DNA of 64,000 nucleotides from Candidatus Bathyarchaeia archaeon (GCA_038883655.1 JAVZLQ010000003.1:192001-256000), one strand, 5' to 3'. Positions 1 to 64,000 are shown, numbered from the stretch's first letter. Translations and numbers: made by a program. The notes: generated by a model from the letters alone, not told the origin.

Positions 1-625
1 AAGAGAATTTCTTTATTCGTTTATGCGCCAAGGACTATTAGAAGGAAAGCAAGTAATTTACCTAGATTTCATATATCCTCCACAAGCACTTATGATACAA
101 CTTGAGCCATTAACAAAATCACTTCCAGATGGATGGGAAAAGAAACTTTTAGTATTAGACTGCTTTTCAGAAGCAGCCGGACAAGGCGAACTCATATTCA
201 GCGACTTTTACGACAAAGCACCACCATGGATTAGAAAAGTTCCAAGCTCCAAAGACCCGGAACGCTTTCACCACTTTTTCGGAAGAATTGAAAGAGAATT
301 TGTAACTCCGGGAACAAGACTTGTTTTCAATAGTTTGTCGATTATGGAACACAATTGGGGGAGAGACGCCGTCAAGGCATTTTTCGGACATGTTTGCCCC
401 GCACTATATGCTTATCAAACTCTCGCTTACTGGACAATGGCGAAGAACGCACATCCCAAAGAGTTTTGCGCAATAATCGAGCACATGACGCAAGTAGTTA
501 TTGACCTTTCAAGACAAGGTGAAAAAAACTTTTTTCAGATAAAAAAAGCTGGCGGAAGATATAATCCGCAAACATATCAGCGGCGAGAGTACACTGTCAA
601 GGGCTTGCAGATAGACATTTTTTGA
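1..625 (+). CDS. RecA/KaiC-like ATPase-fold protein, 5'-partial
   Basis: Reading frame is open back to the window start (..REFLYSFMRQG); RecA/KaiC-like C-terminal pattern (VIYLD, RLVFNSLS, IEHMTQVVIDL, FQIKKAGGR). Walker A would lie outside the window. Confidence 0.55.
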   Translation, partial: REFLYSFMRQGLLEGKQVIYLDFIYPPQALMIQLEPLTKSLPDGWEKKLLVLDCFSEAAGQGELIFSDFYDKAPPWIRKVPSSKDPERFHHFFGRIEREFVTPGTRLVFNSLSIMEHNWGRDAVKAFFGHVCPALYAYQTLAYWTMAKNAHPKEFCAIIEHMTQVVIDLSRQGEKNFFQIKKAGGRYNPQTYQRREYTVKGLQIDIF

Positions 626-743
626 CAGCGTGTGAAAACACGTCTCTATGTACATTCATGTTCATTTTTCACTGTTTCTTAGGGTAATGTTTAAATGTTG
701 ACTAAAATTAACCCCTTCATGCCGAAATTTACAAATGTAAAAG

Positions 744-2360
744 GTGAAAGAGATGACTGAACGTGTATTTAGAAACAGTTCTTATCTGAACGGAAAATCA
801 ACAACCGGAACAACCACACGAGTCAAAGACACAAGCCCAACAAGCGGGATGTGCCCAATATGCATCCGCGACTGTCCAATAATGTGTGAAATTGGACTTT
901 CAGCCTTCAGAGGAAGAGAAGCCCTATATCCAGAGCCAGTACAATTCGGATACAGCACAGCAGGTGCCCTCAAAGACTTTGGACTGGACTGGTCGCACTT
1001 CAACATACAAGCTGGACTTTTTGAAGCGTTAGGGATAGAGGAAAATCCTGACGTTGCACTGTTTCCAAACGCAAGCACAGAAACCGTTGTTGCTGGCATA
1101 CCCCTAAAAATACCAGTACTATGTGGCGCTTTCGGCTCAACAGACGTTGCAAGACTGAATTGGGAAGGATTAGCCATAGGCACAGCATTATCAGGCGCCA
1201 TAATAATAATCGGAGAAAACGTCTGCGGCATGGACCCAGAAGCACAATTTATAAATGGCAAAGTAACTTACTCGAAAGAATTAAAACGCAGAGTAGACTT
1301 GTTCAGGAAATTCTGGGACGGAAAATACGGAGACATAGCCGTCCAAACAAACGTTGAAGACCAACGTTTGGGAGTTGACGTCTACGCCATCTCAAAACTG
1401 GAAGTCAACATCATAGAGAGAAAGTGGGGACAAGGAGCAAAAGCAATCGGAGGCGAAGTCCGCGTAAGAGACTTGCAAAGGGCGATAATGCTAAAGAAAA
1501 GAGGATACATAGTAATTCCAGACCCAGAGGACCCAACAGTACAACAAGCATTCAAAGAAGGAGTCTTCAAATCCTTTGAAAGGCACAGCCGCGTTGGAAT
1601 ACCGAAAGAAAAGAACGTGATAGAGGATATAGAATGGCTGCGCGAGCAAGGCGCGAAACACGTGACGCTCAAAACTGGCGCTTACAGACCATCAGCCGTG
1701 GCATACACCCTAAAAATAGCCTCAGAAGCAAAAATTGATGCAGTATACTTTGACGGTGCTGGTGGCGGAACTGGAATGAGCCCTGTTCCAATGATGGACG
1801 AGATGAGCATACCAACCGTTTACCTAGAAGCGATAGTTCTAAAGTGTGCACAACTGCTGAAAAAGAAGGGCAGATACGTTCCAGACTTGATTATGGCTGG
1901 AGGTTTCATAAACGAAACGCAAATTTTCAAGGCAATAGCCATGAGTAACTTCGGAGACGGGCCATTCGTTAAGGCTGTTCTAATGGGACGCTCACCGTTA
2001 ACTGCCGTGATGAAGGCAAACTACTTCAAACAGTTGGCTGAAGAGGGCAAATTGCCGAAAGCTTTCGCAGACAGATTTGGCAACACTCCGGACAAATTCT
2101 TCATCGCAGCGCCAGAGCTGAAAGAAAAGTATGGTGAGCGCTTCAAGGAAATTCCATGGGAAGCAGTTGCGCTTTACACTTACTTGACGGATCGCATAGG
2201 CGTAGGCCTAAAACAACTCTTAGCTGGAAACAGAAAATGGAGGCTGGAGTTAATAAACAGAAATGACCTTATGAGTCTATCAGAAATTGCCGCAAAGGTA
2301 ACAGGCATACCGCTACCGCACGAGATTGAAGCAGACGCCATTGAAAGGATATTAGACTAA
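744..2360 (+). CDS. Glutamate synthase FMN-binding domain protein (archaeal stand-alone GltB2 type)
   Basis: Motifs E.KWGQGAK.IGGE and DGAGGGTGMSP, AGG and VLMGR; N-terminal Cys cluster CPICIRDCPIMC. Confidence 0.85.
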   Translation: MKEMTERVFRNSSYLNGKSTTGTTTRVKDTSPTSGMCPICIRDCPIMCEIGLSAFRGREALYPEPVQFGYSTAGALKDFGLDWSHFNIQAGLFEALGIEENPDVALFPNASTETVVAGIPLKIPVLCGAFGSTDVARLNWEGLAIGTALSGAIIIIGENVCGMDPEAQFINGKVTYSKELKRRVDLFRKFWDGKYGDIAVQTNVEDQRLGVDVYAISKLEVNIIERKWGQGAKAIGGEVRVRDLQRAIMLKKRGYIVIPDPEDPTVQQAFKEGVFKSFERHSRVGIPKEKNVIEDIEWLREQGAKHVTLKTGAYRPSAVAYTLKIASEAKIDAVYFDGAGGGTGMSPVPMMDEMSIPTVYLEAIVLKCAQLLKKKGRYVPDLIMAGGFINETQIFKAIAMSNFGDGPFVKAVLMGRSPLTAVMKANYFKQLAEEGKLPKAFADRFGNTPDKFFIAAPELKEKYGERFKEIPWEAVALYTYLTDRIGVGLKQLLAGNRKWRLELINRNDLMSLSEIAAKVTGIPLPHEIEADAIERILD

Positions 2361-2430
2361 AACTAACAACCCCCATCCTTTTTTGAAACTCCGAACAGAA
2401 CCAAAGTTTTAAAGCCATCAGCAAAGAAAA

Positions 2431-3699
2431 ATGGATGAAGTGGAGAATATGAAAGAACAGCAAACAGCACTTGACGTGGCTCTGGAACAGTTAGAAATAG
2501 CCGCTGAAAAACTGAACCTAGACCCTGGACTACACGAGATGCTGAAACATCCTAAAAGATCGCTAATTGTTTCCATCACAATAAAAATGGATGATGGAAA
2601 CATACGAACATTCAAGGGATGCCGCGTTCAACACTGGGACGCACGCGGACCATTTAAAGGCGGCATACGCTACCACCCGAACGTAACGCTGGAGGAAGTA
2701 ACAGCACTTGCCATGTGGATGACCTGGAAATGCGCAGTCGTAGACATTCCATATGGAGGCGCGAAGGGCGGGATATGTTGTAACCCGAAGGAAATGTCAA
2801 AAACTGAGCTTGAAAGACTTACAAGAAGATACACGAGCTTAATTCTTGACTATATCGGACCCTATCGTGATGTACCAGCGCCAGACGTGTATACAGACGC
2901 ACAAACAATGGCGTGGATAATGGACACATACAGCCAATTTAAAGGTTACAGCGTACCAGAATGCGTCACTGGAAAACCAATAAGCGTAGGTGGTTCTGAG
3001 GGAAGAGAAGAAGCCACTTCAAGGGGGGTCGTAATCTGCGCAAGGGAAGCGGCAAAACGTTTAGGCTTAAGATTCAAGGGCGCAACAGTTGCGGTTCAAG
3101 GCTACGGAAACGTCGGGTGGAACGCAGCGAAAATCGCACATGACATGGGATGCAAAATCATTGCGGTTAGCGATTCCGCTGGAGGAATCTATTGTCCAGA
3201 CGGTTTAAACCCACGCAAAGTTTACGAACATAAGGCAAAAACTGGCTCAGTAATTAACTATCCAAAATGTAAGAACATATCAAACGAGGAACTGCTTGAA
3301 ACAAAATGTGATATCTTAATTCCAGCAGCGCTTGAAAATCAAATAACAAAAGCCAACGCAAACAAGGTAAAAGCAAAAATAATAGTTGAAGGCGCAAATG
3401 GACCCACAACCCCAGACGCAGACAAAATACTTCAAGAAAAAGGAGTCTTCCTAATCCCAGACATATTGGCAAACGCTGGCGGCGTAACAGCAAGCTATTT
3501 CGAGTGGGTTCAAAATCTAACAAGAGAACACTGGACACTAGAAGAAGTGAACAGAAAACTCGAAAACATCATGGTGAAGGCATTCAATGACGTTTACAAC
3601 CTAGTGGAAAAAGAAAAAGAGAGCATGCGCACAGCAGCGTTAATGCTCGGCGTCGGAAGAGTAAGCGATGCGATAAAAACGTTAGGGCTATGGCCATAA
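2431..3699 (+). CDS. gdhA: Glutamate dehydrogenase (Glu/Leu/Phe/Val family)
   Basis: GPFKGGIRYHP, GGAKGG, DVPAPD, QGYGNVG, EGANGP, NAGGV..SYFEW. Confidence 0.95.
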   Translation: MDEVENMKEQQTALDVALEQLEIAAEKLNLDPGLHEMLKHPKRSLIVSITIKMDDGNIRTFKGCRVQHWDARGPFKGGIRYHPNVTLEEVTALAMWMTWKCAVVDIPYGGAKGGICCNPKEMSKTELERLTRRYTSLILDYIGPYRDVPAPDVYTDAQTMAWIMDTYSQFKGYSVPECVTGKPISVGGSEGREEATSRGVVICAREAAKRLGLRFKGATVAVQGYGNVGWNAAKIAHDMGCKIIAVSDSAGGIYCPDGLNPRKVYEHKAKTGSVINYPKCKNISNEELLETKCDILIPAALENQITKANANKVKAKIIVEGANGPTTPDADKILQEKGVFLIPDILANAGGVTASYFEWVQNLTREHWTLEEVNRKLENIMVKAFNDVYNLVEKEKESMRTAALMLGVGRVSDAIKTLGLWP

Positions 3700-3837
3700 A
3701 AGAAAACTGCTGAACTCGCCTAAACTCAATTATTTCTCCATATAACCTCCACATTTTTAACCTCACAATCTAAATTTTTAAACTACTGCTCTTATATCCT
3801 CTATGCGAATACAGTTCTAGGAAAAGGGAAGGGATAA

Positions 3838-4413
3838 ATGCAAGAAAAATCTTTGCCGAACATTAAAACCTTAGATTTCGAATTTGAAAATCTACCAGTA
3901 AAGGTCATTGCAAACAGGAATTGCCCCGAAATCAAGCTTGTTGGGCTGAATGTTGGACCTTTCGAAGAAGGAAACGTGTATGAAGCCCCGTTTTGGGTTG
4001 CAAAGGAACTGGAAAAGGCGGGAATTGTCCGCTTTCGTGAAGAAGAACTTTTGGATTCAAGAAGGATTTACAAGATTCAGTGGATGGAACGTGTCCAAAC
4101 GCCAAGCCAAATATCGAAGCTTCCAGAGAATTTTTACCCAAAACTGCGCAGGTATTTAGTGGAGCTAAAGAAGGTCTCAGCAAAATCTCCAGAAAAGATG
4201 AGGGAGTACGAAAAAAGTATGCAAGTGGTACGCGACATGATTAATGCGCGTCTAAAAAAGATTGTTGCGCTGGCAACTGCAAATTTTGGACAAACTGAGC
4301 AGATTTTGAAGAACCTCACATTCGAGGAAAGGCTAATTTATGAACGTTTGCGCAAACTTATTCACGGTTGGAAAGCCAAAATACTGGAGCATGAAGAGGG
4401 GCTGGAAGAATGA
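3838..4413 (+). CDS. gins23: GINS23 (Psf2/Psf3-like) subunit
   Basis: N-terminal B-domain (GPFEEG..PFWVAKEL), SKLPENFY, ARLKKI, NLTFEER; ATGA overlap with mcm, the known archaeal gins23-mcm arrangement. Confidence 0.8.
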   Translation: MQEKSLPNIKTLDFEFENLPVKVIANRNCPEIKLVGLNVGPFEEGNVYEAPFWVAKELEKAGIVRFREEELLDSRRIYKIQWMERVQTPSQISKLPENFYPKLRRYLVELKKVSAKSPEKMREYEKSMQVVRDMINARLKKIVALATANFGQTEQILKNLTFEERLIYERLRKLIHGWKAKILEHEEGLEE

Positions 4414-6458
4414 CTGGAGAGTTAGAAGTTATAAATCCTCAAGAGCAGTTCCAAGAATTCTTTAAAACAGAAAAGTACAGACAAAAAATTGCGCAGTTGG
4501 CTGTTGCAGGCAAAACATCACTAATAGTAGATTTTGAAGACCTCCTAATCTTCGACAACAAACTTGCAGAAAAACTACTTGAAAAACCAGACGAGTACTT
4601 ACAATATGCTAATAACGCGGCTTATTCGCAACTTGAAAGTGAAGATCCAGAATACGCCGAAAGGCTCGTAAGCAAACGGGAAACATTAACGGTCAGAATC
4701 GCTAAGCTGTTAGAAGCAACGCCGCTAAGAAAACTTGGTTCAGACCACATTGGAAAACTTGTGATGATAGAGGGCATCGTAGTACGCTCAACACCAGTAC
4801 GCCCAATGGTTATACGGGCAGCATTCAAATGCAGAAGATGTGGAGAACTATCATTCGAGGATCAAACAGGACAATTCCTAAAAGCACCATTCAAATGCAG
4901 AAACTCAGAATGCGGAGCAAAGGGTCCATTCGACTTCATTCAAGAAGAATCTGCATTCATAGACTCACAAGAACTACGCGTCCAAGAAAGACCAGAAGAC
5001 CTTCCACCAGGTCAGCTTCCAAGAACCTTGCACATTAAGCTTGTCGGGGCAGAAATAGTTGATGTTGCAAGACCTGGAGACCACGTTTCCATCGTTGGCA
5101 TAGTTCGTGTTGTTGCTCCCTCACTCCCAAGAGTTGGAAAGCTTCGCACTTTCAGACTTCATTTGGATGCAAATTCTATAGAAGTTTTAGGTAAAGAGCC
5201 TGAAACGGCGCTTCCATCACCAGAAGAAGAGGAAAAAATCTTGGAGCTGGCAAAGGATCCATGGATACATAGGAAGATAATAAATTCAATTGCACCTTCA
5301 ATCTATGGTTACGACCACATAAAAGAAGCGATAATGTACCTTCTCTTCGGCGGAGTCCCAAAAAATCTTCCAGACATAACGATAAGGGGCGAAATAAACG
5401 CCCTTCTAATAGGCGACCCAGGAACAGCCAAATCGCAACTGCTACAGTACGTGGCAAGAGTTGCACCTAGAGGATTATATACTTCTGGACGCGGAACAAC
5501 AGCAGCTGGCTTAACAGCAGCAGTAATACGCGAAAAAGGCGGAGGAATGAGTCTTGAGGCTGGTGCTTTGGTTTTGGCTGATAAGGGAATTGCGTGTATT
5601 GACGAGATGGATAAGATGCGTCCAGAAGATAGAGTTGCAATTCACGAGGCAATGGAACAGCACACGGTTTCAGTTGCGAAAGGGGGTATTGTGGCAACGC
5701 TAAACGCTAGAACAGCCATTCTTGCGGCTGCAAACCCCACTTTAGGAAGGTATGTGCCACATCGCACAGTTGCTGAAAACATCTCCTTGCCAGTTACGAT
5801 ACTCTCCAGATTTGATTTAATCTTCATTTTGAGGGATGTGCCAAACAAAGAAATGGACAGCAAAATGTCAGAGCACATCCTAGAAATGCACAGAAAAGGT
5901 TCAAGTCCCACCGAACCACCAATACCATTAGATTTGCTACGCAAATACATAAGCTACGCTAGAGGCATAAAGCCAGTTTTAACTAAAGAAGCATTACAGC
6001 GCCTCAGAGACTTCTATTTAGCAATGCGCTCAACAACAGAATCAGAAAGCTCGCCAGTCGCAATTACAGCCCGCCAACTTGAATCACTTGTGCGTATAGC
6101 AGAGGCAAGAGCCCGAGCAGCATTAAGAAAGGAAGTTCTGGCTGAAGACGCAGAAGCTGCAATTGCGATAATGAAACGTTCGCTTGAAGAGGTTGGCATA
6201 GACGTTTCTTCATTCAAGCTTGACATAGACATAATAATGACTGGAAAACCAAAAAGTGCGAGGGACAAGCTGCAAGTGATAATTTCGAAGCTTATGGAGA
6301 TGGAGAAAGAAACAGGAATCGTTGAAAGGGAAGCGCTTATAGATGAATTGGAAAGTAAATACAAGATTCCGCGAGCTGAAGCAGAACGCCTCATAGGGCA
6401 GTTGTTGCGAGAAGGAACAATATACGAGCCTAGAGAAGGTTATCTAAAGAAAACGTAG
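4410..6458 (+). CDS. mcm: MCM replicative helicase
   Basis: Zn finger CRRC..CRNSEC, Walker A GDPGTAKS, IDEMDKM, arginine finger SRFD, ITARQLE, C-terminal winged helix; no intein. Confidence 0.98.
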   Translation: MTGELEVINPQEQFQEFFKTEKYRQKIAQLAVAGKTSLIVDFEDLLIFDNKLAEKLLEKPDEYLQYANNAAYSQLESEDPEYAERLVSKRETLTVRIAKLLEATPLRKLGSDHIGKLVMIEGIVVRSTPVRPMVIRAAFKCRRCGELSFEDQTGQFLKAPFKCRNSECGAKGPFDFIQEESAFIDSQELRVQERPEDLPPGQLPRTLHIKLVGAEIVDVARPGDHVSIVGIVRVVAPSLPRVGKLRTFRLHLDANSIEVLGKEPETALPSPEEEEKILELAKDPWIHRKIINSIAPSIYGYDHIKEAIMYLLFGGVPKNLPDITIRGEINALLIGDPGTAKSQLLQYVARVAPRGLYTSGRGTTAAGLTAAVIREKGGGMSLEAGALVLADKGIACIDEMDKMRPEDRVAIHEAMEQHTVSVAKGGIVATLNARTAILAAANPTLGRYVPHRTVAENISLPVTILSRFDLIFILRDVPNKEMDSKMSEHILEMHRKGSSPTEPPIPLDLLRKYISYARGIKPVLTKEALQRLRDFYLAMRSTTESESSPVAITARQLESLVRIAEARARAALRKEVLAEDAEAAIAIMKRSLEEVGIDVSSFKLDIDIIMTGKPKSARDKLQVIISKLMEMEKETGIVEREALIDELESKYKIPRAEAERLIGQLLREGTIYEPREGYLKKT

Positions 6459-6480
6459 CTTATAATTGAAAAAGAAGGTG

Positions 6481-7041
6481 CTAGTGCGCTGCTTCAACGT
6501 TAGATTCCTTATAATACTGAGCGTTCGCGGTAAACACCGTTATGCCAATTGTGACGCCGATGTCGCTAACTGAAACATGATCTGGGTTAGTTATGTAAAC
6601 TATCATGCTCCAACCAGACCGCAAAATTAAATCATCACTGGCTTGCTGCAAAGCATAGTCTCCAGAAAGCAAGTCCACCACCTTGCCGACGAGTGTGCCG
6701 TTTTCGTGTGGCAAGATGTAGGGCAAGTCCTCGCTGATTGTCTCCAGGGTTTTGTTATAATAAACGTTACTCCATTGGCATTCTTGACCCCTAACGGATA
6801 TCTTATCAATCACAAGGTCACGCCCACCAGTGTTGATTATTAGAAACGCTGCTTCGGAAAATGTTGTTCCATTATGCCATATGTGCAATTTGAATATTTG
6901 AAGACTTTCCTCTTGAACCCGCGTTGTTGTTACGTTGATTGCGTAAAAGGTCACGACTGTTGCTAACAACACCGAGACAACCAGTATTATCAGTGTTGTA
7001 ACTACTACGCTTAATCCTCTTTTACTCTTAAACACATGCAT
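6481..7041 (-). CDS. Type IV pilin/archaellin-like protein with class III signal peptide
   Basis: N-terminus KSKRG|LSVVVTTLIILVVSVLLA (prepilin peptidase site plus hydrophobic helix); INTGGRD..IDKI.VRG. Confidence 0.8.
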   Translation of the reverse strand: MHVFKSKRGLSVVVTTLIILVVSVLLATVVTFYAINVTTTRVQEESLQIFKLHIWHNGTTFSEAAFLIINTGGRDLVIDKISVRGQECQWSNVYYNKTLETISEDLPYILPHENGTLVGKVVDLLSGDYALQQASDDLILRSGWSMIVYITNPDHVSVSDIGVTIGITVFTANAQYYKESNVEAAH

Positions 7042-7227
7042 ACGCTATCCCAACTGAAATTTTTCTGGAAAATTAATGGAAAAGAAAAGTAAGTTTCTTT
7101 GTACGTAACAAAAGCCAACGCAACCTAAAGATTATTATCCGAATATTTGATTAAAACTTAAAACTTCACAGAAATATCTAAAATTAAACTTTGCATAAAC
7201 TGCACAAACGCTTCGGAAAGGACGAAA

Positions 7228-8316
7228 ATGGTAATAATGGTTGTCGTTGGTACACGTCCAGAAATAATAAAGATGGCCCCGCTAATCAGAGAGCTGCAAA
7301 AACAGCGTATGCCTTTGACTTTTGTCCACTGCGGTCAACACTACGACTATAACATGTCGCAGCAATTCATTGAAGAGCTTAAGCTCCCAACGCCAGACTA
7401 TTGTTATAAGGTGAAGGCGTACTCTCAAGGAGTGCAAACCGCAAGAATAATGACTCACATGGAAAAACTAATGAAACAAACCTTGCCATCGCTGGTTCTC
7501 ATTGAAGGCGACACAAACGGAGTTCTCGCAACGGCACTGGCATCGGTTAAACTCGGCATACCCGTAGGACACGTAGAAGCTGGACTGCGAAGCTTTGATT
7601 TGAGAATGCCAGAAGAACATAATAGACGACTAACGGACCACATATCAACATATCTTTTCGCGCCAACAAAAGTTGCAGAATCCAACTTAAAGAGCGAGAA
7701 CGTTTGGGGCAAGATCTATGTCACAGGCAACACCGTCATAGACGCTGCAATTCAGCACTTACCAATAGCCGAAAGCAAATCAAAAATTCTAGGGAAAATA
7801 CGCTTCAAGGAATTCGCCTTAGTAACAGCCCACAGGGCAGAAAACGTGGACAACATTGAAGTTCTAAAGAATTTTGTAGACGCCTTCTCAGAAGCGCCGA
7901 TACCAATCGTTTATCCCATGCACCCTCGCACACGAAAGAGACTGCGAAAAAACGGGATTTACTCAAAGATTAAAAAGTCCGAAAACGTTCAGGTGTTACC
8001 GCCGCTTGGATATCTAGACTTTCTTGTTTTAATGAAAAATTGCAAACTAACAATAACAGATTCTGGAGGAATTCAAGAAGAGGCAACAGCGCCTTGCATA
8101 AGAAAACATGTCCTCGTCATACGCCTTTCAACTGAGCGTCCGGAAGCCGTGAAAGCAGGCTTTGCAGAGGTTATCGGCATAAAAAAGAAAGAAATAGTCG
8201 ATGGAATAACGAGAACACTTGAACAGCCAAAACCACTACCGAAACACTCGCCGTACGGAGATGGCAAAGCAGCTGAAAGAATTGCCGAGATAATTAGGGA
8301 GGAAATCGCCCTTTAA
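7228..8316 (+). CDS. wecB: UDP-N-acetylglucosamine 2-epimerase (non-hydrolysing)
   Basis: GTRPEIIK, GQHYD, HVEAGLRS, PEEHNR, HRAEN, TDSGGIQEE, TERPE, PYGDG. Confidence 0.95.
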   Translation: MVIMVVVGTRPEIIKMAPLIRELQKQRMPLTFVHCGQHYDYNMSQQFIEELKLPTPDYCYKVKAYSQGVQTARIMTHMEKLMKQTLPSLVLIEGDTNGVLATALASVKLGIPVGHVEAGLRSFDLRMPEEHNRRLTDHISTYLFAPTKVAESNLKSENVWGKIYVTGNTVIDAAIQHLPIAESKSKILGKIRFKEFALVTAHRAENVDNIEVLKNFVDAFSEAPIPIVYPMHPRTRKRLRKNGIYSKIKKSENVQVLPPLGYLDFLVLMKNCKLTITDSGGIQEEATAPCIRKHVLVIRLSTERPEAVKAGFAEVIGIKKKEIVDGITRTLEQPKPLPKHSPYGDGKAAERIAEIIREEIAL

Positions 8317-8320
8317 GGCA

Positions 8321-9094
8321 TTAGGAAATGTAGGTTATTTTCTTGTCTTCTTCCTTCCGCGTTTCCTCAGCTTGCAAAATCCTCTTTTCTTCAATCTTTT
8401 GTAAGCGAGTAATCATCTTCTCCGCCTTCGCAATTTCCTCGTCCAAACCGCTCAAATCTAAATCAACCTTAATCACGGAAAGCAAAACCTCTAGTATGCT
8501 CTTCGCAGCCTTCGGGTCAGGCAAATAACCACGCGTTTCACCTAAAAGGCAGAGAGCAGCAATCTTCTTAAAGCGCGCCAACCCCAATATCAAACCAGCA
8601 GTGCCAACAATAGGGTTTCCAGCTGGGCTCATAATGGCACCAGCTTGCAAAGCCTTGTTCAGTAACTCCGCGTCTGTTGCAGATGCAATAACCTTTGGCT
8701 TGTCCTTTACTTCCATGCGATAGCCGCCAACAGTAATAATAGTTTTCACGTTATACGTTTTCGCAAAATTCAAAATTGTATCAGAAATTTCGTATTGCCC
8801 CTCAATCGTCTGCGCTTGGCTGTCACCTGTGAAAAAGATTAGGTCGCTGCCGCCTTTGCTGTTTTTCCAGAAATAAAATGTTCCACGTAAAAGTCTGACG
8901 CTTCCCCTCTTATTGACGAGCACAAAGTATGGGAAATGTGGAGAATAGAGATACGCGAACCTTTCAGCCTTTAACTGCCTTATCAAGTAGCGTGTGGCTA
9001 TTTTACCAACAAGCCCAAGACCAGGCAAACCCTCTATTAAAATGGGACTGTTTAATTCAACCTTTACAAGTTCCTTAACAAAAGTTTCCTTCAC
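8321..9094 (-). CDS. PAC2-family proteasome assembly chaperone-like protein
   Basis: EGLPGLGLVGKIA, LLGETRGYLPDPKAA; lies downstream of nop10, as in many archaea. Confidence 0.9.
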   Translation of the reverse strand: MKETFVKELVKVELNSPILIEGLPGLGLVGKIATRYLIRQLKAERFAYLYSPHFPYFVLVNKRGSVRLLRGTFYFWKNSKGGSDLIFFTGDSQAQTIEGQYEISDTILNFAKTYNVKTIITVGGYRMEVKDKPKVIASATDAELLNKALQAGAIMSPAGNPIVGTAGLILGLARFKKIAALCLLGETRGYLPDPKAAKSILEVLLSVIKVDLDLSGLDEEIAKAEKMITRLQKIEEKRILQAEETRKEEDKKITYIS

Positions 9095-9258
9095 TTTCCG
9101 CTACCCTCTTTCAAAAGCATCCTATACTTGAGGTATTTATCATCTGGAGAGAACTTTGGCGGATGTGGCACACGAACCTTTCCACCACAATATGGACAAG
9201 TCTTCTTTTTCAATGTGTAGGCGCCACACCTTTCACACTTTCTTAAAAGCCAGACCAT
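9091..9258 (-). CDS. nop10: H/ACA RNP protein Nop10 (55 aa, absent from ORF track)
   Basis: Manual translation: MVWLLRKCERCGAYTLKKKTCPYCGGKVRVPHPPKFSPDDKYLKYR..., with Zn ribbon and HPPKFSPDDKY signature; start overlaps the aIF2a stop. Confidence 0.95.
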   Translation of the reverse strand: MVWLLRKCERCGAYTLKKKTCPYCGGKVRVPHPPKFSPDDKYLKYRMLLKEGSGK

Positions 9259-10061
9259 CACTTCTCCCTCTTAAAAACTCCTTGCCCACCAGCCTTAACA
9301 ACGTTCGAAATAACATTCTCGGCAACTCTCTGAAGCGTGCTTTCCGCATGCCTATAATTTTCCGCCATAACCTCAATGCAGTATCTTGGCGCAGCAACAA
9401 CATAAAACCGCATTTTCGCATCACGCACTTTTTCAGCCTTCTTAGCCTCCAAAAAAGCCTCTTTAATAACCTTAACACCATTCGGCTTCATACATCGAAG
9501 CTCAACTATCCCCTTCACCTTAACCATCGGCACGGGCATCCTTTCCCTCGCAATCTCAACAACAGCCTCAGCGATTTTTTCGGGCACTCCAAGCTTAAGC
9601 AAAAAGCCAGCACCGTCCCTTGCAGCCTTCTCAAAACTTTCGTATAAGCCGTACTCCTTCTCCATCAGCGCCCCCGCTTTCTCATAAACCTCTTCAATCG
9701 ACAAGCCAACCTTTTCCGCCACATTTCTAAGCAAGCCCTCAGCTTTCCGTTCACGCTTCCAAGACAAAATCTTCTCGATTTTCTCTCTTTTCGTAACCCT
9801 CCTCAAGGAAAGGTCTATATGCCCTTTTTCAGCATCAACCCGCAAAACCTTCAAAACAACCTTCTGGTTTTCACGAACAAAATCCCGAATGTTCCGAATC
9901 CAAGCAGAAGAAATTTCAGAAATATGCAGCAGCCCCTTCTTATTATATTCATCAAGCCTCACATAAGCACCATAATCAGTAACAGACTCAACAGTAGCTA
10001 TAACCAAATCCCCAACTTCAGGCCACTCTGGCTTCTTAAAGGACATAATGGCCGCCATCAC
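9258..10061 (-). CDS. eif2a: Translation initiation factor 2 subunit alpha
   Basis: S1 domain PEVGDLV..GAYVRLDEY..LHISEI, GHIDLSLRRV, AAPRY. Confidence 0.97.
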   Translation of the reverse strand: MMAAIMSFKKPEWPEVGDLVIATVESVTDYGAYVRLDEYNKKGLLHISEISSAWIRNIRDFVRENQKVVLKVLRVDAEKGHIDLSLRRVTKREKIEKILSWKRERKAEGLLRNVAEKVGLSIEEVYEKAGALMEKEYGLYESFEKAARDGAGFLLKLGVPEKIAEAVVEIARERMPVPMVKVKGIVELRCMKPNGVKVIKEAFLEAKKAEKVRDAKMRFYVVAAPRYCIEVMAENYRHAESTLQRVAENVISNVVKAGGQGVFKREK

Positions 10062-10066
10062 CTACT

Positions 10067-10264
10067 TTACTCGAATACCAGCACTATTTCGCCTTTTATC
10101 ACCGCTTTTCCGCCAGAAGGTTCTGCAAGTTCTGTCCCGCAAACGTTACAATTGATCCTGTTCGTGGCATAGCTGAAGATTATTTGTTCATTGCCGCATT
10201 TAAGGCATTTCACCCTAACGAAGCTGCTCCGCGGCTTTGGAATAAGCTTCTCCCACTCGCTCAC
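10067..10264 (-). CDS. rps27e: 30S ribosomal protein S27e
   Basis: PKPRSSFVRVKCLKCGNEQ..C..CG..LAEPSGGKA; GTG start at 10264 preferred because GGAGG lies upstream. Confidence 0.95.
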   Translation of the reverse strand: MSEWEKLIPKPRSSFVRVKCLKCGNEQIIFSYATNRINCNVCGTELAEPSGGKAVIKGEIVLVFE

Positions 10265-10280
10265 ACCATAAACCTCCATA

Positions 10281-10556
10281 TTAGGCAATTGTCAACTTTC
10301 TGAGGCGCATGCCTTCCCTATGCCTCGTATAACCGCAAACCTTACACTTCAACTTTAAAGTCTGCTTCTTAGTGGTTTTTGAAAATTCTCGCTGAAGAGG
10401 ATATTTCTGTCCACCATAACCCTTCTTTTCTCGCTCGTGATGGCGCTCACCCTTAGCAAGGGCCCTTCGCTTCCCAGCCTTATACAACGACACTGCATGC
10501 AACTGGTGACTCTTACACCTTGGACAGTAAGTTCTAATTTCCTTTGGAACATTCAC
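10281..10556 (-). CDS. rpl44e: 50S ribosomal protein L44e
   Basis: PKEIRTYCPRC..H, KGYGGQKYP, KTTKK..L.CKVC. Confidence 0.97.
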   Translation of the reverse strand: MNVPKEIRTYCPRCKSHQLHAVSLYKAGKRRALAKGERHHEREKKGYGGQKYPLQREFSKTTKKQTLKLKCKVCGYTRHREGMRLRKLTIA

Positions 10557-10598
10557 TTAGACCACACCCAGCTTTGCATAAAGAAAACACACTCACAC

Positions 10599-11165
10599 TT
10601 ATACTTTTTTAGCTACAAACCCAAGCTCAACCTTCTCAGCCAAACCCTGCTTAACAAGGATATTAGCGTTTTCAACAGGCAAAGACGCGACATCCTCAGC
10701 CTTAAAAGGCCCGTAAGCCTTCATGTCCGCACCAATTATCGCTGGAACATCAACTAAAAAACGCAAAACAACCCTTTTACGCGTGATTTCAACCTCTGCC
10801 TTCGGCAGAAATCCTCGAAGAACACTTTTGATGAAATTTTGGATAGCATCCGCAAAAGGCATAGCTCCACAATAAATTTTCGCCTCCTCAGCCGTTAACA
10901 TATCTTGCGGGATTTTTTCACCTTTTGCCAAAAGCTTAATCGCTTTTCTGTAACGTGTCAAAATTATTTCATTAACCATCTGCTTTACATTAACTAGTTC
11001 ACGTTTCAGCAGACTCGCTTTAACGGTTTTCCTATCAAGCATCCGCCCCTCCTCTCTTAGCTTTCGCAGATAATCCGCAACCATAACATAAAAGTCTGGG
11101 GGAAGCCTTTGAAGCTCCTGATTTTTGACCTCGCGCTCCCAAGTTTCATATAAACTCTTGTACAA
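10599..11165 (-). CDS. gins15: GINS15 (Sld5/Psf1-like) subunit
   Basis: LQRLPPDFY, RYRK, LTAEE, C-terminal B-domain IIGADMKAYGPFKAEDVASLP.ENA..L; directly downstream of priS. Confidence 0.88.
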   Translation of the reverse strand: MYKSLYETWEREVKNQELQRLPPDFYVMVADYLRKLREEGRMLDRKTVKASLLKRELVNVKQMVNEIILTRYRKAIKLLAKGEKIPQDMLTAEEAKIYCGAMPFADAIQNFIKSVLRGFLPKAEVEITRKRVVLRFLVDVPAIIGADMKAYGPFKAEDVASLPVENANILVKQGLAEKVELGFVAKKV

Positions 11166-12374
11166 TTATGTTACGACCTCCGCCCTATTTTTGCAGATAA
11201 GCAAAACAGCTGCTGCCGTCGGTAACTCAACAATCTGATTTTTATATGGTCCAAAAGTTTCCTCGCCAATTCTAAACTTTGGCGCATCATAAACCTTTAC
11301 GCCGACAGAGCCGCCCTTGAAGGCTACAGCCATTTTAAACGGGTCAAAATCGTCGATTGCTGAAACTGGAAACTCCACCTTCTTTAAGCCCGTCTTACCA
11401 TTCAAGGTGTCAGCCAACCTAATAAGCCGATGCGTATCCGTCGTCACAACAGTGTCGATACTTACGGATGTCAACTTCACAATATGCCTAATAACCTTCG
11501 CCCAGGTTTGAGGGCCAACACCCCTAACATAGCCCAACGTTCCTGTTCTTTGAAAGTTTTTCAGAATTAAACTTTTATTGCGCATTATCGCGCTTACGAA
11601 GCGTCTTTCAAGCTCCACTTTCAAAAGGTCTTCTTCATTAGCACTTGCAATAAAGTCTTCTATGCCCGTTGCCAGTCGCTTAGGCCAACCAAAGCTACGT
11701 ATAAATTTACGCGAAGACCTCTCCGCCAGTATACTTTCAATGTTTAGGCCCAAGGCTGTAACATAATCAACAATCTCCTTTCGCTCCATTGCATCAAGCG
11801 TTTTAACAGCGTCACTTTCAACGTGAACGTGGTAACCTCTATGTCCAGAAAAGAACGTGTAAATCTCACTTTCTGAAAAGCCAAAATCTTGCTCCAACAT
11901 CTCCAAAAGCTTAATCGTCTCCTTTTTCGCAGAATCCAAACATTCCTCGCAAGGCCAAGTGTTTACATCAAATTTTTCACTTCCACATATGGGACATCTT
12001 TCTGGAGTAACCCCCTTACCCACGAAACCGCAGTTGCCACATTTCCACTCATCATGAACCTTGTCACACGGCGTTGGTACGTGATCAGCATCTATATCAA
12101 AAATCAAATCCGCGCCAAGCCAACCCTTCATCGCCATATCTGCTTCGGGGTTCCTATAGTAAGCGCATGAAAAGTACGCGTCTTTTGGGGCGAATTCCCT
12201 AAAAAAACGTGTTAGCTCCTCCACGTTTTGGAAGCTTTTGTGGCGGAGCATCTGTCCCTCAAATGATAAGAAGCCGAATTCGCGCTGTTCGATTTTGGGA
12301 ACAGAATAGTTTTGGAAAGTATTCTTGCTGTAATATTCTTGGAATATGTACTGCACAAAGTTAATTGACTTCAA
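11166..12374 (-). CDS. priS: DNA primase small (catalytic) subunit
   Basis: REFGF, DLIFDIDAD, FSGHRGYH, IDTVVTTDTHRLIRL. Confidence 0.95.
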   Translation of the reverse strand: MKSINFVQYIFQEYYSKNTFQNYSVPKIEQREFGFLSFEGQMLRHKSFQNVEELTRFFREFAPKDAYFSCAYYRNPEADMAMKGWLGADLIFDIDADHVPTPCDKVHDEWKCGNCGFVGKGVTPERCPICGSEKFDVNTWPCEECLDSAKKETIKLLEMLEQDFGFSESEIYTFFSGHRGYHVHVESDAVKTLDAMERKEIVDYVTALGLNIESILAERSSRKFIRSFGWPKRLATGIEDFIASANEEDLLKVELERRFVSAIMRNKSLILKNFQRTGTLGYVRGVGPQTWAKVIRHIVKLTSVSIDTVVTTDTHRLIRLADTLNGKTGLKKVEFPVSAIDDFDPFKMAVAFKGGSVGVKVYDAPKFRIGEETFGPYKNQIVELPTAAAVLLICKNRAEVVT

Positions 12375-12407
12375 GCTTGCTCAGTTTTAAAGAAACAGAA
12401 TTCGGCT

Positions 12408-13625
12408 TTAAACCTTCTTTTTCAGTGTTGTGAAACATATGTTATTCTTGATTTTGCTGCCGATGGCAAAAAGCGCAGAGTGTAGTTTGGTAAGACCTTT
12501 TTTGAACTTTTCCACAAGCATAAATCTTTCAATGCAAATGATTAACAATATATAGAAAAGCATCCACGTTAAGAAGTATAACTCGCCATACGTATCATGA
12601 AAAGTTAGTGCCGCTTGGCTTCCACTATTAAGTCCTATTATTAGGATGGATGCCACCCGCAAAACATTTACGAAGTATGTTCCAAAAAATCCACAAATGA
12701 AATATACAGCCTTTCTAAAACTCGAAAATTCTGAACGCTTGAAAAACACGAAAATTATTAGCACATAAAGAATTAAACTGTGAACACCAGAACAAGGCCA
12801 GTCCACAGTCGCACTATAACTAGCACCACCATAACGCACAGTCAAAAGAGGAAGCTTATAACCGGGTCTTGCTGGGTATGGGAAACTCAACACAACAGTG
12901 TAGCCTAGTATGTGGAGTAAAGCGGCTGATAAGGCTGTTGTTGGAAAAGTAATAAGCAGATGCACGGATAACTCCGATGGATAAAGTGTATTAATCATAT
13001 ATGCAGCAGTGATAACACCTAGCAGTGAAATTGAAATGGAAAACGTTTTCAATCCCAGCAGTCCATACGCAAAAATCACAGCTAACGTAAAGGATAACCA
13101 TAAAACAAGGTATTCGATGGACAATGGCCAGTGAAACGTTAAAAGGCTTTCTCGATCTACAGGCTCATTGACTCCCAAGTATTGACCAAGATCAAGAATC
13201 ACTTTAGTGGCACCCGGAATGGCGTTTACAAAAATGATGTACATCGTCGGTATCAGCAAACAAAAAATTCCTATTGCTAAGCGTTTAGTTGGTTTTTTAC
13301 AGAGAATTTGATCTCGGCTAGTTATGAATTCTATAAAGAACAGCCATACAAAAAACAAATAAAACATACGTCCTTTCCACGTTTCTTCAAAGACGAACCT
13401 TGATGGAACAAAATTTGGCCAAGTTTTCACGTTAAAATATTGGAAACTTTCAATATCAAGGTAATCTATGACAAGCAACAGGGCTACTGGAAGCACTAGT
13501 AACAACAAAAAAACTGTATGAAATGAATATTTCCTCAAATTACTGAAAATTGTATTTTTGAATACTGCTTTCAAATTCGCTAGCCTCAGCGAGTTTAATA
13601 TTTTTAAGGGTATAAAAGCATTCAT
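12408..13625 (-). CDS. Archaeosortase/exosortase family membrane protein
   Basis: Polytopic membrane protein with Cys-Arg-His triad motifs VDWPCSGVHS, NVLRV, FHDTYG. Confidence 0.85.
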   Translation of the reverse strand: MNAFIPLKILNSLRLANLKAVFKNTIFSNLRKYSFHTVFLLLLVLPVALLLVIDYLDIESFQYFNVKTWPNFVPSRFVFEETWKGRMFYLFFVWLFFIEFITSRDQILCKKPTKRLAIGIFCLLIPTMYIIFVNAIPGATKVILDLGQYLGVNEPVDRESLLTFHWPLSIEYLVLWLSFTLAVIFAYGLLGLKTFSISISLLGVITAAYMINTLYPSELSVHLLITFPTTALSAALLHILGYTVVLSFPYPARPGYKLPLLTVRYGGASYSATVDWPCSGVHSLILYVLIIFVFFKRSEFSSFRKAVYFICGFFGTYFVNVLRVASILIIGLNSGSQAALTFHDTYGELYFLTWMLFYILLIICIERFMLVEKFKKGLTKLHSALFAIGSKIKNNICFTTLKKKV

Positions 13626-15379
13626 GACGTGTTAACCGCTTTTTTAAAAATGAGTAAGATGACTTTGATCAAACATAGGTTTCTAAGAGTTACCGATAGG
13701 AATTTGAATGCTGCCATTAAGATTGGGCGATAAAAAGAATCATAGCGAAATCTCATTTTGTCTAAAACGCTTGGTGGAAAAGGCAGGAAAAATTTTTCAG
13801 TCTTTATCAATGTGAACTTTTCCTTTTGCGCTGCTTTTTTAAATTCTGTAACATTCGGTTCAGAGATGTGTTCTGGATACCTAAAACCAAGCGCGTTTTT
13901 TATACGCTCATCAGGAAAACTTACAAAAAGCCATTTTTTAGTTATTCGTAACAATTCGTTAAAACCTATGTTTGGATTTATGGTGTGCTCAAGAACTTCG
14001 CTACAAATCGTGACCTCTGCGATATCTTGTTTAAAGGGCAGATAATTGACGTCGCACACGATTCGCTCAATGCTTGATGCTTTTTTTAAGGACTCCTTAT
14101 CTATGTCGCAACCAACATAATACTCTACATCAAAACCTTTTTCATACAAGTACTGGTTAAATGCGCCCAAACCACATCCAACGTCTGTTAAAACTGAAAT
14201 TTTTTTCCCAACAAACTTTGCCAGCAAGGACTGCAGTTTTTCATACCGTGCTCTATAACACAACTTTGCATCATACGTTTCTGGTCTATAATCTGGAACT
14301 GTTTCCGTTTTTATCAAAGGTGCAAAAAATTTCCTCAGTTTGAGTTTAGGACCATTTAGAAGCGCTAGCACGAAGGCCCCAACAAATATTAGAAATGTAA
14401 AACCTAAAACCAAAACCATGTATGTTTGTGTTGGTTGGAATTTTTTGAAGATATACAGTTTACAGTTAACCGTATATTCATCGAAGAAATCCGGCTCTAT
14501 CACAGTTTTCTCGCTTCCATTTTGTATCGTGATTTTTCCAATGCCAACATTTGCATATGCTTCTTCTTCATATTTCCATTGCATATCATCCAAACCAATT
14601 GTTATAGCAATAAATGTGATTTGTTTGCTAAAATCCCTAAACAATGTGGTGCCGAACAACGTTTGGTTATACAAATCTATGTTAAAATTTATCGTTTTGC
14701 CTAAAATGATTTCCTCTTTTGGCGCTATCAGATATGGAAGCCAGTTTCTGTCTCTTGTGATCAGAAGTAGGATCACATGGTTAATCTTACCGCTTAAAAG
14801 CTTGACAGATCCCTCAATTCTAAAGTTTTGTTCAGCAATTTGTTGAAAAGGGCATGCCAGCATAACTTGTTGAAATCTTGAACTTTGACCTTTTGAAGCT
14901 TGAACATGCACGCCAATATACTTGCTTCCGTAAAGATCTACATAATTGAAAAGCGTATAGTTTGCTTCTCCCTCAAACACCTTGACCGCATATGAAGACG
15001 CTGGATCAATGAACCGCGTTTGGAGGGTAATGTTTGATGAACCCTCATTTGCGACAAGGCAGCATTGCTGTTGGAAAAGAATCCAATTTTCAAAGTCAAA
15101 TGGTCGTCCTTCAATTTCATATGGAATTTGTTTAAGAGTTGGACATCCCTCCAATTCCACACGCGATGTTGTGTTAAATATTAGATAGACCTTGTCGGAT
15201 GCTGCGAATGGTGGAACTTCGATATTAACTGGAGAATTTCTAATAACGTTGAACGTGTAATTTTTGGTATTTACGTCTGTTTTTATAAAATCTAATAAAG
15301 TATAAACGATAAGAAAACCGAAAACTGCCGTTAACACAAGAATTGTGTAAAATATTAACTTTAGTTTTGTGCTTGTCAT
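13622..15379 (-). CDS. Membrane protein with an inter-TM domain and a C-terminal class I SAM-dependent methyltransferase
   Basis: TM near the N-terminus, ~300 aa unassigned domain, second TM, then DVGCGLG, VGCDID, CSEVLEH. Start reset to ATG 15379, which overlaps the upstream stop (ATGA). Confidence 0.75.
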   Translation of the reverse strand: MTSTKLKLIFYTILVLTAVFGFLIVYTLLDFIKTDVNTKNYTFNVIRNSPVNIEVPPFAASDKVYLIFNTTSRVELEGCPTLKQIPYEIEGRPFDFENWILFQQQCCLVANEGSSNITLQTRFIDPASSYAVKVFEGEANYTLFNYVDLYGSKYIGVHVQASKGQSSRFQQVMLACPFQQIAEQNFRIEGSVKLLSGKINHVILLLITRDRNWLPYLIAPKEEIILGKTINFNIDLYNQTLFGTTLFRDFSKQITFIAITIGLDDMQWKYEEEAYANVGIGKITIQNGSEKTVIEPDFFDEYTVNCKLYIFKKFQPTQTYMVLVLGFTFLIFVGAFVLALLNGPKLKLRKFFAPLIKTETVPDYRPETYDAKLCYRARYEKLQSLLAKFVGKKISVLTDVGCGLGAFNQYLYEKGFDVEYYVGCDIDKESLKKASSIERIVCDVNYLPFKQDIAEVTICSEVLEHTINPNIGFNELLRITKKWLFVSFPDERIKNALGFRYPEHISEPNVTEFKKAAQKEKFTLIKTEKFFLPFPPSVLDKMRFRYDSFYRPILMAAFKFLSVTLRNLCLIKVILLIFKKAVNTS

Positions 15380-16569
15380 GTTTTTACTCTCCTTGTGAGA
15401 GATGCTGTTAGGACAAAGATGTAGAGAATAAATCTTAACATAATGGTTATAGAAAGCGGGAGCATAACACCGATCTGCAGAAAAAGTGGACAGTACCATA
15501 CTAGTGAATGAATTGTATTAACGATTTCAAAGGCTATTAAAGTCATTATTTGTTTATGCTTATTCCAGTTCATTGTGGCAATTGCCAACAGACAAATTTG
15601 AGGAATGTGCACTAGGGGATTGTAAAATGTGGAGAACGCAAGATATGAGAAGATTGCTAATGAGATCAAAGCTAAGGATTCTTTCTTGTCCTTGGCTTTT
15701 CTAGCAAGAAAGCTGATGCCAATAAGAGATGCGAATTGTAAGCTAAGGGATATGTAGGATAGTATGGGAAATTTCCATTCATATCTAAAGTGGTCATAGT
15801 ACGTTGGGGCGTACAACGTTGCAAACTGCCAAGAATAGAGTGTGCCATCAAAAGTAGGGTGCATAAAACCTGTATGCCCAAAATATCCATCGATCAGAGC
15901 AAAAATCGATTCGGATGGCCCTCTTAAAAGGTGACTTGTTGCAACAGAAATGTACATTAAAGGGTCTGCTATGAGGTATGGTAATGATATCAACAGCATT
16001 GTCAAAGCAAAAGAATACATAAGCACCACTTTTCTCTTTAAACCCTTGTAATAAATGATTAGTGGCGGTAAAAGTGCCACTGGATAAAATTTTGAAAGTG
16101 TACCGCATCCGCAAAAAAATCCAGCAAGCCAAGGATTCTCAAAAAAGTACAACGCCAGAAGTGCGAACGTTATTGCAATGGTATCTCCATGAGCAAGGAT
16201 AAGGGTGAAGTATATGACGGAGGGCATCAGAGTGATGATTAACGGTATGCTTAAGGTTCGCTCACGACTTAATTTAGCCACGTTCACGTACATTGTAAAT
16301 ATCATAAGAAAGAATGTAAGTGCATTAAAGAATAATAAAATGAAGTTGTAAGCGTAAGAATTAGAAAAAGTGATGTATAGAAAGTAATATGGTAGTCTAG
16401 CTATTGGGGGATAACCCGAACGAAAATCAATAAAAGGTAAGAGGTTGTTTCTCTGTAGAAAGACATCTTCAAAATTAGTTTGAGGGAAAAAACCTAAAAA
16501 AAGCAGTATAACAATTATAGCTGCAAAGGCTGATAATTCCAAGCCGATAAACCGCCGTAATAGAGACAA
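15376..16569 (-). CDS. GT-C fold membrane glycosyltransferase (GT87/DUF2029-like)
   Basis: About 10 TM helices; PFIDFRSGYPP loop, HGD, and G.LSKFYP motif typical of lipid-phosphate-sugar-dependent transferases. Confidence 0.7.
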   Translation of the reverse strand: MSLLRRFIGLELSAFAAIIVILLFLGFFPQTNFEDVFLQRNNLLPFIDFRSGYPPIARLPYYFLYITFSNSYAYNFILLFFNALTFFLMIFTMYVNVAKLSRERTLSIPLIITLMPSVIYFTLILAHGDTIAITFALLALYFFENPWLAGFFCGCGTLSKFYPVALLPPLIIYYKGLKRKVVLMYSFALTMLLISLPYLIADPLMYISVATSHLLRGPSESIFALIDGYFGHTGFMHPTFDGTLYSWQFATLYAPTYYDHFRYEWKFPILSYISLSLQFASLIGISFLARKAKDKKESLALISLAIFSYLAFSTFYNPLVHIPQICLLAIATMNWNKHKQIMTLIAFEIVNTIHSLVWYCPLFLQIGVMLPLSITIMLRFILYIFVLTASLTRRVKT

Positions 16570-16704
16570 CCGCGATCACCATGCTTAGATTTTAACTAAA
16601 TTTCTTCGGCGTGCTTTTAAAACTATCTTACTGGAAACGCTTGAAAAATTTAATTTTAACAAATTATTATCTCTATAATTCCGATAAATCTTTGAGCGAG
16701 ATGG

Positions 16705-17802
16705 GTGATGAAGAAAAGGAGCGCGGATTATTCGTTTCTGATGCTATCTTTTATATTAGCATGTTTTCCTATGCTTTTTCTTGAAACTGTTTTCTTGGCA
16801 TACATCGCCGTAAATAAACGCTATGTTGAGGTTGGAATGGGTTATAATGTTTGGTTTACTATGGATTGGGAAAATGACACTAATTGCATTGACAAACCTG
16901 TATTAGGCTATTATAAGTCTAATAACGTCGTCGTTTTACTTCAACACATAAAATGGTTTGATGAATTAGGCATAGATTTCGTAATTGTGAATTGGCAAGG
17001 AATATATTATAATCCTCCTTGCAACGAAAACGCACAATTATTTTTCCAAGTTCTAGCGAATTATACTGGAAAAAATAAAATTAAAGCGTGTATTTGCGTC
17101 CAAATAACTGGCAACTGGACCGATGAAACAGAAATCTACGATTATGTTTGGGACAATTTCGTAACAAAGTATTATCCAGTTTACCATCACTACCAAGGCA
17201 AACCACTAATACTGTTTTTCTCGGAATGCAGCACAATCTACAACAGCACAGATACACTCAAAAAGGACTCAAGGTTTACGGTCATATCAATGGGAGTTAA
17301 GAGTTACGATGACTGGTTATACAATGCCATTTACTACCCAGAAAGAGCAGATGAAAATCGCTGGTGCGCTGTGAAAAACTGGGAAGGAGACAGCCCGAGA
17401 TGTCGCCATATCCCCGTAACGCCAAGATTCGATGAGCGTCACATTGGATATATTTCAGATAGACCTCCATCTATTGGTTATTATGTTGATCCAGAATTAA
17501 CATGGTTATATGATGCAGAATGGGAAAAAGCGCTAAAGGCTGTCAAAGAAAACCAAGTTGATGTTATAACAATTTCTTGGTGGAACGAATTTGCAGAGCG
17601 AAGCCAAATAGAACCATGTTATGACGCCACAGCAAAAAGTGCAGACCCATATTTTATTTTTAATAAAACAAAATATTACATAAGCAGGTTGAGAGAAGAA
17701 ACTTTGATGCTGGATTATTGGCATTTCAAAGTTTGCGTGGCGATCCTTACACCAACTATCTTTTGGGCGGTACTCATGAGGAAGCGTGTACAGATTACTT
17801 AG
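16705..17802 (+). CDS. GH99-like glycoside hydrolase (endo-alpha-mannosidase/mannanase fold), membrane anchored
   Basis: P.LGYYKS, LGIDFVIVNW, YQGKPLI, and ISWWNEFAERSQIEP (GH99 NExxE catalytic motif); hydrophobic segments at both termini. Confidence 0.8.
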   Translation: MMKKRSADYSFLMLSFILACFPMLFLETVFLAYIAVNKRYVEVGMGYNVWFTMDWENDTNCIDKPVLGYYKSNNVVVLLQHIKWFDELGIDFVIVNWQGIYYNPPCNENAQLFFQVLANYTGKNKIKACICVQITGNWTDETEIYDYVWDNFVTKYYPVYHHYQGKPLILFFSECSTIYNSTDTLKKDSRFTVISMGVKSYDDWLYNAIYYPERADENRWCAVKNWEGDSPRCRHIPVTPRFDERHIGYISDRPPSIGYYVDPELTWLYDAEWEKALKAVKENQVDVITISWWNEFAERSQIEPCYDATAKSADPYFIFNKTKYYISRLREETLMLDYWHFKVCVAILTPTIFWAVLMRKRVQIT

Positions 17803-17821
17803 AAGCAGAAAACTCTAGAGA

Positions 17822-18853
17822 TTAGTCGAATGTTTTGGCAATAGAATTGAACAAATCTATGTGCGCTTGAACGTAGTGATCCACATTATACTTCCTAGCA
17901 TATTCATTTGCTCGCTCATATGTTTGCTTAGAAAAATGCTGCCACAGATTGATATCGTTCTTTAGCGAACGTATTATTTCGACTAGTTGCTCGCTTGATC
18001 CTTTGGCAAAAGAGAACCCGCCGAGAAGATTAGTGTTCTCTCTAACACCAATGAGGCTAGAGGCTATTGGCACACATCCGTACAATGCGCCTTCAACCAA
18101 AACGAGACCATACGCCTCCGTTGTGTTCAACGATGGAAGGCACACAACATGCGCTTGTTCATATAATCTCTGTAATCTATAATCATCCACATTCTCTTCA
18201 AACATCACATTTCTCAAATGTAAGCGTTCAACCATGTGCTTAAATTTAGCCTTGAGTGGGCCTTCCCCAACCAGAACAAAATTGACATCCCTTAACTCAT
18301 AAGCAGCCTTAATAAGTATGTTTATTCCTTTGAATGCACGAAACTGACCAACAAAAATAACAGTAAATTGCTTTTCATGTCGATCATGCAAATCATATTC
18401 TTTAGGCAAACTTAACGTAACAGGAGGACGGACAACTTTAACATTTGCCGCCGAAAACAAGTTGGCATATTCTATAGAATGGACAACAATTGCTCGCGCC
18501 CTTTTACAAGCTAAAAATCTATGAAAGCGCGTATACAACTGCGATATACGCTCAGACATCCAGCAGATTTCAGCGTGATGCGTGTATACTATGGCATTGC
18601 CCTTAGTAAGCAAACACACATCTGAAAGGAAAGGAGTTGGACCATGTATATGAACAACATCATAACCCTCATGTTTCTTGAAAGGAATAAAGTTGGGCTT
18701 GAACTCTCCGACCCTGCGTTTCGGAGATTCAACGTCAACATGCCAACCACGCTTACGTAAACCATCAATAAGCACGTCTACAAGCCGGGCAATTCCACCC
18801 TTATATGGGGGAACATCCGTTGCTATTTCTAGAACATTAAGTGTCATTTTCAA
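17822..18853 (-). CDS. GT4 family glycosyltransferase
   Basis: PPYKGGI, FVGQFRAFKG, VGEGP, and EAYGLVLVE (EX7E motif). Confidence 0.9.
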   Translation of the reverse strand: MKMTLNVLEIATDVPPYKGGIARLVDVLIDGLRKRGWHVDVESPKRRVGEFKPNFIPFKKHEGYDVVHIHGPTPFLSDVCLLTKGNAIVYTHHAEICWMSERISQLYTRFHRFLACKRARAIVVHSIEYANLFSAANVKVVRPPVTLSLPKEYDLHDRHEKQFTVIFVGQFRAFKGINILIKAAYELRDVNFVLVGEGPLKAKFKHMVERLHLRNVMFEENVDDYRLQRLYEQAHVVCLPSLNTTEAYGLVLVEGALYGCVPIASSLIGVRENTNLLGGFSFAKGSSEQLVEIIRSLKNDINLWQHFSKQTYERANEYARKYNVDHYVQAHIDLFNSIAKTFD

Positions 18854-19923
18854 GGCCTAATCAAACTTGTCGGGTGAACCAAGATTGAAGGATATGCCTC
18901 ACAGGGAGTCCAACAAAGCCTACATCCCTTAATCTCATTCCTTAATTTCACAGCAGCCGCAGACCTCAACAAAGCATGTATATCGTAGTTAAAATCACGG
19001 AGGTTACCGATTTTTTTGTCCAAAATGATACACGGATACACATCTCCATAAGGATTCAAAAACAACGAATTATATAACGCCACACAACTCAGTGGCACAT
19101 GTTCCTCTAACATGTACTTCTGCGCGAGTTTTAGATAAGTTTTTGAAACCAACGCTAACGGAGACTTACTACGCACAGAACGCAATCCGGCGGAAAGATC
19201 CTCTAAAGCTTTGTCTTTAAATGTGTTACCACTCACTTGTTGATTTGAATCTAAATTATCATATAGATTTCCAGTGTGGTAGATGGTCACCGTTACATTT
19301 TCCAGAAGCCAACGCAAATCTTTTCTTGCTAATTCGTCAAATAACAATGTTAGAGAACCAGCATTAAATGGAGTAGCAGTATATTCGAACCCTACAGATA
19401 AATTGTTAAATTCCTTACTGAGCGCATGCAACATTTCAATTGTTTTAACAGCTTTACTAAAGGCTCCATTAATTCCACGCATGTTATCATGCACTTCTGG
19501 AGGCCCATCTAAGCTTACGTTTATAAAGGTAAGCGGCACATCAGCATCAAGCACTTTATAGACGTTTTTTTCTATTAAACACGTATCAAGACCGTTGGTT
19601 GTCAAATTAAGCATTTTGGGATTACAGTTTTCTTTAATTAAATTTGCTATGTCTCCGAGATCATTTCTGAGAAATGGTTCTCCTCCCGTGATGCTGATCC
19701 ACGCTAGTTTTTGAAATTTCTGGAATATAAGGGCTATTTCCTCTACCTTTAGTTCCTTGCTTACTAGCCATGGTTTATCAACATAACGTCTCCACGCGTT
19801 GCACATTTTGCAATGAGAGTTACATTTATAGGTAACAGCGAAATTTAATTTAAAAATCTCGCCCCTTAAATATGAAACAAGTATTTCTGTAAATGAACGA
19901 AATGCTTCAGTCAGTCTAATCAT
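18850..19923 (-). CDS. Radical SAM protein with SPASM/twitch domain
   Basis: CNSHCKMC, TGGEPFLR, TTNG, VSLDG; C-terminal C..GDVYPC..GNL..CRLCWTPC. Confidence 0.9.
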   Translation of the reverse strand: MIRLTEAFRSFTEILVSYLRGEIFKLNFAVTYKCNSHCKMCNAWRRYVDKPWLVSKELKVEEIALIFQKFQKLAWISITGGEPFLRNDLGDIANLIKENCNPKMLNLTTNGLDTCLIEKNVYKVLDADVPLTFINVSLDGPPEVHDNMRGINGAFSKAVKTIEMLHALSKEFNNLSVGFEYTATPFNAGSLTLLFDELARKDLRWLLENVTVTIYHTGNLYDNLDSNQQVSGNTFKDKALEDLSAGLRSVRSKSPLALVSKTYLKLAQKYMLEEHVPLSCVALYNSLFLNPYGDVYPCIILDKKIGNLRDFNYDIHALLRSAAAVKLRNEIKGCRLCWTPCEAYPSILVHPTSLIRP

Positions 19924-20013
19924 ATGGTCACTGCTTTAGATTATACTACTTGCTTATTAAAATTTAGCACGAACATTCCTTTACAAGACTCTTCAGTAAA
20001 CATCAACCTAGAG

Positions 20014-20832
20014 CTAAAGCATAGTCCTATGAAGAACAACTTTTGCAAGTATGTAAGAGATGAATTGTTTAATTTCGTTGAACGCCAGTTTTGATTTGCC
20101 TCTCTTACGGTTTACAAATATTATTGGAACCTCACCTAATCTAAATCCCCTAATGTTCGCCTGTCTTACCGTTTCTATCTGTATCTCGTAGGTCTGGCTG
20201 TGCAGATCATCGATTATGCCCTTGACAAGCTTTGTAGAGTAGCACCGAAAACCACTTGTGTAGTCGTAGATCCCAGCCTTTACAACAATTGCCGCAACGA
20301 AATTAGCAACCTTACTTATCACTCGGCGGATCATACTCCAGTCTACAGTCCCACCGCCGCTACGATACCGGCTGCCAATAACCAGATCATAACCCCTATG
20401 AAAAGCTGCAACCAAACGCGGGATATCATTTGGATTATGAGAATAATCCGCATCCATAGTTATAATGCACTTGGGAGCGTTAGGCAGAGACAGAAATATC
20501 CGAAAACCATCGGTTATAGCCGTTCCAAGCCCCAGCTTCTGCGGTCTCACATATAACAAAACGTTTTCATACTTCTCTTGTAAATCTCTAACAATGTTGG
20601 CTGTTCCATCTGGGCTTGAGTCGTCTATGACTAAAATGGAGACATTAAGGTTTAAACTTTCAATTTCTTCGATTAGGTTTTTAATATTAGGGGCTTCACA
20701 GTACGTCGGAAGGACAACACCCACATCAGAGGCTACACTCAAATCTCCTTCAACATTCTCTATTGAATTCACGTTAACTGAGTAACACTCCTTAACGTTC
20801 ATTTTATGTCTCATCGCCAGAATGGTCTTCAT
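20014..20832 (-). CDS. Polyprenol-phosphate mannose synthase-like GT2 (DPM1 family)
   Basis: LPTYCE, IDDSSPDGT, KLGLGTA, MDADYSH, GSRY, DYTSGFR, RKRGKSK. Confidence 0.9.
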   Translation of the reverse strand: MKTILAMRHKMNVKECYSVNVNSIENVEGDLSVASDVGVVLPTYCEAPNIKNLIEEIESLNLNVSILVIDDSSPDGTANIVRDLQEKYENVLLYVRPQKLGLGTAITDGFRIFLSLPNAPKCIITMDADYSHNPNDIPRLVAAFHRGYDLVIGSRYRSGGGTVDWSMIRRVISKVANFVAAIVVKAGIYDYTSGFRCYSTKLVKGIIDDLHSQTYEIQIETVRQANIRGFRLGEVPIIFVNRKRGKSKLAFNEIKQFISYILAKVVLHRTML

Positions 20833-20888
20833 TTAAGACGGCGTTCTGTATATAAATCTATCACCAAAAACGGCATTCACGCGCTTGT

Positions 20889-21935
20889 TTAGCACAGCCG
20901 CAGTTTCCTTTTGTAATAACCCAGTGGGTGGCGTATTGTTTTGCAAATCTCGTCAGGGTTTACGCATACTCCATGTGTTTGTAGCGTTTCACATTTTGGC
21001 GGGGTGTAGCGTGTTCTCGAGCCTCTTTCGCCGGCAATATGTTCAACTTGGTATTGAGTCATTCTTTCGTTGAAGTCGGAGAAGTTTCTGAATAAGTCGA
21101 TTACGTTTTCGGTTGGCATGCCGACGTTTATCAGGAAGGATGTTAGAGTGAACCTTCCTACATGCGATAAGTGGCGCCCAACAGTGACGGATTCGTAGAG
21201 GGATTTAATGCATGGAGGAAAAGCTTCATTAACAATTGTTTTTGGTAGACCTTCGATTTCTGCTTCGCCTATTTTTTCGATGGATAATTTTCTTATTTTC
21301 TCGGCTATTTCAACAATTTCTATTGGAAACTTTAGTTTATCCTTAACCTCTAGTCGTTTCTCAACATATCTGCGAACCTCTTCGCTTAACAGCCTCGCGG
21401 TTTCGCCCCGCGTAATAAAGACACTTCCCTTAGATAACAAGCGGTTTACGAGTTTCCATTTTTTGTCCCGCAAGTGAATGGTGTTTCTTAAGTAATCGGC
21501 GAAGTTTAAACTAAATTCATATGGTGCAAAGGCAATGTTGTCGATTGGAGATATTTTCCACCCGAAATTTTGAGCAACAGCAAGAAGCTTTTCTCTTGAT
21601 TCGACTTTGAGGTCATTAAAAACCTTTTTTGCTTCTGCAAGGGCGTATCTTTTTTTAATGAAGGAGTTTTCTGTTGCTATTGCCAGAATTATTGCCGTTG
21701 GGAAGGATAAGATTTCTATATCTTCGTTTCGCGAGTCTCCACTAACAATAGCATATAAAACCGCTTCTTCGAGTCTCCCTTGCGCACGTTTGAGAACTGC
21801 ATTGAACTGGGGGTCAACTAGTTCTTCAACTTTAAAATCTAGTTCTTTCACGTATTTGCCTGCTTCTTTTAAGAAGGGGTATTTTGCCAAATCATTTTTT
21901 GTGAATTTTGTTGTGGATTGCATTTGTTTGTTCAC
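20889..21935 (-). CDS. priL: DNA primase large subunit
   Basis: AKYPFL, FPPCI, LSHVGRF, DFNERMTQYQVEHIAG, YTPPKC..L...C....C (FeS domain). Confidence 0.95.
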   Translation of the reverse strand: MNKQMQSTTKFTKNDLAKYPFLKEAGKYVKELDFKVEELVDPQFNAVLKRAQGRLEEAVLYAIVSGDSRNEDIEILSFPTAIILAIATENSFIKKRYALAEAKKVFNDLKVESREKLLAVAQNFGWKISPIDNIAFAPYEFSLNFADYLRNTIHLRDKKWKLVNRLLSKGSVFITRGETARLLSEEVRRYVEKRLEVKDKLKFPIEIVEIAEKIRKLSIEKIGEAEIEGLPKTIVNEAFPPCIKSLYESVTVGRHLSHVGRFTLTSFLINVGMPTENVIDLFRNFSDFNERMTQYQVEHIAGERGSRTRYTPPKCETLQTHGVCVNPDEICKTIRHPLGYYKRKLRLC

Positions 21936-21936
21936 G

Positions 21937-22692
21937 TTATTCTGTTTCGATTCTTGGCGCCAGATAAAATACTAGTTTGCCTTCTTTTGCTTGTTGAAAG
22001 TCGAGTTTGATGGGCATGTCTTTTGAAAATTCTAATGTCACAACTTCTGATGTCGCGGATGCGGCCTTTATAATTTCGGAAAGGTAGCTTAGGCTGAAGG
22101 TTGCCTTTGATGGTTCTTTAACTTCTAAATCTAGAAGTGCGTCGCTTCCCTTTTGCAGTGTTATTGTGGCGCCCATTAGGTCTCCAGAAGCATTAAAAAC
22201 TAGTTTTTCGCTGTCCGCTTCTATGCGCACATGGTCGCTCACGAGCTGAGCGTCTTCTATTGCTTGGCTTAAGCCGTCGGTTGTCGTTTTGGCTTTTACG
22301 TTGAAGGTTAGTTTTGGCGTTGGAACTTCCTCTTCAGAAGCCTCCAGTGTCGGCATTGTAAAGTTTCTTGCATACTTGCCAGTTATCTTCACTTGTAAGC
22401 GCCCAGTTTTCTCGTCCGGAGAAAGCTCAACAACCTCGTCTTTGCTTGTTCTCTTTAGCAGTTTTAGCAGTTCGCCTATGTTTATGCACATTTTTGTTGG
22501 TTCCGTGCATTCGTACTCTTCGAAAACCGTTTTTGGCCATTCAAAGTCAACCATTGCAACGCGGGACGGGTCCATAGCCCTCAGCTTTAGGCCTTCTGGT
22601 TCGACTTTGAATGTTGCTTCGTCTACGAGTATGGATATGGCTGTTGCCATGTCCCGTAATAGTTTAGCATCTGAAACTTTGATTCTAAACAT
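21937..22692 (-). CDS. pcn: DNA polymerase sliding clamp PCNA
   Basis: LVDEA, AMDPSRVAMV, FSLSYL, DMPI, FYLAPRIE. Confidence 0.97.
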   Translation of the reverse strand: MFRIKVSDAKLLRDMATAISILVDEATFKVEPEGLKLRAMDPSRVAMVDFEWPKTVFEEYECTEPTKMCINIGELLKLLKRTSKDEVVELSPDEKTGRLQVKITGKYARNFTMPTLEASEEEVPTPKLTFNVKAKTTTDGLSQAIEDAQLVSDHVRIEADSEKLVFNASGDLMGATITLQKGSDALLDLEVKEPSKATFSLSYLSEIIKAASATSEVVTLEFSKDMPIKLDFQQAKEGKLVFYLAPRIETE

Positions 22693-22787
22693 GTTAATCC
22701 CTTTTCTAATGGTATGTAGTTAGCAATAAAAGGCTTTACCATGCTCTTAAAACTTTGTTTGGAAACGGTGCAGCTTTTTCTTAGTAT

Positions 22788-23138
22788 TTAGCTATATTCT
22801 CTAAACGTGTAGCCGCATTTTGTGCAACGTAAAAATTGTGTTGAGGATTCGTCGGCGCCTCGTGTTTGTACTTGCCAAACGTAGGCTGTGTTATTTCCAC
22901 ATTTTGGACATTCAATGCGTACTGTTGGCAACGTCCGCAGTTTCTGCTCTTCTTTTCCTATGACTGCTACAAGTTGCTGAGGTTTGTGTTCTATTACTTT
23001 TGCTACTTTCGGTTCAACCTTTTTTGGTGGAGCCTTCTTGTAACCGCACTTTGGGCAAGCCATTACAATTGACGATTCTTTTCCGCTTTTACTTTTCTTT
23101 GGTACCAGACGAGAACCACACTTGGGACAAAATTCCAT
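22788..23138 (-). CDS. tfs: Transcription elongation/cleavage factor TFS
   Basis: Two Zn ribbons and QTRGADE acidic hairpin. Confidence 0.95.
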   Translation of the reverse strand: MEFCPKCGSRLVPKKSKSGKESSIVMACPKCGYKKAPPKKVEPKVAKVIEHKPQQLVAVIGKEEQKLRTLPTVRIECPKCGNNTAYVWQVQTRGADESSTQFLRCTKCGYTFREYS

Positions 23139-23219
23139 AGCCTTATTACTCCGCTTTCCGTCTGTTTTTCCTTAACGTGGCTCCTTTTAAACCTTTTCTT
23201 GCTTGAATAAGTATTAGGG

Positions 23220-23825
23220 TTAAACATTACTTATTCCAGATGCTATAAGGTGCGCCACACGTAAAGCCTCGGGAATATTGCTCTGCGTTGAAGTTAGCTG
23301 CAAAATTTTTTCAGCGTCTTCTTTTAATATGCCAGAAACTTGCATGTAGATTTTCTCGCTTTTGTTCCTTGTAGAAACTTCGTGTATTTCGCCAGCGTTT
23401 TGGATTGCTTTCCACCTTTTTTCACTTTTGGGCAGTTTTTTAAGCGCTTCACGGATTTCTTTGAAGCTTGGTTTTTCTTTGGTGACTGCTATTATTGGGA
23501 GGTTTGTTTTTTCAAAAAGCTCTTTTATGTCTATTACGTTAAAGCCTGCAAAGGTTATTCCGTTCAGCATTATGACTCTTAACTGTTTGTAGTGTGGCGA
23601 GTTAAGCACCATGCTTGATATTTTCTCGGTAGCGTCGAAACCGTCCACTTTAACCGTCGTATGCATGACTCCGTCAAGCCAGTATCCACCGCGAAAGACA
23701 ACACCCACAACTGGTACAAGTACCTTTTTATGGGGGATGAACACGCCGTCGTCCACGCCGAGCACACGAATTTCGGGTTTAATTACTCGGAACCGTTTGC
23801 AAAACAAGCTTCTCGCCAGTAACAC
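23220..23825 (-). CDS. DUF99 family protein (endonuclease V-like fold)
   Basis: RVLGVDDG, VDGFDAT, GITFAGFNVID, PEALRVAHLIA; start codon uncertain. Confidence 0.85.
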   Translation of the reverse strand: MLLARSLFCKRFRVIKPEIRVLGVDDGVFIPHKKVLVPVVGVVFRGGYWLDGVMHTTVKVDGFDATEKISSMVLNSPHYKQLRVIMLNGITFAGFNVIDIKELFEKTNLPIIAVTKEKPSFKEIREALKKLPKSEKRWKAIQNAGEIHEVSTRNKSEKIYMQVSGILKEDAEKILQLTSTQSNIPEALRVAHLIASGISNV

Positions 23826-23867
23826 AGTATTGGATAAGGCATTATAAAGTTTAACTAGTAATATTGT

Positions 23868-24281
23868 ATGGAAGTGGGGAGTCTCGTGGAGAAAAAAAGC
23901 AGGATATTTCCGTTTGTCAGAACTTATAAGAGCCTAACAGAAGTTTTAACGGATCATAAGCTTGCATCGTTGGGTGACGTGTACGTGAACTTTGTTTATG
24001 CGCTGGCGTTGTCAAATAAGAGGCGAGTGCCTTCTGGCGCGAAGGTTAAGGGAAGCATTCTTGCTGAAGCTATTAAGAAGGCAGCTCTGAGGGAGTTCTT
24101 GCCATCGAGAATGGAGCGACATCTACTTGCAGATGCAGCTGAAGCGTTGATAGTTTATGCTTGGCTTCATAATTTTGTAGTGTTAGAAGAAAGCGTCTCC
24201 ATCCTAGAGAAGTTCGATGATCCGGTGGAAGGATTTAGCCATTTGCTGATGGAAATAAAGAACAGAATTAGGTTTTCTTAA
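23868..24281 (+). CDS. Archaeal RNase III-domain (mini-III-like) protein
   Basis: LASLGD.YVNF and LADAAEAL match the RNase III signature halves. Confidence 0.7.
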   Translation: MEVGSLVEKKSRIFPFVRTYKSLTEVLTDHKLASLGDVYVNFVYALALSNKRRVPSGAKVKGSILAEAIKKAALREFLPSRMERHLLADAAEALIVYAWLHNFVVLEESVSILEKFDDPVEGFSHLLMEIKNRIRFS

Positions 24282-24552
24282 GGGCTTTCTCCAGTTCAAC
24301 TTTAAACTCTTTATTTATGTTGCGTGCCCTTTCTATAGCTTTTAACAGAGCTTCTTCTGGCTTTACCTTTCCTTTTGTGCGAATATATATTACTGGGTTT
24401 GATGCTAGTGGATGTGGTATGTCATAGCCAGCCAAATCTACATTTTCATCTTCTGATAGTATTTTCTGTAGCATGTTGCACAGCGTATGTCCGATGCCTT
24501 CAACCTCGATTTTAAGCTCGTTTGAAGTGCCCTTTAAGACTTTGATTTTCAA
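24268..24552 (-). CDS. rpoL: RNA polymerase subunit Rpo11 (L)
   Basis: EGIGHTLCN, AGYDIPHPL. Confidence 0.95.
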   Translation of the reverse strand: MKIKVLKGTSNELKIEVEGIGHTLCNMLQKILSEDENVDLAGYDIPHPLASNPVIYIRTKGKVKPEEALLKAIERARNINKEFKVELEKALKKT

Positions 24553-25134
24553 TTAGACAACCCCTTTTCCATAATCTAAGGCTGTTTTGCGCTTTTCAAT
24601 TTTTCCACATTTAGGACAGCGCATTGCATTCCGCCATAATCCTAGCATAAAACCACACTGCGAACAGAAGGCGTAAATGACGCCTAAATTTCTGTCTTTG
24701 ACGGATAAATGGTAAATCCTATTTTTGTCGCTTATGACTTTTGCTCTCATTATGTCGCCTGGCTTGCAAGCATCATACATCGATTCAACATAGCGCATTT
24801 GAACATCAGACACGTGAAGAACGCCTGTGAAGAAACCAGAAAGCATTTTGCCTCCGACTTTAAAAATTCGTACAGCTGCATTTTCGTTTTGGACGCTTGC
24901 CACCTGCCCTAAAACTATGCTTCCAACGTTTGGCACTCTCGCGCCGTGTGCCAGCGGGTAAACTGAAACGCGCTTATTGAAAAAATCGAGTAGAGCTCTT
25001 CCAACAACTTTGGCGTATATAACTCCATCTTTAACGTATGTTCCAGCATCTGGAATGAACTCTTCAATAACACCCAGCCGTTCTCCGGGTAATACAAATT
25101 TGCCGCTTTCTCGATTCTTATCATCAAAGCTCAT
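24553..25134 (-). CDS. csl4: Exosome subunit Csl4
   Basis: VLPGERLG..EEF..G.GTY, S1 domain (LHVS..GDIMRAKV), Zn ribbon C..C..C..C..EKRK. Confidence 0.95.
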   Translation of the reverse strand: MSFDDKNRESGKFVLPGERLGVIEEFIPDAGTYVKDGVIYAKVVGRALLDFFNKRVSVYPLAHGARVPNVGSIVLGQVASVQNENAAVRIFKVGGKMLSGFFTGVLHVSDVQMRYVESMYDACKPGDIMRAKVISDKNRIYHLSVKDRNLGVIYAFCSQCGFMLGLWRNAMRCPKCGKIEKRKTALDYGKGVV

Positions 25135-25243
25135 TTAAATTCCCTTTTTATTACTCCAAATTAAAGTTGCTTTGAAATATTGCGGACGTTAAACGTGAAC
25201 AGCACCAATGTAGTTTATCACACAAGTCAATAAACCTTTTGAT

Positions 25244-25930
25244 TCAGCGTTTCTCGATAACATATAAGTCCACCAAGAAACTATGCTTCTTTCTTGTGTG
25301 GAACGGAAACATGTACGGAATAGTCATCACCATAGAGTATACTGCAATTATCCTTCCGCCTGCGTTTTCAATGAAATCCTTAATAAATAAAGAAGGAGCT
25401 GCTGCAACAAAACCAGATGCCGATGTCTTCACTTTCTTCATGAAATTTTTATCCTTGCAAAGGCTTTTATGAAGCGAATATACCCTTCTGCCTATCGCTA
25501 AAGCTTTTTCCAGAAATTTTGTGTCAGCCTTGCGTTTCTGCACACCAAAAGGCGGATTTTGCAATACCGTGTCGAACTTTCCGCGAACAGCGTTTATGTC
25601 AGCATTAATCCATTGTACCCTATTTTTTAGTTTTAGCTTGACGGAGTTTTCGAAAGCCAACCTTATGGCTGTTTTGTCGATGTCTACGCCCACCACGTTT
25701 TTTGCTCCTAAAAATGCTGCTCCCAGAGCTAGTCGTCCAGTACCGCAACCTACATCCACAACCGTTTTGTTGACAATATCGTCGTAATTGTAGGCTGCCA
25801 TGTAAAGCATTGTTGCTGCAACATCTACTGGAATTGTGTATTGTTCAAGGTTTGCTTTTGGGGATGGATGCTGCTGAATCTGGGATAGCAATAGTTCCAA
25901 GTCTAGTTTTCGAACCAGCCTCTTTTGCAT
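25244..25930 (-). CDS. METTL5-like N6-adenine RNA methyltransferase
   Basis: LEQYTIP, DVGCGTG, QNPPFG, YSLH, FHTRK. Confidence 0.88.
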   Translation of the reverse strand: MQKRLVRKLDLELLLSQIQQHPSPKANLEQYTIPVDVAATMLYMAAYNYDDIVNKTVVDVGCGTGRLALGAAFLGAKNVVGVDIDKTAIRLAFENSVKLKLKNRVQWINADINAVRGKFDTVLQNPPFGVQKRKADTKFLEKALAIGRRVYSLHKSLCKDKNFMKKVKTSASGFVAAAPSLFIKDFIENAGGRIIAVYSMVMTIPYMFPFHTRKKHSFLVDLYVIEKR

Positions 25931-26904
25931 AACTCTTCCCAAGATAATTTGCCAACCACAACCAGCGCTTCGTTCACTGTTAACATTGGCTTTTTAAATC
26001 CGGAAGCATCGTCAAGTGATATCCTTGGACATGCCGTGTTGACGTAGACGTCTATCGTTGGAAACTCCATTAACACTTCTGGAGTGACCTCCCTGACAGC
26101 AAAAAGGCATACGCTTTTGCCCTTCTCCTCAAGCTTCTGCTTTAGATCCACTGCTTTTTCAAACTGTTTTTGTCCCGGCTTCAAACCCACCAAAACAGCA
26201 ATGTTTTTCGCTTGTTTGGCTTCTTCTATACTAGCCCACCGCTGCTTTACTACTTTCTCCGCATCCTTGTTGATGGAAAAAGCTGTTTTTTCGTATGGGT
26301 CTGCAGTTATCGTGGGTTTAGATGTTGAAAGGGCAACGCCTATTGCGTGGAAACGTCCGCCGCCCACAAAAAGGAAGGCTTCAACGTCTTTCGCTATTGA
26401 CGTTGCATTGCTGTAGTTGCATCCAATCACTTGTCCAGGATAGTTTAGTTGTCCGGCATCGCCTACGATAACGGCTTTTCCAGCATGCAACAGCACATCT
26501 TTAATGCTGTCAATTGCTTGTACATGCTGCACCGTTGTCGTTAACCCTACCTTGCACCACTTCTCAAGCAACGGCAAAGCTTTTTCTACGGTCTCTTCGA
26601 CGCTCACAGTTGCCCTAGCCTCAACGTAAATTGTCGGAACCCGCTCATGTTTTAACATTCTAGAATGTCCATAATGAATTAGGAGGTCAGCGCCTAGACT
26701 TTCCGCGTCAACCGTTGCCAAGTCGCATGCTCCATAACATGGGTCTGCGGAAATGATTGGCAATGCTCCAGCCTTTTCAATTACTTTTGCAAGTCGTGGA
26801 GCTTCTGGTTTTAGGCCTTCTGGAAGCTGAACCAAAACACGTTTCGCCCCGAGCCTTTGTATTTCCCGCTTTATTCTTTCCTCTTCAAGGTCAAAGAGTC
26901 TCAT
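25903..26904 (-). CDS. dph2: Diphthamide biosynthesis enzyme Dph2
   Basis: QLPEGLK, CYGACD, HYGH, GQVIGC, GGGRFH, KPGQ, TACPR. Confidence 0.95.
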   Translation of the reverse strand: MRLFDLEEERIKREIQRLGAKRVLVQLPEGLKPEAPRLAKVIEKAGALPIISADPCYGACDLATVDAESLGADLLIHYGHSRMLKHERVPTIYVEARATVSVEETVEKALPLLEKWCKVGLTTTVQHVQAIDSIKDVLLHAGKAVIVGDAGQLNYPGQVIGCNYSNATSIAKDVEAFLFVGGGRFHAIGVALSTSKPTITADPYEKTAFSINKDAEKVVKQRWASIEEAKQAKNIAVLVGLKPGQKQFEKAVDLKQKLEEKGKSVCLFAVREVTPEVLMEFPTIDVYVNTACPRISLDDASGFKKPMLTVNEALVVVGKLSWEELCKRGWFEN

Positions 26905-26954
26905 TTAATCAGACCCTTAAACTTGAAAAACAAGGTTGAAGAGATCACCATCTC

Positions 26955-29417
26955 TTATTCTGTTTCTTCATCCCACCGGGGCGTCCATTCCCATTCACGT
27001 TTGGGTTTTCGCTGTGGGCGCCCGAGGTTTCTCTCCTTTTGTTCCGCAAGCTGCTCAAGGATTATCTTTTGCTCTATGCTTGCAACAAGCTTTTTGGTGG
27101 CAACAACAGCGTCCGCGTTTACTGAGATGCTATCGATTCCAGCCCTTACTAGGAATTCTGTGAAGTCTGGAAGGTTTGATGGCCCTTCTCCACATATCGA
27201 CACTGTGCAGCCATTAGCGTGTGCCACTTTGATTAGGTGGGCGATTATTCTTTTTACTGCCGGGTCTCTTTCGTCAAAATATCCCATCTGTCCTAAGCGT
27301 TCAGAGTCCCTGTCAATCATCAGTATGCCCTGCGTCATGTCATTTGAACCTATTGAAAAGCCATCGCAAAGTTTTGAAAACTCGTCTGCAAGTATCGCGA
27401 TAGAAGGTGTCTCAGCCATGAACCAAACTTGGAAGTCTCTTGACCTTTCTAAGCCTTCTTCGCGCATAATTTCGAGGCATTTCTTGGCTTCCCATAACGT
27501 GCGAACAACTGGAAGCATAACCCAGACGTTCTTGAGTCCCCATTCCTTTCTGCACTTGTTTATTGCTTGACATTCAAGCCTAAACGCCTTTTCGTACCAT
27601 GGGCTTATGTAGCGGCTGCAGCCTCTCCATCCAAGCATCGGATTCGCTTCGACAATTTCATATTTTTCGCCGCCCTTCAACTCCCTATACTCGTTGGTTT
27701 TGAAGTCGCTGAAGCGGACAACCACTGGACGTGGCTGTATGGCTCTCGCGACTGTGGCGATTCCTTCTGCAAGTTTGTCAACAAACTTTTGTGATTGCCC
27801 AGTTTCAACTAGGTACAGTGGATGTTCGCCTATGTAGCTGGCTAATATGAACTCTATGCGCATTAGTCCAATGCCTTCGAAGGGCAAGTCTTTGTATTCC
27901 TCGATTTTTTCTGGGACGCCCAAATTCATGTATATTTTTGTTGCAGTTACCGGCACTGAATAGACGATTCCTCCACCAGTAGAAGTAGTTGGTGAGGCAG
28001 TCGCAGTAGATGATGAAAGCTGCTCTGTCAGTGTTGGCAGGACACCTTCATAAACGACGCCGCTTCTGGCGTCCACGGTGTACTCTTTACCAGTAACCAT
28101 AAGTTTTGTGGCTTTCTCTGTTCCAACAACGCATGGTATGCCAAGCTCTCGGCTGACTATAGCTGCGTGGCATGTTACTCCGCCCTTGTCTGTTACTATT
28201 GCGCCTGCAAGCTTCATGAATGGCACATAATCTGGATTAGTCATATCCGTTACAAGAATGTCTCCCTTTTGCATTATCTTTGCCGCTTCTTGCGGGTTCA
28301 AAACCACTTTTGCCACACCCACACCAAAACCTCTCTTTCCCGCAGCTATACCCCTAACAACGACCTTAAGCATCTCAGCAGGCTTTTCCACAACCTCTTT
28401 TTCTGGAAGCTGCGCCGCCTTCACGCTCCAAACCGTTTCAGGTCTCGACTGTACAATGAAGACGTTGTTTGGGAATGGCAGGTCGCTGTCAATTGCCCAT
28501 TCTATATCTTGGGCTTTTCCATAGTGCTGCTCTATCCGTTTTGCAAGTTCTGCCAACTTAAGTATTTCCTCGTCGTTCAGGCATGGTTGCTCCTGTTTTT
28601 CTGGAGGAACTTCAACGTGAACTGTTTTGCCAGTTTTTGGGTCACGTACGTATTGGACGATTTTCTTTGCGATGTGCTTCTCAATAACTTTTAATGTCCT
28701 TTTATCAACAATAAAGTCGTCTGGGGTCACAGCGCCAGAGACAACAGCTTCGCCTAACCCGTAGTTGCCCTCGATAACTATCTGATTTGGGTCGCCAGTA
28801 ACGGGGTTTATGGTGAACATGACGCCGGCTACTTTAGAGTTAACCATTTTCTGGATGCCAACGCTTATGAAGACTTTTTCATGGGCGAAGCCTTTCTCTG
28901 AACGGTAAAAGATTGCACGTGGCGTGAAGAGACTTGACCAGCATTTCAGGGTTTTTTCCACAACCTCATCGGCGCCCCTAACATTAAGGTATGTCTCTTG
29001 TTGACCAGCGAAGGACGCATCAGGAAGATCTTCGGCTGTGGCGCTTGACCTGACGGCAACAAAAACGTCTTTCATGTTAAGCCGTCTGCACAATTCTTCG
29101 TAGGCTATTCTGATGGCGCTTTCAATTTCCTTCGGTACAGGTGTTGCCTCTATTAATTCACGAATCTTTTTTGAAGCTATCTCGTATTGTTTCGGATCAC
29201 TTGGGTTTGTAACGGTCTCTTGTATTATCTCATATATTTTTGCGGCTATTCCCGTCTCTTCGATGAAGCGCTTGTAGGCATAGGCGGTAACGGCGAAGCC
29301 TGGCGGAACTGGTATGCCTGCGCTGATCATTTCGCCTAAATTGGCGTTTTTGCCGCCTACGGATGGTACGTCTGTTTTCCTAAGGTTTTCGAACCATATC
29401 ACTAAATCTTTCTTCAT
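26955..29417 (-). CDS. ppsA: Phosphoenolpyruvate synthase (pyruvate,water dikinase)
   Basis: VGGKNANLGE, VRSSATAEDLP.ASFAGQQ, GGVTCHAAIVSRELG, NPMLGWRG, SIGSNDMTQ, ICGE; start reset to ATG 29417. Confidence 0.95.
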   Translation of the reverse strand: MKKDLVIWFENLRKTDVPSVGGKNANLGEMISAGIPVPPGFAVTAYAYKRFIEETGIAAKIYEIIQETVTNPSDPKQYEIASKKIRELIEATPVPKEIESAIRIAYEELCRRLNMKDVFVAVRSSATAEDLPDASFAGQQETYLNVRGADEVVEKTLKCWSSLFTPRAIFYRSEKGFAHEKVFISVGIQKMVNSKVAGVMFTINPVTGDPNQIVIEGNYGLGEAVVSGAVTPDDFIVDKRTLKVIEKHIAKKIVQYVRDPKTGKTVHVEVPPEKQEQPCLNDEEILKLAELAKRIEQHYGKAQDIEWAIDSDLPFPNNVFIVQSRPETVWSVKAAQLPEKEVVEKPAEMLKVVVRGIAAGKRGFGVGVAKVVLNPQEAAKIMQKGDILVTDMTNPDYVPFMKLAGAIVTDKGGVTCHAAIVSRELGIPCVVGTEKATKLMVTGKEYTVDARSGVVYEGVLPTLTEQLSSSTATASPTTSTGGGIVYSVPVTATKIYMNLGVPEKIEEYKDLPFEGIGLMRIEFILASYIGEHPLYLVETGQSQKFVDKLAEGIATVARAIQPRPVVVRFSDFKTNEYRELKGGEKYEIVEANPMLGWRGCSRYISPWYEKAFRLECQAINKCRKEWGLKNVWVMLPVVRTLWEAKKCLEIMREEGLERSRDFQVWFMAETPSIAILADEFSKLCDGFSIGSNDMTQGILMIDRDSERLGQMGYFDERDPAVKRIIAHLIKVAHANGCTVSICGEGPSNLPDFTEFLVRAGIDSISVNADAVVATKKLVASIEQKIILEQLAEQKERNLGRPQRKPKREWEWTPRWDEETE

Positions 29418-29418
29418 T

Positions 29419-29937
29419 TCAGTCAATGTTTTTCGCCTCTTCTTTCTGGGCTTTTTCAATTACTATTCTACATGGTATTGGAAGCTTTGCGCTTCCTCGC
29501 CTTAAGGCTTCTTTTGCAACTTCAAGTCCATCTGCGTTAACACAAACGGTGATTATTGTTTGTTTAGGTTCAACGCGAGCTGCAGTTCCTATGGGTTTTC
29601 CAAAGGCTCTGCGCATGCCGTCCTGAAGGCGGTCTGCATGAGCACCAAAAATCATTTTATTTTCTCTAAGTATTACGTGTGGATACGGATGAACTTGTAA
29701 TCGATAATTGTCTGAAAGCTTCTCCATGAGAAGACGATTTGTAGCCACACGTGCCGCTTCAAGGGCGTTGTGGCGGATTTGGGCTTTTTCAAGTGCTATA
29801 AGTTTGGCTTCATATTCGAATTGAGCTTTTGTATTTCCCATGGTGAATTTTGTTATTTTCGGCTGAGGGAAACCCTTTACAAACTCTCTCCTAGTGTAGG
29901 GTTGCCCCTTTACTTCTCTGTAGTTTTTTGCGCGCAT
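29419..29937 (-). CDS. rpl10e: 50S ribosomal protein L10e (uL16)
   Basis: QIRHNALEAAR, LRENKM..GAHADRLQDGMRRAFGKP.G.AARV. Confidence 0.97.
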   Translation of the reverse strand: MRAKNYREVKGQPYTRREFVKGFPQPKITKFTMGNTKAQFEYEAKLIALEKAQIRHNALEAARVATNRLLMEKLSDNYRLQVHPYPHVILRENKMIFGAHADRLQDGMRRAFGKPIGTAARVEPKQTIITVCVNADGLEVAKEALRRGSAKLPIPCRIVIEKAQKEEAKNID

Positions 29938-30041
29938 ACGGTTTCCCCTTCAGCATACCAGAACCGTTGTATTTAAACGATTTGTTGATGAAATGTTTTG
30001 ATTAAGGTTATGAATTTAAAATATTGTTTCTAAATTAACGA

Positions 30042-30557
30042 CTACAATTTTTTGCCTTTCAGCCATATTTTTGCAAGCTCATCATAGTTTGGAAAAACCT
30101 TTTTCAAAATGGGGATATACATTCGTATTTCGTCATCTGTTAAATACTGAAACTGATACTCGCCCATGTACGGTGCAGGTTCACCATCCCTCGTTTCAAA
30201 TTCAATGTGCATGAATGGATCTCCACGCTTAATGGTGATTGGACAACGGTCGTTGCTTAGATTTACAAGTTCTAAGGCAAGTCGCCCAACAAAACCGCTA
30301 TGAACCTTTGCAGCGTTAAGGAAGGATAACCCCATTCGTCCATACTTGCTTTTCGCTGTTAAATGAGCAACGTAGTTTGGCGGGGTGAAAACTATTTCGT
30401 ATGATATCAGGTTTTTGTGCTCTAGATAGTGAAGCGTTGTCTCCTCCTTCACTGTTAGTATGTAGCTGTCCCCGTCTAACAAATTGTAATCGTATGGATA
30501 GATACACTTGTAGTTCTCAATGAGTTCCTTTAACTTGTCCTTGCCCAGTATGCACAT
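30042..30557 (-). CDS. dCTP deaminase / trimeric dUTPase family protein
   Basis: AKSKYGRMG, HSGFVGRLALELVN, PY.GEYQ.Q. Confidence 0.8.
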   Translation of the reverse strand: MCILGKDKLKELIENYKCIYPYDYNLLDGDSYILTVKEETTLHYLEHKNLISYEIVFTPPNYVAHLTAKSKYGRMGLSFLNAAKVHSGFVGRLALELVNLSNDRCPITIKRGDPFMHIEFETRDGEPAPYMGEYQFQYLTDDEIRMYIPILKKVFPNYDELAKIWLKGKKL

Positions 30558-30610
30558 TTTGAAGCCTCAAATTTTCTAGCAATAGTAAAGGTTACACGTT
30601 ATAAGTTTTT

Positions 30611-31231
30611 TCATACCTGCCACTCTGCGTCGAAAAGCACCACCTTTTCAAAGAACGGCAAATTAAGCTCTGCAATAATCTTTGCCTTCATCCCAACGCC
30701 CTTAAACTTTTGCATTGTCTCATCGATCCCCGAAAGGTTTGACTGCATCAAGAGCACACGACCAGAAACTTTCAAGTATCTTGGTGCATCGCAGATGAAG
30801 CGGTCAATCACTCGTCTACCATTTAACCCGCCACACCACGCATACTCAATCCAAGAGAGTTTTCCTGTGTTTCTTGTGGGCAAGTAAGGTGCATTAAAAA
30901 TGATTAGATCGAAAAGCCTTTTCATCTTTAATGGCGCGAACAAGTTTCCTTGAACAAGCATTATTTTATCCGCAACCTTGTTTCGTATCGCGTTTTCTTT
31001 TGCACAACGAATAGCGTGTGGATTTATGTCAACAGCGATCACCTTGGAAGCCCTTATCGCGGCTATTATTCCTAAAATGCCGCATCCCGTGCCCATGTCA
31101 AGAACAACATCGCCATTTTTGACCTCTAAATTTTCTGCAAAAAGAAACGAATCTTCCGCGGGTTCGTAAACATTTTCATAAACATAAAAGATTTTGTTCG
31201 CGAAAAACACGGTTTTATGTTGCAAGTGCAT
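30611..31231 (-). CDS. HemK2/PrmC-like release-factor glutamine methyltransferase
   Basis: VYEPAEDSFL, LDMGTGCG, FNAPY, AWCGGLNGR. Confidence 0.9.
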   Translation of the reverse strand: MHLQHKTVFFANKIFYVYENVYEPAEDSFLFAENLEVKNGDVVLDMGTGCGILGIIAAIRASKVIAVDINPHAIRCAKENAIRNKVADKIMLVQGNLFAPLKMKRLFDLIIFNAPYLPTRNTGKLSWIEYAWCGGLNGRRVIDRFICDAPRYLKVSGRVLLMQSNLSGIDETMQKFKGVGMKAKIIAELNLPFFEKVVLFDAEWQV

Positions 31232-32045
31232 TGGCTAATTCTCCGAAATCTTCTGGTGCAAGTTCTCTAACCCGTTTGTCAAAAAGTGCAGAGGATTCCA
31301 GAACATTTTCGAACTTGTTGGTTATTGCAAAACTTGTGCTTCTAATGAACGATGATATCACATTTCTAACTTTTCTGTTGCGGCGATTGAAAAGATATTG
31401 CGTGAGTTTTTGGAGGAGTTTTTCATTCTTCACCGTAAAGGGATGCTGTTTTTTAGGCTTTAGCCGCACAATGACGGAGTCTACCTCTGGTTGTGGATAA
31501 AACATCCAGCTAGGAATTTCGTCTAAAAGCTCCACTTCGGCGTTGTAATATGTTATAACTGTTAACCACCCGTATTCCTCGCTTCCGATCTTGGCGACGA
31601 GGTGGTGAGCAAACTCTTTCTGAAGAACCAGAACTGCACATTCGAAGTTTTTGTTAAAAAGCCATGGAAGCAGTTGTGAGGAAATGTTGTATGGTGGAAC
31701 GGAAGCAACTTTATTAAATTGGGGAACTGGAACTTTGAGAATGTCGCCTTCAATAATCTCCACGTTTGTGTGCGCTTTAAGTTGTCCACGGAGAACTTTC
31801 AAAAGTTTCGAGTCGAACTCAACAGCCAACACCTTTTCGCATCTTTCAGCCAGAAATTTTGTGAGAAAACCTAGGCCAGCGCCAATGTCTAATACTGCGT
31901 CGTTTTTCGTTAAGCAGGCGTGTTCTGCAATTAATTGGAAAGTTGATTGGTTAACCATAAAATTTTGTCCAAGACGCTTTTTCGGAGTAATTCGATACTT
32001 TCGAAGTAGAAACTTCGTTTCTTCTAAAAGGCTCATCTCAACCAT
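31215..32045 (-). CDS. ksgA: 16S rRNA adenine dimethyltransferase KsgA/Dim1
   Basis: KKRLGQNF, DIGAGLG, PYNISS, QKEFA, FYPQPEVDS, RVREL. Confidence 0.93.
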   Translation of the reverse strand: MVEMSLLEETKFLLRKYRITPKKRLGQNFMVNQSTFQLIAEHACLTKNDAVLDIGAGLGFLTKFLAERCEKVLAVEFDSKLLKVLRGQLKAHTNVEIIEGDILKVPVPQFNKVASVPPYNISSQLLPWLFNKNFECAVLVLQKEFAHHLVAKIGSEEYGWLTVITYYNAEVELLDEIPSWMFYPQPEVDSVIVRLKPKKQHPFTVKNEKLLQKLTQYLFNRRNRKVRNVISSFIRSTSFAITNKFENVLESSALFDKRVRELAPEDFGELANALAT

Positions 32046-32056
32046 TAACCACTATT

Positions 32057-32626
32057 TTACTGCGCTCTTGTGAACAACTGATATTTAGTTTCGCCCGCAA
32101 GCTCCTCCAAAATCCTCTTCGTAATCAGCTTTACAGGATTAGGCAGCTCTGTGCGCTTTTGCAAATCCTCAAAACTTTCAAAAGGCTTCTTTTCACGCTC
32201 ATTTATTACTTGCCACATGTACTTTTTGCCTATGCCCGGAATAAGTTCCAAAGCATGCATTCGCGGCGTGATAGCCCGTGCCGTGTTAAAAAAGTTGACA
32301 AACCACTTTTCCCTATTCAACACTATTCTGCTCACTACCGATGGAAGTTCCATTTTTGCCGCTGCGGTCAAATCCTCATAGCGCACACGTCCAATAATGT
32401 AAGTTATTTCCTCCCTGGATTCCTTTCCCACGTAAACGCGGTCATGAGCCTTCAAAACAACCCCCTCTTTAACAAGCGCCTCCAAAAGGGTAAAAAACTC
32501 CTCACCAATCAACTGAACTAGAGCTCCCGCTCTATAACCAGCCCTTCCAGTCACGCGCACTCCGGGTCTGCCATGTGGAAGGAAGTCTAGTACATAGGCG
32601 AATTCTTCGTATCTTTTCTCCATCAT
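32057..32626 (-). CDS. DUF655 family nucleic-acid-binding protein
   Basis: EEFAYVLDF, GEEFFTLLE, FFN.A..IT.RMHALELIPGIGKK; conserved position after rpo4. Confidence 0.9.
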   Translation of the reverse strand: MMEKRYEEFAYVLDFLPHGRPGVRVTGRAGYRAGALVQLIGEEFFTLLEALVKEGVVLKAHDRVYVGKESREEITYIIGRVRYEDLTAAAKMELPSVVSRIVLNREKWFVNFFNTARAITPRMHALELIPGIGKKYMWQVINEREKKPFESFEDLQKRTELPNPVKLITKRILEELAGETKYQLFTRAQ

Positions 32627-32679
32627 AGCTGCCTTTACCCTTTTCTTAACTCTTTAAAATTATGGTATAATCGCCTATT

Positions 32680-33012
32680 TCATTTTCGATACTCGTTCAA
32701 AAGACCAATTATAGCTTCTAACTTTGAAGTTTCAATGATTTTGCGTCCTCCAGCGAGGAAAACTCTAAGTTCTTCAACGCTTTTTGGAGCGCAGTTGACC
32801 ACTTGAACAGCCTCATCCTCCTCAAGACCAAACTCGCTAACAAGCTTTTCCACAAGCTTTTCAGCTACGTCAGCGTCAATCTTCGAGAATTTAGAAACAT
32901 AATCATATGTGCGACGTTGGAACTGGTCGAGGTTTTCTTCGCCCATGGACTCTAATATTTTCTTAACTTGCGGAATTGTAAGCTTTTTCTCGGTCACTGC
33001 ACGCTTTGACAA
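32680..33012 (-). CDS. rpoF: RNA polymerase subunit Rpo4 (F)
   Basis: QRRTYDYVSKFSK, AVQVVNC.PKSVEELR; located between L21e and DUF655. Confidence 0.92.
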   Translation of the reverse strand: MSKRAVTEKKLTIPQVKKILESMGEENLDQFQRRTYDYVSKFSKIDADVAEKLVEKLVSEFGLEEDEAVQVVNCAPKSVEELRVFLAGGRKIIETSKLEAIIGLLNEYRK

Positions 33013-33015
33013 GGC

Positions 33016-33312
33016 CTAATCACCCTTGTATGGCTCTAAATGTTCGGGTCGAACAATAATTTCCTTGACAGCGTCGCCTTGCGTCACGCTTATGACGTAG
33101 CTTCGCCCTCGTTTTTCGACAACCGCACCAACTTTACCATGATAACGCCTATGCGGCATTCCTTTTTGTACGCTCGGGTCAAGTTTGATTACTACGCGGG
33201 CGCCGGGCTGGTATTCGTGCAGTAATTTGCTTATCTTTATTTTCCCCTTTTCTCTGGGTTCTTTTCTGAGGAGTTTCCGTGTTCCTGCACGATAGCCCTT
33301 TGATTTTCTCAT
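33016..33312 (-). CDS. rpl21e: 50S ribosomal protein L21e
   Basis: KSKGYR.GTR, PSVQKGMPHRRYHGKVG, VRPEHL. Confidence 0.97.
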   Translation of the reverse strand: MRKSKGYRAGTRKLLRKEPREKGKIKISKLLHEYQPGARVVIKLDPSVQKGMPHRRYHGKVGAVVEKRGRSYVISVTQGDAVKEIIVRPEHLEPYKGD

Positions 33313-33328
33313 TTTTCCACCTTTACCA

Positions 33329-34663
33329 TCAATACTTCATAATTACATTTAAAACATCAAGTTTTATAGGCTTCGCTTTGTTTTTGAGAATTTCAGAGAC
33401 GCTTGGCGTTGTTCTTCCTTCATCTCCAGTCACCAGTTCCTTAACATAGAGCCCCCCTTGGCATTTTATCTTCATCTCAATTCTTTTAGGCGACAACTTC
33501 TTTACTTTAACCTCGTATATGTACTTTTCCCGTGTTAAATCAGCCCGCCTATGCAAAACACGTATTGGCGTGCGCTGCTTAATGATGGTGTTTGCCAACT
33601 TTTCTTCAAGCATCTTTAACTCGTCATCAGCAACATCATTCTCAAACTCCACTACGACACGGTACTCCTTTTGAGAAGCCTCGCCTTTCTTCAATTTCCG
33701 CATAACAGACTTATCCACAAACCGCAAATCAGATATCAGAATTTTCCCTTCAGCACGCTTGTTCACAGCGGCTTCCAGCTTTTTAAGGTCTATAAACCTC
33801 TTTTTGGGCTGCGCTATTTCTATCACGAACGGTCTACCCTTACCCAACATTCTAGCGTCAATGTCTTCTCTCCCAGAGGCATGGAACGACGCCTTTACGC
33901 CACCAGTTTCTTCCAAAAATGGTTTCTCAATAAGTTCTTCAACAGATTCCGCATACATTTTACCAGTCCAATTACATTTTTCGCACCCTTTTCCCAGGCA
34001 TCTTGAACACAACCATTTTGACTGTGGAATTCCTCTAACCAGTTTTTTGTAGTTTCCGGCAATGTAAAGTGGATTGATTTGGAGGCGTATATCCGCTGTT
34101 ATCGGGTTTATTATAACAACAATGTCCGGTTTAGAATAATCAATGTTTTTACCAGTGAGTTCAGCAAGTTTTTTACCGTAAAGCCTTCCGAATTCGCTTC
34201 GCATGTTCTCGCCATATCTAATGTTAAATTCAGCCTTAAACTCGTCTTCCCGCTCTTCCATGTGAACTGGTAACCCAATTCCCACTAAAAAGCTACGATA
34301 TTCATAATTGTCAAGGTTTTCAGCAACTTTTTGCGCGGTGCCTTCGATTTCTTGAAATTTATTTTCGCATAAGAAACATTTTTTTGGCGAGTCCTTGCGT
34401 GGAACTCGCCTTTTTATTTTGTGAAGTATTTCTGCTGATTTTTGGAAAAACCCGTTTGTTGCAAGAACCTTTAAAATTCTTACACCTTCCCCGCTCTTTG
34501 AGAGTATCAAATCATGCGCTTTTAAAGTTAAGGCTAATTTAATAACTCTACCCCTCTCATCATTTTCCATATTATATCCTAAGAGGGCGAATTGTCTTCC
34601 TAAACAATGGTCGCATAAAGGATATTTTTGGAGCATCTCTAACGCTTTTTCCAAAAAATCCAT
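33329..34663 (-). CDS. pus10: tRNA pseudouridine(54/55) synthase Pus10
   Basis: LCDHCLGRQF, THUMP region, FHASGREDIDARMLG.GRPF, QRTPIRV.HRR, GGLYVKEL. Confidence 0.95.
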   Translation of the reverse strand: MDFLEKALEMLQKYPLCDHCLGRQFALLGYNMENDERGRVIKLALTLKAHDLILSKSGEGVRILKVLATNGFFQKSAEILHKIKRRVPRKDSPKKCFLCENKFQEIEGTAQKVAENLDNYEYRSFLVGIGLPVHMEEREDEFKAEFNIRYGENMRSEFGRLYGKKLAELTGKNIDYSKPDIVVIINPITADIRLQINPLYIAGNYKKLVRGIPQSKWLCSRCLGKGCEKCNWTGKMYAESVEELIEKPFLEETGGVKASFHASGREDIDARMLGKGRPFVIEIAQPKKRFIDLKKLEAAVNKRAEGKILISDLRFVDKSVMRKLKKGEASQKEYRVVVEFENDVADDELKMLEEKLANTIIKQRTPIRVLHRRADLTREKYIYEVKVKKLSPKRIEMKIKCQGGLYVKELVTGDEGRTTPSVSEILKNKAKPIKLDVLNVIMKY

Positions 34664-34693
34664 GACAAACCCTTTTCTCGCTTAATGACTTAA

Positions 34694-36028
34694 TCACTTA
34701 AAGTCCATTGGTAAGCCTTTGCCGAAGAAGGGTAATCTCTTTTTACGCCTTAAAGTTTTCATCATGCGCCGCATCAAAGAATACTGCTTCAACAGTTCTT
34801 TTACCTCTTTTTCGCTTGTTCCAGAACCCCTGGCGACCCGTCTAATTCTTGAAGCATTGAAAATTTTCGGGTTCTCCTTCTCCTCTTTCGTCATGGACTG
34901 AATCATGACACGCCACTTTTCAAGACGATCTTCAGCCATGTTAAGCATTTCTTCTGGTACGTCATAAGACATTCCAGGAAGCATTTTCAACAGTTTACGG
35001 AAAGCACCCATGCCCTTAACCGCTTCGAACTGCTCGTACATATCTGTCAACGTGAATTTGCCGCTTAGAATTGCCTTTGCCTTCTTTTCTGGAACCTTAA
35101 TCTCAGCCTCGCGGACTTTTTCCAGAAGAGTTTCTAGATCACCCATTCCCAAGAGTCTTCCAACAAACCTTGATGGAATGAATGGTTCTATGTCCTCTAT
35201 CTTTTCGCCAGTACTAATGAACTTGATCGGTGCGCCGGTGGCAGCAACCGCCGACAGCGCGCCCCCGCCCCTCGCGGAACCATCAAGCTTTGTTACTAAA
35301 ATCGAGCCTATTGGTGTTGCTTGGTTGAAGGCTTGTGCTTGCACCATAGCTTGTTGTCCTATTGTTCCGTCAACAACAAGCATGATTTCGTCGGGTTTAA
35401 TGCTCCTTTCAAGCATTATCATTTCCTTTATGAGTTCTTGCTCTTCTTTGTGCCGTCCAGCAGTGTCGATTATTATGATGTCGCGGTCGTTAAACTGCTT
35501 TAAGCCTTCAAGGGCTATTTTTACAGGATCTTTAGCGCTTGGGTTGCCATACAAGGGAACATTAATCCTATTCGCCAGTTGTTGCAGTTGGGCAAAGGCG
35601 CCTGGACGATATGTGTCCACGCAAATTAACGCTGGTTTTAAGCCCCTCTTCTGGAAGTATCTTGCGAGTTTCGCCGCGGCGGTTGTTTTGCCGGAACCTT
35701 GTATGCCAACAAGCATTATCACTTTTCTTTTGCCAGGTTCAATTTTGACTGGTGCTGGTTTTTCTCCGAGAAAGCGCGTCAATTCCTCGTATACAACTTT
35801 TATGATGTGCTCGCGTCTGGAAATGCCTGGGGGCAACTTTTCCTTCAATGCCCTTTCTTCTATTCGCCTTGAAATTTCTAGGACAAGCTTAACGTTTACA
35901 TCCGCTTGGAGAAGAGCTCTCTGCACGTCGCGGACAAGCTCTTTAACAGTAGCCTCGTCGACAACGGATGCTCTGAAAACCTTTCTTAACGCATCGTAAA
36001 GAGATGAACCCAAACGTTCTAGGGCCAT
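34694..36028 (-). CDS. srp54: Signal recognition particle protein SRP54
   Basis: GIQGSGKTT, DTYRPGA, DTAGR, TKLDGSARGGG, M domain SRIRRVARGSG; real start MALERLG at 36028. Confidence 0.97.
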   Translation of the reverse strand: MALERLGSSLYDALRKVFRASVVDEATVKELVRDVQRALLQADVNVKLVLEISRRIEERALKEKLPPGISRREHIIKVVYEELTRFLGEKPAPVKIEPGKRKVIMLVGIQGSGKTTAAAKLARYFQKRGLKPALICVDTYRPGAFAQLQQLANRINVPLYGNPSAKDPVKIALEGLKQFNDRDIIIIDTAGRHKEEQELIKEMIMLERSIKPDEIMLVVDGTIGQQAMVQAQAFNQATPIGSILVTKLDGSARGGGALSAVAATGAPIKFISTGEKIEDIEPFIPSRFVGRLLGMGDLETLLEKVREAEIKVPEKKAKAILSGKFTLTDMYEQFEAVKGMGAFRKLLKMLPGMSYDVPEEMLNMAEDRLEKWRVMIQSMTKEEKENPKIFNASRIRRVARGSGTSEKEVKELLKQYSLMRRMMKTLRRKKRLPFFGKGLPMDFK

Positions 36029-36121
36029 TGTTTTCTCCAGATTAAAAGTGTTTACGTCCTTAAATATGTATTCCATAAACTTTTTACATACGTCATCCAA
36101 AAAAGACTTGGAGGAAAATGC

Positions 36122-36868
36122 TTGGAAGATGTAAAAATTGTTGAGAAGAAGGAAATTCCGTTTGGTTGCACCATGCTTTTTGGTTTTCCAGACGTTGGGC
36201 TCGTAGGCGTCATAGCAGCCTCGCACTTAATTTCTGAGCTTAACAACCTTAAAGAAATAGCGTACGTCGATTCAAAGCTTTTACCGCCACTTATAGTTTT
36301 GCATGAGGGCTTGCCACATTCGCCCATAAGAATTTTTGGAAACCACAATATCCTTTTGGCTGTTTCGGAGACAGCCATACCAGCGGACACTATTTACCCA
36401 ATAATGTACGCCTTAATAGATTGGGGTAAAAGCAAAAATGTTAAAATGATGATTTCGCTCAGTGGCATACCCGTCCAAGAAAGACAAGACGTTGAGGAAC
36501 TGAAAGTTTTTGCCGCTGCATCAAACGCTGAAGTGCTAAAGATGGTTCAAGAGCAAGGCATAGAAATATTGAAAGAAGGCTATATGGTTGGTCCACAAGC
36601 AATTATGCTGCAGCGTTGCGCGAGCATAGGGGTACCAGCCATAACGCTGCTTGCCCAATGCTTCTTTAACTACCCAGACCCAGAGGCGGCTGCAGAAGTA
36701 TTAAAAGGATTAACGAAGATTATCGGGTTGAAGGTGGATGTTTCAAAGCTTCTGGAGAAAGGCGAAGAAATTCGTTTGAAAGCAAGAGATGTTATGCGGC
36801 GAACTCAACAAGAACTTTCAAAAATGAAGAAGACGCAAGAGTACGACATGCCACTATACATAACCTAG
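36122..36868 (+). CDS. Second PAC2-family proteasome assembly chaperone-like protein
   Basis: GFPDVGLVG.IA, YPDPEAA, VDVSKLLE..EEI; C-terminal ..PLYIT. Confidence 0.88.
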   Translation: MEDVKIVEKKEIPFGCTMLFGFPDVGLVGVIAASHLISELNNLKEIAYVDSKLLPPLIVLHEGLPHSPIRIFGNHNILLAVSETAIPADTIYPIMYALIDWGKSKNVKMMISLSGIPVQERQDVEELKVFAAASNAEVLKMVQEQGIEILKEGYMVGPQAIMLQRCASIGVPAITLLAQCFFNYPDPEAAAEVLKGLTKIIGLKVDVSKLLEKGEEIRLKARDVMRRTQQELSKMKKTQEYDMPLYIT

Positions 36869-36869
36869 G

Positions 36870-37322
36870 GTGGGCAGGATGGCTGAAAGGAGAAGACGTT
36901 CAATCTTTGATTTGATTGACGAATACTTTGAGAACTTAGAAGAATCCGTTAGACGTTTAAGAGAAGCCCTAATGGAAAAGCCAAGCTGGGACAGAAAAGC
37001 CTGCACAATAGAGCCGCTCCGCGACATTTCCGTGACGCCAACAGATGTCATCGTAACTGTTGATTTGCCATATACGGAAGAGAATACCATTCGCGTTAAA
37101 CCATTAGGTAAGAACGCTATTGAAATATCGGCAAAAATGCGGCGGAAAGTAAGTTTTGACGATTTCGGCATAACCCATTATAAAGGTGAGTTTCAAACAT
37201 TCCATTGTCAAACACGAATTCCAGTACCAGTTTACATGGATAAAATGGAAATACGTTTTAAGAAGGGCATACTTGAAATACGCTTGCCGCGTAAACATGA
37301 ATACGAAATTCCAATAGAATAA
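36870..37322 (+). CDS. Small heat shock protein (Hsp20/alpha-crystallin)
   Basis: EPL.D..V.VDLP, F.KGILEIRLPR. Confidence 0.85.
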   Translation: MGRMAERRRRSIFDLIDEYFENLEESVRRLREALMEKPSWDRKACTIEPLRDISVTPTDVIVTVDLPYTEENTIRVKPLGKNAIEISAKMRRKVSFDDFGITHYKGEFQTFHCQTRIPVPVYMDKMEIRFKKGILEIRLPRKHEYEIPIE

Positions 37323-37332
37323 ACCAGTAACA

Positions 37333-37387
37333 AGCCTCAGGAGCTCATTTCGTCACAAATCAGACGGCTCTTCTCGCATCATCGGCT
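37333..37387 (-). ncRNA. Box C/D 2'-O-methylation guide sRNA
   Basis: Minus strand reads AGCC-G-ATGATGC (C)-GAGAAGAGCCGT-CTGA (D')-TTT-GTGACGA (C')-AATGAGCTC-CTGA (D)-GGCT: four boxes at archaeal spacing closed by a 4-bp terminal stem, in an intergenic gap. Confidence 0.85.
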
Positions 37388-37480
37388 CCAAAAGAAGCTT
37401 ACGTAAACCTCTAAAATAAGCTTAATGGAAAGTTTTAACAATAAAAACAAACAAATCTAAAAGGGCAAAGAGGAAAAACT

Positions 37481-37681
37481 TTGACAACAGAGAAGGCCAT
37501 TCACTTTTCGATGTTCCTCCTGTTACTTGTTGGTTTGTGTGGAATTAGCGCATGGGCAAGCCACACATACCTAAGCAACAACTTGATATTGGAGGTCGCG
37601 GGCATCGCATTAAGTTGGGGGATAATCCTCCTAATCCTATATTTGGGCTTCAAAAAGCTTGATTGGAGCTGGTGGAGCTAG
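37481..37681 (+). CDS. Small two-TM membrane protein
   Basis: 66 aa, two hydrophobic helices, GAGG upstream of the TTG start, fills an intergenic gap. Confidence 0.55.
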   Translation: MTTEKAIHFSMFLLLLVGLCGISAWASHTYLSNNLILEVAGIALSWGIILLILYLGFKKLDWSWWS

Positions 37682-37700
37682 AACTAAGCGTCACCCCACG

Positions 37701-38093
37701 CTACTTTGTTCTTACAATTTTAATTTTGCCAAGTATCCGCCAAAATTCCACTTCAACACCGGGAGCGATTTTCGCTTTCAAATCCTCCTCTTCGGGGTAG
37801 GGCGCATCTAAATACTCGTAAGTTTCTAAATCCATAATTTGGACACTTGAAGGTGTAACAGCAAAAACTTGTCCGCTTCTTTTTTCGATTATTGGCACCT
37901 CAGCGTTTGCGTCAACTGGTTTAACCACACTTCTTTTGACGCCGTCAAAAATTCCAACAGCAACTATTCGCGCCTTAGCTGATCCATGTTTTCCAGGCTT
38001 TGATTTTGTTATGTCTACTATGCGGCAGGGCTCACCGTCAACTATTAGGTATCCACCAACTCTAAGGCTTCCAACATCAACAGGTTTACTCAT
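37701..38093 (-). CDS. eif5a: Translation factor aIF5A
   Basis: Hypusine motif SKPGKHGSAK; start reset to MSKPV at 38093. Confidence 0.97.
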   Translation of the reverse strand: MSKPVDVGSLRVGGYLIVDGEPCRIVDITKSKPGKHGSAKARIVAVGIFDGVKRSVVKPVDANAEVPIIEKRSGQVFAVTPSSVQIMDLETYEYLDAPYPEEEDLKAKIAPGVEVEFWRILGKIKIVRTK

Positions 38094-38190
38094 TCGCTCA
38101 CCAACACTGCTTTTATCTTCCATCTACAGCATTTTAAACAACATCCATATATAGATTAAGGTGCCGCTTAATAATAAAAGGTGAACCTAT

Positions 38191-39027
38191 TTGCTGAAAA
38201 GCGTAGGATTAGTAGCTAGATTCGACAAGAAAAGAGCCTTAAGGCTTGCAGAAGACTTAGCTGAATATCTTGCAAAAAGGGATGTAGAGGTGCAAGTGGA
38301 AGACAGCCTCGCGGAGAAAGTTAGCATTAAAGGAAAGACGGTACCTCTAGAAGGAATGAAGGCTGACCTCATAGTTACAATAGGCGGAGACGGAACAATT
38401 CTAAGAACGTGTGTCGCAATTCCAAAGCCAGAACCACCTATACTAGCGATAAACATGGGCGTGAGAGGTTTCCTAACAGAAGTTGAACCAAAACAAGCAT
38501 TTAACGCCATAGACAAATGCCTAAAAGGAGAATTTACAATTGAAAAATGCATGAAGTTGTCGATAACCGCAAATGGCGAAAAATTTCCAGAAGCACTAAA
38601 CGAGGTTCTGGTATCAGCAGATGAACCAGCAAAACTTCTCTACGCAGAAATTCTCAAAGACGAAAAACCAGTGCTCAACATCCAAGCCGACGGCGTAATG
38701 ATCGCAACACAAACTGGTTCCACGGGATATTCTCTATCCGCTGGGGGGCCCGTTTTAGATCCAGATTTGGATGCTTTTGTTTTAACGCCGGTTTGTCCTT
38801 TAAGCATATTTCACCCGATTGTTTTCCCTGCTAACTCAAGCCTTACGGTTAATGTTGTTAGACCCAAAAAGACGCTTGTCGTTGTGGATGGACATTATCG
38901 TAGAACGTTAAGTGGTGGAGTTATAAGCATAAGGGTAACGCGTTCCAGTAATGAGACCCGTTTTGTGAGATTTAGGGAAGACTTTTACCACCGCCTAAAA
39001 AGCAGGTTGCTTTTCAAGGGAAGCTAA
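38191..39027 (+). CDS. nadK: NAD kinase
   Basis: GGDGT, GFL, LNE, ADG...AT.TGSTGYSLSAGGP. Confidence 0.95.
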   Translation: MLKSVGLVARFDKKRALRLAEDLAEYLAKRDVEVQVEDSLAEKVSIKGKTVPLEGMKADLIVTIGGDGTILRTCVAIPKPEPPILAINMGVRGFLTEVEPKQAFNAIDKCLKGEFTIEKCMKLSITANGEKFPEALNEVLVSADEPAKLLYAEILKDEKPVLNIQADGVMIATQTGSTGYSLSAGGPVLDPDLDAFVLTPVCPLSIFHPIVFPANSSLTVNVVRPKKTLVVVDGHYRRTLSGGVISIRVTRSSNETRFVRFREDFYHRLKSRLLFKGS

Positions 39028-39569
39028 TGAAAAGCCAAGTTGAAGCTAAACGCGTCATAGTTTTGGACACATCTGCTTTCGCGGTTGGTTTTGACCCTTT
39101 TTCAGTGAACGAAATGCAGTACACTGTACCATTAGTGAGAGAAGAGGTGAAAGGGAACGCGTTTGCGAAGGTTAGGTTGAAAACAGCAATAGAACAAGGA
39201 AAGGTTGTAGTGAAGAAACCTGAAAAACCATTTTTGGATGCGGTGAGTGCTTCCGCCACCGCCATTGGCGATAAGGTTTTACTTTCAGAAACGGACTTGC
39301 AAGTTTTGGCTTTAGCCCTTCAACTAAAAAGCGAAGGCTATAATCCGGTAATCGCCTCAGACGATTATTCCATACAGAATGTGGCAAATCGCATGGAAAT
39401 AGCGTTCACTTCATTAGCAACTTTTGGCATACGCTTTCAACTGGAGTGGGTAAGATATTGCCCAGCATGTTACAGAAAATACCAAGCAGATTATAAACTC
39501 AAAAGATGCGCAGTGTGCGGAACAGAATTGAAAAGAAAGCCTTTAAGGAAGAGGTATCTTAAACCATAA
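39027..39569 (+). CDS. nob1: Nob1 rRNA-maturation endonuclease (PIN domain + Zn ribbon)
   Basis: VLDTSAF, LSETD, SDDYSIQN, CPAC..CAVCG. Confidence 0.92.
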   Translation: MKSQVEAKRVIVLDTSAFAVGFDPFSVNEMQYTVPLVREEVKGNAFAKVRLKTAIEQGKVVVKKPEKPFLDAVSASATAIGDKVLLSETDLQVLALALQLKSEGYNPVIASDDYSIQNVANRMEIAFTSLATFGIRFQLEWVRYCPACYRKYQADYKLKRCAVCGTELKRKPLRKRYLKP

Positions 39570-39585
39570 AAGTTAACGATTTGCT

Positions 39586-40173
39586 GTGGAATTAAAAATG
39601 GCCTATGTTGAAAAGAAAACACTTTACTTCAAAGAGGCAGGGGCAAAAAACACAGATGCTTTGCTGGAATTTGTTAAAGCGTATGTGAAGCGGGAAGACA
39701 TAAAGGACATAGTTGTAGCCTCAACAACAGGTGAAACTGGAGCGAGAGCAGCCAAAATCTTCAAGGGATACAATCTAGTTGTGGTTACGCATCATTTTGG
39801 TTTCCGAGAACCAGGAAAAACAGAACTACAAGAGGAATTCGAAAGGGAAATAACAGCTAACGGTGCAAAGATTTTCACAGGCATTCATGCGCTAAGCGGT
39901 GTGGAACGCGCAATACGTAGGGATTTTGGAACACTTGCACCCTTAGAGCTCATCGCCAACGTGCTTAGGCTAATGGGGGAGGGAACGAAAGTTTGTGTGG
40001 AAATAACATTAATGGCAGCAGATGCTGGCTTAATACCCGTTGACAGAGACATCGTTGCAATCGCTGGAACTGGCAAAGGCGTAGACACCGCATTACGCAT
40101 AAAACCAGCTAATACGGCAAGGTTCTTTGATTTAAAAATTAGGGAGGTAATAGCAAAACCACAAAATTTTTGA
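39586..40173 (+). CDS. Stand-alone pyruvate kinase C-terminal alpha/beta domain protein
   Basis: YF..AG.KNT, VVASTTGETG, VVTH..GF, HALSGVER, GTKVCVEI..MAADAG, GTGKGVDTA. Confidence 0.85.
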   Translation: MELKMAYVEKKTLYFKEAGAKNTDALLEFVKAYVKREDIKDIVVASTTGETGARAAKIFKGYNLVVVTHHFGFREPGKTELQEEFEREITANGAKIFTGIHALSGVERAIRRDFGTLAPLELIANVLRLMGEGTKVCVEITLMAADAGLIPVDRDIVAIAGTGKGVDTALRIKPANTARFFDLKIREVIAKPQNF

Positions 40174-40259
40174 ATTCATATATGAAAAACGCATTTGCTC
40201 ATAATTTTTGTTTATTAGCAACACAATAATAAAAGTCGGAAATACATTGAGAGGACAAC

Positions 40260-41564
40260 GTGCCAATGAATCTTGGAGAGAGAATTAAGGAAGAGTTTTC
40301 CTTTGTTAAGGGAAACTATCTAATATTAATAATAAGTTGGATTTTGATGGATTTTGCTTCAGAGCTGCCTGGCACGTATTACTCGGACTACGTAATTCAG
40401 CTTGGAGGAAGCCCAACGGTTCTAGGTTTAATAACGTTCGCTTCCTTTCTAACATTAGCAGTCGTCCAGTTTCCGGGCGGATATTTCGCAGATAAGTATG
40501 GAAGACGCAAGCTGATATCGACCTTAACCTTTGGAGTTGCACTTTCCTTTGTCTTTTACGCCGTTGCACCTAGTTGGCATTTTATTTTAGTTGGGGCGGT
40601 TATAGCGAACCTATGCCTACTCTATCAGCCCGCTTTAAACGCAATGATGGCTGATTCCGTCCCAAGAGAAAAGCGAGGAATAGGATTCGCCATTCTAAAT
40701 TTGATAATGAGCGTTTCAACTACTCCTGCTCCAGCAGTGGCTTTAGCCCTGGTGGCTAATTTTGGTTCGATTATGGGGATGCGCGTAGCTTACACCACAG
40801 TTACTGTTTTTTATTTGGCAGCTGCAATTGTGCGTTTAAAGTTAAGGGAAAGTTTAGCAGACGCTGAAAAAATGGATGTAAAAGAAGCTTTACGTTCTTA
40901 CCCAACGGCATTAAGAGAAGGAATAAAAGTCTGGCAAAAAGTGCCAAAATCAATGTTGTTTTTATTTTTATCCGAATTGATTATACGGTTATCTTCTGCA
41001 ATGACCCAGACGCTATTTCTGGTTTACACTTTTAACGTTCTCCAAATAGGAGGAACACCACACCCAGAATTGTATCCTCCAGCTTCAGACCCGGCACTTC
41101 AACTGGCACGCATAAGATGGGGTTATGTAATGATAACCTTGTTCATTTGCATGATCATTCTTGCCTTTCCCTCCGGAAAACTTCTCGACAAAGTTGGACG
41201 CAAAAAACCATTGATTCTATCACATGTTCTAAGCATTCCAGCAATTCTACTCTTTATCTTTGGAAACTATTACACTATTTTCATTGCCATGCCACTCGTT
41301 GGATTTAGCATGCTTCTCGGCTTTTCATCTTACCAAAGTCTCTTCGCCGATCTCGTACCTCAGGCACAGCGTGGAAAGATAACTGGTTCTATGAATTTTT
41401 TCTCTTATATATGTATGGCATTAGGCGGAGCAATAGGCGGACTACTGTATGACTCCATCTCTCCAATGCTTCCATTTATATTGATGGCAATTCTTGCTAT
41501 TCCATCCACAGCCTTAATTATATTTCGTGTACGCGAACCTAAACCGGAGGAAAGAGAAGTTTAA
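40260..41564 (+). CDS. MFS transporter
   Basis: About 12 TM helices; motif A in both halves (GYFADKYGRRK, GKLLDKVGRKK). Confidence 0.92.
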   Translation: MPMNLGERIKEEFSFVKGNYLILIISWILMDFASELPGTYYSDYVIQLGGSPTVLGLITFASFLTLAVVQFPGGYFADKYGRRKLISTLTFGVALSFVFYAVAPSWHFILVGAVIANLCLLYQPALNAMMADSVPREKRGIGFAILNLIMSVSTTPAPAVALALVANFGSIMGMRVAYTTVTVFYLAAAIVRLKLRESLADAEKMDVKEALRSYPTALREGIKVWQKVPKSMLFLFLSELIIRLSSAMTQTLFLVYTFNVLQIGGTPHPELYPPASDPALQLARIRWGYVMITLFICMIILAFPSGKLLDKVGRKKPLILSHVLSIPAILLFIFGNYYTIFIAMPLVGFSMLLGFSSYQSLFADLVPQAQRGKITGSMNFFSYICMALGGAIGGLLYDSISPMLPFILMAILAIPSTALIIFRVREPKPEEREV

Positions 41565-41599
41565 TTTTATTCTTGTATAAATCAGTGAACGTGAGAAAA

Positions 41600-42370
41600 A
41601 TGAAGGTTGATGAGAAACAAATTCAAAATATGGTAAAGGAATGGTTTGCAAGGATGGCGCGCCAAGAGTGGCGCCGTTTACAGGGATCCATATCATCAAA
41701 TAGAGTTTAATGTTACCATGCATCTCCTTAAGAAATATCTGCCCAAAGAAGGTTTAGTGTTAGATGCTGGCGGAGGCCCCGGCAGATACACAATCGAACT
41801 AGCAAAACAAGGATAATAGTGTATTTTTATTAGATATTGTTCTAGAGATGCTTAAACTCGCTAAAGGACATGTGAAAAGGACAGGAGTGCAGGATAGGGT
41901 TAAAACAGTTCGTTGATGGTTCTGTTGATGACTTATCCATGTTTGATGATGAAACTTTTGATGCTGTTCTTTGTTTGGGAGCTTTGGGGCATATACTAAC
42001 GCAAAGAGAAGGGAAAAGGCATCCATGGAACTTATCGTGTTGCAAAAAGTGGCGCACCAATCTTTGTTTCCGTCATTAGCCGCATCGGATTACTCAAATC
42101 TATACTCATAAAATTTCCACATGAAATGCAATGTGCAGAACATCACTGGGAAGTCGGCGACTACGTTCCTGGATGCAAGAAAAGGCTTTACCGTCGCGCA
42201 CTGACTTTTACAGAGGAGTTATGTGATCTCCATATCATGAAAAAGAAACTAATAGGCTTTTTAAGGATCAAGAAAATGGAAAATTGGATGGACATTTTGC
42301 TTAAACTTGTACTCATCCATCAGTTGTTGGAAGCTCCGAACATTTTCTATTAGTGTGCAGAAAAAGTCTT
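41600..42370 (+). pseudogene. Disrupted class I SAM-dependent methyltransferase
   Basis: Fragments in different frames: MKVDEKQIQ..EWRRLQ / DPYHQIEF..VLDAGGGPGRYTIELAKQG* / VFLLDI..DRVK / FVDGSVDDLSMFDDETFDAVLCLG..; several frameshifts and stops; 3' end approximate. Confidence 0.85.
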
Positions 42371-42797
42371 AAACTTCTTCGCTTTCTCTTTTGCTAAAAT
42401 ATATTATGTCACGATGCTCCACATAGCCAAGTTTCTTGAAAAGCCTTTTCGACGCAATATTGTAATCTTCAATCAAAGCGCAGATAATTTTGATTCCACG
42501 TTTCCGAAGCACCTTCTCAGATTCAACAATTAAAACCTGCGCAATACCACGAAATCTATACTCTGGGTCGACGGCTAAACGATTTATCCAACCCTTCCTT
42601 AAATCACAGCTTATTATGACTACGCCAACCAGTTTGTCACCTTCATAGGCCCCTAAGAAAAAATTAGGGTTAGCTTTCATCTGTGCGGCAATCGCTTCCT
42701 TGCTGTCTCTTCCTTTTGGCTTGTATGGTAGTTTTGCCCTTGACCAGAGTTTTACTATTTCCTCATAATCCTTTATTGTAAGCCTTCGGATTTCCAT
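42369..42797 (-). CDS. GNAT family N-acetyltransferase
   Basis: GWINRLAVDPEYRFRGIA (motif A), N.AS..LFKKLGY. Confidence 0.9.
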   Translation of the reverse strand: MEIRRLTIKDYEEIVKLWSRAKLPYKPKGRDSKEAIAAQMKANPNFFLGAYEGDKLVGVVIISCDLRKGWINRLAVDPEYRFRGIAQVLIVESEKVLRKRGIKIICALIEDYNIASKRLFKKLGYVEHRDIIYFSKRESEEV

Positions 42798-42809
42798 GTA
42801 CGCACAACT

Positions 42810-44147
42810 TTACCCTTCTTTCTCTACCTCTTTGACATTGTCTTCTATTATGTCCATTGCCGCGTCAACAAGTTCCCTTGTAATGTTTAGTGGAGGAGCC
42901 ACCCTAATCGTAGAAACTCCGCATGTGATTACTGCAACTCCGCGTTTCCATGAACGCATCATAATTTCAGAGGCTTTCTTTGAAGATGGCTTTTTGTTCT
43001 CCTTGCTTTCCACAATTTCCATGCCTATCATTAAGCCCTTCCCTCTAACATCGCCAACAATCTCGCTTCTTTCTTTGAGCTCCTCAAGCCTCTTCGTTAT
43101 ATATGCGCCTTGTTTTGTTGCATTTTCCAAAAGTTTCTCTTCCTTAATCACGTCGATAACGGCGCTAGCTGCAACACACGATAACGGATTGCCGCCGAAA
43201 GTACTTGCATGGGAACCACCAACCCAATCCATTATTTTTTCCTTTGCAATTGTCGCACCCAAAGGCAGTCCGGAAGCCAATGCCTTCGCGCTGCACAAAA
43301 TGTCAGGTTCGACGTTCCAGTGTTCGATTGCGAACCATTTGCCAGTTCTACCCATGCCAGATTGAACTTCATCATCAATTAGTAAAATGCCATACTTGTC
43401 CGCGAGCTTCTTTAATCGCTGGAAGTATTCTGGTGGTGGAACAACGTACCCGCCTTCACCTTGAATCGGCTCAAACATTATCGCTGCAACTTCTTCTGGC
43501 GGCACATACTTTTGTAGAACAAGTTCATCTATGAAATCCACACACCAGTAATGACATTCTGGATGCGATAACTTGAAGGGACAACGGTAACAGTATGGAT
43601 AGGGTACATGAGTCACGCCCGGTACCATTGGAAAGAAATAGCGTCTCTGTGGAAGTTTGCTGGCGGTGAAGGATAAAGCGCCCATGGTGCGCCCATGAAA
43701 CGCGCCAATAAAACCTATGAACAGTGGTTTGCGCGTATGCCATTTCGCAAGTTTAATAGCCGCTTCAATTGCCTCTGTTCCACTATTTCCAAAAAAGATT
43801 TTTTTGTTAAAGTTGCCAGGCGTGATGCTGGCAAGTTTTTCTGCTAGATCTACGACTTCGCTGTAATAAAAGTCTGTGTTTGAATAGTGTAAAAATCGGT
43901 CACATTGGTTTTTGATTGCTGAAATCACTTTAGGATGATTATGTCCAACATTGAGGCAAGCAAGTCCAGAGTTGAAGTCTATGTATTCGTTTCCATCAAC
44001 ATCTCTTACCGTGCATCCCTTTCCAGATTCAACCACAAGCGGGTAAAACCGCACATAAGAAGGCGAAATGAAACGCTCGTCCCTTTTCAATAGTTCTCTT
44101 GCTTTTGGTCCCGGTGGTGTAACAACAATTTTTGGATACGAGTTCAT
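42810..44147 (-). CDS. Class III PLP aminotransferase (acetylornithine/4-aminobutyrate type)
   Basis: NSGTEA, FHGRT, EPIQGEGG, DEVQSGMGRTG, SAKALASG, STFGGNP. Confidence 0.92.
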   Translation of the reverse strand: MNSYPKIVVTPPGPKARELLKRDERFISPSYVRFYPLVVESGKGCTVRDVDGNEYIDFNSGLACLNVGHNHPKVISAIKNQCDRFLHYSNTDFYYSEVVDLAEKLASITPGNFNKKIFFGNSGTEAIEAAIKLAKWHTRKPLFIGFIGAFHGRTMGALSFTASKLPQRRYFFPMVPGVTHVPYPYCYRCPFKLSHPECHYWCVDFIDELVLQKYVPPEEVAAIMFEPIQGEGGYVVPPPEYFQRLKKLADKYGILLIDDEVQSGMGRTGKWFAIEHWNVEPDILCSAKALASGLPLGATIAKEKIMDWVGGSHASTFGGNPLSCVAASAVIDVIKEEKLLENATKQGAYITKRLEELKERSEIVGDVRGKGLMIGMEIVESKENKKPSSKKASEIMMRSWKRGVAVITCGVSTIRVAPPLNITRELVDAAMDIIEDNVKEVEKEG

Positions 44148-44299
44148 CTCAATTCCTCGCGGGATTCACTACTAGAAAATTAGCTTTTATATATAATTAC
44201 CTATAAAGTTTCAGCAAAAGGCATAATGAAATTTAAAGAAATGGATTATACACTAACCAATGTTTGCTAGTAATTGCTAAAGTCTTTATCGTTACACTT

Positions 44300-44635
44300 T
44301 TATGGTCTGGCTACGGTAATCTCGATCGCTGATACGTTTGCCTTTTGTCCTTCGGCTCTAGTTACTTCTTCGGTTGTTATATTAATGCCTTGAAGCTGTA
44401 AGTCTTTAACGAATGCTCTCCTCAGCAGCTCTACAGTGTCGACAGCTCGGCTGATTGCACGTCCCCTGGCTTTGACTGTTAGTTTTTTGGCGCCAGAGTT
44501 GAAGAAAGTGAGACAGGCAACTACATAGTTCATTATTGGTTTTTTGCCGATTAACACGACGTTTTCGTTTGTCTGTACAGCCTTTGTGTTTTTTGCTTTT
44601 TCTGTAGTTTGCTTCTTCTGTTTCTCTTCCGCCAT
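44300..44635 (-). CDS. albA: Chromatin protein Alba
   Basis: VLIGKKPIMNYV, KARGRAISRAVD, NVSAIEI. Confidence 0.96.
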   Translation of the reverse strand: MAEEKQKKQTTEKAKNTKAVQTNENVVLIGKKPIMNYVVACLTFFNSGAKKLTVKARGRAISRAVDTVELLRRAFVKDLQLQGINITTEEVTRAEGQKANVSAIEITVARP

Positions 44636-44705
44636 TTTACATCATCCTTCCTTCTGCGTTGACGATGTTTTGCGATGGTGGATTATATCATAAACACGGA
44701 GACTC

Positions 44706-45632
44706 TTATATTTTTCCGTATGGTGTAGAATCAGACGTACTGTTTGCCACCATTTTACGGTAGTACTCCCAGTCTTCATCAACCCACTTCTGGATTCTCT
44801 CAATATCCTCTTCCTTCAAATTGCGAAATCTGCCCTGTAAGGCAAGGTATTCTTTTACTGGTTTACGCTTAGATTTGTCAAGCAGCCTATCACTTGGAGG
44901 ATTAAGTTTAAAACTTCCATACTCGATTTCAAATAGTGCCCACATTCCCGTGAGAACGGCAAGCCTTCCCATTTCAACAGTTTTGCTTGAATCATAGCGC
45001 CAACCAGTAGGACATGGCGCAAGTATGTGAATGTATTTTGTACCTTTAATTTCCTTTGCCTTTCTGAGCTTATTAATAAGGTCTAGCGGGTAAGAAGGAC
45101 ATGCCGTCGCAACATAAGGTATCCTGTGGGCAGCCATAATTAACGCCATATCCTTTTTCCGTTCCCTCTTTCCAGAAGGCGTGGTTGTTGTCCAAGCGCC
45201 ATAAGGGGTTGCTCCACTACGTTGCATCCCGGTGTTACCATAGGCTTCATTATCATAGCATATGTAAATGAAGTTTGTTTCTCTTTCCGCCGCGCCAGAT
45301 AACGCTTGAATTCCAATATCGACGGTCCCACCATCTCCGGCCCAACCAACAACAGTAATGTCTTCGAGCTTTCTTTGCCGTAGAGCCGCAATTATCCCAG
45401 AGGCTGCAGCAGCCGTAGACTCGAACAGTATGTTTTGTAAAGGAACATTAATGGATGTATATGGATATGGTCCTTGAATAACTGTCGTGCAGCACGCTGG
45501 AACAACTAGGATAACTTTGTTCCCAAGCGCCTTGAAAAGTAGCCGAAGCGAAATTGACGGGCCACATCCTGCACAAGCTGCATGCCCCTTAAGCAAGTAT
45601 TCTTCTTTTGAGAGCTCTTTTATTGTGACCAC
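44706..45632 (-). CDS. porB: Pyruvate/2-oxoacid:ferredoxin oxidoreductase beta subunit
   Basis: GHAACAGCG, TPP motif GDGG..DNEAYGNTG.Q.S, PCPTGW. Confidence 0.92.
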   Translation of the reverse strand: MVTIKELSKEEYLLKGHAACAGCGPSISLRLLFKALGNKVILVVPACCTTVIQGPYPYTSINVPLQNILFESTAAAASGIIAALRQRKLEDITVVGWAGDGGTVDIGIQALSGAAERETNFIYICYDNEAYGNTGMQRSGATPYGAWTTTTPSGKRERKKDMALIMAAHRIPYVATACPSYPLDLINKLRKAKEIKGTKYIHILAPCPTGWRYDSSKTVEMGRLAVLTGMWALFEIEYGSFKLNPPSDRLLDKSKRKPVKEYLALQGRFRNLKEEDIERIQKWVDEDWEYYRKMVANSTSDSTPYGKI

Positions 45633-45638
45633 CGTTTT

Positions 45639-46817
45639 TCACTCCCTCAAATCAACCCATTCAGTTTCTTTTTCCATTTTGCCATCACGCATCCACTTCA
45701 TCGCTTTTTTAATAACCTTCTCAATTGTTTTGTATGTTACGTCTCTCCCACCCAGACCAGCAATGAAACCGGCAACTGGTGGATGGTCTTTTTGGTTTAA
45801 GATTGATGCTTTAATTTCTGTTGCCAGGAAGCCTTCCATTCCGAAGGATATGTGACGATCTATTGTTACAAGCATCTGCGCTTGCCTTGAAAGCCTTATG
45901 ACCTCTTCAATTGGGAAAGGGCGATAAACACGGATTCTTGCCGCTCCAACTTTCAGCCCTTCATTACGTAAATGGTCCACAGCGATTTTTGCTTCGCTCC
46001 CCATTGTTCCCATGGTGAAGAGGATTAAGTCGGCATCTTCACAAAGGTATTTTTCGATTAGTCCGCCATAACGAAAACCGAAACGTTTGGCGTATTCTTC
46101 GTCAATTTTTGGGATAAGCTTTTTTGCGTTTTCCATTGCCTCCTGAATCATGTAACGGAATTCCATGTACCATTCAGGTGAAACCAGATTTGCATGTGAA
46201 ATTGGGTTGTTAACATCTAGCGTCCAGCCAGACTTGTAAGGTGGTAGAAAATCATCAATTTCCTTTTGATCTGGGATTTTTACGGGCATGTATGTGTGTG
46301 AAAGGATAAAGCCTTCAAGGCAAATCATAGCTGGCAGGAAAACGTGCTCATCTTCACAAAGCCTGTACGCTTGAATTATTGTATCAAAAACCTCTTGGTT
46401 GTCAGCACAGTAAAACTGTATCCAACCAGTATCACGCTGAGAAAGGGAGTCGCTAAAGTCAGGCCAGATGCTCCATGGCGCGCCCATCGCACGATTAACA
46501 ACAGCCATAACCACTGGTAGGCGTGAACCGGAAGCCCAATGTAAAGCTTCATGCATTAACGCCAGCCCATGGGCAGATGTTGCAGTAAAAGTTCGTACGC
46601 CAGCAGCGGCTGCGGCTATGCACGCGACCATAGCGCTGTGTTCGGACTCAACGCGGATGTATTCCGCGTCCATCTCCCCGCTTTCAACGAATTCTGCGAT
46701 TTTCTCAACAACTGTTGTCTGCGGTGTTATGGGATAGGCAGCAACTACTTTGACGCGCGCTGCTTTCGCAGCGTAGCCAGCAATATGATTTGCCGTGTCA
46801 ATTAGCATTTGCGCCAT
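45639..46817 (-). CDS. porA: Pyruvate/2-oxoacid:ferredoxin oxidoreductase alpha subunit
   Basis: AYPITPQT, VESEHSA, TATSAHGL, RPFP, GLGGRD; start reset to 46817. Confidence 0.92.
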   Translation of the reverse strand: MAQMLIDTANHIAGYAAKAARVKVVAAYPITPQTTVVEKIAEFVESGEMDAEYIRVESEHSAMVACIAAAAAGVRTFTATSAHGLALMHEALHWASGSRLPVVMAVVNRAMGAPWSIWPDFSDSLSQRDTGWIQFYCADNQEVFDTIIQAYRLCEDEHVFLPAMICLEGFILSHTYMPVKIPDQKEIDDFLPPYKSGWTLDVNNPISHANLVSPEWYMEFRYMIQEAMENAKKLIPKIDEEYAKRFGFRYGGLIEKYLCEDADLILFTMGTMGSEAKIAVDHLRNEGLKVGAARIRVYRPFPIEEVIRLSRQAQMLVTIDRHISFGMEGFLATEIKASILNQKDHPPVAGFIAGLGGRDVTYKTIEKVIKKAMKWMRDGKMEKETEWVDLRE

Positions 46818-46819
46818 CT

Positions 46820-47104
46820 TTATACCTCCTCCCTCTGCATTGTTATCGCTTTTACTGGGCATTCATTAGCGCATATTCCACAGCCCTTGCAGTAATCATA
46901 ATCTATTACCGGAGTATCATCATCCTGTCGCGATATGGCTGCGTCTGGACAATAAATCCAACAAAGTGCACAGCGTGTACACTTAGCGTAGTCAATTTTT
47001 GGGCGAAACGTTCTCCAAGACCCGGTTTTTCCCATGCTGCCCACAGTGGGGATTGATAAGGGTGTCAAAGGCATTTCTTTCATGGTTTTAGGAATTCTAT
47101 ACAT
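46820..47104 (-). CDS. porD: 2-oxoacid:ferredoxin oxidoreductase delta subunit (2x[4Fe-4S])
   Basis: KTGSWRTFRP, CTRCALCWIYCP, CKGCGICANECP. Confidence 0.93.
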   Translation of the reverse strand: MYRIPKTMKEMPLTPLSIPTVGSMGKTGSWRTFRPKIDYAKCTRCALCWIYCPDAAISRQDDDTPVIDYDYCKGCGICANECPVKAITMQREEV

Positions 47105-47110
47105 GTGATT

Positions 47111-47668
47111 TCACCATCCTTTTATGAGGCGGTTATAGGCAAGTTCTGCTGCTTGCGCGTTCTTTTCGCCAGCAGCCCCAGTCCACGTCTCTTTTATAAC
47201 TTTTAAGATACTTTGCAGTTTAACTTCACCAGTCGCCCTCGCAAATGCTCCCACAATTGCGGAATTAACAACTGGTAGCCCGGCAACAAGAAGGTTTAAT
47301 TCCAGCGCAATGCCAGTTGCATCAACTGTTGCCATTCGCCAGCCTTTAATTTCTACTTCCTCTGGTTTTTTTGTGGTGTTCATTACGATTATCCCGTCTT
47401 TTTTCAGTCCTTCTGTTATGTCGACAAACTTGTGGATTGCTGGGTCAAGTACGATAACGTAGTCTGGATTGTAAATTTGACTATGAATAAGTATCGGCTC
47501 GTCACTTATTCTTGCAAATGCCTTGACTGGGGCGCCGCGTCTTTCAGCGCCGAAATATGGGAAAGCTTGAACCCATTTCCCTTCAACAAAAGCCGCATGT
47601 GCCAACAACTCCGCAGCAGTAACGCCTCCTTGCCCACCTCGCCCATGAATACGTATTTCTTTGAGCAA
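47111..47668 (-). CDS. porG: 2-oxoacid:ferredoxin oxidoreductase gamma subunit
   Basis: EIRIHGRGGQG, FGAERRGAPV. Confidence 0.93.
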   Translation of the reverse strand: MLKEIRIHGRGGQGGVTAAELLAHAAFVEGKWVQAFPYFGAERRGAPVKAFARISDEPILIHSQIYNPDYVIVLDPAIHKFVDITEGLKKDGIIVMNTTKKPEEVEIKGWRMATVDATGIALELNLLVAGLPVVNSAIVGAFARATGEVKLQSILKVIKETWTGAAGEKNAQAAELAYNRLIKGW

Positions 47669-47726
47669 CGCCTCTCCCTTCTATTTGAGAGTGAAATTGG
47701 ACTGCTTCGCTCTTATTAGTGTTAGC

Positions 47727-49553
47727 TTAAACTAGCGCCAAAATTAACATAAGAAGCGCGCCGCTAGTTGCAAAAATTGGAATCACCACGGCTTTTGCTC
47801 TTTTAAGGGTCTTATCTATTAAAAGGCACAGCTTTGCTAGCGAGCTTTCCCCAATAACTCTGATATCAGAAACAGTTATTGCACGGGAAGCAACGGTGGC
47901 ACGTTCCATGTTGCCTAAGGCTTTTTTTGTTGCTTCTGTTATGTATGCAATTAGCTTTTCGTGGTCTATAACTTCGCCCACTGGGTGGTAACCGCGTTCA
48001 TTTAAGACTATAGCGTTTACAGAGTGTGTGTCAGTTGTGAAAACTTCGCTTTCGTCAACACCGATTAAACGAAGCGCAGAAAGTATTTTTTCTCGCAACC
48101 CAGAGATCATATTATTACCGTCGATAACCACATAAGCGGTTTTCTGTTTGCCAACTCTAACGGTAACAACCGTGATGCCACCTTGCCCAATGCCATCCAT
48201 AAGGCTAAACTCGCTTGGAAAGACTGTGGCAGCGCCAACTTCAAAGGGTAAACGCTTCAAGGAAACGGCCTTTTCAAGGCAGGATGAAGCAACATTCTTC
48301 AGTGAAGCAACCATTTCGTCCATGTCCAACGTTCCATCAATGCTGTTGTGCGCATTAATAATAACACAGTGTTCTAGCCCTAGTTTTTTAGCCTCTTGGC
48401 GCACTATAGCACCCAATTCTTGGGGGAAATCTTCTGTTGTTTTTGGTGCAAGTGTGAAAGCAATAAAAGCCGTTTTCCCGAAAATTTGGCAACATGCAGT
48501 TGCTTTGTCATCGCTAACTTTGATAAACGGGGAAGCCCTGTCCTCAAATACGTTAAAGTGTACGTTTTCAGCTATGCTTCTTATCGTTTTTTCATTTTGA
48601 CGTTGAGAGGCTAGGTCAAACTCGTGACCGAGCAAGCCATGCGGAACGCAAACGGTGCACCCGAGCATTTCTTCCAAAGATTTCTTTATCATAAAGGGGA
48701 GAAGACTGCTTCCCACATTTTTGAAAGGTCCAGGGTGAACACAAGGCACAACCACAAGCGATTTAGGTTCTTTAGAGCGGAATTCGATTAAATCGACTTT
48801 GACATCCCGGTTTTCGCCTAGTTCCTCCAAGATTCTCTCAAATGGTTCGTTCAAATTTGTAATCCAATTAAGCAAAAAAGCCTTAAAAATCGATAAGCCC
48901 GAAAGCCCAATTACTTTAACTCCAACCTTGTTTATTAAATGGGTAAAGAGTATACTTGAAGTGATGCTGATTGCCACTGCTGGTACTAGAAAAATAATGG
49001 AAGGAAATAGTGTAGAAGCGTCTGTCAACGTCCATATCAACATAAATAGAAAGTAACACGAAAGTGGGTTAAGCAGCGATGCCATGAAAAGTTTCTTGGT
49101 GTTTGAGGGTGATGTGGAGAGAAGCACGGTTAGGCGAAACATCATTGCAGCAGAAAAACCTAAAAGGCATAGTTTAACTCCCCAAAGTTTACCCAAAAAA
49201 GGAGAGGACACGCTGCCGAGAAAGATGAAGAAAAGCCAGACGCCCCAACTGAATATGGATAACCCCGTTGTTCTCCTCACGTCATAGATAATGTCACCCC
49301 TTAAAATTAACGTACTATTGGCATAGTCAAAAATCATAGTCATAAAAAGCAACAAAGCACCCAGAAGCAAACCCCATAACAAGCTAACCGGGAAGGGGAA
49401 AAGGACTAAAGTGAAAAGTTTTCCTACAACAACGCATAATAAAGCCAGAATAAGAACCATCGTACTGTAAGCTGGAAGTTTGAATAGTGAGGAGTAATGT
49501 TTAACGGCGCCGTCCATGAAATTGTTGAGAGCTTGGAAGGATTTGCCCGCCAC
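47727..49553 (-). CDS. DUF2070 family membrane protein
   Basis: N-terminal TM bundle; HPGPF..VGSS, HEFD, NAHN, DGNN, TTDTH. Confidence 0.85.
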   Translation of the reverse strand: MAGKSFQALNNFMDGAVKHYSSLFKLPAYSTMVLILALLCVVVGKLFTLVLFPFPVSLLWGLLLGALLLFMTMIFDYANSTLILRGDIIYDVRRTTGLSIFSWGVWLFFIFLGSVSSPFLGKLWGVKLCLLGFSAAMMFRLTVLLSTSPSNTKKLFMASLLNPLSCYFLFMLIWTLTDASTLFPSIIFLVPAVAISITSSILFTHLINKVGVKVIGLSGLSIFKAFLLNWITNLNEPFERILEELGENRDVKVDLIEFRSKEPKSLVVVPCVHPGPFKNVGSSLLPFMIKKSLEEMLGCTVCVPHGLLGHEFDLASQRQNEKTIRSIAENVHFNVFEDRASPFIKVSDDKATACCQIFGKTAFIAFTLAPKTTEDFPQELGAIVRQEAKKLGLEHCVIINAHNSIDGTLDMDEMVASLKNVASSCLEKAVSLKRLPFEVGAATVFPSEFSLMDGIGQGGITVVTVRVGKQKTAYVVIDGNNMISGLREKILSALRLIGVDESEVFTTDTHSVNAIVLNERGYHPVGEVIDHEKLIAYITEATKKALGNMERATVASRAITVSDIRVIGESSLAKLCLLIDKTLKRAKAVVIPIFATSGALLMLILALV

Positions 49554-49814
49554 ATGTACCCTCTCGGTAAGTCTTCAATGAGAAGCTCACTCGCATATTA
49601 AAATGTCGCAAGTCTCTGCAGAAAGGATCCTAATGAAATTTAGGACAACCTCCTAAATAATCGGTAAAAGAGACGCAAGCCAATTTTACATAAAACTGGA
49701 AACAGAGAGGCAACGTTAAAGCATTACGGATGATTGTATACATTAAAAAGCCATGGTTTGCCGAAGAGCAACGGTTTTATCTTCAAAGCGACTACTATGC
49801 ATTTTGCGAACTGC

Positions 49815-50102
49815 ATGCCGGAACAAGAAATTCCGCCAACAATATTCCATATGCTCGAAAAGAATTTGGGTAAAAAAATACGTGTAATCTTAGACCCCTC
49901 CTATGGTTTTGAAGGGGTGCTCGCAGCGGTTACACGCGAGCCTTCTGGCATATGGCTCTCAGATGCAGAGGCCATAATACTGCGTTCAACAATCGCGCAA
50001 CCAATACCACAAGTTGCTGGTAGAGAGGAAAGAAGCGAGATATTTGTCCATTTAAACTCTGTTCAGAGAATAGAAGTTTTACACGCGCCTTCAAGGCGTT
50101 AG
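49815..50102 (+). CDS. Divergent Sm/LSm-fold protein
   Basis: L..NLGKKIRVIL....GFEGVL......IWLSDAE ... IFVHLNSVQRI resembles Sm1/Sm2 motifs; start at MPEQ inferred. Confidence 0.6.
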   Translation: MPEQEIPPTIFHMLEKNLGKKIRVILDPSYGFEGVLAAVTREPSGIWLSDAEAIILRSTIAQPIPQVAGREERSEIFVHLNSVQRIEVLHAPSRR

Positions 50103-50110
50103 ACAAAATG

Positions 50111-50278
50111 TTAGAAGAAGACGTTTGCTAATATGCAGATTATTATTAGGGTTATTGCTAAGCCAACAAGAAGTTCTGGCCTAACTTTTACGCCCTCCGT
50201 TTCCTCTTCAAAAAAGCGCAGTAATCCCGCACTTGCTGCAGGCATGGGCGCTGAACGTTCCTTCTTTTTCTTGCTCAT
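50111..50278 (-). CDS. secG: Preprotein translocase subunit Sec61beta (55 aa, absent from ORF track)
   Basis: Manual translation: MSKKKKERSAPMPAASAGLLRFFEEETEGVKVRPELLVGLAITLIIICILANVFF; AGL.RFFEE signature plus C-terminal TM. Confidence 0.93.
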   Translation of the reverse strand: MSKKKKERSAPMPAASAGLLRFFEEETEGVKVRPELLVGLAITLIIICILANVFF

Positions 50279-50368
50279 TGCGGACACCTTTTAATTCGAT
50301 ATTTCAACATTCGGCATTATTAATGTTATGTTTATTTCGAAAGAGTTTTTATTTCTGAATAGCCGATA

Positions 50369-51706
50369 TTGTGGTGCAAGGTGTCGTCGATGGAGATGTA
50401 CCGCAAAGAATATGATTACGTGTTTGATTTGTTGCAGAGGCACCACAAATGGTTTAAAGAATGTATTCCGCTAATAGCAAGCGAAAACATCCCAAGCCCA
50501 GCGGTTAGGGAAGCTCTAACAACAGACTTTGGAAATCGCTACGCTGAAGGTTGGCCTGGAGAGCGCGTTTATGCTGGATGCCGCTTCATAGACCAAGTAG
50601 AGTTCAAGTGCATCGAGCTTATGAAAAAACTGTTTAGGGCAGAATTTGTTGATGTTCGCCCAATTTCCGGAGTTGTTGCAAACCTTGTTGTTTATACAGC
50701 GTTTACCGAGCCTGGCGACACCATGATGGCGTTGTCAATACCATGTGGAGGGCACATTACGATGGGAAAAAAGGAGCTTGGCGGGACAGCTGGTGCCGTT
50801 CACGGTTTGATTGTGGAGTATTTGCCGCTTGACTACAAAGAGTTGAATATTGACGTGGACAAGGCAAAAAGTAGAATTGAAAAACTTGCGGCGGAAGGAA
50901 AACCACCAAAGCTTGTCATGTTCGGCGCAAGCGTTTTCCCATTCCCACATCCAGTAAAAGAATTGGCTGACGCAATAAGGGCTGTTGGTGGAACTGTTGG
51001 CTATGACGCGGCGCACGTTGCTGGACTAATTGCGGGAGGACAATTCCAAGATCCTTTGAGAGAAGGTGCAGACGTCGTCAGCTTAAGCACACACAAAACA
51101 TTTTTCGGTCCTCAGCATGGCGGGGTTTTATCTTGGGAAAAATACGCAGATAAGCTAAAGCGGGCAACATTTCCAGGAATGGTTAGCAACCACCACTTAC
51201 ATGCGGTTGCGGGTGTAACAATTGCGTGCGCAGAAATGTTGGAGTTTGGAAGGGAATATGCAAGTCAAATAATTAAAAATGCTAAGGCGTTAGCACAAGC
51301 ACTATACGAGAGAGGATTCAACGTTTTGGCAGAGCATAAGGGTTTCACGGAATCCCACGTAATCCTAATAGACATAACAAAGCATGGAGACGGTGGAACA
51401 ATCGAAGAGACCCTTGAAAAGGCAAACATAATTATTAACAGGAATTTGTTGCCGTGGGACATTAAAGAAGGTAGGCACTTCATGCACCCGGGTGGAATAA
51501 GGCTTGGTGTTTCAGAGGTTACAAGGCTTGGGATGAAAGAGTCGGAAATGACGGAAATAGCGGAGTTCATAAAGCGCGTAGTAATTGACAAGGAAGAACC
51601 AGAAAAAGTAAGAGGGGACGTAGCGGAGTTTAGGAAAGATTATCAAAAGGTTCATTACTGTTTTGAGAACAGCACGGAAGCATATGAGTATATAAAAATC
51701 CGCTAA
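50369..51706 (+). CDS. glyA: Serine hydroxymethyltransferase
   Basis: LIASEN, YAEG.PG.R.Y.G, YDAAH, STHKTFFGP, FPG, GIRLG; start may be ATG 50390. Confidence 0.96.
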   Translation: MWCKVSSMEMYRKEYDYVFDLLQRHHKWFKECIPLIASENIPSPAVREALTTDFGNRYAEGWPGERVYAGCRFIDQVEFKCIELMKKLFRAEFVDVRPISGVVANLVVYTAFTEPGDTMMALSIPCGGHITMGKKELGGTAGAVHGLIVEYLPLDYKELNIDVDKAKSRIEKLAAEGKPPKLVMFGASVFPFPHPVKELADAIRAVGGTVGYDAAHVAGLIAGGQFQDPLREGADVVSLSTHKTFFGPQHGGVLSWEKYADKLKRATFPGMVSNHHLHAVAGVTIACAEMLEFGREYASQIIKNAKALAQALYERGFNVLAEHKGFTESHVILIDITKHGDGGTIEETLEKANIIINRNLLPWDIKEGRHFMHPGGIRLGVSEVTRLGMKESEMTEIAEFIKRVVIDKEEPEKVRGDVAEFRKDYQKVHYCFENSTEAYEYIKIR

Positions 51707-51763
51707 ATATTGAAGTTTAAACGGTTGTGATAAGGGTAAATAAAAATTAAGCAAGCGATAACA

Positions 51764-52195
51764 TTGGAACTGGCAGTGTGGACTATTGGACACAGCAATC
51801 GTTCCATAAACGTTTTTCTTGAACTTTTAAGAGAGCATGAAATCCAAGTTTTAGTGGACATTCGCAGTTTTCCAACATCAAAAATTGAACACTTCAAAAG
51901 GGAAAACATGGAAAAGTGGCTTCCGGAAAACGGAATAGAATATGTTTGGTTGGGAAAGGAGTTGGGCGGATACCGCAAAGGCGGCTATAAAAGGCATACG
52001 CGAACCAAACTTTTCAGAGAAGGCGTAAAGAAACTTCTAGATATAGCTGCCCAGAAAAGGGCATGCATAATGTGCATGGAGACAAACCCAAAATACTGCC
52101 ATAGAAGGTTCATTGCCGCACACTTAGAGAGGAAAGGAGTGAAAGTAGTTCACATAATTTCGAAGGGCCAGCAAAGCCTTATACGCATGGTTTAA
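51764..52195 (+). CDS. DUF488 family protein
   Basis: TIGHSNR, LVDIRSFP.S, ELGG.R, MCME..P..CHR..IA. Confidence 0.9.
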   Translation: MELAVWTIGHSNRSINVFLELLREHEIQVLVDIRSFPTSKIEHFKRENMEKWLPENGIEYVWLGKELGGYRKGGYKRHTRTKLFREGVKKLLDIAAQKRACIMCMETNPKYCHRRFIAAHLERKGVKVVHIISKGQQSLIRMV

Positions 52196-52240
52196 GGTTT
52201 TAAAACAGCAAAGGCAGATACTGTTTCAGCTGGGAAGGAT

Positions 52241-52528
52241 ATGCGCATACTTGAATTTCAAGAGCTAATGCGACGCTTATATTTTCACAGAGACTCACGG
52301 AGAGGCATAGAGAAGACTTTTGAATGGTTAGTGGAGGAGGTTGCAGAACTAGGAGAAGCATTAAAAGCCAACGATAAAAAGGCTTTAGAAAATGAGTTTG
52401 CAGATGTTATTGCATGGCTTGCTTCACTTGCAAACATTGCCAACATAAACCTTGAAAAAGCAGCCCTCAGCAAATACGATAATAAATGTCCAAAGTGTGG
52501 GCAAGCACCATGCCAATGCACTTTTTAG
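52241..52528 (+). CDS. MazG-like nucleotide pyrophosphohydrolase
   Basis: WLVEEVAEL, ENEFADV.AWL.SLAN; C-terminal CPKC...PC.C. Confidence 0.88.
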   Translation: MRILEFQELMRRLYFHRDSRRGIEKTFEWLVEEVAELGEALKANDKKALENEFADVIAWLASLANIANINLEKAALSKYDNKCPKCGQAPCQCTF

Positions 52529-52538
52529 GCGACTAGCG

Positions 52539-52802
52539 TCAAATTAGACGTTTCTGTCCTAAACCAGTAAGCGTCCAAACATTTGGTTTGCTTCGTTTAC
52601 GCTCAACTATCCCTTCAACTTCTAAAAGCCTCAAATGATGCATAACAACATTGTAGTGCATCCCTGTTTGCTCAGCAAGCGTTTTCGCGTCGGTTGAACC
52701 TTTATCTAAAGCGTTCAGTATCTTTGTTCTTGCAAGAAGCCCACGTTTAATATTTTTTACCTCCGTCAAGTATGCTTTGGGGTGATAGGGTTCCTTTAAC
52801 AT
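52539..52802 (-). CDS. Small winged-helix (ArsR-like) DNA-binding protein
   Basis: RTKILNAL...AKTLAEQTGMHYNVVMHHLRLLEVEGIV..W.LT; follows DP2 on the same strand. Confidence 0.75.
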   Translation of the reverse strand: MLKEPYHPKAYLTEVKNIKRGLLARTKILNALDKGSTDAKTLAEQTGMHYNVVMHHLRLLEVEGIVERKRSKPNVWTLTGLGQKRLI

Positions 52803-52841
52803 ATCATCATATTTTATGTTCGTGAAGCTTGAAAAATTTTC

Positions 52842-55800
52842 TTAAGAAAAGTCCGTCAAGCTTATTTGCCTCGGTTTTTTGCTCTCGAATAAAGAGTTAA
52901 TTTCCTCTTTAACTAGTAAGATTCTCTGAGCATAATACTGCGGTAGTCTATATTTCTCAACCAAGCTTTGCGCTGCCTCAAAGTATTTTTCGATGCCGCC
53001 GCGGTAAACAGTTAGAGTTAATTGTCCTCCACAATGAGCGCAAACACCGCGTAGTGGAATACGACGGTAACGTTTGTTGCAGGATTTGCATCTTACGCCT
53101 TGCGTGGAGAATGCGCGCATATTTCCAGCTATATCACGCATAAAATGTTTAGTTAGCACTTTCAGGGCTACTTTTCTAGCGTTTACCGCCTCAACTTTCT
53201 CGGCAAGTTCAAGCTGACTGTTCAGCTTATCAATCATGGTCTTAAGTCGTTTATAGGCGCTTTCGGGGTTTCCATGATTTATGTTTGAAACTGGAGTTGT
53301 GAACTTAAAGCCTTCAAACTGCGCCTCTGTTCCAAGTCTATGTCCAACGAGGTCTATGATGCCGCTTACCTGTTTGGGCTCGGTTCCATTCCAGGTTTTC
53401 TCATAAAATTCTAAGGGATATTCGCTTGCAACATCAAAGTCGTGGGCTTGCCTTTGAACTTCAGCCGTGTTAACAATAGGTACTAGCAGCAGTGGAGCGT
53501 CCATTATTCCACCTATCTGTGATGGCAAGTATTCGCAGGAAAAGTTGATTAGCGTATCCAACACAAGCATCAAGGAGTCCTCATCGCCGTCGCAGTCTCT
53601 TCGCTTTGCAGAGTGCCATATGGGATGCGCATAACAAACGTTTAAGTTTGTAAAGCCAATGATGCGCCCCAAAATTCCAACAGACGTATGAGGCGCCAAG
53701 CCGACAACAAGATGCCCTACGAGTTCTTCCACTTGCTTTATGTTGTAGTATGGGGCAAGCCCGTAAACTTTGGTTAAAAGCTCATCGATAAAGTTTGCAA
53801 CTCGAACGAGGTATTCACCACACTTCAGCGGGATAATAACATCTTGCACTTTCAGCTCGCAAACTTGTTCATCGCTTGTTAGCGGTGCACCAAACATGTC
53901 ATGCGTGTAACCTATTTGCCTAAGCTTTTCATGGGGAACACCAATTTCAGAAGGTTTAAAGTGCGTCAAAGGCGCGTTTGTAATGTCGAAGCGTATTGTT
54001 CCATCCTTGTAAACGGACAAGTCATACTTTGCCCGAAGAACGCCTTTCTCGATTATTTCCGGAGTTTTTGTTTCATTTGTTAGGCCTTTTACGCCTTTCA
54101 AAACTTTAGGAATGGAGACTCCGATGTTGGCACAAGCTTTTTCAAGAATTTCTTTGAAGTTGAAAACTTGCTTTTGGTAAGCTTTAGTTGGAACTTTACA
54201 GACTGGGCACTTGTCTTCCTTCGAGTTTCTGCCGCATTTCGGGCAAACCCTCTCAAGAATTGTCTCTACTCCGCAACTGGGGCACTTTACTCTGAAGGTA
54301 ATGGAGTTGCATGCCGGACATTTGCGTTTAACAATTTCTACTGAGTAAGGCTCCTTTTTTGCTGCCTCTATAATATCCCTTTGAGAACCGCCGCCCAGAC
54401 CAACTGGAAACAGAACGTGGACAAGCGGTTTCATTTCTCTCCTTTTCGCCTTTTCTGGACGCCCCATCCTCGCTCCAACAAAAGTGAGAGCTTTATCCCT
54501 TATCTCAAACCCTGAAAGCACGCTAACCACCTTGGTAATGTGCTTGTCAGATGGCAAATCCACATCTTCCGTCGAGCCGTAACGCAAACAAACAGCAAAA
54601 GCATGCGCATCTTCACCTTCGATAACAATCTTATCGCCAAGGACCCTGTGAGGCAAATAAACTGCCTCTAGAGCACGTTTAACATGCGGATCGTTATCGC
54701 CAACGATTTCTTGGACCAACCCGTTCTCATACCTCACCTTTGAACGGGCAAGCCACGCCCTAATCACCTTAACATCCTCAACCGAAGCGAGATTAGACCA
54801 GAAAAACGTAAACGCTGGATGCAAAGGCACATGTAAAACTAATGAAAGGTCAATAGCCTCTTTTACCGTGGGTTTTTTGGCAAAGGGCTCCTTCAAAAAT
54901 GCGTTAAGCCTATCGACGGGGATACAAACGGCCTTAGAAGCCTCCTCAACGTCCCCATTAAACTTTTCAATAATTGCCCGTTTTAAGTCTTCGACCCACC
55001 ATTCTTCAACATATCCCGAGGGCAAAAGCGCCTTATTATTGTATAAGAAGTCTCCAAAGCTGATCAAAATATCTCCAAGAAACAGAACCTTTGAAACTTG
55101 ATCCTTCACCACGTTAACATCTTCCAAAGTAACACGAACAACCGAACCATCCCTCAAAAGCACCACAGGTGGCTCCAAAGAATCAACAGGTACCGCGATG
55201 CCGCCTTTCCCTGGAAGTTCAAGGCGCATCTGGGTGCCCGCCGCGAGAAAACTGTTAAGTATAAACATTGTTGCCGGATGAACCCCAACGGCAGCCAATC
55301 CAGTGTTGCGAGCTCGCCCATATCTTAAACGGAAACCGCCACGACTTGAGGCAAAGCAAAAGATGGGGCGTCCAGCAATAACGTCGTCCATGAATCCAGA
55401 CGCTTTCTTCTCGGATTTTTTGCGGAATTCCTTAAGCCAATCCCACCCTTGAATGCCAAGTTTCTCGACGATCGCATAGACTTTAGGCGCCCTACCAACA
55501 ACACCATCATTCACAACCCGCAAGGCTCCACCTCTAACACGGTTAGTTTCTATGCGTGGAAGATTGCGGAATGTTGAAACTTCATAAGGGTCGGATTCTG
55601 TGCCCGTTACTTCCACGGGCAACCATTGAAGCGCTTTCAACAATTCCTCATCGGAAACGTGATACTGAAAGCGTCCAACAGAACGCTCGTAAAGGCGTAT
55701 CTCCTCAATAAAGCGAAGCATTTCCTCTTCTCTAGGCTTGTAGCGATCAAGTCCAAGAAGGCGTCTGACAAAGTCGCCGATAATTAGTGTTAAAGCTTGG

Positions 55801-56264
55801 TCCGTGCCGCCAGCAGACCTAATTGGACCAGCAAAGTATATCGCTAGATAACGCGTTCTGTCAAAATTTGTCTTAATTTTCACTTCTGCGACTCCTTGAA
55901 GCGGTGCGGCTGTAACGCCCTCCGTTAATATTGCAAGGGCTGTCCTTATGGCTTGTTCTGCTGCTGCTTCAGCTTCCATGTGCCCAAATTTGCCATAAAC
56001 TATTTCCTCTGCAATTTTAAAGGCTAATTCCTCCCTTGGAAGCTTTTCGCTCAGTTTTCTGATGCTTTCAGCAACACCCTTCGGTCCAACGAGTCCCTCC
56101 ACAAGATCAGCCAAATCCCGCGCAACCTTGCATTCTGGCTTAAGCGCTGGGTCAAACCCTCTTTCTCGTGCCTTTTCGCTCACGCTATATAGTCGCCAAA
56201 ATTCCTTTTCGAGACTTTCAACATAGCGATGATAAGCTTCACTCATTTGACTGTTCAATTGCAA
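52842..56264 (-). CDS. polC: DNA polymerase D large subunit DP2
   Basis: YFAGPIRSAGGT, RLRYGR.RNTG, GARMGRPEKAK.R, KDGTIRFD, LAPHTS, KRRDCDGDED, Zn fingers, PIP-like QISLTDF at the C-terminus; no intein. Confidence 0.98.
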   Translation of the reverse strand: MQLNSQMSEAYHRYVESLEKEFWRLYSVSEKARERGFDPALKPECKVARDLADLVEGLVGPKGVAESIRKLSEKLPREELAFKIAEEIVYGKFGHMEAEAAAEQAIRTALAILTEGVTAAPLQGVAEVKIKTNFDRTRYLAIYFAGPIRSAGGTDQALTLIIGDFVRRLLGLDRYKPREEEMLRFIEEIRLYERSVGRFQYHVSDEELLKALQWLPVEVTGTESDPYEVSTFRNLPRIETNRVRGGALRVVNDGVVGRAPKVYAIVEKLGIQGWDWLKEFRKKSEKKASGFMDDVIAGRPIFCFASSRGGFRLRYGRARNTGLAAVGVHPATMFILNSFLAAGTQMRLELPGKGGIAVPVDSLEPPVVLLRDGSVVRVTLEDVNVVKDQVSKVLFLGDILISFGDFLYNNKALLPSGYVEEWWVEDLKRAIIEKFNGDVEEASKAVCIPVDRLNAFLKEPFAKKPTVKEAIDLSLVLHVPLHPAFTFFWSNLASVEDVKVIRAWLARSKVRYENGLVQEIVGDNDPHVKRALEAVYLPHRVLGDKIVIEGEDAHAFAVCLRYGSTEDVDLPSDKHITKVVSVLSGFEIRDKALTFVGARMGRPEKAKRREMKPLVHVLFPVGLGGGSQRDIIEAAKKEPYSVEIVKRKCPACNSITFRVKCPSCGVETILERVCPKCGRNSKEDKCPVCKVPTKAYQKQVFNFKEILEKACANIGVSIPKVLKGVKGLTNETKTPEIIEKGVLRAKYDLSVYKDGTIRFDITNAPLTHFKPSEIGVPHEKLRQIGYTHDMFGAPLTSDEQVCELKVQDVIIPLKCGEYLVRVANFIDELLTKVYGLAPYYNIKQVEELVGHLVVGLAPHTSVGILGRIIGFTNLNVCYAHPIWHSAKRRDCDGDEDSLMLVLDTLINFSCEYLPSQIGGIMDAPLLLVPIVNTAEVQRQAHDFDVASEYPLEFYEKTWNGTEPKQVSGIIDLVGHRLGTEAQFEGFKFTTPVSNINHGNPESAYKRLKTMIDKLNSQLELAEKVEAVNARKVALKVLTKHFMRDIAGNMRAFSTQGVRCKSCNKRYRRIPLRGVCAHCGGQLTLTVYRGGIEKYFEAAQSLVEKYRLPQYYAQRILLVKEEINSLFESKKPRQISLTDFS

Positions 56265-56345
56265 CTCACACGCTCCACAATACTGTTGGAAGCTATTTTT
56301 GCTTTTACAACAAGTTCACGTCAAAGAAGCAAAAGCAAATATCCT

Positions 56346-56669
56346 TTATTCCGTATGAATTCTACATAAAAAGAGCGCAGCCCATTTATCCTTTTTATGC
56401 CCAGTTGCGTTTTGATACGCTTCCTTCGCAATTCTACTTCTTTTTCCAACGCATTCCTCGCAACGCTTATGCCTAACATCCGATGGACCATCGCACACTC
56501 CGCAGTTTAGCAATAAAACTTCGCCCAAGCCTCTGATTGTTGTCCAAGCATATTCATGCTCGTCGTACTGCGGTTCAAAATCAGGCCAAGTCACGTAGAC
56601 GCCTTCATCACCCAAAACTTTCTTTAAAGCTTTAAAGTAGTTTTCAAATGCCGTCAAGGCTTCGCTCAC
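56346..56669 (-). CDS. Hypothetical Cys-rich (probable Zn-binding) protein
   Basis: 107 aa, CGVC-x10-CEEC; start overlaps the GGGPS stop codon. Confidence 0.65.
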   Translation of the reverse strand: MSEALTAFENYFKALKKVLGDEGVYVTWPDFEPQYDEHEYAWTTIRGLGEVLLLNCGVCDGPSDVRHKRCEECVGKRSRIAKEAYQNATGHKKDKWAALFLCRIHTE

Positions 56670-57418
56670 AGCCTAAAGCGCCTTATACCCTCAATAATCT
56701 CTGAAACTTTATGCCTAAGGTCAGACTTCTCAACGATGTTGCCAGTAACTATAACATCGGCGCCAGCAGATGCCGCCTTCAAAGCTTGCTCTCTTGACCT
56801 TATGCCACCACCAACTATAAGCGGAACATCAACACATTTTTTAACAACCCTTATCATTTCGGGAGGGACGGGTTTTTTCGCGCCAGACCCAGCTTCCAAG
56901 TAAACAAAGCGCATACCCAAATATTGCCCCGCCAAGGCATGTGCGGCAGCAACCTCTGGCTTGTCGTACGGAACCGGAATCGCCTTACCAACTATGCCGG
57001 CAGTCCCACCCTCCCCAACTATTATATAGCCCATAGGTATAGGCTCCAAGCGATACTTCTTAACTAGGGGTGCCCCTAAAATTTGAGCACCAATAATAAA
57101 GTAGGGATCTGTCGAGTTCAAAAGCGACATAAACCATATGGCGTCTGCATGACGGCTTATCCCATTCACGTTGCCAGGGAACAAAATTACTGGTACATCA
57201 ACGGCGCGCTTAATAGCCTTTAAAACGCTGTCAAGGTGGTTGCCGGATGATAGTGTTGACCCACCGACCATTATTCCTGAGGTCCCGCTAAGCTTGGCTT
57301 TGTAGGCAGCCCTAGCTGCTTGTGGCGCTGTTACTTTTTCGGGATCTATAAGCGTTAGATGAATCGCCCCTTCCGACGCTATTTTTTCGAGCAAATATTT
57401 CTCAATGGGTCCCACCAT
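56666..57418 (-). CDS. Geranylgeranylglyceryl phosphate synthase
   Basis: LIDPEK, MVGGS, LFPG, SLLNS, YLEAGSGA, VGGGIR, VTGN. Confidence 0.93.
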   Translation of the reverse strand: MVGPIEKYLLEKIASEGAIHLTLIDPEKVTAPQAARAAYKAKLSGTSGIMVGGSTLSSGNHLDSVLKAIKRAVDVPVILFPGNVNGISRHADAIWFMSLLNSTDPYFIIGAQILGAPLVKKYRLEPIPMGYIIVGEGGTAGIVGKAIPVPYDKPEVAAAHALAGQYLGMRFVYLEAGSGAKKPVPPEMIRVVKKCVDVPLIVGGGIRSREQALKAASAGADVIVTGNIVEKSDLRHKVSEIIEGIRRFRL

Positions 57419-57442
57419 AAAATCGCCTCGTCATGTTGATTC

Positions 57443-57691
57443 TTATGCTGCCGTGCTTCGGACGCCAGAGTATATTTTGTCGGTGAACATGCAGTAGACG
57501 TCCACTTCCGCTTGTGCAGGTTTTACTTGGAACTCTTCTTTTAAGCCGCAATTGCTGCAGCCTACCACAGCGCGACTCTCTTCACGTAATATTTCTACTC
57601 TAACAGTTTCCTTTCCGCATCTAGGACAAGAGAAGAACTTGGGCAAGCGCTTCTTAGGAATACGGACAACCTTTCTTCTTCTACGCCCCAT
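57443..57691 (-). CDS. elf1: Transcription elongation factor Elf1
   Basis: MGRRRRK..LPK.FSCPRCG..CSNCG..VDVYC.F.D. Confidence 0.92.
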
Positions 57692-57791
57692 CTCAACTTC
57701 CTTCTATGCCTAAGATTTTACGGCACTCTACTATTTTATGTTTGTCCTTAAATACTTGCCCGCAACCATAAAGCATTGAGGTGCACACAAG

Positions 57792-58634
57792 TTGAAGTTA
57801 ACTTTGGACATTCTTGAATTGGATTGGAGCGAAGTTGAAACAAAAATAAAACGTTTCATAAGAGATTACGTGGAAAAATCGGGGGCAAAGGGCATAGTTT
57901 TGGGGTTGTCAGGCGGCATTGACAGTTGTACGGTAGCAGCATTATCTGCCTTGGCAATAGGTGGAAAAAATGTTTTGGGACTTATGTTACCAGAAAAAGA
58001 AACATACAATGTCAAAGATGTCGAGCACGCTGAGGCAGTTGCTAGGGAGTTTGGCTTAAAAACGGAGAAAATCGACATTACACCAACTTTAAAAACTTTT
58101 TACAGCTCAATACCAAACTTTGACCCTAAAGATAACCTCTGTAAGGGTAACATAAAGGCACGCGCCAGAATGGTTTACATTTACTATTACGCAAACAAGT
58201 TTAACATGATTGTCTGCGGAAGTTCAGACAAGTCGGAAACAATGATAGGCTACTTCACCAAGTGGGGAGACGTAGCAGCAGATATATCGCCAATCATGGA
58301 CTTATACAAGACGCAAGTTCGGAAACTTGCACGCCACATAGGAGTCCCAGAAGAAATAGTGGCAAAGCCTCCATCGCCAGGTCTCTGGCCGGGACAGTTT
58401 GCTGAAGAGGAGTTGGGAGTAAAATATGAAATTTTGGATTTGATCCTTTACGGCTTGGAGCATTTCATGGAAACTAAGGATATAGCGAATCAGCTGGGTT
58501 TAAAGGAGGATTTTGTGGAAAGAGTTAAACGTAGGTGGCTTGTTACTGAACATAAAAGACGGATGCCGTTGACAACAAAAATTGAATATAGGACTGTTAA
58601 CGCAGATTTTAGACTCCCAAGAGATCTCTGTTAA
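57792..58634 (+). CDS. nadE: NAD+ synthetase (ammonia-dependent, single domain)
   Basis: GLSGGIDS, GNIKARARM, SE..IGYFTKWGD, KTQV, KPPSPGLWPGQ, HKR. Confidence 0.95.
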   Translation: MKLTLDILELDWSEVETKIKRFIRDYVEKSGAKGIVLGLSGGIDSCTVAALSALAIGGKNVLGLMLPEKETYNVKDVEHAEAVAREFGLKTEKIDITPTLKTFYSSIPNFDPKDNLCKGNIKARARMVYIYYYANKFNMIVCGSSDKSETMIGYFTKWGDVAADISPIMDLYKTQVRKLARHIGVPEEIVAKPPSPGLWPGQFAEEELGVKYEILDLILYGLEHFMETKDIANQLGLKEDFVERVKRRWLVTEHKRRMPLTTKIEYRTVNADFRLPRDLC

Positions 58635-58636
58635 AT

Positions 58637-59485
58637 TTGGAGATGAGAAGTGTGAAAGAAAATTTCAAAGTTGCACTTGCCCAAATAAACTGCTATCGTG
58701 CAGATAAAGAGAAAAACATGAGAAAAATGGAAAAGGTAATAACAAAAGTTGCAAAAGAGAAAGTAGACCTCATAATTTTTCCAGAGCTTTCGCTAACTGG
58801 CTACGTGGTTCGAGATGAAATATACAACTTAGCGGAGACAATACCCGGACCATCAACAGAGGCCATGGGAAAAATAGCAAAAAAGACGGGGATATACGTG
58901 GTCTTCGGCATGCCAGAGCTAAGTGAAAAAGCGAAGGCAACCATTTACAATTCAGCAGTGCTTGTAGGTCCGGAAGGATTTGTTGGCAAATATCGCAAGA
59001 TGCATCTTCCAACCCACAGCGTATTTGAGGAAAAAAGATATTTCAGGCCAGGCTATGAGGCTGTAGCGCTTGCCACAAAACTTGGGAAAATTGGGCTAAT
59101 AATTTGCTATGACATTTTCTTTCCAGAATTATGTAGACTTGCACGCCTCAAGGGTGCACAGCTCATAGTTTGCATTTCAGCTTCACCAGCGGTTAGGAAA
59201 GCCTTTTTTGAAACGTTGACAGTTGCCAGAGCGATGGAAAACGCTGTGTTTTTAGCATATGTAAATCTGGTCGGCATAGAAGATGGACTGCAATTTTGGG
59301 GAGGAAGTAGACTCGTTGGACCACATGGGAAAGTGCTCATCCAAGCAAGGTATGACGAAGAAGACCTTGTGATATGTGATGTCAATTACAGTGATATCAA
59401 GCCAGTGGAAGTGTTTGTGCCAACGCTCAAAGATTTACGCCCAGAACTTTTTGGTGAACTGATGGAAAGCGCTAAGCGCTTGTAA
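58637..59485 (+). CDS. Carbon-nitrogen hydrolase (nitrilase superfamily)
   Basis: Glu-Lys-Cys triad: FPEL, YRK.HLP, ICYD; ARA.EN, FWGGS. Confidence 0.92.
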   Translation: MEMRSVKENFKVALAQINCYRADKEKNMRKMEKVITKVAKEKVDLIIFPELSLTGYVVRDEIYNLAETIPGPSTEAMGKIAKKTGIYVVFGMPELSEKAKATIYNSAVLVGPEGFVGKYRKMHLPTHSVFEEKRYFRPGYEAVALATKLGKIGLIICYDIFFPELCRLARLKGAQLIVCISASPAVRKAFFETLTVARAMENAVFLAYVNLVGIEDGLQFWGGSRLVGPHGKVLIQARYDEEDLVICDVNYSDIKPVEVFVPTLKDLRPELFGELMESAKRL

Positions 59486-59488
59486 CTG

Positions 59489-60670
59489 TCATGCTCGTTT
59501 AATCTTTCTAATCGCGTTCTCGATTCTGTCCATAGCCTCATCTAATTGCTCATACGCAGCAGCGTATGAAATTCTTATATATCCCTCGCCGTAGCGTCCA
59601 AAAGAAGATCCTGGAACAGTTAGTACACGCGCTTGTCTTGCAAGATATTCCGCAAACTGTTCTGAAGACATATCAAAACTTTTGATGCTGGGGAAAACGT
59701 AAAAGGCGCCTCTTGGGAGTGCACAACTAAATCCCTCCATCTCATTAAGCCTTCGATAAACCATTTGTCTTCTCCTGTCAAATTCCTTCACCATGTCTCT
59801 TACAAAATCTTGCGGTCCTTCCAGCGCAGCTAACGCGACATACTGAGCTATACTATTGATACATGCAATTGTATGCTGGTGTATAAGCCACAATGGTAAA
59901 ATGAGTTCTTTAGGGCCGTATACGAAACCAATCCGCAGTCCTGTCATCGCATAAGTCTTGGAAAAAGAGTTAACAACTAACGTGCGTTCACGCATTCCAG
60001 GGAAAGTCGCAAGGCAATAATGTTTAGTTCCATCATAGAGTATTTTTTCATAAACCTCGTCAGAAATCACAATGAGGTCACGCTCAACGGCAATCTTCGC
60101 CAACTTCGCTGCATCGTCAAAGGAAAGAGTTGCCCCTGTAGGGTTGTTAGGATAGTTCAAAATGATCACACGTGACCTATCAGTGATAAGCGACATCACA
60201 TCATCAGCAGACGGTTTGAATCCATTTTCCTCCAATAAAGGAATAGAAACCGGAACGCCATCAACTAAACGAACGCAAGGCTCGTAACACACAAAACCTG
60301 GATCTGGAATTAAAACCTCATCGCCTGGATTTACAAAACCGAAAAGCGCCAGAAAGATAGCCTCAATCCCGCCCGAAGTTATTAATATTTCTGAGTTGGG
60401 GTCATAGTTAAGCCCATATTCACGAAAGGCCTTTTTGGCTAATGCCTCACGCAACTCTGGAATACCGTTGGTGGGAGTGTAATGTGTTTTTCCCTCTTTT
60501 GCAGCCTTCAAACCCATTTCTATCGCATGTTGCGGAGGAGAAAAATCTGGTTCTCCTAAGCTAAGATTGATAGCATCTGGCATTTCTTGGGTTAAAGCGA
60601 AAAATCGGCGAATTCCAGACGGCTTTACGTTTTTTAGGCGCTTTGCGGGCTTAGATCGAAAAGTCAACAA
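59489..60670 (-). CDS. Class I PLP aminotransferase (aspartate aminotransferase type)
   Basis: GEPDF, PNNPTG, SDEVY, SFSKTYAMTGLRIG, GAFY, RISY. Confidence 0.93.
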   Translation of the reverse strand: MLTFRSKPAKRLKNVKPSGIRRFFALTQEMPDAINLSLGEPDFSPPQHAIEMGLKAAKEGKTHYTPTNGIPELREALAKKAFREYGLNYDPNSEILITSGGIEAIFLALFGFVNPGDEVLIPDPGFVCYEPCVRLVDGVPVSIPLLEENGFKPSADDVMSLITDRSRVIILNYPNNPTGATLSFDDAAKLAKIAVERDLIVISDEVYEKILYDGTKHYCLATFPGMRERTLVVNSFSKTYAMTGLRIGFVYGPKELILPLWLIHQHTIACINSIAQYVALAALEGPQDFVRDMVKEFDRRRQMVYRRLNEMEGFSCALPRGAFYVFPSIKSFDMSSEQFAEYLARQARVLTVPGSSFGRYGEGYIRISYAAAYEQLDEAMDRIENAIRKIKRA

Positions 60671-60809
60671 TCCCCCTCAATATGCACTGGTTCTTAGAGG
60701 ATAAAATATTTGCGTTGCAAAGTTTACAAAACCTATGTTTCAAGCAAGGTTTAAAACGAACCTTGTATACAAATCTGTATTCATACAAGAGGGCAGTGGT
60801 TGAAAGAGT

Positions 60810-61277
60810 TTGAAACTAAAAGAGAACGTTCACTTATGGTTAGTGCGCTCTTTAAGTGACCCCATAGTCGAAATACTCTACAAAAATAGCCATTTAACGA
60901 AAACGCAGCTTGAAACGTTACTTATAGACATTTTAGCTGAAAATATATCTGGAAAAATCTTAAATTACGATGAAAAAGCCAGATTAAGGTTAACAAAGGC
61001 AAAAATAAGCCGAGGGGCATTTAATAGGACTTTAAAACAAGCCAAAGGAAACGTCATAAGATCCATATACACCATACTACTGTTAGGATACTTAGGCGTG
61101 TTTGAAAGCACAACTCTTGACCCCTACATCGAAATAGCAAACAGATTAAAAGAATATGTAGAGGCACATAAAAACATGGCAAACACGAACGAAAGACTGA
61201 AGATCCTAAAAATTATTAGAGAAGAACTTGAAACAAGTTTAAAAAAGCTATCAAATACCTCGCCAAGTGAAATGTGA
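60810..61277 (+). CDS. Uncharacterised HTH-like protein (Tfx/sigma-r4-like pattern)
   Basis: SHLTKTQLETL..(helix)..ISRGAFNRTLKQAKGNV followed by a hydrophobic helix and helical tail; family not firmly recognised. Confidence 0.55.
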   Translation: MKLKENVHLWLVRSLSDPIVEILYKNSHLTKTQLETLLIDILAENISGKILNYDEKARLRLTKAKISRGAFNRTLKQAKGNVIRSIYTILLLGYLGVFESTTLDPYIEIANRLKEYVEAHKNMANTNERLKILKIIREELETSLKKLSNTSPSEM

Positions 61278-61534
61278 CATCACAAGTCACGTGGAATTCC
61301 TACAAGCTCTTTCTTCCGAACTCTTCGACGGCGAAAATTGACCTTAAATTAGAAAAAGATTCAAAAGTAGGCTTTATCGCAAACTCTATGGAATAGCAGT
61401 TATTTGCACGCTTTTGTGATGTGTGATGTCATGATGGGACCATGTTACGGTAAAGGTAAGCATAATCTTTAAATCCTTTGTATGCAAACTGTGATGTGTG
61501 ATGTCTATGGATAAATCACAAATGAATCATGTAG

Positions 61535-62263
61535 GTGTTTGATTTGGAAGCTTGGGTGTTTGCTTTAATCTTAGCAGCTTTAACGGTCATCGTTTGTTAT
61601 GTTTATTATAGGCAGCTTCAAAAGGTACGCAATGAATATGAAAGCGCAAAAGCTGTTGTTAGCGATATAGTTTTAAGTTTTAATAGGCAGCTGAAGCAGG
61701 AATCGGAAAGGATGAATTTAATTGCATATAAAGTTGATGCTGCAGCCTCGAAGGGTGACAGCGCAAAGAAGGCCGTTGAAGATGTTTGTAAGAAAATTGA
61801 ATCTTTAGGGACTAGAGTTGGCACGTTAATAAGCGAAAAAGAAGTTGTAACAAGAAGAATGGATGAAATAGCTAAAGCATTGCAAGAAAATATAAACATG
61901 CAAAGGAATTTAGCTGCGCGTCTTGCTATAGTTGAGGAGCACGTAAAGCATTCCACGGTTGTTTCAGATGCCAAAATTGAAGCGGTAATCCCCATAAGAA
62001 GGGAAAAGGCATTATCTCCACTTACTGAAACTGAGGTATCGGTTTTGGACATGTTAGCGTCTGAGGGCCCGAAAACAGCACCTGAAATAAAGGAGAGAAT
62101 TAAGCTTAGTAGAGAGCATACTGCACGTTTAATGAAGAAACTCTACGAGGAAGGTTATTTGGATAGGGATACAAGTAGAATTCCATTTAGGTATAGCGTA
62201 AAAGAAGAGATGCGAAGGCTGCTGAAGCGGACGGAAAACGAGCAAGCCCAGCCGCAATCATAA
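61535..62263 (+). CDS. Membrane-anchored coiled-coil protein with C-terminal winged helix (MarR-like)
   Basis: N-terminal TM (AWVFALILAALTVIVCYVYY), ~110 aa predicted coiled coil, then LTETEVSVLDML...KTAPEIKERIKLSREHTARLMKKLYEEGYLDR...PFRYSV. Confidence 0.8.
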   Translation: MFDLEAWVFALILAALTVIVCYVYYRQLQKVRNEYESAKAVVSDIVLSFNRQLKQESERMNLIAYKVDAAASKGDSAKKAVEDVCKKIESLGTRVGTLISEKEVVTRRMDEIAKALQENINMQRNLAARLAIVEEHVKHSTVVSDAKIEAVIPIRREKALSPLTETEVSVLDMLASEGPKTAPEIKERIKLSREHTARLMKKLYEEGYLDRDTSRIPFRYSVKEEMRRLLKRTENEQAQPQS

Positions 62264-62265
62264 AT

Positions 62266-62694
62266 TTAAGGTGTTTGCCTTTCAATTATTGCCTTTGGAT
62301 AGCTAGTTGTTAACTTGTACTTTAGGGTTCTTGAAGCCCCAGTCCTTAAGAGCAAGCCCTTACTCGACATTCTCGAAAGGTAAGTGGCCACCGTGCTAAG
62401 TCCTATAGGTTCCTTAAATTCTTGCTCGTAAGCCAGTTGAACATCATGTGATGTAAACCACACTAATGGAAAGTGCTTCTGGACAACAATACGTACTTTA
62501 TCGTATTTAGAAAATTCATTTTCCAAAACTTCCTTGTTTGATTCGTTGGCTCTGCCGGCTGGCACACCGCCCAAGAGTTCCACGAGATCTAAGAGACGAA
62601 GAGCGTTTTCCCTAGTAATTTGACCTTCAAACGCTATTGTGTAGCGGTTACCGTCTTCATCGAAGAGTTCGACTCGTATCTTTCGGGCGGGCAT
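62266..62694 (-). CDS. Uncharacterised two-domain protein with C-terminal winged helix
   Basis: N-terminal beta-beta-alpha module (KIRVELFDEDGNRYTIAFEG); C-terminal FTSHDV..YE..F.EPIGLSTVATYLSRM..KG.L.R..Y; start MPARK at 62694 inferred. Confidence 0.7.
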   Translation of the reverse strand: MPARKIRVELFDEDGNRYTIAFEGQITRENALRLLDLVELLGGVPAGRANESNKEVLENEFSKYDKVRIVVQKHFPLVWFTSHDVQLAYEQEFKEPIGLSTVATYLSRMSSKGLLLRTGASRTLKYKLTTSYPKAIIERQTP

Positions 62695-62890
62695 TAATGT
62701 CGTACACCCAAGTGTATTCACAACTTTGCAGTTAACAAGTTATAGGTATTATGGTGAAAAAGTTGCGCAGAAAAAAGCGCAAATATTATTTAAAAACTGG
62801 AAAAGAGGAAGAAATTCAATTTTTCAATGATTACAAGGTTCACAATCGCTTAATTTTTTCGCTTCTAATAGAAAAAGAATAGAACATAAT

Positions 62891-63305
62891 TCTCCAGTAG
62901 AAAGGCAGGGGTGCCATGTTCACAATAAAGACGCATGAAAAAGGCAATTTTTTTTACAATAAACGAAAAAAGAAGCATTTTCTCTTAAATTTCACACGAG
63001 CATCACAATTTGTGAAAATTTTAATTAAGTTAAAGTTACATAAAAATTTGAGAGAATAATAAAGTAAGGGTAAGAAAGGGCGTTATAATTGATTGAATTT
63101 TGTCTGGCGCACCCCTGTATTTCCATTGGAAAATGTGGTTTGGTGTTGGATATTTTAGCAAAAGCAAATTACTGGTAAATATAATTTTTTTAACTATAAC
63201 TTTTATAATTGCACTGTCATCCTTTACCTTCCAGAGTATATTTCTTGTTAGCAAGAAATCAGCATTAATCCGTAGAATAAAAAGTTCCAGAGGAAATTAT
63301 GGGGT
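62891..63305. other. Replication origin oriC (ORB elements flanking an AT-rich unwinding element)
   Basis: ORB1 62891-62912 TCTCCAGTAGAAAGGCAGGGGT (+), ORB2 63111-63132 TTTCCAATGGAAATACAGGGGT (-), ORB3 63284-63305 GTTCCAGAGGAAATTATGGGGT (+); ORB1 and ORB2 are inverted around ~200 bp of AT-rich DNA; upstream of cdc6. Confidence 0.92.
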
Positions 63306-63361
63306 GTGACTTGAAAGTTTGTTAAACTTTGAATTTAGTTTTCTGTAGTGAGATACTTATT

Positions 63362-63383
63362 ACTCCAGAGGGAGAGTAGGCAT
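63362..63383 (+). promoter_or_regulatory. Degenerate (mini-)ORB in the cdc6 upstream region
   Basis: ACTCCAGAGGGAGAGTAGG about 30-50 bp upstream of the cdc6 ATG; GGAGGAGG Shine-Dalgarno-like sequence near 63399-63406. Confidence 0.5.
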
Positions 63384-63413
63384 ATCCTTTGAAATTTCGG
63401 AGGAGGCTTCGTA

Positions 63414-64000
63414 ATGAGCGACACAAAAATCCTTGATGAGTTATTCTCGAACTTCATTGGAAATGCAAAAATATTCAGGGATAGGAGCGTGTTGCGACAT
63501 GATTACTTGCCAAATAAGTTGCCGCATCGTGAGGAACAAATTAGGCTACTTGGTGAAAAAGTGGCTCCCGCTTTAAAAAAGGAGCGATGTTCAAACGTTT
63601 TCATTTATGGTAAAACGGGGACAGGGAAAACTGCCGTTGCGAAATATGTGTTAAGCCACCTCGAAATTAAGGCGAAAGAGTACGGTGCACCTGTAAAGTT
63701 CTGCTATGTAAATTGTCGAATGGCTGGTTCTGGGTACCGCGTTTTTGCAAATCTATGCCACAGCATTGGGACGTACGTGCCCTTCACGGGGTTATCTGTT
63801 GGCGAGGTCTTTGATAGATTTCGAGCGGCGCTGGATATGTTGCAGTTGATATTTATAGTGGTTTTGGATGAAATAGACGCTTTGATAAAGACGCGTGGGG
63901 ACGGCCTCCTATACGAACTAACTAGGATAAATGAAACTTTGCATCAAAGTAAGTTGTCTTTAATTGGTATCTCAAACGACCTGCGGCTTAAGGAATTTTT
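63414..64000 (+). CDS. cdc6: Orc1/Cdc6 replication initiator, 3'-partial (absent from ORF track)
   Basis: Manual translation: MSDTKILDELF..IFRDRSVLRHDYLPNKLPHREEQI..IYGKTGTGKT..YVNCR..VPFTGLS..IVVLDEIDAL..LYELTR..IGISNDL; runs off the window end. Confidence 0.97.
   Translation, partial: MSDTKILDELFSNFIGNAKIFRDRSVLRHDYLPNKLPHREEQIRLLGEKVAPALKKERCSNVFIYGKTGTGKTAVAKYVLSHLEIKAKEYGAPVKFCYVNCRMAGSGYRVFANLCHSIGTYVPFTGLSVGEVFDRFRAALDMLQLIFIVVLDEIDALIKTRGDGLLYELTRINETLHQSKLSLIGISNDLRLKEF

Follow-up and report, generated by a model that had tools for sequence, protein, structure and literature searches.

A conserved three-gene module and TGTGAY site array beside an ORB-type origin in Bathyarchaeia: a candidate origin-membrane tether

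Introduction

Why should three small genes and a concentration of one short repeat lie side by side next to a replication origin, and could their products hold that origin at the membrane? The locus that raises this question lies in a 64-kb stretch of DNA (hereafter the window) from the 1.42-Mb Bathyarchaeia genome of a hot-spring archaeon. A preliminary description of the window had proposed that the three genes, here called P1, P2 and P3, each encode a DNA-binding fold and that, together with the repeats, they form a ParA-independent system for origin anchoring, segregation or initiation control. Archaea have a chromosomal segregation system of the Sulfolobus type, SegAB, which is built on a site-specific DNA-binding protein, SegB, a ribbon-helix-helix protein. 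The Firmicutes proteins RicO, RocS and RacA each bring together an HTH, a coiled coil and a means of membrane attachment, and their binding sites are origin-proximal, according to a preprint (bioRxiv 10.64898/2026.03.06.710092). Here we analyze the proteins, the sites and the distribution of the Bathyarchaeia locus and weigh the explanations that they allow.

Results

ORF calling placed all three genes exactly where they had been described and, together with ORB matches, bore out the arrangement of three small genes to the left of an ORB/cdc6 origin. From left to right the order is P1 (60810-61277, + strand), P2 (61535-62263, + strand), P3 (62266-62694, - strand; facing P2 convergently and pointing away from cdc6 on the other side of the origin), an ORB-type origin (62722-63413) and cdc6, with P1 to P3 all left of the origin. 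Two ORB motif matches were found, at 62893-62914 and 63286-63307, where 0.30 were expected, and correspond to the elements ORB1 (62890-62913, + strand) and ORB3 (63284-63306, + strand); an inverted copy, ORB2 (63110-63133), was read by eye, and an AT-rich stretch lies between ORB2 and ORB3. The cdc6/orc1 initiator gene begins at 63414 on the + strand and continues beyond the window end at 64000, encoding 416 aa in the genome. With opposed ORBs around an AT-rich stretch beside cdc6/orc1, this is an ORB-type archaeal origin. Among class- and phylum-level loci, ORB-like elements adjoined cdc6 in 20 of the 22 that carry this gene and were present in none of the 18 that lack it, and three further single matches lay elsewhere. 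The origin also contains TTCACA boxes at 62839-62844, 62919-62924 and 62991-62996, an ATCACA at 63002-63007 and a TGTGA at 63011-63015. The TTCACA positions were kept in most of the 10 orthologous origins compared; these boxes read TTCACA, not RTCACA, and may be the sites of another factor.

P2 had been described as a transmembrane, coiled-coil and winged-helix protein, and our analysis established this domain architecture. The 242-aa protein carries one hydrophobic helix (residues 6-24, KD19 2.39), with a 5-residue acidic N-terminal tail and a basic C-terminal flank; residues ~30-146 matched only coiled-coil proteins in the PDB; and residues 163-222 matched the Pfam families MarR (PF01047, 32.5 bits against a cut-off of 24.6, spanning profile positions 1-51 of 59 only) and TrmB (PF01978, 29.2 bits against 25.6), which places the winged helix in the MarR/TrmB superfamily by profile. 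Matches of the C-terminal domain to Lrs14 and Sta1 fell below threshold. Compared with MarR, TrmB and Lrs14 regulators, P2 thus matches only the ~50-residue winged-helix core and has a membrane helix and a ~110-residue coiled coil in place of the MarR-type flanking dimerisation helices. Across the order the winged helix is nearly invariant and the coil variable, and the membrane helix, beginning within the first residues, is present in 19 of 20 order-level orthologues; it is also present in 29 of 35 more distant homologues, the other 6 being without it. P2 has 4148 relatives, and among those listed that bear a name, many are MarR family regulators. Because only ~5 residues of P2 would lie outside the membrane, it has no sensor domain.

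P3 (142 aa) had been called a small two-domain winged-helix protein. In its AF2 model (pLDDT 74) a two-strand-plus-helix unit at the N terminus precedes a winged helix at the C terminus, and Foldseek matched the model to the DNA-binding domains of Fur, RosR, MarR, PadR and AspA (E ~3e-3); we therefore assign it one winged helix, not two. Its start at the ATG at 62694 agrees with the orthologue alignment, in which most rows begin MPARK or MPAKK; the mechanical ORF would extend to a GTG at 62721.

P1 (155 aa, TTG start) is an all-helical protein of a new family, with seven helices in its AF2 model (pLDDT 75.7). Its earlier description as HTH-like is only tentative: profile searches gave zero Pfam or NCBIfam matches, sequence searches gave no PDB match, Foldseek found nothing for the model at E <= 0.001, and none of 21 order-level P1 proteins matched a Sigma-70 region 4/LuxR-type HTH profile. 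The conserved LTKTQLETLLID and SRGAFNRTLKQA motifs suggest, short of proof, an HTH. On a Sigma-70 region 4/LuxR-type HTH the ESM Atlas offered only a lead (0.79), and sub-threshold Sigma70_r4, HTH_10 and DUF134 matches (E 0.009-0.08) came from only three distant relatives in a single cluster. The 3603 relatives of P1 are without a Pfam domain and fall into 300 clusters at E <= 0.001; among those listed, the names are hypothetical or an evidently spurious automatic label. The proposal that each of the three genes encodes a DNA-binding fold therefore stands for P2, by Pfam, and for P3, by AF2 and Foldseek, but is not established for P1.

The repeat unit is a 7-bp heptad, TGTGAY. Nine of the 13 TGTGATG copies in the whole window lie within 59375-63007 (binomial P 3.5e-9, for a region chosen post hoc). 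The ~3.6-kb cluster described earlier is really a 250-bp operator-like array placed precisely around the P2 BRE/TATA and start, and the tight core of the concentration is 61273-61520. At the left end of this core a palindrome, TGTGACATCACA (61273-61291), overlaps the P1 stop codon and is followed by an imperfect half-site, AGTCAC; TGTGAYRTCACA occurs only once in the genome. An upstream heptad doublet, TGTGATGTGTGATGTCA (61415-61431, + strand), lies 37-53 bp before the TATA box. The putative P2 BRE/TATA, GCATAATCTTTAAAT (61461-61475, + strand), belongs to a block conserved in orthologous intergenic regions, CATAA(T/A)C(T/C)TTAAAT, which we take to be the BRE/TATA from general knowledge of archaeal promoters. 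A downstream doublet, TGTGATGTGTGATG (61490-61503, + strand), begins 21-24 bp past the TATA motif, over the expected start site, and an inverted heptad, AATCACA (61514-61520, - strand), lies in the P2 leader, where relatives have two to three inverted heptads at 10-11 bp spacing. This geometry is conserved, 19 of 21 loci keeping the doublet offsets from the TATA motif (-53 to -37 and +21 to +24). P2's own promoter is thus surrounded by short repeats in direct and inverted orientation, the layout of an iteron-centromere array. TGTGA/TCACA reached 23.9 per kb in the spacer between P1 and P2 and 7.9 per kb in that of the origin, against 1.76 per kb elsewhere in the loci. Such an array geometry is exactly what a plain autorepressor needs; a tether adds an assumption.

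For the composite patterns we searched the window's genome and five others of 0.9-2.5 Mb. In the window's genome the doublet pattern occurred three times and the palindrome once, all inside 59368-63016, where composition predicts 0.8 and 0.4 for the genome. Both patterns lay at or within ~2.5 kb of the locus in all six genomes; the other five had two off-locus copies, one in a CN-hydrolase gene and one in NadE, each no more than ~2.5 kb away. The preliminary description had proposed looking for the repeat at orthologous loci, and there it was indeed conserved; all 6 genomes searched confine its composite sites to this locus and the genes that directly adjoin it. Enrichment of TGTGAY around P1 followed the form of P2 in ~ten families that are not independent: it was 3-9 fold in all 10 loci with a membrane-helix P2, weak in the 5 loci with a helix-less P2, and not found in the loci without P2 (0 of 5).

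The palindrome keeps company with P1. Of 20 order-level loci, 13 have a strict copy at or beside the 3' end of P1, as do most class-level loci, and it stays there even with 2.5-7 kb between P1 and P2. Where a 778-aa gene has been inserted convergently after P1, the palindrome keeps its place at the 3' end of P1 and is flanked by two gene ends, and one genome has four copies in a 3.3-kb ORF-poor stretch and a fifth upstream of P1. This attachment to the P1 stop codon, seen in nearly all Bathyarchaeia loci, makes P1 an alternative candidate to P2 as the reader of the TGTGAY sites; it would then be a sigma-region-4-like HTH protein whose gene ends in its own palindrome, and P2 a regulated target or a membrane-bound antagonist. 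P1 is also the best conserved of the three proteins (mean column identity 71%, against 66% for P3 and 59% for P2), is the hub that pairs with P2 or P3 according to lineage, and has the weak HTH matches in distant relatives noted above. We nevertheless regard this alternative as improbable, both from the 0 of 5 loci having P1 without P2 that showed enrichment and from the DNA-binding fold, which is not established for P1.

We then return to P2 as the reader of the sites. Our preferred reading, held with rather less than even confidence, is that P2 dimers occupy the array, repress P2's own promoter and so keep at the membrane a stretch of DNA that lies 1.4-1.6 kb from ORB1. The order P1-P2-P3-oriC-cdc6 was kept in 20 of 20 order-level loci, and P1 and P2 were linked in all 40 Bathyarchaeia loci (20 order-level and 20 class-level). 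Cdc6 was nearby in 34 of these 40, lying at class level within the 20-kb locus in 14 of 20; in one locus (L049) the block is inverted and still adjoins cdc6. Of the 20 P1 loci outside the class, 19 had a neighbour like P2 or P3 and 8 had cdc6. Three genomes with a non-adjacent cdc6 have the orthologous gene 11-22 kb off. The relatives mentioned in the preliminary description do exist in Thaumarchaeota-type lineages, and the module extends to Nitrososphaeria-type lineages. The proposed synteny with cdc6 and oriC therefore held for most Bathyarchaeia loci, but not for one Bathyarchaeia family (f24) or for 12 of the 20 loci outside the class, which had no cdc6 or ORB within ~10 kb. The six f24 loci keep P1, the palindrome and P2, lack the P2 promoter doublets, and have no ORB, P3 or cdc6 within 10 kb; the single complete f24 genome has no Cdc6 homologue closer than a paralogue of 32% identity at a distance of 343 kb. 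In our preferred reading P1-P3, the TGTGAY sites and the adjoining oriC and cdc6 are one old module common to Bathyarchaeia and Nitrososphaeria-type lineages. The whole neighbourhood is syntenic as well (PolD large subunit, GGGPS, Elf1, NadE), and because of this the linkage to cdc6 may be inherited gene order, not selection.

Purely local autoregulation, an outcome that the preliminary description had listed as counting against its proposal, is nearly as likely as the tether reading. P2, perhaps with P1 and P3, would act as an autoregulated repressor with no task other than to tune P2, P3 and possibly cdc6, its helix serving regulation, for instance by limiting or releasing it, and adjacency to the origin would simply be inherited. 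Doublets at fixed offsets on either side of the BRE/TATA, the downstream one over the expected start site, are what such a circuit predicts; it also accords with the TGTGA box read by eye after the putative P3 TATA in most relatives compared, with MarR/TrmB relatives that are transcription regulators, with synteny throughout from PolD to cdc6, and with f24 and several outside lineages that hold P1-P2 away from any ORB. Yet locus-confined composite sites leave this circuit no output beyond P2 itself and a neighbour, and yet the protein is kept across the class and beyond; P2 has no extracytoplasmic sensing domain; and against the circuit stand also the palindrome that stays between the ends of convergent genes, a place without a promoter, and the genome with four palindromes in an ORF-poor stretch and a fifth upstream of P1.

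The preliminary description had found no ParA or SegA in the window and had called the system ParA-independent. The window was indeed clean by tblastn, both for ParA (E <= 1e-5, over the 64 kb) and, with a ParB query, for ParB; within 60810-63413 there is no ATPase gene, and no cognate motor NTPase in the same operon. Independence from ParA is not universal, however. In three of three loci of one genus of Calditenuaceae (L063-L065), a ParA gene (AAA_31, E ~1e-50) lies directly upstream of P1 and co-directional with it, and ParB_N genes lie near P1 in two of the three. Nine of the 20 order-level loci carry, between P2 and P3, a second kind of ATPase, HerA-like (DUF87, E 3e-11), together with a 330-350-aa partner. 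These neighbours would suit a module that is an accessory of a ParA-type partition machine, with P1 and P3 as centromere-binding adaptors and the ATPase, in most lineages, encoded elsewhere or replaced by another motor, for example the HerA-like protein. We consider this very unlikely. A scan of 140 loci plus the window turned up ParA adjacency in 3, all from one genus, so that it represents one event; those loci are without P2 and without heptads; the HerA-like pair is without homologues in the genome that contains the window; and the ParA-like and ParB-like matches in that genome are weak only and on other contigs (C2 and C12). Membership of the module in a ParABS system was rejected, since a Pfam search found no ParB_N domain in P1-P3 and tblastn found no ParA or ParB in the window.

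Discussion

P2 resembles several known systems in part. It is like RicO, RocS and RacA of Firmicutes in joining a coiled coil and a small DNA-binding domain with attachment to the membrane, and unlike them in being archaeal, in its reversed domain order and MarR-type winged helix, in having an integral membrane helix where they have an amphipathic helix or a DivIVA partner, and in having one 250-bp array on its own promoter where RicO has nine sites over ~700 kb. By sequence P2 is unrelated to these proteins: the NCBIfam RacA match (E 0.04, 13.9 bits against a cut-off of 165) covered the coiled coil only. Unlike in SegAB, there is no SegA/ParA beside the module in the window, and P1-P3 match no ribbon-helix-helix family in Pfam. 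ToxR and CadC cross the membrane once and bind DNA through a cytoplasmic winged helix; they have a periplasmic sensor and an N-terminal DNA-binding domain, whereas P2 has ~5 outer residues and a C-terminal one. Membrane-bound transcription factors exist, and anchoring alone implies no structural role.

The array also resembles those of plasmid partition loci. ParR is a ribbon-helix-helix protein and TubR a winged-helix protein. In omega/parS, TubR/tubC and ParR/parC, direct and inverted short iterons lie on the promoter of the binder's own operon, as in the P2 array, and serve both repression and segrosome assembly. The parS of pSM19035 consists of 7-bp WATCACW heptads overlapping promoters, and omega is a ribbon-helix-helix protein (PMC9499535); WATCACW shares its 7-bp period and core with the AATCACA/TGTGATG units here, a likeness that is probably coincidence. 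Unlike plasmid partition binders, P2 is predicted to be membrane-anchored, is chromosomal, and has no adjoining motor ATPase in this genome.

For the tether reading, we infer the following. The single N-terminal helix would insert P2 in the membrane, leaving the coiled coil and the MarR-type winged helix to face the cytoplasm. Coiled-coil P2 dimers would occupy the heptads, that is, the upstream doublet, the start-site doublet, the inverted heptads of the leader and the palindrome where P1 ends, and would repress the P2 promoter. Because P2 would be an integral membrane protein, the DNA it binds near ORB1 would be held at the membrane. By analogy with plasmid partition loci, the array could be a centromere-like site that doubles as an operator. 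P1, as an HTH-like protein, and P3, with its winged helix, would be co-inherited partners, their candidate targets being the TTCACA boxes of the origin together with the P3 promoter box. P2 might in this way contribute to origin positioning, segregation or initiation control.

We also put forward a fuller proposal, which we regard as doubtful: that membrane-integral P2 dimers on the heptad array pin the origin to the envelope as a device with no bacterial homologue, inherited by Bathyarchaeia and their Nitrososphaeria-type relatives, and that P1 and P3 couple this complex to initiation or to a motor, ParA in Calditenuaceae and the HerA-like ATPase in some Bathyarchaeales. If true, archaea would have their first described origin-membrane tether, and it would offer a route to understanding how PolD-bearing archaea that lack SegAB position and segregate their chromosomes.

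Results

The DNA analysed (G000:C3:192001-256000) comes from a 1.42-Mb genome in 19 contigs. Relatives of its proteins carry the labels Bathyarchaeia or Bathyarchaeales, and hot-spring metagenome runs contain DNA nearly identical to it; two runs labelled metatranscriptomic, present as contigs, extend over the origin spacer too and are probably DNA. An Rfam scan of the 64-kb window found no family at gathering score, tRNA included. The ORF list gave P1 (60810-61277, + strand, 155 aa), P2 (61535-62263, + strand, 242 aa) and P3 (62266-62721, − strand, with the ATG at 62694 as its start by orthologue alignment), followed by a 692-bp origin spacer between P3 and cdc6, which runs from 63414 and encodes 416 aa in the genome. 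The ORB origin named in the preliminary description was borne out, because the spacer contains two ORB matches (62893-62914 and 63286-63307, against 0.30 expected) and, by eye, an inverted copy at 63110-63133, and its GC content drops to 0.30-0.31. TTCACA boxes at 62839-63015 lie before ORB1, 6-7 bp past the ORB1 G-run, and in a TTCACA-N5-ATCACA-N3-TGTGA block; their positions are retained in the majority of 10 orthologous origins inspected, where the block reads TTCACA-N5-TCACA(-N3-TGTGA). These boxes may be a property of P3, Cdc6 or another factor.

A TGTGATG cluster had been described beside the origin, and 9 of the 13 copies in the window do lie within 59375-63007 (P = 3.5e-9, for a region chosen post hoc), but the functional-looking part is far tighter than that. 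The palindrome TGTGACATCACA at 61273-61284 supplies in its TGA the stop codon of P1; it is followed by an upstream doublet of heptads (TGTGATGTGTGATGTCA, 61415-61431), a BRE/TATA-like block (GCATAATCTTTAAAT, 61461-61475), a downstream doublet (61490-61503) and an inverted AATCACA (61514-61520) directly before the P2 start. Genome-wide, TGTGAYNTGTGAY had three occurrences and TGTGAYRTCACA one, none of them outside the region described, against composition expectations of 0.8 and 0.4, and the densest 500-bp bin for TGTGAY was that at 61201, with 7 copies where other bins had at most 4. In five further genomes (0.9-2.5 Mb) all strict palindromes and doublets fell at the same locus except for two copies, in the CN-hydrolase gene and in NadE, both no more than about 2.5 kb away; the reversed control pattern gave 0-2 matches per strand per genome. 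The third doublet copy in the genome, at 59368-59380 on the left edge of the region, lies inside the CN-hydrolase gene, where by our reading it encodes V-I-C-D-V; it occupies the same coding position in 5 of 20 relatives and is probably a coding coincidence. TGTGA/TCACA reached a density of 23.9 per kb in the P1-P2 spacer; the figure was 7.9 for the origin spacer and 1.76 for the other 560 kb of loci.

For comparison within the order we used 20 of 35 related genomes with a P2 match, picked for contigs giving 17 kb. All 20 loci had the order PolD large subunit-GGGPS-Elf1-NadE-CN hydrolase-(aminotransferase)-P1-P2-P3-origin-cdc6. The repeats were conserved with them: in 19 of 21 loci one doublet started 37-53 bp before the TATA motif and the other 21-24 bp after it, and in the remaining two, where the script picked the wrong TATA, the order of elements was the same. 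Since transcription in archaea is expected to start about 25 bp past the TATA box, the downstream doublet would lie over the start site. In nine of the 20 relatives P2 and P3 are separated by a pair of additional genes on the strand of P3 (L016:5554-8137, L017, L019-L021, L028-L030, L032), one encoding a 330-350-aa protein with no family match and the other a 515-545-aa ATPase of the HerA/FtsK superfamily (DUF87, E 3e-11; far under the NCBIfam cut-offs for CedD and HerA); neither has a homologue in G000.

P2 has a single hydrophobic helix (residues 6-24, KD19 2.39), with MFDLE before it and YRQLQKVRNEY after it, and by the positive-inside rule the remainder of the protein is cytoplasmic. Residues ~30-146 matched only coiled-coil proteins (chemoreceptor hairpins, tropomyosin and designed coils), and residues 163-222 passed the Pfam cut-offs of both MarR and TrmB. 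Among 21 orthologues the coil is variable and the winged helix near-invariant (SREHTARLMKKLYE). The model of P3 (pLDDT 74) begins with two strands plus a helix, which a disordered linker connects to a winged helix resembling the DNA-binding domains of Fur, RosR, MarR, PadR and AspA (E about 3e-3). P2 and P3 were also considered as paralogues, which was rejected (hhalign probability 3.6%).

The distribution of heptads outside the class favours P2 over P1 and P3 as their binder, because TGTGAY enrichment follows the presence of a P2 with a membrane helix. Around P1 (±700 bp relative to the rest of the locus) TGTGAY was enriched 3-9 fold in all 10 outside-class loci with such a P2, only 1.5-3.5 fold in five whose P2 lacks the helix, and not at all in the five without P2, in a comparison that spans about ten non-independent families. 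P2 is predicted to be anchored in the membrane, with nothing outside able to sense, and in the six genomes searched the composite sites are confined to this locus, 1.4-1.6 kb from ORB1, and its neighbours. If P2 binds them, the downstream doublet would block P2's own promoter, and the bound DNA would be kept at the membrane, P2 being in the membrane. We tentatively propose, from these sequence features, that P2 acts both as a tether and as its own regulator, a reading that we regard as plausible and somewhat short of probable.

Linkage to cdc6 and oriC, which the preliminary description proposed as a test, held in 20 of 20 loci within the order but only in part beyond it. A P2 match was present in 116 of the 151 genomes of the class, from which we picked 20 loci on long contigs, in families outside and inside the order. 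P1 and P2 were linked in all 20, at times with 2.5-7 kb inserted; P3 was present in 11 and cdc6 in 14, and all six loci lacking cdc6 belong to one family, f24. In one locus (L049) the block is inverted and still adjoins cdc6. The PolD large-subunit match came in two pieces, with a 50-200 bp gap or a change of frame, in three class-level loci, L038, L042 and L047, which may reflect an intein, a split gene or an assembly fault. Across the phylum, matches to the P1 profile came from 83 of 201 genomes, all or none by family in some cases (0 of 17 in each of two). Among 20 P1 loci outside the class, 15 had a P2-like neighbour, 12 a P3-like neighbour and 19 either; cdc6 was found in 8 and missing from 12, and five of the 8 had PolD-GGGPS-(Elf1)-P1-P2-P3-cdc6. 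The relatives in Thaumarchaeota mentioned in the preliminary description do exist, as identical proteins bear the source labels Candidatus Caldarchaeum, Calditenuaceae and Thaumarchaeota/Nitrososphaerota MAGs. Of the 22 class- and phylum-level loci with cdc6, 20 have ORB-like elements on its flanks; the 18 loci without cdc6 have none. Where the orthologous cdc6 is not adjacent, it lies 14.4 kb (G201), 11.3 kb (G187) or 21.5 kb (G260) from P1, and the complete f24 genome G158 has only a 32%-identical paralogue, 343 kb off.

What speaks most against a dedicated origin role is that f24 and the outside lineages retain P1-P2 without a nearby ORB, and, as the entire PolD-to-cdc6 block is syntenic, the cdc6 linkage could be historical. 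Both observations would suit plain local autoregulation of P2, an explanation that we consider possible and only slightly less likely than the tether, and against which the placement of some sites argues. In loci with a 778-aa gene (HypF-like by eye) inserted convergently after P1, the palindrome is still found at the stop codon of P1, flanked by the ends of two genes, and the P2 promoter, divergent from that gene, is without doublets. L037 has four copies of the palindrome TGTGAYRTCACA, with 40-110 bp of repeated flank and ~1.1 kb apart, in a 3.3-kb stretch after P1 with almost no ORF of at least 55 aa (about 1100-5950, reverse-complemented, P2 on the + strand) and no Rfam family at gathering score; a fifth copy, inverted, lies upstream of P1. 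The palindrome between gene ends and these extra copies both speak for a role of the sites beyond that of a promoter operator.

The P1-P2 insertions differ by lineage (L033, L038, L040-L042; also L037, L044, L066-L069). One gene, of ~775 aa, begins with an acylphosphatase-like region and resembles HypF by eye; another encodes an XRE-type HTH, accompanied in two loci by CBS-like sequence, again by eye. In family f24, which has no neighbouring ORB or cdc6, the P1-P2 spacer (L039:9160-9916) is 760 bp long, has a GC content of 21-28% against 50-60% in its flanks and contains 15 copies of TGTGA/TCACA, and a gene resembling the PolD small subunit by eye lies 3 kb downstream. The spacer may itself serve as a different type of origin.

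A DNA-binding fold had been ascribed to all three proteins; P2 and P3 have one, but P1 matched none. P1 had no relative in Pfam, NCBIfam or PDB, and profile searches of PDB with alignments of 21 and 58 rows gave nothing meaningful. Its model (pLDDT 75.7) has seven helices and found nothing at E <= 0.001 with Foldseek against PDB and viral libraries; the weak rows were TFIIB/cyclin and the DnaB N-domain, at probability <= 0.3. By eye the motifs LTKTQLETLLID and SRGAFNRTLKQA look like sigma region 4 or a LuxR-type HTH, and sub-threshold matches to Sigma70_r4, HTH_10 and DUF134 came from three distant relatives in one cluster, so that an HTH in P1 is a lead rather than a finding. The family comprises 3603 relatives, which form 300 clusters at 50% identity. 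When P1 was modelled in complex with the cytoplasmic part of P2, without controls, the score was 0.00, which speaks neither for nor against an interaction. One 362-aa sequence (P0253), in which the N-terminal part of P1 is fused to an unrelated membrane and coiled-coil tail, was set aside as a single case and possibly a gene-calling artefact. A 'TACAAAA-N3-GTA' element 10-40 bp before the P1 start (60740-60810 in the window; upstream regions of L057-L068) is conserved across the phylum, from Bathyarchaeia to the Caldarchaeum type; we read it as the TATA box of P1, with a short-leader or leaderless transcript, and not as an operator.

In a single genus, all three loci (L063-L065) have P1 immediately downstream of, and co-directional with, a ParA ATPase gene (AAA_31, E about 1e-50); two of them have gaps of about 20 and 50 bp, and in the third a 155-aa ORF intervenes. 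In these loci P3 is convergent, ParB_N genes lie beside two of the three, and P2 and heptads are absent. No ParA was found next to P1 in the other 137 loci or in the window. The adjacency is one evolutionary event, and no other association links the module to a gene whose class of function is known.

Discussion

In plasmid partition loci it is the rule that a centromere-like iteron array doubles as the operator of its binder. The parS of pSM19035 consists of 7-bp WATCACW heptads overlapping three promoters (PMC9499535). The array beside P2 is like such loci in having iterons which would also be the operator of their binder. RicO, RocS and RacA are HTH-coiled-coil proteins for which origin-proximal bridging of DNA and membrane is established (bioRxiv 10.64898/2026.03.06.710092); P2 is not homologous to them. 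A literature search, mostly without full texts, turned up no publication about factors that flank the origin in Bathyarchaeia.

To our knowledge, chromosome placement and segregation in archaea beyond the Sulfolobus models are largely unknown. The locus offers a testable candidate, comprising a small, predicted membrane-anchored DNA-binding protein, a 250-bp target with a single locus in each genome, and two partner proteins, in a module beside the origin that is conserved between Bathyarchaeia and lineages labelled Aigarchaeota and Thaumarchaeota. Should the array turn out to be no more than an autoregulatory operator, P1 would still stand as a sizeable unannotated family, and the P2 promoter would offer a very rigidly conserved operator layout, useful for the study of archaeal repression.
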